Source: Raillietiella orientalis
Lineage: Eukaryota
Length of the DNA stretch: 64,000 nucleotides
Direction of reading: 5' to 3'
Assembly (NCBI GenBank): GCA_036172245.1
Contig: JAYWIR010000001.1
Location: 3,844,001 to 3,908,000 of the forward strand
Below, one piece after another: positions 1-64,000 of the stretch. The notes beneath the pieces are model-generated. The model ran no database searches. It was not told the origin of the DNA and saw nothing but the letters and a program-made list of their open reading frames with translations. Numbering within the stretch: the first letter of the stretch is position 1; each line of letters begins with the position of its first letter. A program made the position numbers and the translations under genes.

Positions 1-1197
1 AGTTTTTATCATAAGATGGGATATCAAAAATGGAAAAATGAGAAACATCCAAGATGGCAGTAGAAAGATTCCTTAAGAAGGACATTTTCCATGAGCAAGT
101 GCTAAATGAATTTAACATAAATGCTCCATCAAAGATTCTCCAACAGTTGCTGAAAAAACAAGTATCAGATCTAAACCACAAAATGAGAAAAAGATCGAAA
201 ACCAAACGATGTACACAACTTTTAACTTGAGTCACAATCAATGTGAGTGTTGTAATTAAGCACTGTATACAAGTTGGAAACAACTACTGATCTATGGTCA
301 TCAGGAAAAATGAGTGAATCAGACACTCCCGACACTTGTGATCTAGAATGAATGTTTGCAACCTGAATGAAAACCGAATAGCAAAAACACCAAACTTGAG
401 CAAGCTGTTACTTAAACAACAGGCAGAATCTAAAATGAAAATAATTTTGAAACCGGAAGTGGTGTAAGTGTTAGCAAAAAAGAAATGCATTCGTGATTCT
501 AAATTTCAAATGGGGAAGGGTAGATCATTCCACGGACAATTTGCAGCTGATCTCAACCAGGAACAGCAACTCATGCTGCACTGTTCGAATGACTCTTTAA
601 AGCAGGAAAATTAAAAGAAGAAAATTAAAAATTAAACCTTCAACCGAATACAATTACGAAATGAAGTGATGAAAACTGCACTGATGTATATCTTTGCGTT
701 TAACACGTTGTGAACGTTCTAATAGATGGGTATTGCTTATATGAACGAGGCTTTCAGATTTTCTCTTTCACCAACAAATATAGCAGAATCCATGGTTTTG
801 GCTCTGAGGGTTTTTGTAGGAAGTGTTGCCATTGTGAACTGATCATGGATCCTTGTGTGAATTTTCTTAATTCTCGCTGATCACATTTTGTATGCTTCAT
901 TGGATGAAAACTACAAACCAGGATTGGGAGTCGTTTCTCTTTTGAAAAGAGAAACAACTCTGAATGCATTTGGAGGAATCAAACGGACTGGCTGTGGTCC
1001 CATCTTCAAACTGATGAATGCAATTGCCCCGAAATGTCAGGCACTTTCTACTTAATGACACGGAGCTTTGAAATTAAAGACTGTTTTGTATTTGCTTATG
1101 AGCTGAGACAGCTCTTTCACAAAAACTAGTAAACCTTAGCGACGGGGTTTGGTAGTTTTAGACATGCTGTGGTTGGACTTATGTTTTACAGTGCAAT

Positions 1198-2550
1198 ATG
1201 CTGACTTTACGAATATTCAGGAAACTACTTGGGTCAGCATCTAACCATAAAAATGCAGCGGGTATTGAAACAATGTATATTTTTGATAGGAAAACAAAAA
1301 ATATGCAAAAAAACAGGGCTGCTACAGCTACCGGAAAAGATGACTGCGCCTACTTGAAAAAAGAGGTAATGAAAATTTAAGCATTCTTTAATTATTAATC
1401 GTCCATCAATTAAAAAAGGAACATTCTTATACCCAGAACTTCTAATAGGCATACAATTTTGTAATGGTTTTAATTTTTTTTATCAGATTGGGTCTCGTCT
1501 AGCGGACAGAATTGCATTTATAAATCGGGAATTTAAAATTGTTGTGGAATTGGGCTGCGGGCTCGGCTATGTTGCACAGCATTTAAGCAATGTGAGTGTC
1601 ATCTTGAAATGTAACTAATGCATTTTTATAGTACTCGATAGAAAAGTTACTTCTAATAGATGGATCACAAGCATGCCTTGAACATACATATACTCCTGAC
1701 ATCCCCACTGAAAAGGTACACATGGATGAAGAAGAATTTGAGCTAGAAGACAACTCTGTAGATCTCTTAATAAGTTGTTTGAGGTACGTATGCTTTTGTA
1801 AATGTATGTTTGAGTTGTATTATCAAGCAGTAAGATGTGTTTGTCTTTCAAGTTTGCATTGGGTCAACAATTTACCTCAGGTGTTCTCAAATATCCTAAA
1901 GTGCTTAAAAGAAGATGGTGTATTTCTTGCTGCTATGTTTGGTGGCCATACACTACAGGAACTGCGATCTTCATTATTATTAGCCGATATTGAAAGAAAA
2001 GGGGTAATTAATAATTGTTATCATTTCATCAAGCTTTTGCTTAGGGATTTGCACCTCATGTGTCACCATTTATAGAAGCTCAAGACTTGTCTGCATTGCT
2101 GCGGGCAGCTGGTTTTACACTGTTGACAATTGTGAGTTATTTTAACAGCACTGCTGTTCACAATATTTAAGAATTGAACATGTTTGCTGTACATAGGACT
2201 GGGATGAGTTATCTGTTGGATACCCTTCCATGTTTGAACTTTTATTTGATTTGCAAACTATGGGGGAAAGTAATGCTGCTTGGAATAGGCCATGTCATAT
2301 TAGTAGGGATGTACTGTTAGCTGCTGCAGCAGTTTACCATCGTCAGTATGAAATTAAAAACTACCCTGAACTTGAAATTCTAGAACTTTATGCAAATCAA
2401 AATGGAAACATCGCTGCAGCATTTCATGTGTATTACATGATTGGATGGAAACATCATCCTTCCCAACCAGCTCCTGCTAGACGAGGATCTGCTACTGTTT
2501 CCTTCAAAGATTTGGGTCAAGTAACAAAAATACCAAGAAAAAAAACATGA
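1198..2550 (+). CDS. NDUFAF5: Mitochondrial complex I assembly factor NDUFAF5 (arginine hydroxylase, SAM-methyltransferase fold), multi-exon
   Basis: Spliced translation over GT-AG introns (e.g. 1366-1486, 1592-1631) gives IFDRKTK, VELGCGLGYV, SVDLLISCLSLHWVNNLP, FGGHTLQELR, MFELLFDLQTMGESNAAW and YMIGWKHHPSQPAPARRGSATVSFKDL. All are typical of this family. Confidence 0.93.
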
Positions 2551-2556
2551 ATGCCA

Positions 2557-4062
2557 TCAACAAACTGTTACTCCACCAACAGCTACTGTTGTTCCAGGAA
2601 GTTGATTAGCAGGCAGTCTAGAAATGATGCACTAAAGGAACATTGAATAACTACAAACTTGTTGCTAGCTATCTACCTGAGCATGTTGCTGATTAGTGCT
2701 CTGAAAAGCAATGCACATGGATGCTGTGGAATGGCCCCAACTGAAGCTAAATGTGGGATCATTCCTATACTTCTGTAACACAATGGTGCCAGCAAGCTTG
2801 GCTGAAACATCCTGTAGATACAAAGAATCTATACCAGTTTAATAATGCAGAGTACAGTGTTATAATACCAAAGAATTTTGTGCGGAAATAGCAATCCAAT
2901 GTTAAAGGAGGTTCTCTTTCAGGGTTGACCTGCAGAAAAGATGCTAGATCACGAGCAAAACAAGTCCTTATAAGTTGTTCACCACAGCCAGAAGTACTAA
3001 TTGCTACTGACCAAGATGGATGCTCTTCAGCCCAACATCCACAACCATAAATTGCAGCCTGGAAACATTTCTCACCATACACATAAGCAGCTTTTTACTT
3101 ACTTGGCCTATCCTGCCTGAATGTTTCAATGCAATACCTCCACTTGACACAGCACTAGCTACATTACCATGCAGATCCATACATACTGCTCCAACTGTGT
3201 CTAGCAACTGATTTTCACAAACATTCTTATTTACGCACATTTCATTTTGTTCAGCAGCCAGCTGTAAGCGATGCTGATATGTGATGAATTTTTTGTGAGC
3301 ATTTTCTACAAAAATTTTGCTATTTTCTTTGTGATGCTCAGCATACCTGATACTAGGTTGACCAACTCCTCTGTAACCTTATTTTCTAGTGCCCAATGTT
3401 GAGCACCACTGCCTACAAGAAAACTATGTACCATTTAGTTGAATGTTTCACTATAAGCATTTATCTTTACCATGGTGGTATTCTCCCCAACAACAGTTTG
3501 CCCTTTTTTTGTTCTTCCAACAACTTTAAAGCAACAAGAATAGGATTCTGGATATCTGATATTGCACCAACTGCTCCAAAATGACATCCTCTACCTTCCA
3601 TAATGCTTGCATCACACTCAACTGTTCCATGCTCCGTTAGATTAGAACCAAAACCTATGGGCTAAGATTAAGTGAACTTATCTTTTACCTATCACCTGCA
3701 TTTGTCAATTCAGAGTTTTCTAAAAGTGTTACTACTGTACTCGAAGCTTCCAAAGCTGATCCTTGCTGCATCAAAATTTCAGTGCCCTAAGATATAACCA
3801 ATTCACCAAGTGAATTAAAGATGAAGTAAATCACAATCATTTCTTCTCACTAAATATAGCTTAGTGTACTACAAGAAACTAAAGAGAATTAAAATACAAA
3901 AACCATTACTTTCTTGCAAGCCATTTTGCAAAGCTTTATGTATTGTTTTGTTTTCATTTTTGAATGATTTCCAGCACCTATATTTTTAATCAGATTAACA
4001 AGTTGGACGTTTAATATATACGTACCAAGATGTAAGGCAACAAAACCCTTCTTTTCTTCCAT
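2557..4062 (-). CDS. TASP1: Threonine aspartase 1 (Taspase1, Ntn-hydrolase/asparaginase-2 family), multi-exon
   Basis: ATG at 4062 (MEEKKGFVALHLGAGNH), then TNAGFGSNLTEHGTVECDASIM, the autocleavage site [33 protein letters not shown] and STSGCGEQLIRT. Stop TGA at 2557-2559. Confidence 0.93.
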
Positions 4063-6551
4063 TTAGGAGTCAAACATGGACTCGATGCCAAAAATTGTCT
4101 TCGTCGGTGATGCTAAATGATATAGGCTGGCATAGTTTTCTAAAATTTGATAATGCAGCAATAATTTATAAGAATTACGTAAGAATTTTAATATTGTTCC
4201 CCGAGACTCAGTTTGGTAAACTCGAAAACTAATTTCTCAGTTAGTTGATGGATGATTATTTTTCATTAATGAACTATTCGTAGACCATAAGCAATTACAC
4301 AAATGCCTTAAGAATGGGAAATCGGGAAACCGATTATTACCTGTGGGAATCGATTCATGCACGAATAAATTAAATTTTTTGATTACTTGTTTTATCGTAC
4401 AAGAACGCTAAATTCCTTCAGCATCAGTTGTTTCTACACGCACTTCTTGTCAAACAAACAAAAAAAAAACTTTTGTGACATCCACCATCCCGTTCCTTCT
4501 ACACTTTTTGATCTGTTTATCTGTACAATTTATTTCATAGCATGAACATAAAGATCTGTTAATCCATCTATGTATACGACTGATAAACCTATATAGATGG
4601 ATAAAGATTCACAAAGGCTATTGAAAATCTCGTTAAGCATCGTGTAATTGTTTAAAAAGAAGAAATCCCCACTCTCATAAGTGGACTTGGATATAGTCTC
4701 AAAGTATTCCAAAAGTTCACAAAAAAATGATTTAATTTGCACATCTAGATAATTGTTGAGTGGAAATTTGGTAAGTATTATGTGTTTAATGAAGTAAATG
4801 TACGTAATTATCAAACACAATAGGCTTCTTTCATTGCTTTCTGGTAGATATCCTTAGGTTTATCTTAAATATCAAAATGAATAACACTTTCGCAGGTTTT
4901 GCTGGAGTTTTGTAGTACCCACAAAACATCAAAATAGCACTTGAAAGAGTGGCTGCATCTGCTGTCTTTCGAGCTCTCTGAAAACATCGTTACTTTGTTT
5001 TTTCATTCCCCCGCCTCGTCCTCCTCTCTCTCTGTTGATTTCCCTCAAAAAAAAAAAAAAAAATGAATTATGGAAGTCAAATATGAATTTATTTCCCTTA
5101 TAGGATTGCAACCTATGAGTAGGATAGAAGCAATTTTGCAAAATGGAGACACTGTATGTAAAGGATTGGGGCATCCTTCAAAAAAGACTGGCCTTTGCAC
5201 GGAAGCAAAGTATATGCACCGAACTGATATGACAAGACTGACATGACTGATATGACAGTTATCCATATCCATAAATGAATATGGATAACTGTCTGAAGAA
5301 CAGAATTGACAGCTGTAAAGACTGGAAGTCACTGAGGAGAAATCTCATCAGTATTTACACTCGCCTAGTACAGAATATAATCTCCATCTAAATGAGATCT
5401 ACTTATGTAATGTATGAGTTTGTTTACAAAATCCAGTTCTTGCTAACTTTTCTTTTCTTTTGTTTGAAAAAACATTACTTAGTGTCTTGATTATTTTGCA
5501 AGCTATTTCTGAAACGTAGAAATTCAATGTAAATAAAATGGGGAGCTTTTTTATTTAAAAATTACAAGTTGAAAATTCCTGTATTCAGATGAAGACAGAT
5601 TCTAAAGATAGAGAATTTTTGTTACCATCACCATCCTCTTGTGTTCAAAACACACTGGCACCTTGTGAAACCTAAGATTTGGTGTTCTCTCATTCTTCAT
5701 TCTATGAAATCAAGATCACACTGCAACTATACATGGAGAAAAACGCCGTTGAACTAAAATTGACATGATTTTATAAGGGAAACTATCAGAGCAACATTTT
5801 TCCATTTCAAAAATTTGCCTTTTCAAAAAGAAAAGCTTGGTTATTCGACAACGAACATTGCTGCGTTGTAGATCTCCATAGAATGAAGATGTGAACACAA
5901 TATTCATTTCAGAAATTTAAATTTGGTTTTCATCACAATGCCTAAATATTTGAGAGAAAACACTCGTGTGACCTCATTAGTTTCAAAAGCAAAACTGTGA
6001 TCAATTCATTTAAGATGTTCACATAAAGTGATGAAAAGGAGCACGTATGATGATCACAAAAACCAGATGATGTATGAAGTCTGTGAAAATACAATGAATA
6101 TTTCAAGACTATTTAATTGCTAATAATTTCATTTTGATCTCAAATTGTGAATCTAGTGGAAAATTAAAAGCAATTATCGTAAATCCTATGTCAAAGGAGA
6201 ACGAAAATGTGCGTGCAAGCTTTCTAGGTATAAAGGTGAAGATTGGTAGTTGCACCACTGCTCCCAAACCATGATATGCAATGTGCATAGAATGCTCGAC
6301 TAATCACTTCTGGAGATCTATTTGGTGTCTTCGTAATTGCTTTACGGAATCTTACCAGGAAATTTAGTAGCCTCATATGTTTGCGTTGCTGAACCTGATT
6401 TTGAAAAACTTTAGGACATGAATCCAACTAATATCCCAAGCTTATATACAGCTACTAGAATTCTCGAGTCAGCCTTGCACCCCAGTGTGCATCTCTAAGA
6501 TCGGGAAGATTCTGAAGAAATGTGAGCAGAGAACGAACTGCTTTTGACAAC

Positions 6552-9247
6552 ATGGAGAAATTATTTCTGTGTGGCACAAAATTTGCACACGAACTCATGT
6601 TAAAAACTAGCCGAACGTTTTGTAAAATGAAAAAAAACGCGGCAATGAAAGTAGCGGAGAGTGTAAAAGAAAGAGATTGTGAGAAAATCCGAAACATGGG
6701 TTTTTTAGCTCACGTGGATGCAGGTAACACCAAAATTCTCGTTTGGGGAAGGGACTATCTCTAAGAAAACTCCAAATTTGGTTGAAATGAGGCGATTGAG
6801 TAATATTTCCAAGGTAAAACTACTACTACCGAGAGAATGTTGTATTGTGCTGGGGAAACTAAATACATTGGTGATGTGGATGCCGGAAATACCGTAACTG
6901 ACTACATGGATCAGGAAAGAGCTCGAGGTTTTGCAGACTGTGTCTTGCCCAGTTGCAAATTTTCATGAAAGCGAATTTCGAATAGGAATCACAATTACAT
7001 CAGCAGCAGTTACAATGCTTTGGAATAATCACCGGCTGAATTTAATTGACACTCCAGGACACATTGATTTTACTGTGGAAGTGGAACGATGCTTGCAAAT
7101 ATTAGATGGAGCTATCATTATATTGGATGCAGTTGCAGGTATGTCATTCTGGTGTTTTCAGAAGTCCAGATGTCATGTTATAGGAGTCCAAGCTCAAACA
7201 TTTACTGTGTGGAAACAAGCACAGAACTATAGAGTTCCTCGTCTGATATTCATGAATAAGTTGGACAGGCAGTATGCTAATGTTGACAACTGCATTAGTG
7301 CTGTTAAAGAAAAACTTCGAGCTGTACCACTGCTCCTTCAATGTCCTATTGGTACTAATCAAAGCTTCTCTGGTGTTGTGGATCTAATAAAGATGAACAA
7401 GCTATTATGGCATCCAGCCACAACCTCAAAAGGAATTCTGTGAGGAAAACTGCCTAATAAGTGGTCAATAAGTGGTTAATTTCTTGCAGCTTCCATAAGG
7501 AACCTTTAAAACCTGAAACAGAGCCATGTATGTTTGAGCAGGCATGGTATCAGAGATCAGCATTAGTTGAGTTAGTGAGTGATCTTGATGACAAATTAGC
7601 TGAAATTGTTCTGACTAAAGAAAGCTATGAAAATGTACAAGGATTTGAATTAGAAACAGCTATACGTAGACTAGTTCTATCTCAGGTATATATAATTACT
7701 GTGGTCTTTATTAAGGACTTGTCATCATGCAGACAGCTGTTCCTGTCCTTCTTGGAAGTAGTTTTCATAAAATTGGTGTTCAACCATTAATGGATGCCAT
7801 TGTAAAATATCTGCCTGCCCCTACTGATATGCCATCTTTCAAAATAACTAAAGAGCTACATTGCTTGGTCTTCAAAATAATTTTCCATCCTTCTAAAGGA
7901 GCATTGACGTTTGTTCGAATTTATTCAGGCCATCTGATGCCTGTGAGTCATTTAGAAACTTATCATTACTGTCACCATAATGTTAGGGACAGAAAATCCT
8001 TTGTGGTAGAGAACAAAAAGTGGCAGAACAAGTTGGTCAGATATTTGTACCATTTGCTGATCAGTTTGAACAAGTGGAAAGTGCTGGTCCTGGCTGCATT
8101 GTTGCACTTACAGGACTTAAAGTGAGTGAATGCCTAAGCATGTTTCAATGATATGTCATTATAGTACAGCCACACAGGAGATATTCTCACTACAAAAACC
8201 TCTGAAGAGGTGGATGAATTATCAGCCATGCCATTTATGAACCTTCCATCACCTGTATTCTTTTGCAACATTGAAGCCCCATCTCCTAAACTCCAGAGCA
8301 AATTAGATGAGGCACTGACGTGTCTCCAAAGAGAAGACCCTAGCCTACATGTGCAAATAGATGCTGATACTGGGCAAACTATTTTATCAGGTAGATATCA
8401 CCTTCAAATGTTAAGGTAATCAGTTGTAGTTAGGAATGGGTGAATTACATCTGGATGTTGTTTTGGAGCGTATAGCCAAAGAATATTGCATTGAGGTGTA
8501 CACCAGTCGGCCCCAAGTGGCTTATAAAGAGACAGTGAAGACTTATGGAGCAAAAATGCTATGTTTCCAGAAAGAATCAAGTATGATGATCAGATCTTCT
8601 TAACTCTTGTGTTAGATTCAAGAAATAGTACAGTGGAAATCAGATTGGCAGTGCAGCCTTGCCAGCACATGCAGCCTGCTCTTCAGTTAGCACATGGACC
8701 TGACAAACGGGAATTATTAGAATCTTTAAAGCCAGTCCAGTTAGCTGCTATTTGGAAAGGAATTAAAAATGCACTGGCATATGGTCCACTAAATGGGTAT
8801 CCAGTAATACATGTGCAACCTATTTTGCATTCTTTCCATGCCAGACTTGGAACAGCAGAAAATACCATCAAAGCAGCAGCACAAGCTTGCATGCAGCAGG
8901 TACACAATTAGAATACTGTACTGCATATTTCATAGAATAGGTAGTTGCTCAATGAATGTGTTTGTGTTACATTGGAGCCAGTAATGAAGGTAGAAATCCT
9001 ACTGAACCCTGGACTTGTTGGTTTGGTCTTACAAGATCTGGCAACTCGAAAAGCAGCCATAGAGAAAATTCATGAATGTGCTGATATGCAGGTCATCAAT
9101 TGTCTTGTTCCTCTAGCTGCTCTTATGGGATATTCAACTGTTTTACGCACCTTAACAAGTGGATCTGGAACATTTACCATGGAGCTACATTCATATAGAG
9201 AAATCTCAAACCATGAGCAAGCAAAACTATCGCAAGGGCTCACTTGA
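6552..9247 (+). CDS. GFM2: Mitochondrial ribosome-releasing factor 2 (EF-G2mt), multi-exon
   Basis: [88 protein letters not shown] and [19 protein letters not shown]. The last motif is GFM2-type rather than GFM1. The start could be ATG 6552 or a downstream ATG. Confidence 0.92.
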
Positions 9248-9304
9248 ATAAAGAAAAATCACAAAATCACGTCCCAGATAATTCAATTCATGTGAACTGG
9301 TGTT

Positions 9305-9660
9305 TTAATTGATTTTTGAAGTAGCAGTAGGTTGTAATTGCTGCTCAATAAACTTTGGAAAATAGAAGTCCATTAGACTGCAGGAACAGTGAAGAGCAGG
9401 AATAAGTTGTAACCCAATTCATAGAAACCCATGGTTCTTTATTGAAATTCAGTGTTTCTCTGGATGTAAAGATAGCAAGGAATTGATGGTTGCTATTTTT
9501 AGCTGTAGATAACGTATCATGCTAAAAAGTAAGCTTCATTTAAATAAGGGATAGTAAGCTGTGGCTGTTGTTCAGTTTCCAGTTCCTGGAAACCAGACTC
9601 AAGTCCAAGGTCAAATCCATTTTCTGCAATACTATGGAAAACCATACCAATTTGCAGAAT
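9305..9660 (-). pseudogene. Possible decayed YccV-like (hemimethylated-DNA-binding/FBXO21 C-terminal type) domain gene
   Basis: Fragments LQIGMVFH, QQP..YYPLI (needs a frameshift) and NHG-LMDFYFPKFIEQQLQP lie in the order expected for the YccV-like motifs (xGxV..H, QPxY, HPxxxxYFxxF...P). The reading frame cannot be kept open cleanly. Confidence 0.3.
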
Positions 9661-11499
9661 TCACAACTACTGTAATCTTAGAAATTATATCACTAGGTCA
9701 TGTTTGTAGGATCTTTACCATGATTAGATGTTAGCATTCTGAGGCATAGCTGGTTTCTTACAAAGTGCACATCAAGTGCTTGGCCTATAGTGGGTCACAG
9801 TGGGACTTGGATGCGTGCATATGCAATGAGCATATAGCTACGAGACTTACATTCTTGAATAATAATATAATACCTTAGTATACACATATGCACAATCACA
9901 AGCACATATGTGCATGATTGGTATAAGAGCTATAGCATGCCGTGGCCGAAATCAAAATCAATGAGAATCCCAGTGATGAAAAATTGGTTGCACATTGAGA
10001 TGGAACAAGCAAATTGAAGACGCGGAGGTGCACGACTGTTTGCCATTTTGTGTTTTCACACCATTGATGGTTTGAAATACCCCCGTTGGGTACGAAGAAT
10101 ACGAAAACATGTGGCATTCCACAAATACATTGATGAATTGTGAATGACTTTGAGATGGAATAAAAATTCGCGCTTTGGAGAGTCCCACGAACGCTGAGAG
10201 AGATTCGCAAAAGCGGCAGATCCTTAAGTATTTTTGCCCATTTAGAACGAAGTTCAAATCCTACAACTGAACAACGGTTTCTGTTGAGCGCTCAAACTCC
10301 TCGATGGCAACTCTCATCAATCATCCAACATTGCATGTACATTCACAAAGGAAAACGGTGGTCCGAATCAACACATCTTGGTTGCATTTAGCACAAAACA
10401 TTCGACGCAAAACCAGTGATGCTGCTGATGCCATATTTTATTTCATTCCTTGATTTAACAAGAAATTTCTGTAAAAGGCTGAACTTTACATTTCGCACAG
10501 AATTGGAACACGTATGATCTGTTGCTTGGATGCCCAGTTTCAGTTCTCTACAATTTCCATCGCATTTTTCGTGTTTGTACTCACACATTTGCATTTCTGC
10601 AAAATTTTAGTTTTATGATACTTTCTACTTTTGCTAGGAATCATAACATCAACATTAAGTCATATTTTCAAAGTCGCCTGTGTGGAATAATAAAGGAATT
10701 AACGAGTGCATTTCAAGGGAAAAGCAAGTTGATTTCCAAATTTGCAACAGAAACCTCACGCAGGTACGGAAGGATTGCAGCATGGAAAACACCACAAAGC
10801 AATTTTAAAAGTGATAGAAACAACTCTTGGCAAGTCTGTTCCTTCATCATTGGTAACGGTGTCCACTGACCACTGTGGGGACGAGGCTCATTCATACCAA
10901 AGTGGCAAATGAAAGCCCCGTGCAGGTATCGTGCTCTGAAAGTAAAAACAAAATAAAAACCTTAAAATAAAGAGGTCTTGAAATCAACATAAAACAAGAA
11001 AATTCTGGAAAAATTCGTGGTGGTTTGACGCTCTCATTCAAGAATTTATTAGAATGAGTTTGAAAAATGATTCAAATGTAAACACGAAAAATAAATTCCG
11101 TCTTTCATGTCAAAGGTCAATTAGTCCGGTGCATATATACAGTGTGGACTCCAACTGAAGCGAAACATTGGCCACACTGTGCTTTTAGGAAAGCATCTCC
11201 AAGCTTTTCGACGAATGCACTCAGTCGATTCTAATGTCCAAACATTTAGAAGCCTCGTGAGATTCAATTTATGCACATCATTGCGAAGAAAGAATATAGA
11301 CTACCTGTAAGGATGATCCATAATTTTACTTCTCATTCGCAAATCTGTCAAGCTTTATTCAGCAGTACAAATTTTTGCTTTTCCGTTTGACTTCGTAACC
11401 CAAGGTCGGACTTCCAAAGCTTTGTGAGGTAACTGTGCCCCTAGGAGTATGGAATGGTTTTTGCAGCACAGACTATAAAATGTGGATAGACGAGCATGC

Positions 11500-12890
11500 T
11501 TGCATTTCACACTCACATTCCAAGGAGTGCCCGAAAGGAGGCTGCAGAGAAAAACACTGTGGGGCCACTATCGCCCAAGAGTTCGACTAAAACCCCTGTG
11601 TCGCCCCAGGGAAGAAGGCGGTTCCGGGATGAAGTCGCTTGCACACTCCATAGAAATCATGGATACGCGACACATCCTGGACATTGCCACTCACTGGGAT
11701 GACTGGCCGTATGCGGCGCACAGGGCCTACGCGTTGTTGTTGAACAACTCGAAAGGCCTGATGACTGCGCTGCTAGGCCGAGCAGGGGAATGGATAAAAA
11801 TCGACCCAACTTGGAGGAGGAAGCAACGGCTGGTGCGAAAGCACAAAATCAAGATCGTGCCGAGAAGTAGGGAACTCTGGCAGGACGAGTCCATCCTGGT
11901 GATCCCTTGGATGCTTCCTGTCCCGCCGGACACGAGAAGCTGGATCCAACAGCGGTCCAGAGTTACCCTACAACGAATCCAGGAGTGGAGGCGAGGAGGG
12001 TACCTACATCACACTCGTATACTTAGGTATATAGAGATGATGTTAGGAAGGTTTACCCACATGACCCGCGAGGTGTGGCTTAACCACAACGACTTCGCGT
12101 GGTCCAGGGTAATCAAAACAAACCTCCGAAGATTAATTCGGGAAGAAGACTGTGACATCAGTGCCCTCCAGGAAGCCGCCGATCGCTACGGAAGTGACCG
12201 GATCAACCAGCTAGCGATCGGCACGATGCTCTAAAGGAGTGACCTTCCGCCGGGCACCCAGGATGACCTCCTGATGTTTTATCATGGAGGAATCCAGAGT
12301 GGGTCCCGATTGCAGTACTATACCGGAAGACGGGAAGATCGAGACTGCAAGGCATGTGGAGACAACGACACGAGACTTCACGTCTTGACGTGTCCCACAT
12401 TGCTGCATGACTGGCTGATCCTGAAAAGGATCATCGGACTCACGAACAGATCCGTAATGGAGATCCTCGCCGGGATGTTTCAGGGGGATGGTAATGTTCC
12501 CTGTTACAATCCCATGGTGAGGACGACCATTGCCCTCTTCATCACCGCCATACTTGTGCGGTGGTGGAAAATGAGGAAAGCCAGGAGACCCGCACCACCG
12601 ATGGAGATCCTACAAGGGCTCCTGAAGAGGGTAATCGGCATTAGGAACTGTGGGAAAATCCAAGCCTGGACGTACCGATTCATCCTGAAGAGGATAGAAG
12701 ACGACGCCCGGGACCAAACAGCAGGAAACCCACCCTGAAAGCAGAACTTGTGATACCCCCAAGGACTTCAAAGTGATAAAGTGTTGGTATGTTGTATGAA
12801 TGTGATTGTAGAATGAATGAGATTCAAAAGAAAAGAAACTTACCCCACCCCTTGTGGGACTTGGAGAGCAAGGAGTCCCGACACAATTTA
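11500..12890 (+). mobile_element. 5'-truncated non-LTR retrotransposon (L1/Tx1-type), ORF2 C-terminal region plus 3' UTR
   Basis: Intronless GC-rich ORF with LWG..RPRV...LCRPREEGGSG (GGLG-type motif) and a C-terminal zinc knuckle CKACGDNDTRLHVLTCP. ORFs 11482-12234 and 12274-12738 are in the same frame, separated by one TAA (12232-12234). A terminal hairpin gggact...agtccc lies near 12856-12879. Boundaries are approximate. Confidence 0.85.
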
Positions 12891-13352
12891 ATACTAAGTG
12901 TTGGATGTATCAAGAAAAGTTTATGTACGGGTGCCTGAAACATCAGTTGTTCTGCTTAGGAGTCATAGGTTGCTGATTATTAGCAGCTTTCCACTACTGA
13001 CTGCTGTTCTGCTGCTAAATCATGAAATCACATTCATTGTAAGTATTTAATTTCAAGGATAAGAGATGAATCAGTGGGAGCTTAGCAAGTCTCATTATCA
13101 TCAATATGTGAAATGAAATTGCTTATTTTACCAATCGAAGCAAAAAAGAAAAGTAAACAAAACCATTTCCCACTGTGTGCTTAAAAGCTCTCTGTATGCT
13201 TTCTACAGTGAATGCAAACTTTAGTATTAACAAAAGTTGGAGTACCGTATCGCTGTATGGTTTGCACAGTGCATTTATCGTAGACATATTTGAAGAATAT
13301 TTTCCTATTTACTCTGTAACTTCATACATTTGTAATTTATTCCGCATGCAGC

Positions 13353-14894
13353 TTGAGGATACGATCTTCACTAGAGACTGGTTGCTATCGGAATGGGATT
13401 TTCGGTGTTGGGATTGACGAATATCCCTTTGGAACATGGGTTGAGGAAAATTTTAAAGAACTTGCTGATATAGATATTTGGACTGCTTGTTTTTTGAACT
13501 CTGTGGAGCACGTTGTCAATCGTCTGATAAGGTTAGCCTAATATATCTCAATAGATAGAATTAGCATCGTGACACTTCATATAACAGAGCAATTGCAAAG
13601 ATGTAGGGAAGGTACATAACACTGATTTTCATCTTGGAACTGTGCACTATCCCCGTAGCATCCCCAATTTAATGCCTTCACCTTGATCATGGCTAGTCTG
13701 AGCGTCTCAAACTATCAGAACACAAGACTTGATATTATGGTTGATGTTGGCTGCATGGGATTTTTTTTTTTTTTTCCCTCCGATGTGCCATCTCCTTTAT
13801 TAAAATGAACACGCAATATCATCTGCACTGTTCTGTTAATTGCCCTGTCTTCATCAGACAACGTGGCTGAAAAATTCAGTCATAGGTTTCGCGTTTGAAT
13901 AGTACTAGTGAGAAGTGTTCCAACATGTGAATGTAATAATGCTGATATCGCTGCCAATTTAAATCGACTGTAAATTTCACCTTTCTCGTTTGTTGCTAAT
14001 ATGTGTTCAGCCAAGGAGAAAGTACCTAACCAACGGAAGAGTTACCCTAAAGCCAGACATGGGAAAAGTGTGAATTCCTGAGAGAAGAACGAAACTCGAC
14101 GCTACCCTTTGAATGCTTCTTTGACGTGTCTTCCAAACTGACTCTAAGCAAGGAGCCCCGAGAACTTGTGTTCCGAACATAAGATTAAAAAAAAAAAAAT
14201 TGGGGAGTTGAAGATGAGAGGAAATTGAGCATTGAATTCAAATGCCACAATGGTTCTGTCGAATGCTTTAATGATACGTTAGAAGTATTAATCAATGTTA
14301 TCACACTGGAAACCCTCGATTAGTCTCACGTAGAAACATTGGAGGATGGACTTCGTTGATGTATGCGTGCTGTTATGGTCGACTAGAAGTGGTTCGTTTA
14401 TTGCCAGCATACTCGGCATCCAAGTACTTCCAACTGGCCAAGGACAGGGAAAGAAATGGTCGTCAGATTATTAATACAGGTGAAATAGCTTATTGTGATG
14501 ATCCCAAGTTCCTCATTTCCGGAAAGTCGTTCTGCAGATTGGACATACTAGGAAGGACTGCCCTTCATTACTGTGCGGCTAATAATCAAAAAAACACACT
14601 GATTGCTTCAATAGGGAGCACATCCTCATTCACAGTGCCTGTTCACCGAACTCGATTTTATGTTTGAAATTTTGTGATAGGGATGGCGTGAACGGATTCA
14701 CGGGTTTGATGATAGCCACAGGGAATGGTTATCTGGGAGTTGTTAACGTCTTATTGAAATTTGGAGCTGCTATCCAGCTACATGCACACAACGGGGTAAC
14801 TGCAGACGACCTAGCAGCTCTGAATGACCAACCAGCTATAAGTCTTCGGCTTTACAACAAAAGAGTACGCATGGCACTCTCTCTTGGAAGGTAA
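13353..14894 (+). pseudogene. ANKS3-like ankyrin-repeat gene, apparently disrupted
   Basis: DIDIWTAC, RRNIGGWTSLMYACCYGRLEVVRLL, DILGRTALHYC and RDGVNGFTGLMIATGNGYLGVVNVLLKFGA..HAHNGVTADDLA follow the ANKS3 ankyrin array in order. The LPTGQGQ segment (cf. VPTPEGQ) is out of frame near 14420, and I found no in-phase donor before 14680. Confidence 0.55.
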
Positions 14895-15291
14895 GTCTAA
14901 TACAAGCGACTATCTGTGTGAGCTGTTGAAATTCTATTTGACAATATCTCCCCATTTCAATGCATCTGAGCAACTGATGATTTCCTTAGTGTTTTCTGAT
15001 TTGCGTTTCACGACTTCAGTTTGGGCTCTTGTCAAATGTAAACGTAAAACATGTAAGGCTCTTTCTTTCGATGAGCACTGTATAGCAAATATTCCCTGGA
15101 CTGAATTAGTATAACATTTATCTGACATAGTGATAAGGCTTAATGTGGAAACAAGACTGGAATGCTTAGTACCGAAGATCTAGTCTCGAAGGAAAGTAGG
15201 AGCAAAATGCTGTTAAGATGAAGGTCAAGGCTGACATGAATTTATACATTAATTTCTCAATAGCCTTCATGTTTTGCTTGTTTAGTATTGA

Positions 15292-15361
15292 CTTGCGTTG
15301 CTTCTGTGAGAGTTTCAAAAGAGAGCTTGCTTTTGTGAAGCTCTCACAGAAGCAACGCAAG
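15292..15361. repeat. Perfect 21-bp inverted repeat forming a 70-nt hairpin
   Basis: cttgcgttgcttctgtgagag (15292-15312) is the exact reverse complement of ctctcacagaagcaacgcaag (15341-15361). Further pairing extends into the spacer. Confidence 0.95.
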
Positions 15362-17284
15362 CTGAAAACATTTCTGGATGCTGGGAGACAGAGATCTGAA
15401 TGGAGCACAATTCATAGCGATCTTTCATCTGAAAACTTGGATTTGATGTGATCACAATATTAAGACCGGGAGTTGCCAGACTTGAAACAGCACAGAACGA
15501 ATGCCTTCGGGAATCACTCACTTGACTGTCGCAAAAGGTCACAAAAGTGCTATCTTGTTGCTTGTCAGGCTGATTTTGGTATATTCTTGCCGACTTTGTC
15601 TCGAATGCTGGAAACAGGATTTCCGGTTGCAACAAGCATGCGTCCAATGTGTCAACATTTTCGAGAAATTCAGAAGCAGATCCATTTGATAAACTCCAGA
15701 TAGTTGCAATTACATAATTAGGTGACTCAATTTGAAACTCAAATCCTTAGAGAACCATGTTTGCAGACATTTGTGTTACAAAGGCCAATCTGCATCGCGA
15801 ACAGAAGACTTGAAATAACGGTGAAAAAGTCAATGCGCCGGATTCATGAAGCTAAAGAATGCACCGAGTTGATTTGAGCTCAAGGATCATATCAATGTGA
15901 ATTTTCTGAGAAAGGCGTAGTAGAATGGATTTCAGGTGCAGAATTTGAGAGCAAATGGTAGCTCGAACGCGAATACGACGGCGTGACTCTGACCTGAGTA
16001 TTGCGATGTCTAGGAGAGGATAAAGAGGAGGATAGCCCGTCGTATAGATGACAAGATGGTGTGGTGTTTATGATGCAAATGAGAGCTGTATACTTATATT
16101 TTCTTAATTGACATTTTTGAGTGAATGTAAATCATTCTGCAAGAAGGTATCTGTCAAATTCCGGATTGTTAATCATTTCTTGGCTAGAAGCGGCTGTAAC
16201 GTCGATACCTTCATTCATTGCTACCTGAATTCTTTATCACATTTATGAATGGATTTCTGTGAATCTGATCTTCCGTTTTCAAGCAAAAAGGATTCGTTTT
16301 TGCAAATCCCAGACACAAATCTTATAGCTCCACATGTCAACAGGAGTGATAGATATCGTCCCAAGTGTTTTGTTTTGCCAAGAAGTGAATATGCGAAGCT
16401 ACTAACAAAATAAAAAAAAAATGAGATGAAAAATATGAAATTCGTCAGGAATAAATATGAAATCCTATGTTCCCTTATTATATGATCTGCACGATTTATG
16501 ATCTGTATAGGAATCAGCTTAGAGGCGGCACCGAGCACTATCCAAATGTTCACTCACAGGGAAAAACGCTACGTCTAGCCTTTTGGGAAAGCCCATCTAG
16601 CGGGTAAAAGCATTTTATCCCGCTGGGCGGGGACTCCAGTGGTTTTTACATCTCCGGCCGCCGAGGTTTAGGGATTTTTCCATGGGTCGTAGGGAAAACT
16701 TTCAACGATGGATGTGGTAGACGGTCCTGCACAGAATTCCGGATGTTTCATCCACCCCTGCTTCCGACTTCCGGCCGATATGGACTCGCATTAGTAAATT
16801 ATCGACAAAGGCTGTCGAGGAAAACGACTTCCTTATCATTAAAGCATTTCGATATTTGAATTCTGTTCGTTTCAGTGCAACGGCAAATTTCCATTTTTCC
16901 TTGCAATTTACAGACTGTTCTAACGCTTCCTTTGAACCATAAGAGCGGCAGTGCGGCCCTCCCTTTGCAAACGTGTCGAAGAACACGGGCAGCAGCCGTG
17001 GCTTCATAACATAAACGTCACGTCATCAACAATTGATTGGTAATTTTATTTTTGTACCGTTGAATCGGAAGATTAAATGACATTACGTGTGCTGTGATAT
17101 AATGGGCTTCAACACCTCGTGCTGTATTAAATTATTAGGTGTGTACTGTACAATTTTTATTCACTGTTTCACTCAAGGTATGGGGACGCAATATAATAAT
17201 AATAATAAATTCCTAGGTATTGAAACCTGGAGATTTTTATGGGCGGACTTTTGGGCGGGTTTTCGGAGGCCACCTAGCGGGATT

Positions 17285-20200
17285 TGGGAACAGGGAAACC
17301 ACGAAGGTACGCCTGGAGTCCTTTCAGTCTCAGTCGACTTGTGGAAAGCTTTCGATTTTCACCCGGGTTTCACCGGGGCGTTTATTGTAACTTTGAAACG
17401 TGTTGTGGTTGTGCTGTGCTGTGGCTCCAGCCACACACGAAGAAACACAGAACCTGCCGGGTCACCGGTTCGCAGACCGGTACGGTCCACCACGGCAGCA
17501 GGGGGAAGGGATCAAACAAAAAGAAAGAAAACGTGGGAGGGTACGGGATGGGATCACTGTTGCTGCTGGGGCCGTTGCATCCTTCGCAGGATGCCGGCAA
17601 GCTCTTTCTGTATTCCTGGATCCAGGTGGGACCATCGTGACGCCCTCCTCAAAAATTCGGCGGCGTGCTGGATGGCACCCTTATGGCGAGCCTTGCTCCA
17701 AGCGGCGACGATCCTGCGAAGGCAGCACAGGGCTGCTAACGAGACCGCAGGCCGAAGGGCGTCGGCAACGAAGAGGGCTTTTAAGGCGTCCCTGGGGTTG
17801 CCGCAAGGGATTCCGATGGCCGCGGCAAAGCGTAGCCAAAGGGGTCGAAGGGCAACACAATCCACAAGTAGGTGGGGGAGGGACTCCCGTTCCCCACACC
17901 TAACAGTTGGGCTTCACCGCTCCCCAGGTCCAATGGTGTCGGCGGGCGTTGCAGGGGAGCCCCCATTGCTGCAACAGTAGCGCTGACTCCTGCCATTTTA
18001 AGGAGAGGATGGAGGTGTTCATGAGCGCCGGGGGCCACTTCAGATGTTCAATCGGAACATCGAGCAGCGCGCCCCAGCTCAGAAGTCCATGGGGAGGCGT
18101 ACTCGGAGTCGCAGCGTCTGTTAGCTGGCGTTAGCTCTCCTATCTTCTCCTTTCCGGAGATGCTGACTGCAACCCCCCACTTCGCCGCAACATCGTTGTC
18201 CAGATCTTCCATTAGGGAGGCCAGCTCAGCAGCGAGGGGGGTCGGAAAACTTTCGACTGCGTCGATCAGGAACTCCTTTGGAAGCTCCTGAAACGCATGG
18301 GTTTTCCGGGCATTTTTCAGGCCTACCTGCGCTCCTGCTGGCACAATGCAATAATCAACATCTTTTTTAGCGGCTGTCACGTGTACGGCGTGCCCGTCCG
18401 CAGTGGCATAAGGCAGGTGACAATCTGAGCCCCTTGCTCTTCAACACCTACTTTGAATTGGTGCTGAGAGTATACAGGGAAACCCTAGCAACCCTGCCGA
18501 GCTCGTGTCCGGGCACGTCTGCCGTATCGAATTATGCAGACGACCTTTTGCTGCTGCCTCCCGGGTCCACCCCGACGTCCGCGCTCGAAGACTTCGAGAT
18601 ACTGCGCCACGGGACGGGCCTGGAGGTGAACAGGACGGAGTCATCCATCGTCCCAATTGGTACGGCATGGACCGGACGGCCGGACTGAATCCGCTTGGGG
18701 ATCCCCATGGACCTTGGAGTTCCGTTGGGAGACTTCTGCGTGGCAGAAGCCTGGTCCGGCCGTGGAGATGGCGATTGGCCCATTCCAAAATGACAAGTTT
18801 CACCTGCCAGAACGAGCGGCTTTGTGGAACGCGTTCGCAGCCCCCCTGCTTCGTCCCCTCCCTTTTGTTTGCCCCGCCTATGTAGACTTCCGGAAAAAAA
18901 CGGAGGACCTACTCCGAAAAGCCCTTTGGGGCAAGTGGGAGGTCCAGAGCCCGGTTAAAAGAACTCGGTGCTCCGCGTAGGGATGGTGGACTGGACCTCC
19001 TTAAGCTGGAGAGAATGGAACATCAGCTCCAATTCCGCAGACTTGCCTTCACGTCCAAGCATTCGAATACACCTTGGTGCGCTTCTGCAAGAAGTCTCGC
19101 CAAGCAGGCAACCGGCTGCGCCGGACTGACCTCGGTCGTCGTGGCCACCGAAAGGAGTCTGGACCACCTTGGTTCGCGGCTCCGGAAGATGGTTGTCCTT
19201 GTGCAGAAGAACCCCTGGATTTCCGTTCTCCCCGCAAACTGGACTACCTGACTACAGGAGTTAGTTTTCGCTTGGGGAAAAATCAACAGCACGGGCGAGG
19301 CAGAGTTCATCTGCCTCCGGAACAGCAGATACGCTCGTAAGCCGCTAGAGAACACCAGGAATCTGCTGTGGGCTTCACCCCCCTCGCCCCAGTGCTGCCC
19401 TTTCTGAGAGGAGCAATGGACAGCCAGCATCCAGCGAGGTAGGAAGTGACCTGCGTGATGAGGGGCAGGAAAAAACATCTGGCTGAGCGGACAACTCGGG
19501 AGCTGGCGGATGCCGCGACCCCGAGTATCCCGCCTAAAGGAATGTTAAGAGGGGAAAGCTGCTATAAATTCCTCCTCCGGAGGTAGGATGGCCTCCAGCG
19601 TGCTGGAACAGTGCTACCCCCTTCCCCCCTCCCCCCTGAAGTGGCAAGAGTCGGCGGCCCTGCTGTTGCACTGGGATCTCCCGTCTAATGCCGGCCGACA
19701 CCATTGGACCCGGGGAAGTGTAAGCCCCAACTGTGGCGGGTGCGGAGAGAGTCCCTCTCACACCTGCTAATGGATTGTGTCGCCCTCCGTCCCATGTATG
19801 AACCCGTTGCCGCGTCCCTGTGGATTCCGGAGGGCAACTCCAGAGACGTTTTAAAGCTCCTCTTCCAGCGCAACGCCCTCACGCCAGCTGCATCCTTAGC
19901 AACACTGCTGTCTGCGCTGGATCGTGGCTGCATGGAGCTACGCAAGAGGACAGAACGACAGGGACGCCATCTATTTTGCTGTCCTCTTTCTGAGGACAGC
20001 GTACAGATGGCGCCATCTGGGAACTTTGAGATCTGAACTTGTCAAAATCCTTACAAGAATGCAGAGGAGACCCTCCAGCACCAGTGATCCCTTCCTAAAT
20101 CCACCACTTTTTTTTTTGGTGCATTTTTGCTTTCTATTTGTTTTCATCCCCTGCCCCTGTGCTGTAGAGATGATCCCGCTGGCCTGCGTGCCAGCTACCG

Positions 20201-20291
20201 GCAGAATCCTGTGGTAACAAGTAACGTGGAAGGATAGATCACAGAAATATATAGTTTTTTAAATAAATGCCCCGGCGTGACCTGGTGTCAG
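17285..20291 (+). mobile_element. Outer 5'-truncated non-LTR retrotransposon (L1/Tx1-type RT), degenerate, interrupted by an antisense copy
   Basis: RT motifs VDLWKAFD/CVDQELLWKLL, SGIRQ(G)DNLSPLLF, NYADDLLL, LWG....RDGGL and a zinc knuckle CGGCGE..SHLLMDC, with several frameshifts. Flanked by identical 12-bp repeats cctagcgggatt at 17273-17284 and 20292-20303. Confidence 0.9.
17356..18243 (-). mobile_element. Inner 5'-truncated non-LTR retrotransposon, related subfamily, inserted antisense into the outer copy
   Basis: The minus strand encodes LKWQESALLLQQWGLPCNARRHHW...CGERESLPHLLVDCVALRP, homologous to the outer copy's C-terminus. It has AATAAA, a short A4 tail (tttt 17356-17359) and a 13-bp TSD: ggaaagctttcga (17343-17355) / ggaaaactttcga (18244-18256). 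Confidence 0.9.
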
Positions 20292-21125
20292 CCTAGCGGG
20301 ATTCCAATAACTTGTGTTAATGGCAACCCTGGGCACCCTAGTTGTCTGGATATTGCAACCCTAACCCTGAACAGAATCTGCAGTTGTCCTTGCAACTACC
20401 TCCTGACCAATAGAATCCTGAAGCCCTATTCGAAAGCACCGTTGTTGCTGGACTTTAAAAGCTCTTGAAAGAATGCCTATTCACTACTTGCCTATTTCGT
20501 TTCCACCTGAGCAAAAAGTAGGCCCGAGAATCGCTTGCGGACTGCGCAAACCAAAAGTTAAAAAAAGTTCCACACGTGATGTCTCGCGGATTTGTCCTCG
20601 AGCACTGCTGAAATTGATGCACAGCACGTTTTCCCGAACTGTTTTGAAAGGAAAGCGTGAAAGACTTTTTCTTGAAATAAAATGTAGGCCTAAAGATACA
20701 ATAAGGTCAACAGCTGTCCTTTCGGAAAGGTAATGCTTCCCATTCAGATACTGCAATTTTGAGCTCTTGAATCGAAACACCAAGCAAAAGCACGTTCAAA
20801 TGCTCCGAGGCAGGAATGGAATATCTTGTTGCATAAAATTCTCTGCAAAATATTTAGAAACAAGTCCCAAACAAATTTCAAAACCCAGATAGTTTTGAAT
20901 AAATCGGGTTTTCATTAACGGCAGCATTTCGTCAATTTTTTTTTCCTGGTAAAAACGATGTTAGCGTTTCTTGGAATTGCGAGAAACTTTGATCTGCAAA
21001 TCGACGGCAAAAAAATCATCGATTTCAGGATGATTTTATCGCGGAAAAAAAAAAAATTACAGCCCTCCGTCTTCGAACTACTTTGATTGCAGCAAATTAC
21101 ATGGGTGGGTTTATTTCTCTTGTGA

Positions 21126-21968
21126 CTATTTGCTCTTATTATTTTCCAAACGTGTTCCAAGCACTTTTCTACGCTGATGTACCAAATGCATAAATAGGCG
21201 GGGAAATACTAAACAGAGAAAGACAAAAAAAAACAAAAAAATTTGACTACAGATTGATGGCAGGTAAATACCTGGTATGTACAGTAACATTCCTACCAAA
21301 ATATAGTAATGATGGTAAATAGTAAAATCATACAAATTACTTCCACCTTGTTTGGTGAGCTGAAATGCAATGTACAGGCACCACAATTCACCAAGTACGC
21401 CTAGCGGATACAGGATGTAAAATAAGCTATAACTGAAATACAGCATGAGGCTTGTTTGTGCACCAGTGTACTTTTGAAACTCACCGTAGCCAAATAAGAG
21501 GCTTTAACTTGAATCCTACCAAGTTACAGATGTAAAAACTATAGCGAACCACTTCAGTAAGTGTCCAGGCAAACAGCACAAGCGAATAACTAATTCCTCT
21601 CGCCTCTGTTATAACATTGCACACGCTCCATAATATAAGCACACGGGAAAGTATTTGAAACGCTGTGTTCACAACGTTGGCCTTCACAATACCAAAGGCG
21701 GTGTGCAGAATCTGCAAAAATGCATAACACATCCATCACTGCAATCATCATCACACCTCTAACAATGCCGCCGTCTGGCAAACTTTTAAAATCAAATTTG
21801 TTGTCATCCATAAGGAGCCTGCATTGGTAACAAATCTCCCAAAGTTGTACAGTAGGTAGCACCACCTAGATCTCACTCAAGTTCTGGAAAAATCAAGGCA
21901 TATTTGGGCACTCACCCAATTAACTGCAAAGAGTTGTACAAGAATAGATACTTCTTACTGAACTCCAT
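21126..21968 (-). CDS. HACD: Very-long-chain (3R)-3-hydroxyacyl-CoA dehydratase (HACD1/2, PTPLA/Phs1 family), multi-exon
   Basis: MEFSKKYLFLYNSLQLIG, ILHTAFGIVK, FQILSRV, AWTLTEVVRYSFY, WLRYSLFYILYPLGVLGE (catalytic Y..E) and YIP.FPRLFMHLVHQRRKVL. Confidence 0.92.
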
Positions 21969-22222
21969 TATTAACTTTTATCTAATGAGCATGAAATTGT
22001 TAAATCCGTAATCTTTACGATTTGTGTTTCAGTGGTACCGGGCCCGTGAAAAATGTTTCACTACCACTCACTCATCTTTGCAGAACTGTGCATTTATGCT
22101 ACACCTACTACATCAAAAAGTTCTAAAATAACTCTTATAAAAGGAAAATAATTGCCGAGTAAATAAAAACAGCAAAAACAAATTCTGACGATTTATTAAT
22201 GGAGAGAATTTTTGTATTAAAG

Positions 22223-25200
22223 TCAGTCCTCCATGTCTTCATGTCCTCTGTCATCTCTTTTCTGAGGATCCAACTTAATTGTGTCATCAATACGTAAAAT
22301 TGTAATAGCTGCTTCTGTGGCAAATTTCAAGCTTTTGATCTTCGAAATTGTAGGTTCCAGAACACCAGCAACTTTATTGTCTCTTATAGCACCTTCCAAA
22401 AGATCGAGTCCAACCCTAACCAAACATATAGACTGTTTTATCTGAGTTAACATACCATTTTAAATGAGCATGCTCAACTTTGGTCTGGCTAGCATTATGA
22501 TAGGCTCTCAGCTTGGCAACCAAATCAGTAGCATCATGAGCAGCATTCACAACAAGTGTTTTAGGAATTACCAGCAAGGCTTGAGCAAATTCCGCAATGG
22601 CCAACTGCTCCCTTGAACTCTGTACAAACGAAACCATATAGTTTTATAGGTATTTTGTTAGTACCAGGGATGTAGCGAAATTTTCTAAATAAATTGACAA
22701 TGCTGCTTCTACAGCACCTCCACCAACTACAACAGACTTGCTCTCCAGAACTCTTTTCACTGCACACAGAGAATCATGAACAGATCTTTCCATCTCATCA
22801 CAGTAAACATCATTTGCTCCTCGAAGAATAATAGAACTTGCAGTGCGAACTTTTGGTCTTTGAAAACCTTTAGCAAAAGTATCACATTTTGGTTGCAATT
22901 ACCCTTTAATCAAAATAAGTTCATCATCTGAAATCCTTTCCTGTGAAACTTCTAATGCTTCACCAAGGTTTGCTGCTTCAAAGCTTTCATCACCATCTAA
23001 GTTAGCAAGGGTGCTTAGCATAACAGCACCTGTTGCTTTAGCAATTCGCTTGAGATCAGTCTTTTTACATCTTCTAACAGCAAGCACTCCAGCTTCTACA
23101 AAATACTAAAAACACATAAAACTTCCTTTGCAGACAAGCATTACTTTTAAGGATAAATCATCAATCCCTCCAGTTGTCAACACAACATTAACTCCGGAAG
23201 CAATAATCTTTTTGATGCGTTCTTTAGTTATATCTTCTTCACACTGTCTCACTGCTTCCAAATTTTCAGGATCTGTAATCAATATCTAGGAAAAGATTCA
23301 AGTCACACACATGATAAAGAATGCTTACTTGTACACCAAGCTTCATTTTAGTTTTCTGAAGTGAAAAATCTAAGCAGGCTATTTTGGCACCAAAGACTTT
23401 TCTGGGCATAGCTAAAAAGAAATGTTTGAATAAGAGAACTAGTTTTTGTTAATTTACCCTGAGATGCTCTCGTGCAATTTAATGCATAGCCTTGTACTAA
23501 AATGCTCTCCCTAGCACTTTTTCCATGGGCTTTTAATACATTCACTGATTTTATGGGATACAAAAATCCTCCTTTGCCATCAGATATTTTTACAGCTTGT
23601 GCTGCATCTACAACAAGAGTGGCAAAAAAATCGGAATCACTAGTGTAAATTAAGGAAACTCTTTAAGCATCTTTATTCAACATAAGGATACGCTCCAATC
23701 AATTTGCTTGACATGCTAGTTTTGGCTATGTTTATAATACAGTCTCTTCCTAATTCATCAACATTGCATGTGAGATGTTCTTGGATATATTTACATGCCT
23801 CCCTGTAAGCATAAAATCACACAAGACAGCTTTTAAAAGAAAGTAATTTCAATAACTCACTTGCAGGCTAATCTATATCCAGCAATAATATTAGTTGGAT
23901 GAATTTTTTGTTTAACAAGTTCATCTGCATTTCTTAACAACTCTGCAGCAATAAGCACCTATTTAGAAACGTACAGGATGATCATGATTAATACAAAAAA
24001 TAAAACAGGTCTGCATATATAAAAATTATCATATTCATCATTGAATGTAATGGTAGCGCATCACAGTTCTATGCATCATTAACATATGCCCATAACTTTG
24101 CTTCAAAGTAAAACCCCTGACCATCTAATATTCTTCCTAATAGATTTCCTTAATGAAATCAAAATTTGCATTTATATCTGATTAAACAACTACCTATACC
24201 ATGCATATTTAGCAAGTCAGCTTAAAACACCTACAAAAAATGGCGAGGAATACCAAGTCATTTTGTCAATTTTTTTAAATTTAGGAGTATCTATGCTAAG
24301 TAGTCTTTAATTAATGCACTCACTGTTCTACATGTTACATGCAACTTTATGCCAATATTAATTTTCTTTTTTTGTAGGTTTTGCTTTCCTACTTCATTAG
24401 AAAAACCAAAAAGTTCACCAAGAACAAAAACACTACAAGTCTCATGACCTCTGATCATCCTTGGTCGCTGATCTATCTCTGTATTATCTGGATACATAGA
24501 TAATCTTTTCTCATTTATACTTGAGTTCTCGTCTATACAGAATCATACACCATCATACTGATTGCTTGACTTTCATTTATCTGCATGTAAACATGGAATA
24601 GCATTCTATTTTGTGTAAGCAAAAAATTTCTAAACTTGAACTATTTGACCATTCTGTATTCAAAATTTGAATATATATAGAAAAAAGAACCTTCCCAGCA
24701 ACTGCAGCAACCCAATTGTTATATCTGCTTTCAATGCATCAATCCAAATGTAAATCCTGATTGCTCCTAAATTCTTTAATACAAATACAAATTATATTAA
24801 ATGGATGCAGGAATAAAAGACATGCCTATCTTTTGTTATAATACGAATTTCTGGTTATAACCCTGAATGCACAACACACAAAAAAACTGTGCGCTGGATT
24901 AATTTAAAAATATGAATTCATGTGAGCATGAAGTCCCTAGATTTTCCTGTGAGTAGAATAGAACGCATTTTATTACTTATTTAAATGCAGCATCCAGCAT
25001 CTTTGTCTTTTATTTAAATGAAGAAATAAGCTCTCTAAAGTTTTCTCAGCACCTACTGATTTTTCAGAGATCTTGCATATATTAGAATTGATTACTGAAA
25101 ACTTTATCTTAGAAGCTTCACCTTGATAAGGTTCAATTCATAGTGATCTTACTTTCTTAGCAGACTTATTGTTCACTTAAACACCTCATAGTTCATCTGA

Positions 25201-26692
25201 GTATTGTGACATGTTTTATTTTGTTTTCCATAAGCTATAAGGTTTGGTTCAACTTTATTTTGTAATTTTAGAAGCCCCTGTTTATTTACTGATACCCATA
25301 AGGAATTACAGACCACCAAGATTCAAAGAAAAACTTCGAACATAAATATCATCCATGACACAAAATCAAACTTAGTTACCAGAATGACTGACTCTTTATA
25401 CTTCATTGGAATACAAGACTATAGATCACTGCTGATAATTTTAATGACAGTTCCTAAAGTACTTATCTTAGCTTCAGATGAAAATGTAACTTTCAAAATA
25501 AACATACAAAGGTAACTTTTAAACAAATACGTAGCTAATACAAAATGGATCAGTGATAAAAGTTTTTCAAATTGAACGAATACATACTACTGTAGATGTG
25601 CCATCACCGACTTCTTCATCCTGAAGCTGTGCAAGCTCCACAAGTACTTTTGCTGCAGGATGCTCAACTTCCAGAAGTTTCAGGATTGTTGCTCCGTCAT
25701 TTGTAATGGTAACATCCTATACATCAGAAATACATCATAAGAGTAAAAATCCAATTCAAATTACTAAACCTACATTTTGAAAAACAAGATAGATCATTGA
25801 AAAGACAATTTTTAAAAGAAATGAAGAAATGTGATTTCATTATACTTATTCTTTAAGCACTTCATACTGTTGTATTTATGATAGAAAAGTTGCACTGATT
25901 TTATTCAGATGCACCTTACTTCCCTTCTTACTTATATTTTAATTCTCCCAATAGTACTAAAATTGGCTTCTACAAACTCATAAATTACAAATAAATTCAA
26001 CTGACTTATATAGTGTATTGAAATTCATTCAAAAATACACAGACCATTTTCAATTATGAAAGTTAACACCATGAATGATGCAGGATTTAGGTTTACCAAA
26101 AGCATACTGTTAGTTTTCATCTATCAAGCAATTCAGAATAACAAATACTCGAACTTTCGGCTAGATGCATGTATGGCAAGCAAAACTTCACTGATGTAAA
26201 CAACAAAAACAACTGCATTCCAAACATGTGTCAAAATATCAAAACAGGAGAGAAAAGTATTTTTTGAAATGCTTGACTTGACAAGAATTGAAATATTCAT
26301 TCAAAAACAACTGTTATTACATGCAAGGGGTTAAATGAGCAAATTAAAACAAGCACAACAATAAAACATCTATTTATAGCTAATGCATCGTTTGCCAGTT
26401 CCCCACTGCACATCTACGTGCGACAGTTTATTAAGAATGTTTCTTTAATTTACGACCAAATAGCATCATATGATAACACTTACGCCAATATCATCAACTA
26501 GCATTTTATCGAGACCAACCGGTCCAAGAGAACTCTTAATGACGTTTGCAATGGAGCAAGCTGCTGTCACTGAAAAACCACGTTAATTAGGCTTAATGAA
26601 TTAAATAATATAAAATTCTTACCATTTTGTGTCCTTACTGATGCACCAGCGGTTCTTCTACCATGAACTGTTAATAGACTTTGAACAGACAT
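22223..26692 (-). CDS. TCP1: T-complex protein 1 subunit alpha (CCT1), multi-exon
   Basis: [92 protein letters not shown] and [19 protein letters not shown] at 26692, stop at 22223. Confidence 0.96.
23640..23691 (-). other. U12-type (minor spliceosome) GT-AG intron in TCP1, 52 nt
   Basis: Minus strand reads GTATCCTTatgttgaataaagatgcttaaagagTTTCCTTAATttacacTAG. Removing it restores [14 protein letters not shown] (phase 2). Confidence 0.88.
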
Positions 26693-29600
26693 ACTGCCTG
26701 AAACGTTGTGTGGATTAAAAGAAAGAAAAGCCACAAAACACCTTCAATTCGAAGGAAACACACAAACCTCTAAGCTTACAATGTTACCAATACTTGAAAA
26801 AGAAAAAAAAAAAAAAGGCTGCCACATACATGGATATAATGCTTTTCTTTTTCTTTTCTTTTCATTGCACTACTACACAAGAATTCTCAATTACTATCTC
26901 GGATGGGCTATTATCTCGATTTTTTGAGCTGTTAGCTGCAGCTTCAGTTTTTGAAAAACTTTTCAGTTAACAAAAAAAAAAGGCAGCGAGAGTAGAAGAG
27001 AATTTAAGTAATTTCGAATAAAGAAGAATACAGTTGCAAATAAATTATAAAAGTATCAGTTAAGACGAACACAAAGATGAAAATTTTATCCGATGAATAG
27101 AGCTTATTTTCTGTACGTAAAATTATTTTACACCTTGCAAGGCTTAAATAATTTCAGTGTTATAATTAACATAAACCTTAAATGTAATCTATGATCGATC
27201 GGATCTTAATGCAGACGGGATACATGAAAAGAAATGAAATCAAATGCAATATTTTCCTCATTGTAATACACCACTGTATGTATTTATCTGTATTTTCCAC
27301 AGCTTGAAAGTTTGCCCGAATTCATATGATTAATATAAGGATGCTGTACTAGTTGATGTAAGTGCTTTTAAAAAAAAAATACTTATAGAATTCTGATTCA
27401 TGCAGGAACGTAGGGAGTTGCAAGCATCCAGAATTCTATACTAAATTCTAACTTGTACAAGGCAAAGTTGACATTCTTTTGATGAAAGCTACAATTTTAC
27501 AGAAATATCCTCAAATAGATATCGAATACAACAAACTTTTGGCGAACTCATCCAGATTTACAAAAAACATTCTATTCAAACATTTAAGGATAATGAAAAA
27601 ATGCATGTTCGCGAAACAAACAGTAAACTTTAATGTTTACTTGTCCATATATATATTTTTTATAAATAATACACTAGACGGGATATAGCAAATATGAAGC
27701 ATCGTATACGCACTCCAAAGTAGGGAAGGAAATTCATTCTATAAGTCTTGACGTGTAGTTGTTTAACAATGATGATTATTTGTTACTTAATCAAGAAATC
27801 TTTATCCATATAATATTATTTAATAATTCCTTGGATTTTCGATGTGATAAAAATTTGCGAAAGTTAGAAATGATGTTTCAAATACAGGTTTTTTTGTCTT
27901 TTTGCTGATGCAATTATTTATTTTTAAACAATATTCAAATTTTCCCTCATGACACAAATTTTATTTCATTTATATTTATTTATATGAAAGGCCTTTTAAA
28001 GCTGAATTTGACAACAAAAGTTTTTCCCTAAAAACCTATTAAATAGATGGAAGCATATTTTGATTCACGAGCAGTTAGAAATTATGAAGTTAGTATTTCC
28101 CTACTATTCCATAACTGGACAAAAGTAGAAAAATGGTGAAAAGTCCATTTTACAAGGGATTCTTCTTAGCTTATATCATAGAAAATTTCATGTGGGCATA
28201 TGTGTCAGATAAATACAGCACTTGAATAGGATACAATATAATATTTAAATACAGTATGCGTATTGGATACAGTATACATGAGACTGTACTTTGTTGCTTA
28301 GGTAAAAATTAAATCATAATTCCCATCCATTTTCTTCTTTGTGATCACGTGTTGTATGCCTTTACACTGATTTGATACTATTAAAGGCATTGATTGAGCT
28401 TCGGAAATCGGAGAGCCAGTCACGCATCTTATGTTCAATATTAATTGCCGGAAAATCCTTAATAAAGTAGATGTCTTGATTGGGGTAGCAAACATGCAAT
28501 TCAGTATGCTTTAAATGTGGGCTCCTCGTCAAGACAAGCAAACACTGCAGAGGAAGGCTTTCCTTAGCAGTGTGGAAATTCCTTTGATGCTCTGTTTAGT
28601 TAATCGTGGGAATTTTTCAGCCATTTACCTTGGAAGGATAATCCCTGCAAGGCAAACTTGGGAGTCTGTCTAGGAAAACCAACTGAGAGGTATGTGCTCT
28701 TGGGTTCCAATAAAATATGCTACCAAACCGATTGTTCGTGTTTTAAAAAGAAAAAGCTAGAAAAAAAGATTGAGGTATTGGAAATACATTTCGTTCTTTG
28801 TATTCATGAGAAGGTTGGTGGATGTCGGTCGTTAGAAAAACATTCAGCACTTTAGGATTCATGCCCGTTGCATCGGTTGGTTTGTCTGAAATTCTGCCAC
28901 AATTCAAAAACGACTATTTATGCCAATGATGCCTGAGTGCAATTTGTGAAGTGATGCTCGACTACTACGACCTCGTCTCTTTACCCATTCCTTTTGCAGT
29001 TGCACATATAATCGTAAACTTTTGGTACACTTTCGGAGAAGCATTTTTTAAATGAAAGACACTCTTGCAATCACCAAGGCAAAATCTTATTAATCTGCGG
29101 GCTTTAATCGGTTTCCGATTCAATAAACCCTTGGCATGTTCTGAGTATTCGAGACCCGTTTGCTTCTGAAATCAACTCCACACACACGCACATATAAGCA
29201 GATGATTCAGCAAGCTGGAGAGTAAGTTGTCATCCTAGAGTATGGCAGAATTATGAAAGTCAGTGTGGAAAGGGAGGAGTTTAAATGGGTTCCAAAGGAC
29301 ATGCCATTCCATTAAGCATACATGTGCTGGGGCAAACAGCTGTTCAACCGATGCAGTAGTGTTAGGGTAAGGTGAAAGATGCAAATAAGAAATTAAAGCA
29401 GATGTTTAGAAGATGCAGAGCTTGAAATTACATAGATTTTGTGATACGTGTGGAATCAACAGATTGAAAGTTACGATCTCTTCTGTTTGGTTTTCGAGAT
29501 CCGATTGAAATTTGCGTCATTCCCTTCCAGTTGCATTCTGTTGCATGTCCTGAATGATGCACATTCCCGCGGATGCATTTCCCGCTTCTCGGTGTTTTCT

Positions 29601-32600
29601 TTTTCCTTTATTTCCGATGCTGATCCGGGGCGCAGTTGCCACACTGAAGATGTGCTTCCGCATTTTCGTTTTCAAACGAAAAGGCTTTTCGTCGCAACAC
29701 AGTTTGTACATCTGAAAGTGGTTGCTCTTGTACCACACGTGAGGTTGCTGCTCAGCAGCCATGAACACACACCCATGATGGAGTGCCATCCTTATTTGGC
29801 ATGCTATTCACATTCGCTCTAATTTCAGAGTGTTTGAAAATCCCGTTTGCTGACCCGACTGTCTTAGAATGACCTGTGCCTCCGTTTCCGTTTGTCGAGT
29901 CCTGCGAGGGAGAGCAGTGTCGACTCGAATCTTGAAAATCCGAGTTCACCTTTTCCCTCATCCCACAACATTGCCAAAAACTTTATCAATCACATCCTCA
30001 GCATAAAGGTCATATGTCGTATTCGAAATGTATGGGCATTATTCTAAGCACGAGATTCGTTGAAAACTCGGATCAGCCAATAGAAAAATTGATTGACAAA
30101 GGAAACTGGTAACTGAAAAACACAAAATGATAGTGGCAACAGCAAAGCACCAGGTAAATGAGAAGGTAAATAAGTGAAAAACGCTTTGCACGCTGAAGAT
30201 AGCAAGTGTTCTGACACTTTTTGACCATCAAGCACACGTCCAGCATAAAGACAATCAAAAGGAAATGTTTTCAGTGCATTGTGGAACTCGGGAATCTCCT
30301 ATTCTATTCTATAAGTCTCACTCTGATGACCCGAGTATCGTAACGTGTCAGAGTCGGAAAACTGCTTGATCTCTGTATCTGCAATTTCTCTTCATATCGA
30401 TTTGGTAGCACGTGATAAGATACAAATGCAGAGCTCGACTCGTTTGCAGCTGTCAAAGTGATGCTAATGAGCGTCATGCACCATCACCACTCACTAGCTG
30501 ATGCATCTGGACGAAAGACGGCTATTGATCACAGAGCGTTGGACACATAGCTCTGGAGCCATCTGCGACTCATCTCGCGCCAGGAAAATCGGCTTCCGCT
30601 TATTCCTTGCACCGAATCTCCAAATTCACCTCGGCGAGAAGAAATCTTGTGATCCTTTGAATCCCGAAATTTGAAATCTCAGATTCTCTTCGCTGAGATT
30701 TGCATATTCTTAGGTAAAACCGATCCGCAGATAAGTGCACTATCCTTTTCATTTGAAAGTTGGGAGAGATTTCGTAGGAAATATCGTAGGTATTCTTCTC
30801 GCGATGACGATGCAAAGTTCATTTATAAAATCACTTCCGCTAATATCCTCGACGGTTCTTTCATTACTTCTTGTCAAAATCGCAGTGTTTTTGCCTCTTC
30901 TTTTGTGCCTAATTCCGCTGACATCCCAGTAATCCTCATCGCTCAAAGCGCTGACCATGCACACGGCTCACCATGGATCGAGTCTTCATCTATCTTTTAC
31001 CTGGTTTCAACCTGGTTGTCACATTCACAAGGCGATCTTGGGCATTGGATTTTCGAGAGGAAAAAACGAACTGTCCTGATGGTGTTTCATTTTCGGTTTT
31101 AATGCTCAGCTTCATGACCTTGTTGTTCTCTTTGCAAAATCTGTGACCACTTTATCCGATCCTTGCGAGGAATTCATGCTCTGCAACCAACTGTCCCGTA
31201 TTGAAGTTCCTCCTATTGGATTGGAGAAGGCAACTCAATTTCCCTTTTCTCTATGAACGCGTGTGAGGGTAATGCTTTTCTGTTTCCTATTTGTCACAAA
31301 AAGTTGAAAGTCACAAACAATCTATGGAAATCAGAAACTCCAGGTACATAGACCACCATTGCAGAGTTCTTCAATTGGAAGAAAGCTACATGTTAATACG
31401 TGGTTTTTTGTTTTTGTTTTTGTTTTTTAGAAAAAAAAATCCTGACAGAATCCATACAACAGAATGAAACTTTGCTGCATTTCTTTTTCTTTTTTTCCGG
31501 CCGCCTTCATCCTGAGTTCCGTTTCTATCGCCATCCTGCTAGTTGTTGCTGAAGCCGCTTTTTTATATCCATCAAACCTGACTTCGTTTCGATTTCTTCC
31601 CTTCTTTACCCTTTTGCTAGCTGTGTGCTTTTCCATTGATCTATCTGTTTATCTTCCTAGTTTCACTGTTCAGGAAATGAATTTCCGGCTGCCAGCTGAG
31701 GAGCAGCAGGAAGTGACTGTACCCCCTCCCCCCCCCCCCCTAACCACGGCGTAGTATGGATACTTGCATTGATGAAGGGGAGCCACGGTGTGAACGTATC
31801 TTCTTCGATAGATCCGCAACTTTCGTTTCCTAATCGCACTTTGACACTGGGTGCATTCTCAATGTTGTACACGAAGTGTCTGAACATGTCCCTGAGTTTT
31901 TCCATCCGGAGCATGCGCATCTCGGAACGTTACCGGATTTTTTCTTTCCCTTTTCCGTGGCATATGATTGAGTGGTTGATGACTTGATGCTATGCTAGTA
32001 ACCAGGCAATCTGTCACACCTGTCGGGTGCACCCGTTTGTTTCCAACGTGCATGTGCTCCATGAAGTGAACCTTCTCGTTAGAGAAGACGAGTAATGTTG
32101 AAAGGAAAGGTTGAGTGTTGTCGCCCTTTTCCCAGAGGAGATGGAGTCCTTGCATGTTGCCTTTAAAACGACCTCCTTGATGAATCTCGCCACCATTCAG
32201 GTTGAAATTAGCTCAGAAGTGCTGTGTTCTCGGAGTCCCAGTGGAAAGTTTCCCTACGGCCTTGTCATTCTTTGCTGCGTGAACAAGAAGCAGCCATGAC
32301 GCCACTCCATGGGTCTCTTAAAATGGCGCAGCATTTTGAAGAGAGATAGAGAGGGAAAAATTCCCGGATTCGTTGCGGGGTCGACTCCTTCCCGACACGA
32401 AAGCATATAAGAGCTGGAGCACTTCTTGAATGGAGTGTGTTCCAGAGGTCCGACGAATAGCTGATGCAGGACTTTCGGTCTCTACGTCCCATGTCGGTCT
32501 TATCTAGCAAGCCCGGAGCGAAGCAACACAAGAAATCAGCTCAGCTTTTCCCGAAGCGCAATTATCATGCGATGTGCTTGTTGGCTTGGGATAATTGTTC

Positions 32601-34086
32601 CCAGTGCTTTTGTAAGAGCCGTCGTTCATTACAGCAACTCACGCTGATGGAACCTCATTTTTTTGTCGACGGGCACCAAGCCAGCTTTTTCACGAGGACG
32701 ACCCGGAAATGGCTGTTGGGAGAAACTGTAAACGAAGGTAGGTTCGTTGATTGAGCCGGAATTGAATTTGCATCCACAGGAACTCCGGAAGACGAACCCA
32801 TCAACATGCTTCGGAAAAGTAACGAACCGGCGCCGTCCTCCGCTGTGAGCCCTGGAAGGGAAAAAGTGGACGAAGATCCCGATATGATTGCTCAAGAAGG
32901 GAGTACCTCAGTAATTTCACATGATGGAGAAGGAACCGTGGCAACAGCACATGAAGCTATTTCGAAAGAGACTCAAACCCAGCTCTGGCTTCCGAACATC
33001 GCTCGAGACTCTCACCTCGAAGCCTTTCCCCACACCTGTTCTGGGAACGAGTCAAAGCTCAGCAAGAGGCTTTGCTCTTTGCATCCTCATATGGAGCACT
33101 TGAGAAACAGCTATGAGCTGTTATTCCATAACCACATGAAAACACTGTCTTTGTGGATTGATCTAACGCGGGATCCTGCTGGATACACTTCGAACTCAGT
33201 GGAACGGTGCCTTTTTTGAAGAAGGTATTGCTGTTGCACCAGGGAAAAAAAAAGAAAGAAAGAAAGATGAAAGCTTATCATTATGAGGAACATGGAGTTC
33301 CAGAAACCAGTGTCGTCCTACTTTGTGTCAAGTGGAAGAAACAACTCGTGCGAATGTCCTTGACTCAAAATGCCTGACAAAGCGAGATGCTAATGGCTAT
33401 TTCCCGTCTCACAGCATGCTGCTGTTCTGTGCCTTCTGACGCTGAAAAGACATTCACAACCCTTATTGATTTAGAGAAACGTGGTCAAAGATGTTGTTTA
33501 TAATCATGTCACCTAATAGAGAAGCACCAAAGGCAGTATTGCTCGCCTGTATATCTCCCATGCTTCTGGAACACCATGCAGTGTTCGTTGCTTCGGCAAC
33601 TTGATGACTCAGAGAAATGCACGAATGGGCTTCACAACTGGAGGATAGAATATAAAAATGGGTGCGGCTACAAGTATGAAAGAAGCCATCAGCGGAAGCA
33701 AGCGAAACCTGGTCGGTCATGAAAGCAGTCGGTATTAAGGCTTTGTTTAGCTTTCGATTTAAACCGAATATCTGATGTGGTTTCCTGCCAGGGATTCCGT
33801 TCCCTGATCCTTTCTGGGCGAGATAAGGCGTTCTCCTGACCACTTTATCTGAATAATCGACTTCGTCTCATGGGAGGGATTCGTTGCTTGCAGATCAAGC
33901 CACCACAGGATTTTCCCATTACACGCCATTCAGAGCACGGTATCACTGCGACCGCGAGACGAGCAGATTTCGCTTTAAAAGAATACGGTAAACTTAGAGC
34001 ATAGCATTCAGCAATAAAAGTTTCCATGTTTTCCCTACATGTTTATGGAATGTATGATTACATTTGTTCCAAGTACAGTGGACCAC

Positions 34087-34178
34087 CACGTGACGCGAGC
34101 TCACCACGCGACGAAAAAATGGCGGCTCCTCGCACAACACGTGCAATCCCGTGCGTAGCTGTGGACACGAAACACGTG
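34087..34178. promoter_or_regulatory. Putative promoter/enhancer: three CACGTG E-boxes and a YY1-type AAAATGGCGGC motif in a CpG-rich patch
   Basis: CACGTG at 34087, 34138 and 34173; AAAATGGCGGC at 34116-34126. Confidence 0.45.
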
Positions 34179-35563
34179 ATTTGAGTGGGGTTGAGTTCTA
34201 TTTCATTTCAGTTTTCGTGGCTAAAATAGCGCTCCAAGATATATATTTGAACAACGAGAATGATAGAGCTGAAACAATGGAGTTTAAATTGATTAAGTAT
34301 CAACAAAATTCTAAAAACTCTTTTTCACTTTTACTTAAATAATAGGTAAAGACTTCGAATTTTTCTTCTTGTTTTAAAGTCAAACATTCTACTGTCATAT
34401 CGTTTCAGATATTCGTTTTTTAACTTTTATAAATCCTAATTTACCATCTATGTGTATTATACCGTACAGCTCGTAAAGCACAAAACGTATCCCCCGAATT
34501 ATATGGGGGGCCCTACTGTAATGTATTCAATGATTGCGTGAGACAGCAAGAGGAAATTTCTAAGGCAACTTTTTTTTTCTTTTTTATCAACAAAAACCCG
34601 ATGGACTTCTTTCACTCTTCAAAACGAAAACGGAAACTTTCCTTCGAAGAAACCAAAAGCAAAAGGGGGGGGGATGCGAGAAAGGTCATCTTAGATAACT
34701 TGGTACTTCTTCCTACTCATCTCTGTCGAGGATGTCACGAAATTAAATTTATAATGAGAGATATTATGAATCCTTGTGTGACGCTAATAACATGTTGGAA
34801 CAGATGATACGAGAAATTGGAAACATCGACTGCGGTGCACTTTTTTTCTCTACCTTTCCGTCTTAGAGCAGTCGTCTCATTTTCCCCACTTCAAGATGCC
34901 AAGTGGTTGTTCGATCGCGCTTCCGCTCCAATGCCTTCGTAATAACTCTCCAACGTATTTCTGGAAACAAAGATCCGGAAATATTTTCCTTTGCAAAAGA
35001 AGTCCCAGAAGTTTCTTTTGGACCTTCTCGTGCCTGTGTCACAGCGACCAGGTAAAGCGACCCTAGTCATGGTGCCCGGAGCTCTTCAGTGAACCACAGT
35101 CGAAATGAGTTCTAGCTAATTCTCACAAACACTAAACACTGACTACGGAACCTGAGCACCTACAATGCTTATGACTAAACTGCGATTTGTTTGCTTCGAC
35201 ATTATGCTCTCTCGATTCTCGAAACTCTCATGTCGTCCAGAGACCAAGGCAAAGACCCGGACACATGGAATACCACAATTTCGGCCATAGACACTTACGG
35301 AACAGCTTCCGGACGAATATTCCTTTTGGAGATTTTTATTCGGTGTGCTTGTAGCTTTTTGCAAACAGCAGCTGAACACTCATGAGAAGAGTGTACAATA
35401 CGAAAACCCTTCGGCCTCTGAATGCTCAGCTTCCAGACCCCTTTGACCTTACTACATGCGTGCTACCTGGCATCCAAGTTTAACTACGAATAGAGTGCGT
35501 CTTCAGACGAAAGTTAACGAATTGTAAGAACCCCCCAACAACGAATCCACGGCCAGAATGGAA

Positions 35564-35675
35564 ACAAAATGCTTCATTACAAGAGATGAGATGATTCATC
35601 TCGCGTCTTGTAATGAAGCATTTGTGCATTTCTCATCACGAGAAATGAATCATCTTTTGTAATGAAGCATTTTGT
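35564..35675. repeat. Compound foldback: one left arm with two alternative complementary right arms
   Basis: aaatgcttcattacaaga pairs perfectly (18 bp) with tcttgtaatgaagcattt (35606-35623). A second right arm, atgaatcatct..ttgtaatgaagcattttgt (35646-35675), also pairs with the left arm. Confidence 0.85.
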
Positions 35676-38600
35676 GTGCTTTGCTTTTGATGCCAAACTC
35701 ACAATGTCTTTTCACCAGAAGAACGGTCCTAAGCTTTCTTCTCCGAATAATTATCTGTTCCAACAGACATCCTATACATCTTGTGATGTTCCCCGGCTTC
35801 TCGTGATGAATTGCACACCCCAGTCCTCTGCTAGATATTCACATATAAACACCACAAGAAAGAACCGCCATGCAGATAGGGTGTGCGCTGCTAAATAACA
35901 CATTCCAAGTAATGGATCCATCTCAATTAACCATTTTTCACGTCTCTCAACCAACTCCTGTGAAACCTCACAAAAATGCTTTCCCTAGAAACCCTGCATG
36001 ATGCATCCGGGAAGATTCGAGGCAGCTCAGAACCTCTTCTCTTGCACACCTAGGCACACCAGGGAGTCACCCAATTCACATCAAATCGAAGGCACAGAAG
36101 TTCCTAATAAGTGTACCAGAGGACACTGGCAATATCCTCAATGTCAACATTGAAGTTGCCTGTCTCGTGACGTTACATACCAGACACTTGAAAAACTCAC
36201 GTGTTCTTAGCTACACTGGCATAGAAGAGTGGCGGGAAAAGCTAAATAGCAAAAAAAGAAAAAGAAAAAAAAAAGGAAGAAGAAGAAGCAAATATTATGC
36301 AAGCGTATGCTTTGAAAATATTGCATATATGTGCATATCCATCATATGTCAGGGTTTGGAAAAAGCAAATTATATGGTGTAATCAACCTTCCTATAGTCA
36401 GGCTCCAAATTTTTTTTGTGGCTTATCGTGACTTTCCCCGAATGGTGCAAAACTTCGAATATACCGACTTCGATCTTGCTGCTTTAGAAGTCTCGCTAAG
36501 ATCGTGACATAATGGGCCTCGATCCATATCCATTTCGTCATTACAGAAGCCAACGGTTCTCGGTTGTGGGCCCGAGACTTCAGAAATGAGTGCTGCACAA
36601 CTTTTTGAAAATTAGATGATCCCACGGAGATGATCTCCGAAACATGAAATTTTGAGACGAAGCTGCAAATGACGAAGGCACCTGGCATTGGGAGGAGGGT
36701 GACCTTTCGATTCGCTGCGTGTAGCTGTGATCGATTACGAAAATTGCCAGCTCGATGAGGCAGAAACGAGAAGAAATTGGATGATGCTGTCGGCAAAGGG
36801 GAAGATGTGAAATTTTTTAAAAATTTGCTGTAATGTCAGGGGCTTACGTTGATGACCGATTGCACGCGACAGCCTCTGAAAATATCAGATCATAAATATC
36901 AGAAAATATCATATCCTCGCAGTCCGTGTAACGAGATCCCCCAAAGGCTTGCTTTATCGACATCCTGTTTACTAGTCGGAAAGTTCTTGCAGAAAAAACA
37001 GCAGTATACATCATGGAATTTACTTTTCATTTCTATCACATTGTAAAGAAAATCTAAGAAGTATCAAAGAGAAAGGAATGAAGTCCTACGATCCTAACCA
37101 GTACGAAATGAAAGCGCCTTTTCTACTCCGGAAAAAAAAGAAAAAGAAAGGAGAAAGCGTTCGGATGTTTACATTCAAGGCAAAATACTCTAATGAAGAA
37201 GTGATGTTGCATTCCTTTCGAGGAAATTTCTTTCCTTTCCTCGTTTTCATCTAAGTTTCGAGCTATGGCTTTTTTCCAGCTTTTTTTTTTTCCCCGCTTC
37301 CCGTGAAAGTACTTCGTTGACTGCAACTGTTCTACTCACACTATGATTTGAGAAAGACAGAAAGCAGAATAGAAACCGGCTATAAAGATAATTCCACAGA
37401 CTTCCCAGTGCTTTCACGCCATCCGTTGCAGTGATCTCATGACAAATCCTCAGTGTGCCTGACTCATACTTCCAAACAAGTTCTTGGGCTGCTGCCATCG
37501 TACAGATTCACCAAAGCAGCAACGGAGACTCATGTCAGCGTGGAGTATTCTTTGATTTGCTTAAGGAACAGTTTACGAATGAAATAAGGTAAGACTCATG
37601 GTGATCAGAGACACATACTGAGATCCCACGATAAAGACTAGCTACATCTGTGAAGACAAGTGCAATGTGCCCGTCCGAGTGCCATGTGGACAACAGAACA
37701 GCATGTCCACCAGACGGTTAAACAACAAATGGGTATCCAGGTCTTCTACTGTAGTGAGCTGCAAGATGCAAAGCACCGCATAATAGATACGCCATAGCAG
37801 CATCCAAACCCAATGCTGAAATTAACCCACGAGGAACTGGCATACACAGTGAACTCACGATATGATGTAGCTTGAATCTGCAAGACAGGTGACACCGGTT
37901 CCGCAACTTTTATTGGCAACTGACCAAAGGAAGAAAGAATTAGCTCCATCGCGGGGTTCCACGAAGTGCAAGAGTTGTAAGGTGAAGACATTACAGTGGG
38001 TTCCTTCCTGCGCGCCAGCTCCGTACTAATCGACTGCTTCACTGGATTTACGTTGGGGATGATGGGAACAACCATGAGACCTAATGTGTTGAGTTTCTAT
38101 ACAGAGGTCTTGTGCAACGAATCACAAAGGCGCAGTTTGCATGTTAGCTGCCATCTTAACACTTGGTAGGAGGCAAAGATAATTAAGAAAGTGTCAACAG
38201 TACTTCGTAGTAAGTCCAAAAAGACGAAAGAAAGAAACACTACGATGGCACATCATGGAATCCGTACCACGGTGACTGCATTCGCGCACTCTCATCGATC
38301 TCACCGATCTAACACACACAAATCAAACACCAAGATAAGGGAAACACATCGCAGCTGAACACTACTCTCTATTCTAACGTACACAGGTGTAGTAAGCAAG
38401 CAAATATTGGCATGTACACTTGTAATGCGAGTACTAGAGAATAAGCTGATTTGTACCTCATATGGCGACCGAACACAAGAGGACTGATTGAGCTGGCTGG
38501 AAAACGTGTTGGTGTATCGCTAATTAAGGTCCGTGTCGAGATTCAATGGATTCAAATTATTCTTTGCTGAATGTTTCACGACATAAAGTGGGTGAATGGA

Positions 38601-40324
38601 AGGCAAGCCGGGAATCACCTTAACTTGTTGTGTATTAATCTTTACTGAATAAGAATCAGGTAATGAAGAGATCAATAAAAGAAAGTCCAAGTTTCGATGA
38701 CAACCCCTTTTCAAGATCAGGTACCGGGATGCTGACGGGACGAGAAATTCTGAAAGGAGGCAGCTAACTCTCGTGAAACATCGGATGCTAGGAGCCCCCA
38801 AAGTCTGAAGAGCACGTTGAGAGAGATTATGTTGTTGTTGATCGGAAACGATTAATTTCCCTAGAAGCTAGCTTTAGCTTGGTGACTGCACTCTCAATTC
38901 ATTATACTTGTACAGTAACATGTATAAATGGTGCACTGAATTTCTGCTTTATATCACATAGTAGGTATACAACGAAGAATCCAAAGAACTCAATGTGTTG
39001 CGTCCGCTTTTTCCACAATCAAAATGTTACCACCGAGACTTGATGAGTACCTTATCTGATTTCAAAAGTGTCTGATCTCATTATTATTGTCAGTATTATC
39101 ATCACTTCGACATTCGGGCATTTAGAGAAAACCTGCAGCTTTCGTCCAAGCTGTTTCGCAGATAAACATAAAGGGCACGGTGCAAAATCAACCATTCCCT
39201 CCGGACACGGGCAATTTCAATTCCTTCTTCAGGTGATTCCAAACGCACGTCGATAAAGCAAATGATTCGTAGACATCGGACATCAAGGAAACACCTTCAG
39301 GCGTAGATGCAGCTTGCCACACTTGATGGAACCTTTGGGCCTTCTGTTCACCTCTTGTGCACTGAGGGTTTGGCGTTTCTTCTTCGGAAGTCGGGCTGCC
39401 CGACCACATCCTTCGTGATCATCGCCTTTACCGGGGAAACTCGGACGTCTCACACAAAAGCTGAACTTTATGGGCGCTGGGTAATCGTTTTGTCAATACC
39501 AACTCCGGAAAAGTTCTTTCCAAAATTGACTAGCAGCACTTGGATCACAAAGGATTCTCCGAATACAGGGCGCCGGTTCAGAGATTTCGTTGACATCAGC
39601 TGCTGCCGAGAAAGCCTTCTGCAGTAAGAGAAACGCACAAATACCTGAGTTGCACTTTTATCGCAATCAATGTTTTGTGTCAACAGGTAGATTCCTGCTT
39701 CCTGTTTTCCTAGATTGGTTACTCATGCTAATATACCGGTTATTCTATTGTATCTGCTTGGAAGACTTCATTAATAATTTTAGAATGTATATTTGTTCGA
39801 TAGACGGTAGCGGACTGCTGATTGTGAACCAAAGCAAAAGCAACAGATGAATATTTTAATGCATACTTACATGCAGTGACAGAAGACAAATGAATGGCTT
39901 TTTTCTTCATACCCAGAGGGTCTTGTGCTTAACTTAATGCAAGACAATATCTCAATACCAAAGAACACACATAAAAAAATGAAACGTCTTTAAAATCCTA
40001 AACTCAAAACATTAGTTTTATTTTCCAACAAAGACAATTCATGCATTTGTTTCCACGTAACTATGTTGTCAGTGGCTTGTTTGGAGTTTCATGATTTCTT
40101 CTGCTGAATTTATAAGAGTCTGATAGGTAATACACCAGAAATTAAACATGAGAAGGAATTAGACAGTCAATTTAAATCACACACCAGATTTTTAAAATCA
40201 CTGAATGCAAAATAACCAAAATGAAGGGTCACAAATGGCAATCCTAGAATTTTTAATATCAATTACATCATAAATCACAGCCTGCCTCATTCTTTAGTTT
40301 TGACTCCAAGAATTAAAAACTATG

Positions 40325-43300
40325 TTATGGATGATTACTGAAAATTTCACATAGTTTGCTTTTATGTTCTTCACTTAATTGATTTAAGCAAGCTTTAAAT
40401 AAGTCAGCATTGCTTTGAACTTGATGGACAATATAGAGCATGCGATTATACAAAGGATCGGAATCTTTAAAAACTTCTTTTATCCAAACCTCAGCAAAGA
40501 TCGCCAACAATCGTGGTAAATTAGTGTTATTCATTCCAAGAATGATGGGGTGATTTCTATAATAAAAACGACTCTAGTTTAGGCAGTTAATCTAAAATAT
40601 GCATTACCTTTCAATCAAATCACACAAATAACCATAAATGTATCGAGCTTCTTCTTTATCTTCACTAACTGGAAGCCATCCCAGCCAATGTGCAAGAAGT
40701 TCATCTGTATTGAGGCCATTAGAATTGTACTGTATAATTTTGGTCACAGCACTGATGGCATTTTCTGTTGCATAGACATTCTCAGGAGAGCGAGAATCTG
40801 GATGATGGATAACTTCTGCTAATTGTGGGATGGCTCTTGCACATGCAGCAGAAAACAGACTGCCACCAAACTGACCCATGAGACCACAACCATATGCAGC
40901 AGCTTGACGTACTTCAGGATACCTAAAATATAGCACAGCCCCTGAATATGCATTCTATAGAATTACATATTCCTTACATGTCTGTTATATGTTTCAACAT
41001 GGGTTCCATAAAAAATTCATGATATTTATAGCTATTTGTGCCACCAAATTCGATAATGTCGTCGAAAACACATAAAGCCCACTGATGATCAGGCCAAGGG
41101 CGATTAGGTTCCTGCAAATTTTATAGCATACTTTCTTCCTAAACTAGAGTTTACCAGAAGTCTGTTGAAATAAGGCAGCAATTTATCAAAATATGGAAAG
41201 AAGCTTTCCTTGTAGGATGAAAACATAGCATGCATAACATCTGCAACTTTACTAAGTATGAATACATCTTCTTCTAACTGCCCTTCCAGTTCTTCTTCCA
41301 AATCTTCATCATAGTCTTCATGCTGCCTTTTTGTGAGTCTTTCCTGATATCTGGTGAAATGATCCTGCAATATTTTTTCCATGTTCGAGAGCATCTTCAC
41401 CATGTTATCCTCTGAAAGACAAGGTATGCCTAGCACCTCAATGCACTGAGGCCACATAAGTTAAATGGTAAAAAAACCATTACCATAAATACCTTAGCAA
41501 AGCTATTCAAATGTTCATAAAGAACATCATTTTCAGGCTCTGATTCAATAGCATTTAAGAGTTCAGGACATACGTACACCCACATGTCTTGCACATAAGC
41601 ATCACCTATAACAAAACAATAAGAAAATCTATCAAGGATCCTTATTGTGCGTACCCTTTATTTTAGAACATTCTAGAAGATATGGAAGGCACTCAGCTGC
41701 AGATGTCCGCACTCCATCATGAAAATAAAACCGAAGCATTGGAACCATAAGTTTCACAACTTGTTCTGCATAACCAGCAAATCCATCCTTTAAATCTTTT
41801 GCATAAGAAACCAGTAGCTGACAAGCATTTGCTTTATCCTCCAATACTAAAAATCAACAAAATTTAGAGAGTGGTATAAGCACGAAAAAACAAAACCTGC
41901 AGTCTTAATTCCAAAGCTACGCTGCTCTCCAAGGGAAACAAATTGCCATTTGTTCCCTTCTACTAAAGCCATGTCCTCTGCATCCAACACAAATAATTCA
42001 GGCTTCAAGGATGCAGTGATCATCACAGGTCCCATAACCAATGGAAGATAAGGCTCGAATTGTTTTCCTGTGAACAATATAAATTACTTGTTTCATAATA
42101 AATGTGAGTCTAGCTCACCCATTATTTTGCAAAGTCTTGCCCAAGCTGAAATCATATAGGAAAGCTGGGGATCATCAGCTGCCAGTTCCTCTTCTCCCAT
42201 CTGAGTTTTCAGCAAGACACTCATGATGTCATTAGCATCATCCATAAACTATCGGAAATAACAAGATGGTGCTTTAAAATAAATTACCTTTTCTGAACCG
42301 ACAGCCAAGCCTATCAGACTTATGCATTCAATGACTTTACCCCTGAGTAAGCGCAAATCTGGAGTGACAGCATTTTGTAATATAAATTTGAGATATGGCA
42401 TGAATCTAAAATTATACAAATGATGATAAAACCATAAAGCAAACTTACAAACCTATCATAGAAAACTATGAATTTTTCTTCAGCTGTATCAGCAACTGAT
42501 GCAATGGTTGTGACAATCTGCTCAAGCACTAGTTTCTTTGAATCCTCCATGAACTAATTTACAAAGTGACTCTTACAGAAAAGGCATCACTAGTACACTT
42601 ACTTGAGCGAATTTCCGATTCAATACCTCCTCAAGTTTTGCAGCAATGCTTTCCAAATGCTGGGACAAAATCTCTTTGGGGCATTCCTCACAAAAATTAA
42701 CAAGTGCAGCACCAGCATGAGCCTGTACTCTTGGACACTGTTGATCATCCAGCATCACCAACAAGTTAGGAATGAACTTTTGATGAAATTTTTTTTCGAA
42801 CACTGGAGAGAAATCCGTAGCCATTTGACCCAAAGCATTGCAACAAGCATATCGCACACGAGGATGCTGAGTGAGAATGCTAGCGTTATCAATTAAAGGA
42901 TTCATTATTTACAGGATCTTGTAGATAACGTAATGTAACATCGAATATCTGAGATAACACATTTTGCATTTGCTTGTGACAACCTTCACCAACAGCTGAG
43001 ATAGCTATCAAAGCTGCATGTCGATAGTGCCAATCCTGATCGGTAAGCATCTGATTGACATGTTGGACTATCAAAGGAAAAACAGTCTTCCCACCTAAAT
43101 GGCATGCTAAACGATCTAGGGAAGTTTCAGCTACTGCTGCATTACTAAAATCTATCATTCCAGTACTCTTTTACTCATTTTACATCACCTATTGTTGTCA
43201 TCTTCTTCATTTTCATCTGAAGTAGTCCAATCATCATCATCTTCAATGTCTGTCATCATTAGCAGTAGCTGTAAAAATTAAAAACGTTTTTGTGTTAAAA

Positions 43301-45688
43301 ACAAATGGAAGATAGAAAACATGTTTGTATTTTTACCTGGGGAACTAGAATTGTTATGTATTTGTTGCCACGTTTCCTAATCATCCCTGGAGCAACTTCA
43401 GCTAAAGTAACTACTGCTTCAACAGTCAACTGTTTCCAGTTATCTTCCATATCTTGGTTATTAACCACTTTGATGCACATGTCAAGGACAGCTTCCAGCT
43501 GAGGTCTTATGAAGTCATGAAGGTTTTCAACCAACTCTATGAAATTCTTGAGCACCTGGTCATCTTGATGAAGTTCGATGGTACGAGCAACTACCTGAAA
43601 ACAGCTTATGTATTAAAAGATATACCTTACACATAGTCTCACTTGCACTAAGGGACCAGAAATGCAACCAAAGTGATCAAGTATGCTCTTATCTCCATTG
43701 CACTCCAAGAGGAACGAGATTGTTGCCTTTGCTGCTGCCACTTGCACCTGATGTATATTCCTGTTTTAAATTCCACAAGAACAACTTGCAAAGAGTATCT
43801 GTATGCAATATGCATTCAACAAGAGATTTTGTCTCTATACCTACCTCGTAATGATTAAAATCTAATAAATTCTGAAGCAGCATCTGTTGTATGATACTTA
43901 GGTAATTTCCCTGTTGATTCCCAAACACACCTGGTACAGAGCTGAAAAAATATGCTAACTTTTGATCAAAAATTACGAATTATATTTAAAAAGTTGACCA
44001 GAATACAGAAGTGTAATTGTAGTTAACTACCTAAACTCATTGGTCTATAGATACTCAAAAATTACCACAAAATCCTCTTCACAAGTATAAATTCAGTATT
44101 TTTTGGAATCTCAATTATAAATATGACTAATAAATATAATTTGACTAAACATGCGGATGGCCTATCGCAGCATCTGTGCGATAATAATGTAATCCATGTA
44201 GTATTTTGATACTTCACCCAAGAAACTCAAGAAAAAGAGCTTTTCACACAAGTTATGGGATTTGAAAATTAATTATGGTTCCATAATACTGTTCATTTGA
44301 TATATATGGACACAAAGATTAGATTCCATTTTTCAAAGTACACAATGCTTTTGTCTAATCTCCTATGTTTTGAATTTTTTTTTGACTAAAAAGCAAATCA
44401 AAACAAAAGAAAAAAAAAGGACTACACTACAAAGATAATCAAGATAGACATGCATTTCCATTTGCTGACTCACGGATATATTACACATTCTTTCTTAAGA
44501 ACTGTGGAATTTTATGACTTTATTTATGAACACTTACATAGAAATAATTTGACTGGTACAGTAGTTGATTAGAATGTATCTATTTTAAACAATTATCTGT
44601 ACAAAGAAAGCAAACACACAAGTCCAGATAGTTTTTTTTCCTGAAAGACAATCTAAATCTGTTTTCCCTGAACTTGCAGCAAATGCTACTGAATAAATTA
44701 TTTTATCATACTAGTAAATAGAAGTCATTAAACTTTTGGGGGGGCTTAAGAGCACAAGGTACAGCATTAATGCAATTTACTAATATTTGTGTTTTTTATA
44801 AAGAAAAGGGAAATTAACAATGCAAAGTATGCAAAGCATCAATTTAAAAACAATCAAAATAAAATATGTAGACAAATGCTATTTTTCCTGATGTTTTGGT
44901 AGATGCCTTGGTCTCTATGTTGACCAGCTTAATTTTAAAATTACAAACCATTATCAACACACACAAAAAAAGATGTGCATCAGGAATATTCTGTATAAAG
45001 TACATGGAAGTTATTCATATACTGCTATTAAATTTTAAGTATCTACAAGAATTTATTAGTTGTTCTGCAAAATTAAGAGGGTAACAACATATCCTGATAA
45101 TGTTTGACATTAAGTTATTACCTGAACATGCATAATCCGCATTCCTTTAGTTCTGGCTGTGGAGAATTTGTGCAGTCGAACAAAAACTGTAAGAACTCAG
45201 GCCACTTATTATGTCCATCATCATCAACCAAATTCCGAGCTAATTCAGCAGCTACATCACAAAATTTTTTTCGCAGACTACCCTTTACATCTAGATGAAC
45301 CAACTGAAGGATTTCACTTCTGAACTGGGCTTGTGATTCCACAGACAACTTGGATATAAACAGTATTGTTAACCTCAACTTTGTTCAGAAACACTGGCTT
45401 ACCTTATTATAAAAATCATCAAAATCATTAGTAATTAAGCGTCTCAGAAGAACCACTGTCATCTGTCGAATCTCTTCAGCTTCTGTACTTTTTGTGGAGC
45501 ATGCAAGCAAAAGAGAAGCCTTTTTATCTAATGCTATTCCATCATAGGCATTCTGGAGAGGATTAATTTTAATATAATTTTATCATTTTTCAAAAAGCAC
45601 TTACCTCTGCTTGAGTCCGCACATTATTATCTAAACTTAATAAGCCATTAATTATACTGGCAAACTGACAATGCTCGTCACCAGACAT
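40325..45688 (-). CDS. IPO5: Importin-5 (karyopherin beta-3/RanBP5), multi-exon
   Basis: [113 protein letters not shown] and [15 protein letters not shown] at 45688, stop at 40325. Confidence 0.96.
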
Positions 45689-48600
45689 CTTTCTGTAGTA
45701 ATCCAGATGATGAACTTAAATACTTTTAAGATGAACTCTAACTCCCAGTGCATTTACATTTGCTTAAGAAAAATGACAAATTTATTACCAACTAAACCTT
45801 TTTATACATAATATAGTCAAGAGAAATTTACAAATCTACACCTACAGATTTAAGATATCGGTATTGCAATACGCGGCAAAATTCTAACAAAATACATTAC
45901 AATTATTTAGAAATTTTGTTTTTTACGTTTACAAATTCGTAAAGATATTTGTAAAAAAAAATTCGGGAATGCTTGGAGACTATATGAGTCACTTATGACT
46001 TTATGAATCACTGAAACCATGAGATCGTGCCTGCCCTACTTCTCGCAGAGATAAAATCTAATTAACTTTAACTTACAAAACTTTGCAAAACTTCAGATCC
46101 TGAAGTCACACGGAAACGAACACAACAGCACATACACACACACACAAAACAAAAAAAAAAACTGCAACTGCAACATCGATTCTAATTCGTATGACTCAAG
46201 AATTTACTTTTTAATTTCCGCTGCACCATCTTTTTTAGCAATGTTCAGAAAAGGAAATTTCTTTGCAATTTCAAGCACTTAAGCAAGCTTATCAATACAA
46301 AGTTCGATTTGCACGTTTGCATAAATTTATAAATCGGAGCAGATACAAAACAGTTCTGTAGCGTAAACAGATTACGGTGAGCAGATTCTCTCTGCATCTT
46401 TTGAAAACATTAACTGTATCCTTCAAAATCAAACATTTCATATCACAATCATGCTACACCGTCGCACGGGTTATCCAAGTCCTGCGAGCGCGAAACACGT
46501 TGGAGTAATGAGAAAACCAGAATACCGTTTTATGCATTAATTGCTTTTTTCAAAATCAGTCAAATAGGATTATAAAATAAAATTTACCTAAATATCATTT
46601 TGTATAAAATATCAGTTTGAGATAATTCTTACATTGGAATTATTCAAGAAAAATATTTTTACCTATTGGAAATTTTTTTTTTCACACGCAATCGAAAATT
46701 TCTGGCATATTTAAAAATACCAATTGCTTAATTTGAGACATAACTTTATACTTAGTAATAAATCTTATTTGCATAAATCTGTTTATTTCATACTAGTACT
46801 TCGTACTACTTCTTAGTTTACATATTTAGTGATTTCGTAACTAAACGAGCAATCCATTATCAATAACAATAAAAACGGTTATTAATGCATGTTATTATTG
46901 TCGAAATCTAGAACCACTAATACGTCTACATGATGCAACTAAAAAAAAAATTCAAGGATAGGAATATAGAAAACTGAGTTAATTTCAAATTAGTAAATAA
47001 AGAATCTATTTGCACATTGTCAATAAATACTGATGATTATTGTGAACAAAATAGTCAAGCCACACAAAAGTAAAACAACAATAAATTATTTACGATCTTA
47101 GAAAAATGATAAACTGATAGTATATGATAATTATTATCTTGAGAACGTAGCAATTACCTGTAACTACACTTCATCAGTTACACTGCATTGTTTGACCTTC
47201 ATGATATCATTTTATTACTTTTTGTTTCCCATAAATAAATTTTACATCAAACAGAAAAGTTCATCCAAGTTTCTACAAGGATTTCTTCACGTTGCATTCT
47301 CATTTACTAGGAACTTCCCATTTTATATTTTTATTTTATACATGACGCAATATGAATACTTTGTTCCATTCAAAGACATCTTGACTTTGAACGATCACTC
47401 TATGCTATTCTCTCACGTCAGTCTATTTTTGTTAGAACACTATCATATATTATAAACTTGTGCAAATCCTCAACCATTGAAGACTTAGTACAAACAATGG
47501 AAACGAGGCAAAGTATGATGGTCACAGGATGAATGAATTAAAGTGGATAAAAATGCAATGCAATTAATTAAAAAAAAAAAAAAACATTCCCTGCGAAATT
47601 TAAGATTCAGTGAGAAACGAAATCAGAGATGGATACATGATGTTTACACTTCCCTTCCATTCCTGATCGAGGTCTGAACAAGCATCTCTCTTCTTTTTCA
47701 CTTCAGCTACTCTGGAACCACAAAGCATTTGTCCCTGACATGGATCGCTCAACACGACAGTTTTGTAAGATGCTATACGGAAACAACATGGTAGCATGTT
47801 TTTAATGAATTTCTCTAGTTATGATAAACCAAAGAATTTCGTTGGATAAATCATCTGGATCTCACACCAATTTTTCCGTTAACCAGAGATTTTTTTCGGC
47901 TTTGCTGCCAGGTTACTGACCTAACTGAATTAATACGAGTTCCTGCAAGTGGATGTTTTTGCAGCTTTTCCTTCTAAGAAGCAGCAAAAATTCAGTTCCG
48001 GAAGCAATCGAAAAAAACGGTCGCTTTGTGCGGTCACTGCCATATTGCGTTAATGTTGAACTCGGCACATGTTACATCATCTGTGAAGCTCAAATCCAAT
48101 ACGCCCTTCTTTTCGTTGATTTACTAGACTCAACACCCTTCTTCACAAGAATATTACTTACAAGAGCGGATTGAGCCTCAAAGCCTCTTCGAAATCCATC
48201 GTTTCGGTAGTCTTTGGTGCATGTTGATCGAGACTAACCATCTTGAGAGAACCTATGCCCTGCTGGTTTTCGAATGAGCGCTTGCCGAGGGAATGAATAA
48301 TCAGCACTTGTAAGTTGAAGATTCTTTTTCCCATCCAGTCGTTGCGGCCGTACCATCCATGCCAGTATCCACAAATCCACTAAAAAAATCGCAAGGTTAC
48401 TACAGATGGTGAATTGAAAGCCCAGTTTTGCCTTTGTCTTTGATAGACCCCTGCAGAAAAACAACTGTCCCGTTATTCCTCATTTTTCGATCTAACAAAC
48501 GAAGGTTGGAGGCTTTACTTTGGAGCCACCCATTCGATCCGAACTCATTGCCTGCGGATTTCTCCATGAAATGCTCCCCAGTTCCCACGCCACTAATCCA

Positions 48601-51600
48601 TCCACTGATCGTCCTATCAGGGAATCGCGCCTTACCGTGTTCGTAGAACGCGTCTTCGCTGGAGATTTTCATGACAATTGCTAAGCAAGCCGCAGTCATA
48701 CTCATCGAGGGCAGGTGCATTCCTTCCGCCAGCCATCAGCCCTATCAACAGGTACTTGGTCTTCCGAGCCTCTGGGGTTTGACTGTTTTGTCCGAATTTC
48801 AAGCTACTTTGTTGGCTCAAAAGCTTACTAAAAGTAAAGAATCTGCGAGAATGGTCCATGCTTTTGCCGATCAGGCAGCCGCACCTAGCTGAAAAATGCT
48901 GCTTCCTCTATGAAACACGGCAGAATTTGATGCTCCCTCCACAAACACCGCACTCATTTGGTGGGACGGTTTCCATTTCCAGTCCAAATAGAGGCCAAAT
49001 CTGCATAATTTCGTCCAGTCACACTCTTTGCGGCTTGCACTGGATGCATTTTCATCCGTTGGCCTCTTCTTTCAGCCTCCCTCTCGTGTTACTTCCGGAA
49101 TCGACGTCGTCTTCAATAGAATTATCTCACTGATCATTTCTAATCAAGTATCCGTGTCACTAATCGATTGCTCACAAGAGCGATGGAAATGAATCCCGGA
49201 TTCCAAGATGTGACACAGGACCAAGAGAGTTGCTTTTAAGCAACGATCAAAGGATCAAAAAATGCAAAGCAAGTGAAAACTCGCCCTCGATGATGCGGGT
49301 TGTCTCATCATTAATTTCGTACACTTGAAGTGGCCTCATCGGGACAAGATGATTAACAAACGCAACGTTTGGCCTATCTCGGGCTTCAAACGTTCAGACG
49401 CTATCGATGCTATCAGCTCAAGCTAAGATGAATGGTATGCTGTCTGCCTGTACCAAACTAAACCCTAGTCACGTTCTTTGCAGTGACTCTAATTTTCGTC
49501 CTAATTCGTAGCTCCAAACACACGTTTCCTTATGTAATGAAGTCTTCGGATGTCTTTGAAACTTTATAAAGCCCTTTTGAGATGCCTTCGAAGTTAAAGG
49601 GTATCTCGGAAGCCCAGTTAAAAAACGCTTCTTCTGCCTTGCTGTACTGTAATCTAATAACGGTAAAATCTCAATAACTTGTATTAGTAGTACATCGGTA
49701 GAAAGATAAAGAATCGAATCAAAGGGACGGCTACAAAACTGATTGGTTCACACCGCAAACATTTCAACCATCTCAAACAAGCTGCAGCAGATGAAATAAG
49801 CAAGGCGAACCTGACCTAAAGGTTCTGAAGCAAAGAAATGGAAGCTGATGCTGAAACAGAGCCACTTCGTCGGTTAGAAGATGCAAGGCACCCGCATGCA
49901 TGGATACGTAGCATACGAAAAATGTGTCGACACGTGTTGCAAAATTATTGCAAGAGCTGACTCATGAGAATGCTTGAGGCACTCTTTGACAAAAAATTTG
50001 CGGAGCATGAGGTTCTTCAGAACAAAAAATGTGCTTTCTGAATCCGAGTCAGTACAAACACAAGAGTGTAAACAGGCAGGGATTTCTTCTTTTCCCATCT
50101 GTGCATTCATGCGTGTAAGTACATTCAATATTATGTGTTCCCTCCTTATATTTCAGATGCTTTCGAAATTGCAACATGCATTCAAATTCGGGAAAAACCA
50201 GGGGTTTAAATTTCCAAGGAAGACAACTCCATCAGCTTTTATTGATGTATTACCGAAAAACATGGACTGATTATTCGGTTCTTTAGCTCAAGATTTGGTT
50301 CGTACAAGCTATCTCTGTTTCTTTTATAACTATAGTGTAATGACTCGGTGTTGTGCGGCGAGACTGCATTCAATATATGTGCAATGGATCTTGGAAACAC
50401 AATCTGATTCACAAATTTCTCGTGTGTGTCTGTTTTTGTACAGTGATATGCGTGCCTTTGAGAATGTTTGGCAAATGCTTAGAAATTGTGTATGAAAAAA
50501 TAGAAGATTAGGAGAAAGCGAAATCACAAAGCATGAAATTTTATCCCACCGTTCACCATTTGAGCGAAAAAGAAATCAAATAATGGAATCCTTTGCAGCA
50601 TCCGCAATACCATGCTGAGCAGGAATTTGGTATTTTAAGGATTACACGCCAAGTGCTTCATCCATTCTATTTTAGAAAGTTTGGATCGGTGTTCTAGTTC
50701 ATGTGTCGAAGATGAAATGCGAGATGCTATGCACAGTTTTCACAAATGCTTTGTATCTCCAGATACTGCGACTAGGTGTGACGTTACATGTGCTCGAAAT
50801 CACATCTATTTTGCTAAGTAAAAGCCCAATTAGTTCGGAGAGTTTCGCTTTCCCTTTTCCCTTTGGTGACCGCATATATCCTTCGTTTCGTCTGCTGGAT
50901 GTTGGGACAGGAGGAGCCGCCCATCAGCATGTCGCTTGTTTAGACAACATTAATGAGCTCTTCACGTAAAGTTGGAAGGATAAACAAGACAAAGCACGAT
51001 CTAATTTTGGAAACCTTGGCGGTTCTTGGAGCAGTCCGTGTACTCGAGGAGGGAGAAGAAGAACCAATGTATGCGGGAGAAAAATTCCTTACAGGACACT
51101 TCAATCGAAGCAGTCCTAATCAGACCAATTAAATTTCTATCCTGGAAGTGGAGATGGCTGTAAGGCTGTCGAGCACGAATACTCACATGAAAACCTGCCA
51201 GCGGATTTCTTGCGAGTCAAACGAGTTCTGTGTGTTACGTTTGGCAGTTGGGACTTTCTATTTGATGGATTTCAGTGCGAAGACCTGTTATAATTCTTGT
51301 CACAGCAGGAACAGAATTCTAAAATGAAGTCCATCTTCTTATGATGGGATTGCAACAAACATTGTAACATTATTTCCCTGTGAGTTGCCATTCACAAGTG
51401 TGCACCGAACGGAGTCACTCTGATACAGATGTTTCGGATGGAGGTCAGAGGCTAACAAACTGCATGTTCTGTGAACTATTCGGTGCTCACGGGAAAAGTA
51501 TAAAAAACTGGCATCCTCGATTTCATATGAACACATGGAAAACTTGGGAACACCTTCCAAAAGCACAAGGCTGTTGCGTTCTTCCGTCCTTCTAGAAGTG

Positions 51601-54600
51601 ACGAGAGGCGAAGACACGGGATTATGTACGGCGAATAAAGCCTTCCGGTACCTACTGGAGCAAGCGCATAAATATTTATCGAAAACGGGTAGAGGAATCA
51701 TAATCAATCATGCGTGTGTGTTGCCATCAGTTGGACACTTGGCTACGAAGGCAAAAATGAAGACTTCCGATTTCAAACTGACTCTTCCCATTCGGGAGAG
51801 TAAAAAGCTGATTGCAAAGAAAGAAATAAGATGGAATTTGGGGAAACCACAGCGTCTGTTTCGATACGCGAGAAGCAAGGACGTTCGAAAGCCCAGAGGA
51901 GGAAGACAGATTTCTGGACGAATGTTCCAATCACTTCACCTCGTAGAAAAAGTAGAAGGCCTTCAGTTTACGGATGTCTGTCTTCACCACTGCTCTTCCA
52001 TGTCTTTCAAATAGGAAAGCAGGCAAACCCATATGAGTGTTTTCCCATTTTGAGAACGTGCTTGCCTAGCTTACAGGTGATCCAATTTTATGGGAGGAGT
52101 TTGCTTGGCAAACTAGCCAAAGATGGCGTTTTTGAATGAAAGCTGGACAGTCTTTAGGGTGAATGACTTGACGGTTATACGCCGATCAATGCCGTAAGCA
52201 TTCCCATTTGCGGAGGAAGCATTGCGCAGAAGGAATCTTGATACAAGTATTTCTTGGTTGGGTCGTACTAGCTTATGGTATTTTCGCATGTCGCGGCTTC
52301 CTGGAACAACCGCTGTCCATCGGAGAACCGCGGGTGCTATCGTGCTTCCGGCGGCATTCACGACACGGGTGCAGCAGCAGCATGGCTTTCGATGTTGCTT
52401 TCGTGTCAAACGCCGTCGCATGAGTTACATCCATCGCGATTAGAAAGGCAATGGCATGCCATCTACGGTAATGACAGGAGATTCTTGCATGCGTAATGAC
52501 GAAAATCTGGAATAGTTTGGTCTCAATCACGACTGGGAGGGGAGCATGATCCGATGATTATGTAAAAGCATGTATCTGTGCGGGAATTTCGGATCTTTAC
52601 AAGATCTTTACAAGATTTCATGATCTCAGTGTCTGTTATGCGAGCAGATGCAATTTGGCGAGTTGCGTATGGACCTCCATGTCTTCGAATCACTAGGCAG
52701 GATGTCAGTTTTGATCATCATTCTTATTATGAGAATTACGGATACCAATTACGCTAAGTAAGTATCCGTACCAATGTGCGGCTCAAGGTGGATCTGAACA
52801 CGGAACCATGTGACTTTTTGTTTGCTTAATCTTCTCCCAAAAAACCCTCTAACGCAAAGATCTCCATGCTCACGAATACGTGTCGAACGAAGGATTTGAA
52901 AACACACTCTAAAATTTAATTTTTATTTCTTGATGAGCGAAAACTCCAGTAACATCACACTGGATTGTCTCTTTGAATTTGGGGCATTCCGACACGTCTG
53001 GCTTCCGACACGTTCTATTTAGAACAGAAGCTGAGAAATTGAGAAATGGAATATTTCATGTTGACCTTGCCCTTTGAAGTTCAAATGAAACACTTGCACG
53101 ATCTAGAAATCTCACGCATCAGTAAGACGGTGATTATGGATACCGTGATTTCTTAAGGTTCTTTCTGCTTGCATTTTCACTCGAAATGCAGAAACAGAAA
53201 TTCCACATTCCATAATGCAGAAGATGAATGTCGCTTGTTCGCGTGAGCGAGAAAGTTGGAAACCGTTCCGATGATCCACATTCTATTTTCAGCAAAATCT
53301 GACAACCAAACAACATAATCACTTCCCACGTGTTCTTCCAACATGGAGGCTACATTTTGGTGGTGGAATGTCCATGGTTTGCCTTCCAGAATAAGTCTAC
53401 GACAATACAATTGCCGATCCAGACTCCAAAGTTCGAGTCTTCTATCACGACGCCGGACCACCATGCATTTCAATAGAGGATCTTCGTCCTTTTCCCAATC
53501 TCCTTAGGAGGTCATCGAAACGCATGTGAATCGATTGGGGAGGGAGGCATGGAACAGCATTGTTCCAACGCTGTTCGCATGGGGATGGGAATTACGGATC
53601 AATTCCAAATTGCTACCCCCCTTTCCGGAGAGAGAGACTTACCATCATGGACCGGGTCCAAGACCTAGTCAGGTTTTCAAAGGAGGCCAGATCAGGCTTG
53701 CTCTGCATACAACTTCCCCAACAGGACTTCCAGGTACTTGAAGCACTCCTTTGGGGGTTTCCAAGCGAAGACCAGCCCACAATAACTGTCATCCCACGAA
53801 GTTCCGATCAGGATGACCGTCAGCATTGGTCCTCTTCACCTCTGACAGCTCCCATACGGATCAACACGAAAAATTCTTCGAGTTGCTAGTGCTAGTGCGA
53901 CACGTTCTGTAGAGCTATCCTTTGGAGCGAGTTCTGAGTGGTTCTCGAAAAAACAACAACCGAGGAACCGAAAGAGTGCACTTGCTGGGGTAGCACAAGC
54001 AATGTACTCGTCAGCTATCGAAAGAACCTTGTAAACCCTCCGGATGATCCAAGGATCTGCGGTTTCGAGTTGACAACAAAGATGCAAAACGCTGCAGAGC
54101 CATCTCGAAAGCGGAGACTTCAGGAGAAGCACTAGCCATTGGGAACGCATCGTGCCATCTCCCTTTCTACCCTATGAACACAATCAGATAAAACGAACGA
54201 TAAACGAACGTTGGTAGCTGCTTCTACACCGCATGGTGACTCAACGCTACTAAGAGTGTTCGAGGATGGAGAATAAGCTAAAGAAGGCGCCCTCTTTGGC
54301 AAACACGCCTAGACGCAAGCATCGATGCTGCTATTTGCTCTAAGCCAGCAACTCTTGTTCCGTGAAATGGACAGAATTTCACATCTTGAAGGTTTATTAA
54401 GAGGGACACAAAGATTGCCTTGTAAAGGGAAGTGCAGAAAGCGTCCGAGGTATCTTGGTAGCAACCGACTGCTCTTACGCCGTGTCGAGTGAAAGGTAAT
54501 CTGGTCCAGTAAACGGATGTAGGCAAAATTTCTGCTCGGCGGACAGCACCATGGGAAAGAACGAAGCATGCATGCAGCTCCATTCATCGCAATGCAGCAA

Positions 54601-57600
54601 AGAATGCGCTCTTCAGAGAGTTTCAACGACTTGTCTTTCGACCTTCGCAGAGACTGTGTTGCACGTTGAAGAACACTTCGCCTGCTATTGAAAGACCACG
54701 GTAAGTGCAAGGCAAAGTGAGGTTCATACTTCCAAGTTTGCATCAAGCAGGCTTCACAAAAAGTTAAAAGCTGACCCCAAGTCAAATAGTGTGACTTTTG
54801 GTGATACACAAAAACCTTTGGAAATCGAGCTGAGGAAACATGGCAGTGAGATGAAGTTCCATAGTGTCTTCGAATTCAAAAAGTCGTTGGCGACTGATTC
54901 GCACAAAAGAGACAAGAAGAAGAGCAGAGATCAAGAAACTGGACTTCCTAGAGGTTAGCAGTTGAAGAATCGGTTTGCAGAGGAAAAATTTGCTCTCCAG
55001 CTAAAACAAGGAGTCGGTGAATTTTCCTGCACATCTCCAGACAAGTTTCCAGCTGAAGATTCCGTTACAACGGATCGAATCCATGCTCTGAATCACGGGT
55101 TTGTTGCATCTAAGTGCGGTACTGCATGGAAATCCATATTTATTGATCTCAGGAAAGAAGTCGGGTAGAAGGACACTACAGTACCCAAAATGCAATTCCA
55201 TAACAAACTCTCATGCCAAGAAAGTAAAAATATCACGGAATTTTTTTTATTTTATTTACGAGAAACAGTAAAGCATACTTCTTGTAACGACTTTCATTAG
55301 ACACGACCTATATTTTCTAAAAGTTGCTTTCCTGATAGTATGGTTTCAATGGTACTAGGTTCGGGTAACTTAGATTAACGTGACAGACTGAGGAACGTGT
55401 TGGAGCTCAACGCTTGCCTACGCTACTGGACCTTCTTTCACGACGAAATGCTTGCATGCAGAAAGTAGGAAACTCACGGGTTCACCGTTGCCAATCCTCC
55501 GGGGCATCGCTCATCCTTATCTCGCGATCCTCATGAGAAGAGCTACCAAAGCAGCGCGATCTCGTGTCCCCTTCTCGGCCTGTGCGCTCTTTTCGAGTGG
55601 TTCGCGCCAAAGGCGGGTTCTTCTGAAGGCATTTTGCAGTGCGAGGACGGCACGTTCACTGTCTGCTAATTGCATGATCTGACAAGCAGCTGTGGAAGAA
55701 ACCCGTGCAGCTAGGGCTAGCGGCCTGGTCCCCAATCTTGTCAGTTCACCTGAAGAGAGGAAGACAGCCCACGCCCCACCAGAGAACACATCCTGCGCCG
55801 CTTTAGGCCAAGCATGGAACGTGGAGGCAAAACCAGACGCCTTCCTTTGAGGAAAAAAAAAAAGGATTTGCGGAAAGGACGAGTTGGCTTCTTGGCGAGA
55901 GCCTTCGGAAACGGGATGCACGGAATCCCAGAAAGATCAGCAGTGCATGTCGTGTCGGTCCGCTGGTGTTTCGGTGGGATAAGCACGAGAAACGATGTAT
56001 TGAATGGAAATCGGCTGCATGGCAGAGGCAGCCGCCGCCTGTTTGGGAGTCCGCAGGAGATCCGGCAGCGGGACGCGGCAACTCGAAGGCCAGTGCTGGA
56101 AAGGAGGGCCGACCTGCAGGGCCCTCTGGGCGAGGTCGGCAACAAGAAAAGAGTGAGGTTTTCCGCATCGAAGCGTCGATAGACACGTTCGGCTTTCGAC
56201 CGGACACACCGGAGGTGCTCGCGATGGGTGAGTCATGCTGCTTTTTTTCGCGCCTTTCGCCTTCGGCAAAGGGCTCAGAAGTGAGAAATCTTCAAATTAG
56301 ATTTAGTGATCCTGCATGAGGGGAGGAGATCGAAGGATCAGGAGGAGGACTAATGAATCGATAGATAAATAAGGAAGAGGACAAACTAAACTAAGCGTTT
56401 GGTACTGTCTGCTTATCGAGGGCCAGAAGAGCGGCGCAAGGTACAAGGGGGAGGACCGAAGAGCAGAGGAAACCGAACAGGAGAGCAATTTGTTACTAAG
56501 CAGTTTCTCCGTGAGTTTCCACGCGACTCCATCGTTGGCTCGCTTTTTTCATTTTCGTTTTCCAATTACTTGCTCGGTATCGCTAAACGCTTCGTCTCCT
56601 AGATCGACCAATGGGGTTATTCAATTAGACTGATCTTCCAAGAACAGATTTTGGCCTTCGTACATCACATCACTGCGCATGAAGGAGAGGGAGCGATGCT
56701 TGGATTTCCTCCTTTGATCTGCGCCGTATTTTTTGCACACCATGGTTTCCTCCACTATCGTTAGCTATGGTCTGAAACATCATTTTCTTCCCTCGATGCT
56801 CCCTCTGGACATATTGGGCTTCAGGCAACAGGTTCGCTTTCTTCATCATCATTAAAAATTTGGTTTCCAGAGATGGTGCTGTCGTAAAATACCAATGAAG
56901 TGGCTTGGCTCCTCGATTGGTTAAGAATGATACGAACCGAACACACCTTGCGAGTCCTGAAAAACAAAATCCGGTGTGGACGAGTTGCGCATCCGCTTTT
57001 TCTTGATTTTAAAATGGGAAAAAAAAATTTCTTGTCAGAAAAATGACGAAAGATGGGTGAAATGGACTTCGGGTGCAGCATGACATCCCGCAGTCGCACG
57101 GGTGCCCGGTGTAACGCACTCCTTGTGAACGGGAGCTGGAGAAGAAAAGGTTGAAGAGCACTCTTTGCGTCTTGCAGAGAACAAGAACCTTCGGAGAGCA
57201 ACGTAGAATTTCCCGATGTCTGTCCCAGTTTCCACTTGTTCCTGTGAATTTCTTCTAGAATCATCATGACACACATCGCCGTTTCGTGCAGCTTGGTCGA
57301 TGCTTACGAGGTGTGCTTCGATGGAATCTGCGGAAGAAATTCATCCGAGAGGTCTCTGCTGCCATTGTCGCCAGTATTTTCGAAGTTGACTTCAGTTCAC
57401 GCAGTTCCTATCATATTAGTCATTTCTATCTCGGTCCGTAGCTAACGCAACACTCCGTATTTCAGACCCATCTCCTTGGTTTCTACAATTCTACAATTCT
57501 TTCGAACAAGCGTGCACCACGTTTCCTTGTTCTGCAGTAATGCGCTGTGATTTAATAAGACGTCATCCTTTGTGAATCTTGTGAATCTCAGTTCATTCAC

Positions 57601-60600
57601 CAAAAAGAAGCAAGTCCACCAATACAAGAAGACCTAATACCCTGCACAGACCTTCTTGTATCTTAAACAGTTTTGCACAAAGGAACAACGATTTGAAAAT
57701 CTTCCCTTTGAAGCGGGAAATTTGCAACATTCGTTGAAACACCATTCTGTAATGGTGGTAATCATTTTACCCGATTGAAATTGTATTGATCTAATTGCTT
57801 TCGAATCGTCTGAATGCCGAAGCATTGTATCTCGCTTTGACCGTGAGCTAAGTTCACGGTGTATGCACGATTTATTGCTTCTTTCTGTCTCCAGCTTTCC
57901 ATCATTCTCACCCTTTTACTTATGGTAATCGCTACCCGATTACGTGGAATTCTCGACTCAATGCTTGTGTTCCACAAGACTCGTCACTCAATCCCTTTTT
58001 TGTTACTCATTATGCTTGTTTATCTTAAGTCCCCAGTTATTTCCAGTAAATGAAAACTATAAAATTCGGAAGCATAAAGAAGGCGGATTTTTTTTTCCCT
58101 CACGGCCAAATCGCGTTAAGGAAAACCTAGTTGCAACTTTTCACATTTGCCATTGTAAGGAACACAACAAATTCATGCTGCAAGCTCAGTTTCTTCTCTG
58201 TAATGCATTTTAAGCATCTTCACCATGATAAAATCAATAGATAAATAACTTTTTGGTTTGTTCGACGGAGGAAATGCGTTGAGGAGTCTCGAGTATTCTG
58301 CTGTGTTTTCAGTAGCGCCTTTTAAGGACAATAACTGGTTACAGATTTCCTCAACATATGCCTTATCTTGATAATTTGTTTGAGAACTGCTCTTGAGGGA
58401 TTTTTCCTTTCTACGACTTAGAACTCTTTATGTCTTTAATGAAGTTTGAAAACGTAGAAGGTGTAGAAGATGCTGTCATGAAACGTATTGACATGTATAC
58501 CTGATTCTCATAGAACCAAATTTTTTAGAGGTTCTCACGAATCGTGTCCATTCGATTGGTCGCGAGGGCTGGTGAAGATTTCGGTGAGTGACGCGTGAGA
58601 GGGAGGCAGCAGCGTCGATGGCGACTGGCAGCCGTGCGACTGCAATGTCGCACCGGACATCCGTTTCGTCCGTCTTTCGTCGGTTTGCTGACCAAAACTT
58701 CGTCTTTTTTTCCATTTTGAAAACGTGTAGGACTGCTCCTCTAGGCGGAATCGAGCACGAAGAGTTTGCTCTTGTGAACGTGATCGGCAAACGGCTTGTC
58801 GGATGGACCGCAAGGCTCTTCCACGGCGGGCAAGCAAGTTTCCACGTGCTGCAAGGAGGCAGGCCGAACCCGAGCTCGCCTTTGCAGGCACACGTACGAT
58901 GGTGTGCAAAGGGTGTAAAGCGTGCACTGCAGTTGGAGGACATCCACGGCATGCATCCTCCATGTTTCATTGAGCTTCATGAAAAATGTCGGTAGTGATG
59001 TGTTGTAACTTGATGGCAGCTACTAGTAACTCGTAAAGTTGGTTGTAATGGGAGTGGTGAGTTGCTTCGTAAACAACTTCAGAGAATTCGATAGCATTCA
59101 GGGTATCATCATGTTTTGTTTAGGTATTTTTGTTTTTTATTATATCTGAGAATCTCAAAGGTCCACAATGAAATAATAGACTAATCAAGAAATGAAAACA
59201 GCCATTTCATCATTGTGGCACTTAATACAACTGTGATGTGTAAGGCAGGCAAACAGCAGGAAGGCTGAGGATTTCCAGTTTTGCCCAGTTGCAAGTACTT
59301 GTAGTTGTTTCTCGTTTTGAAATGGGCTTCTATTGAAGGTGTACATGCTTTTATGGAGAGAATGCCCTTAGGGATATGTAATGGTTAATGACTTGGAATA
59401 GGAGCACCTTTTGTGTTTTTGTGTAGTTTTGAGCTGCATAAGTGTTTTCATTTTGCAAGTGTTCAGTTGCTTTTCCGGAACAACCACCAGTAGATTGGGA
59501 ACTATTGAAAATTGTGAACTTGGTTTGATTGCTTGCTTCTTTTGCAAACATTCTTACTGTATGATTGACGCTTTTACTGCGAGAGTAAGAATGTCTGCAT
59601 GTGTGAAAGAACAGGATCCTGATTTCTGTTCACACATGCAATTCCATGCAATTGTTGGAGATGCTTTGTTATTTTTTTGCTAACACATTCATGGAAGCAG
59701 CTGCTCTCTAAGCACAGTGCTCTGTTGATGCTTCAAATCTGCACAGATGCTGTGAAACCATTGCACTTTCCTTGCTGGTTTGTTATACCTCTCATGTTAC
59801 TCCAATGTAATGATGTTTAATGTGAAATAGATAGTTCGACAAGACTTTAGTTTAGGTTGTAATCTGGGTTCCAATTCCCTGTCTTTCAATAATCCTCCCA
59901 TCAGCCCTTCATATGTAGAGGTTGGGCATCTTGAGGAAAGTAGGGTGGATTTATTGTAAGATTATGTAATTTTGTAACAAGAACATCCTTGGAATAAAGA
60001 GAACACATGCCTGTAAAATTGGTTTTCAGGAGTGCAGAATGCCTACCAACCATCAGCAAATAGTTTTGTTTCATTCATCACTGGATTTCGTTTTTTCAAG
60101 GATTCATCTTGGGTGCAACTTGCAATTTGTTGATGCCATTTCAGCAACAGTAAAAAATAAAAAACATCTAGGTTTCTCATTGCAGAGTATTGTGCATGTT
60201 TTTGTTTTTTTCTTCCAAGGATAAGTCTACTATTAATAGCTGGTTGACCCTTGAAAGCTGAAAGCTGTTTTTGAAAAGGTCATGTTTGGCCAATTTGTGT
60301 GCTAGAATTGAATCAAATTGAATATCAGATTGTTGATCTTTTCTGTTGAGAATTTGCCATTAGAGGATTGCTACTGGTTGCAGCACTGAAAAGCAATGAA
60401 AGTTAAACAGAATTCTGTGGAATTTCAGAGTCGTGTGCAAGAAATTAAAGGATAACTAGAAAATGTGATTAGACTTTTAAACTCTGAGGTTCAGTACAAG
60501 TGTTTGGAATTTACGAGAAATATTTGAAACCATGTTTATGGAGAATATACTTAAATCCCAGACATGTTTCTACTTAATTTAAATTCTCTTGCAGTAATCT

Positions 60601-63600
60601 GGGATGAATGAGTAGCTTCCAATCCATTACTTGGTGATTTTCAAGTTATGAATGTGTGTGAACAAGGGTCCTTACTAGAATCTGTTTTGATCAGATGAAG
60701 AGTTGGTATTCTGTGCTGTCTTCAGGGAGTTTTCCTGCAAGTCCCTTCCACAGATACATTACTTGTAATCAGATTTCCCAAACAATTTTTTTTCCGGACC
60801 CTGGAAAAGTTTCTTTCTTGGTCCTGGAATGACCATTATGAAAGGACTTGCTTAATCTGCAGTGACATGAGTTCCAAGAATACTGGAATTAGTGTGGGTA
60901 TGATTATCATGATTATTTCTTTGTATTCATGATGCTGCATTTGGACTGGAAATATTAATATTCAGAGTACTCCATATGATGCTCTATGTACCAGAGAAAA
61001 AAATTCCGTTATCAAAGTCCCTTCATTGCAATGATTGAAGTGAACTCTAAAAGTGGAATCAACATGAATTTAATTTTTAGTGCAATATTTTGCATTCGTA
61101 AGACCTGTTTTTGCTGTCATTGCTAATTTTACCAGTAGACTGATGCATGTCTACTGTAATTGCTTCCAAAGCAACTGTGAAGGATTCCTGAGGCCAAATA
61201 TAGCAAAGAGATTAACACCTGTCTCCATTCAACATTTCGAGAACTGTAATCTATATACATTGGTGTGAACACAAATTCCAAGCTCCTAAAATAATTGCAT
61301 TGGGTTACAGGCAACCATTAATTTGCACATTGGCTGAACATGAAGTCGTTTTCTCATTTACATGTTTCTCACAAACTGGTTCTCATGATTGTGGATGTGC
61401 TAGCAATCTTCCAACTCAGGTGATCTTGCATCAGATGCAGAAAAGCAGAGATGTTGAAACAATTCATTCAACAATACATGCTCCAGGATATATCTGGGAT
61501 ACAAGATAAATCTCATATCAGCTTTTCTGCTTGTATAATGATCATTGTAAGCAAACAGATTCGTAATGTGTGGACAGCCTAGCTTTGCTATACCATCAAA
61601 ATACAAGATAGAGCCTGAGGGAGGGCACATCATCGTGCCTGCCTTTCATGCTGCGATGAAAGGGTGTAAAGTATTTCATGTTGGATGCAACTGTTTTCAT
61701 AAATAATGTCTTGTTTCATTGAACATGGGAAAACATTTTTTGCAAGCTTATCATGGAGACAAACGGAACAATAAGCCAGCGACTTAAGGTGACTTGAAAA
61801 TTCTCTAAAAGCATCATGAGATGACTGACTTTTGCCTAATGGACTGCAAGGATTATTTACTAGTCAGTAGCAGTGCTGTGCTGAATTAACCAGTTCCATC
61901 GAATCATTCAATCCCATTTTAACTTTTGATATTTTATTAGGAAACTGAAAGTGCACACGTTGGGCTCTATTTTCTGGAGTAGTTAGTCTGGAGTTTATGT
62001 TTTGGGTTGTTGATCCTCTTTCTTTTCTATGTGATTTTGAATGATTCGTTTAGCCCTAGTTGCTTGAGGGTTTTCAACTGGAAGTATGTTTTTCGCTTAA
62101 TTTCTTTTCTTGCATGTTTTTGTCGGTTGCATAGGTTTTATTGTCGATCGTCCATTCATCTGATTCATCTGCAGTCAATTTCGTTGTAGTTGTTGGATGT
62201 GAAGCATCCCTCACTACTCTTCGCAAGGCATGGTATGGTCGCGTGTCAGATAGCGGCTGATAAGAACAACTTTATTTGTACTTCTACAAAGCACTTTGAC
62301 ATCAGCTAAAACGTCTTTTCACTGGACTTTCCCTAGTCCGACCAGCATGGAATCAACACTTAAAACTAACGTTCTCAGACGCAAATGTAAGAACAAATTT
62401 ATGGTTCACACGAGTCTTTACACTACACACGTTGCCTGTGTTTGAGCACTGCACAAGTTCACTTTGGGTCTTCTGTCTTGAATGTTTGCGGTTCGTCTCA
62501 GAAGAGGCGATATGCCTCCTGGATCTTTTCCATGATTTAGCGGAGGGTCCAGTCAGGAACTTTGCTGCAAGCTCCTGTACCGGTTTCTTTTTTTATTTTT
62601 TTTTTTTTAACAGAACTATCAAAATGTCCCTTGTTTGTGTGTGCATACTCCTGAGTTTGTCCTTATGAGGATGCTCTGGATGAAGAAGACTGCAGTCGCC
62701 TTCAGCATGAGATTGCAACTGGGAACGTTTCCTCGTTCTGCTGGGAGTCTTCATATTGGTTGGATGCTTCTAGAATGGTTTCATCACACCACATTCCAGT
62801 CACGGACGAGGGTTCGGCAGGTGTAAAGGTGAAGGCCAGGCATATTGTCGTTTCCGGGTCTTGCACCCAGTGTTGATCCGTATGCCACAAAGGATCTCCA
62901 TTATAAAATGTCGGGAGGTTATCTTGGATCTTTGTAGACAGGTCGGATCCTTACAGGACGGTCCCGATGGCGAATGCATTCAGAGATCCCAACCTTGTCC
63001 TCGTGCTTTCCATTGCTTCTTCGGGACTTCACATACAGTTCCAGAGCTCGAAGGTCTATTTTGATCCATTGATAACTTGCCAGGGCACCCTGGACTTGTA
63101 GGTTCTGCACCCTGAATCTGTCTTTTGTACTGGAACAGTCACTTCATGGACGTTCACATTCTAATGGTACGTTCTCATCTTTCGAGCCATTGCTATGTGG
63201 CCAATGGGATGTTGACAAAACGCGGTTTACCGTAGCCAGCTCCTTGCCTCAATATTTCCTTGGGCAATTGGATCGACCTTCGATTTGCCGTACTGGTCAG
63301 GGCTGATATCAGATCGTATGTTTCGTTGATCACTTCGAGCAAGCTCGATGAAGCAGATGCAGCCACTCCTCCCAGTTGGTGGTGTGCCTCGGTAGGTGGA
63401 TGTCTGAAGCTCAATAGTATCTTTGACGTTCTTTCTGGTACAGCTTCGTCTAGCGAACGATATGAAAACTTGAACTTTACTCCTGGTTTTCCACTTTTCC
63501 ACATGAGCAATCTTTGGGCCTTGGCTGATTCTTTGGCCACTTCCTCCAGTGTGTGGTAGAAGGTCACACAAAGCAGAAACTTGGGTGCCACCACTCCGTT

Positions 63601-64000
63601 CTAGAGGTTGAGTGCTTCTAAAAAGAACGTTTAAAAAGTACGTCACGCCCTTATAGGACGGCAGTTTCTCTCACATTCTCCGGAAGATTCCCTTCTATTG
63701 CGACGGTGACGACTAGTCATCTTCAGTGTTAACTTTCTCGTACTTTATGTAGTAAACTATTTTGATCCTCTGTTTCTGTCTTTTTCGAATTTGCCAACAG
63801 CTCGACAGTGAATCTTCATCTGGCGATCAGATTGCGGCTACCGAGTTCTCGTTTTGTTGTGCGACTGGGAATTCGGACCCTGTCTGTGGTGTGTGCATCC
63901 ACGATGCTACCATCGCTGTCAGTCATTTGTGCCTCATCTTCAATGACGACCTTCAGCAGCCTCTCCTCTGTGCTTTCTCTTACTGGTTCTGCCACCATTG

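Follow-up and report, generated by a model that had tools for sequence, protein, structure and literature searches.

The inner of two nested LINEs in a 64,000-nucleotide stretch of the Raillietiella orientalis genome (contig JAYWIR010000001.1; this whole stretch is the window) belongs, with a probability of about 0.82, to a target-biased LINE family of the APE type in the L1/Tx1 group, here called family A, the main target of which is the KAFD-C codons of sister LINEs. A preliminary description of the window had placed an antisense LINE within the KAFD codons of a sister element with both target site duplications (TSDs) recoverable, and this holds, as the inner duplication agrees at 12 of 13 positions and the outer at 12 of 12 (Table 1). 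The insertion splits the reverse transcriptase (RT) frame of the host, and when the inner element is excised, the two outer pieces join to a single reading frame (...VDLWKAFDCVDQELLWKLL...), which bears out the VDLWKAFDCVD motif read by the description. With the junctions taken from the assembly sequence alone, TSDs like these would arise by chance near any one junction (within 20 bp) with a probability of about 2e-6 for the outer and 2e-5 for the inner element. One mitochondrial EF-G exon gave matches to a few named animals and no finer placement of the host taxon.

Table 1. Features of the nested LINE locus (positions in the window)
Feature	Position	Strand	Evidence
Outer LINE left TSD, 12 bp, CCTAGCGGGATT	17273..17284	+	identical to 20292-20303
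Outer LINE 5' piece, starts inside RT, ends at V-D-L-W-K-A-F-D codons	17285..17355	+	translation; with 3' piece aligns to family-A reference from 3463
Inner TSD copy, 3' end of inner element; priming nick after TTCGA	17343..17355	+	12/13 vs 18244-18256
Inner LINE, family A, 888 bp, 5'-truncated: ORF2 C-terminal remnant, zinc finger, 3' UTR	17356..18243	-	85% to last 930 nt of full-length family-A copy
Family-A 3' end: AATAAA, short G+C hairpin, GAAAA, without poly(A) tail	17356..17386	-	
Inner TSD copy, 5' end of inner element, one mismatch	18244..18256	+	
Outer LINE 3' piece: remaining RT (YADD), zinc finger, 3' UTR ending AATAAA-hairpin-TCAG	18257..20291	+	translation
Outer LINE right TSD, CCTAGCGGGATT	20292..20303	+	identical to 17273-17284

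Both elements are 5'-truncated and interrupted by stops and frameshifts. The inner one has 40 more matches at 77-86%, and the outer 3' piece has relatives at 70-78% and is 71% identical to family A over 832 nt. The double-stranded RNA envisaged between the 3' regions of the two elements would be a weak prospect, with 71% identity over 304 nt and a longest perfect stretch of 17 nt. The family-A 3' end occurs genome-wide in 310 matches at no more than one mismatch, while the reversed control gave 0. A strong 3' hairpin was discarded as a feature, its stability not exceeding that of shuffles in two of three ends (z -2.0 at 17356..17386, -0.8 in copy L093).

The full-length copies (n=15, 5.57 kb) have ORF1 and the APE-RT-zinc finger arrangement. 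The 1215-aa protein P0001 of L093 matches PF03372 (E 7e-9), the N-terminal APE endonuclease, and PF00078 (E 4e-21), the RT, as well as PF13966 at the C-terminal zinc finger with an E value of 1e-3 that lies below the curated cut-off, and together these are the three parts of an APE-type non-LTR ORF2. As a candidate for the upstream ORF1, a 465-aa frame of L094 has two Cys/His knuckle-like motifs by eye and no Pfam match. Among the 60 TSD-verified copies, which measure 20-5570 nt, the hallmarks of target-primed reverse transcription are found, namely a fixed 3' end, variable 5' truncation, and TSDs of 11-24 bp with a mode of 14-15. The RT is far nearer to L1 ORF2p (E 5e-45) than to R2-type proteins (E 2e-13 or weaker), and other clades are absent among the matches. 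The closest outside ORF2 match, P0002, has 27% identity and appears Tx1-like, judging from its motifs, while no named Tx1 sequence was returned; membership in the Tx1 clade is plausible, and the target-sequence preference of that clade is found in family A.

Priming takes place directly after TCGA on the host sense strand, which is why the insertions at KAFD are antisense. TCGA follows all 111 family-A 3' ends examined, 90 times exactly and otherwise with one mismatch. Antisense KAF codons continue 168 of 302 exact family-A junctions genome-wide, with similar junctions in 63 of 97 in a pattern-listed sample, and the share at KAFD on the ten largest contigs is 18/31. A verified TSD is present for only 60 of the 111 ends, and of these copies 32 lie at KAFD, all in the register of the inner TSD at 17343..17355, and 28 elsewhere; as this excess was counted in one assembly, it may combine retention bias with insertion bias. 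Specificity is not strict, since 134 of the 302 junctions are not of the KAF type, and the R2-like pattern with nearly all copies at one target is not what is seen. The duplication keeps a usable site at the 5' junction, and copies thereby stack in tandem at KAFD sites. In one case (L099) the two flanks derive from different host types, which shows that flanks are also exchanged by recombination. The preference for related elements that the description had supposed is strongly supported for the inner family only; for the outer family no fixed target was found, as the flanks differ among the 13 ends that carry its tail.

The preferred nick context, defined from the 28 non-KAFD TSD-verified sites, is YTCGA^STGC, the recognised core on the nicked strand being TCGA and then STGC. 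A matrix built from these 28 sites alone ranks the GAC-type KAFD nick top among about 6000 positions in four of four intact sisters. The palindrome GAAAGCTTTC, which had been proposed as the target, is incidental because it is set by host wobble bases: it requires AAA GCT codons, and a count by eye over the first 100 listed KAF junctions gave 17 with these codons. Neither of the two further TCGA sites next to KAFD, nor the sense orientation, was used in any true case among the 111 ends, the single pattern match being an antisense KAFD flank. A likely candidate lies outside this sample: in L174, a family-A end has the sense orientation and is joined to the next TCGA upstream in a GAT host.

Per site, KAFD is used at about 26% and the 9-mer motif at about 0.35%. 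The family-A endonuclease would read the 9-bp motif, and a second layer would raise KAFD about 75-fold over other motif matches, probably in part by donor-flank sequence carried on the RNA. Full-length copies are confined to KAFD (12 of 32 versus 0 of 28 at other sites, Fisher p 1.8e-4; 15 of 15 by BLAST), and wobble-type differences between the two TSD copies occur in 8 of 15 full-length but only 1 of 20 truncated insertions (p 0.002), although the TSD filter tolerated one mismatch and so favours concordance in the truncated set. The slightly favoured reading is that a 5' leader with the donor's 14-nt target copy permits full-length completion only at KAFD insertions. Instead of a 5' leader or more extended protein contacts, the RNA 3' end could supply the extra specificity, with a transcript that reads through into the donor KAFD flank annealing to the primer strand; this is rather unlikely, and it is a variant of the preferred explanation and compatible with it. 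Such pairing would suit an element without a poly(A) tail and with base-precise 3' junctions, and an all-or-none pairing would be expected to yield what is seen, namely that the information at off-target sites ends at position -5, whereas the match at KAFD sites extends to -11; a similar proposal exists for Drosophila R1 (PMC2718515, in the passages drawn on here), but the pairing would leave no trace in the DNA.

It is distinctly improbable that a weak motif together with purifying selection or chromatin suffices, in the sense that any TCGA^STGC-like site is nicked and the KAFD excess arises because clusters of dead LINEs are harmless or more accessible. The 9-bp motif by itself does put KAFD top within the host, the mostly G+C-rich off-target flanks (0.33-0.73) hint at a regional bias, and full-length copies elsewhere could be purged faster. 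However, a large number of off-target copies have survived, most of them in sequence without relation to these LINEs, the KAFD share is high on the ten largest contigs too, and as there are 10,086 perfect 9-mers versus several hundred KAFD sites, this explanation requires the loss of almost every insertion outside KAFD. Multiplication of one or few nested composites by segmental duplication or collapsed assembly has a very remote chance and is largely refuted by independent truncation points. Duplicates do exist (the mirrored C11/C13 block, L091/L095, L008/L009), but the 20 truncated KAFD copies have 20 different lengths, TSDs vary in length, hosts belong to several subfamilies at 65-80% identity to family A, the identity of inserted copies with the reference varies from about 81% to 96%, and no pair among the 32 verified KAFD copies has both flanks at 95% or more. 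L137 and L158, with flanks at 95/96%, may represent one event.

Young family A spells its own KAFD site GAT, and a T after the nick is found in 2 of 32 KAFD copies, against 186 of the 471 sites that are intact (p 2e-5), in 0 of 28 off-target sites and in 0 of 15 young inserts. Of the 57 flanks that could be assigned, 1 has family A itself as host, where about 17% would be expected. An absolute self-immunity via GAT is ruled out by self-insertions (L152, together with L170, L110 and L106, which were recognised from their hosts) and by insertions into GAT hosts (L169, L132). With odds not far below even, young family A and other young families are at less risk of being hit owing to their synonymous change from GAC to GAT; the GAT families may also simply be younger, and the GAC hosts in the tree are loci already sampled and not a separate set of intact GAC-type sites.

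Inteins and homing endonucleases likewise have targets in conserved coding sequence that can hardly drift, and Zepp of Chlorella nests in its own copies. In family A, by contrast, the host is not restored by splicing, and family A hits mostly its relatives and less often itself. L1 shares with family A a short degenerate nick motif, TSDs and frequent 5' truncation, and has a poly(A) end and inserts genome-wide at T-rich sites, whereas family A ends in a hairpin and GAAAA and concentrates over half of its copies at a single codon position. Human LINE-1 ORF2p (PDB 8uw3 and others) has the same APE endonuclease, RT and C-terminal zinc finger. Tx1 elements with other transposons as targets are known, as the preliminary description stated: in the passages of PMC4494074 drawn on here, Xenopus Tx1 inserts in Tx1D and crocodilian Tx1-Mar in Mariner-N4_AMi, Tx1-8_Crp and Tx1-4_AMi target LTR elements, and Tx1-9_AMi targets Harbinger. 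Like family A, these elements have a target preference of graded strength, sit at one position and in one orientation within a multicopy transposon, form tandem insertions around the TSD and have 5' extensions from the donor flank. They target DNA transposons or LTR elements, whereas family A is aimed at an RT motif that is conserved in its own group and recurs in several host subfamilies as well as in family A itself. Drosophila R1 and R2, according to the part of PMC2718515 used, insert in 28S rDNA, a host rRNA gene and thus a different kind of target, while R1 resembles family A in its 14-bp top-strand offset and some off-target copies, and its transcript's flanking target sequence is proposed to anneal and give precise junctions. 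A LINE aimed at the RT motif of related LINEs was not found in the literature searched, which left out most subscription journals, Repbase reports and supplements; the supplementary tables of PMC4494074, which list targets, could be relevant to novelty.

With more than half of its copies at the same base in the RT, family A makes a landing site of its relatives and disrupts them, and as this site is the conserved RT motif of its kin, an insertion there spares host genes and disables a competitor. This makes it possible to quantify competition between transposons, for which there are hundreds of events, a defined nick motif and a candidate escape allele that differs by one base. Family A would also provide an APE endonuclease that is nearly intact and has a G+C-rich specificity that is new, and it is a natural test of RNA flanks adding specificity to target-primed integration. 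More tentatively, there may be a community of sibling LINEs in which each family is aimed at a fixed base in the coding sequence of the others, at KAFD and at least eight more recurring positions including endonuclease GDFN and RT NADAKL codons, so that competitors are knocked out at conserved motifs while synonymous recoding, such as the GAC to GAT change seen in at least four lineages, would offer an escape to attackers and victims alike. If true, this would be a retrotransposon arms race legible from codons.

The preliminary description had read two LINEs in the window as nested, with both target-site duplications (TSDs) recoverable, and this is borne out by the 12-bp and 13-bp repeats that flank them and by the outer frame, which without the inner copy reads VDLWKAFDCVDQ. 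The nested pair is real. The two copies have lost their 5' ends and are decayed, with 71% identity across 304 nt. When the family of the inner element (family A) is followed through the genome (210 Mb in 491 contigs, the window being G000:C1:3844001-3908000), the pair appears as one case of a family-wide bias towards the KAFD codons of the reverse transcriptase (RT) of related elements, a reading that is well supported, with a probability of roughly 0.82. The window also holds a third, distant LINE fragment, for which a convincing TSD was looked for and none was found, and which has close copies (77-91%) in L152, L096, L140, L034 and L126. Of the four ordinary intron-split genes one looks like mitochondrial EF-G2, and the other three presumably, judging by motifs, resemble an NDUFAF5-type methyltransferase, a taspase and a 3-hydroxyacyl-CoA dehydratase.

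Features of the window and positions of sister-family ends on the family-A reference
Feature	Reference	Position	Strand or orientation	Remarks
Outer LINE	window	17285-20291		12-bp flanking repeats, perfect
Inner LINE (family A)	window	17356-18243	minus	888 bp; one mismatch between 13-bp flanking repeats
Third LINE fragment	window	11479-12870	plus	23% protein identity to family-A ORF2, C-terminal part
Inverted repeat	window	15292-15361		32 bp, 91% complementary, loop 6 nt
Exons of intron-split genes	window	1632-2075, 3004-3378, 6898-8911, 21126-21503		
Sister ends	family A	1200 (2 ends), 1935 (3), 1961 (4), 2660 (7), 2828 (6)	antisense	
Sister ends	family A	3232 (3), 4972 (3)	antisense	3232 = NADAKL codons
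Sister ends	family A	1389 (3)	sense	two of the three are duplicates

The inner copy corresponds, with 85% identity, to the 3' end of a 5.57-kb element. The locus L093 has kept an ORF2 frame of 1215 codons with an APE endonuclease, an RT and a weak zf-RVT match, and L094 has an upstream frame of 465 codons with knuckle-like motifs. The nearest relative outside the genome is distant and unnamed (27% identity), and the best match in the solved structures is L1 ORF2p. The 3' terminus of family-A elements consists of AATAAA followed by a short hairpin and GAAAA, poly(A) being absent, and the genome contains 310 such ends within one mismatch. A tandem array in L024 (3573-3799, minus reading) is made up of a sister LINE's 3' end, with a period of 62 bp and at least four copies.

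Altogether 111 family-A ends were read, namely 97 of the 100 positions listed among the 3'-end matches and 14 further ends in loci under analysis; three positions on C13 were omitted, as they mirror a block on C11. In these two blocks (G000:C11:4629725-4642180 and G000:C13:2461223-2473678) three family-A ends recur with the same spacing in mirror order, which results either from segmental duplication or from a duplication in the assembly. TCGA follows all 111 ends within one mismatch (exactly in 90), and 72 have a KAFD-type flank: 56 lie in the RT of another subfamily, 9 show KAF only, 6 are stacked against a family-A copy already in place, at its 5' end, and 1 lies in family A itself. The share is 63/97 in the pattern-listed subset and 168/302 (KAF-type) in exact genome-wide junction counts, the patterns of which may also catch a small number of ends from a sister family whose tail is similar. 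For 60 ends there is a TSD at the 5' boundary set by BLAST (11-24 bp, mode 14-15), 32 of them at KAFD, every one antisense, and 28 elsewhere. As the 20 truncated KAFD copies have 20 different lengths, no pair of verified copies has at least 95% identity in both flanks, and the hosts come from several subfamilies (65-80% identical), the KAFD insertions are independent events. Head-to-tail stacks of family A (L167, L102, L123, L126, L139, L140) occupy the site left by the TSD at the 5' end of the earlier copy.

The 28 non-KAFD sites give the priming-strand motif YTCGA^STGC (^, nick), with no signal past position -5, and a matrix made from these sites alone ranks the KAFD nick first of ~6000 positions in 4/4 intact GAC-type sisters. 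The opposite orientation scores 5.4 vs 9.6-12.8 bits, which explains the fixed antisense orientation. The motif is nevertheless insufficient to explain the use of KAFD, because perfect 9-mers (10,086 genome-wide; matched by only 7/28 off-target sites) are used at roughly 0.35% per site vs roughly 26% for KAFD (168 hits beside 471 intact sites), a ratio of ~75. This ratio is approximate: tandem stacks and duplicates push it up, and exact patterns miss cases on both sides. The flanks of the off-target sites (e.g. L061, L063, L066, L120, L147) are mostly G+C-rich (0.33-0.73), whereas the window lies mostly at 0.30-0.48.

A second layer of specificity is suggested by the full-length copies, 15/15 of which are at KAFD-type sites; among TSD-verified ends they make up 12/32 at KAFD vs 0/28 elsewhere. 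In 8/15 of them the 14-nt target copy on the 5' side departs from the wobble bases of the host, vs 1/20 truncated copies, a set biased by the TSD filter. For L159, L162, L098, L160 and L169 the best match of the two flanks is one and the same intact host type, and the 5' copy differs from it, mostly towards one common spelling. These departures fit a model in which the transcript begins with a leader holding the donor's copy of the target, and its cDNA would anneal to the cut top strand; annealing of this kind was proposed for Drosophila R1 (PMC2718515). Against such a leader count the filter bias, the host spelling retained in L094 and L155, the flank chimera L099 and the tandem stack L167.

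Family A works like the Tx1-clade elements that prefer other transposons, for which PMC4494074 names Tx1D, Mariner-N4_AMi, LTR elements and Harbinger as targets; family A is itself a candidate member of that clade. A literature search that covered neither Repbase reports nor the majority of subscription papers turned up no LINE that targets a conserved motif in related elements.

In family-A copies of at least 95% identity the element's own site reads TTC GAT TGC, and several more diverged copies have GAC. With T after the nick, the matrix score is 8.5 bits instead of 12.8. This T occurs in 0/28 off-target sites, and is found in 2/32 hit hosts and 0/15 hosts hit by young copies, vs 186/471 intact sites, a comparison confounded by host age, which was only partly removed. 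Family A's own sites make up ~17% of intact sites (from 44 among the first 100 GAT rows, counted by eye), yet only 1/57 assignable hosts. A tree of 106 sequences, judged by inspection, shows GAT in four lineages or more. Judging from these sequences, GAT may be an escape from insertion, and any protection is partial, given the self-hits at L152, L170, L110 and L106.

Ends of sister subfamilies that have the same 3' hairpin are found repeatedly at particular single positions in the family-A reference (Table), and six sense ends lie in the GDFN codons of the endonuclease, two of them at the same place. The recurrence at NADAKL, GDFN, 2660 and 2828 comes from L102, L105, L129; L116, L048, L064, L051, L059; L093, L098, L099, L101, L088, L109; L123, L179, L180 and L182-L184. 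The recurrence at all these positions is a lead, because the loci were chosen for family A, few ends were TSD-checked and some may be duplicates. In five family-A copies (L097, L102, L105, L143, L129) the reference match ends at 3213-3215, near the NADAKL site of a sister family. The family of the outer element itself has varied flanks. That several LINE families of this genome are engaged in an arms race with one another is a tentative idea, the odds leaning slightly against it.
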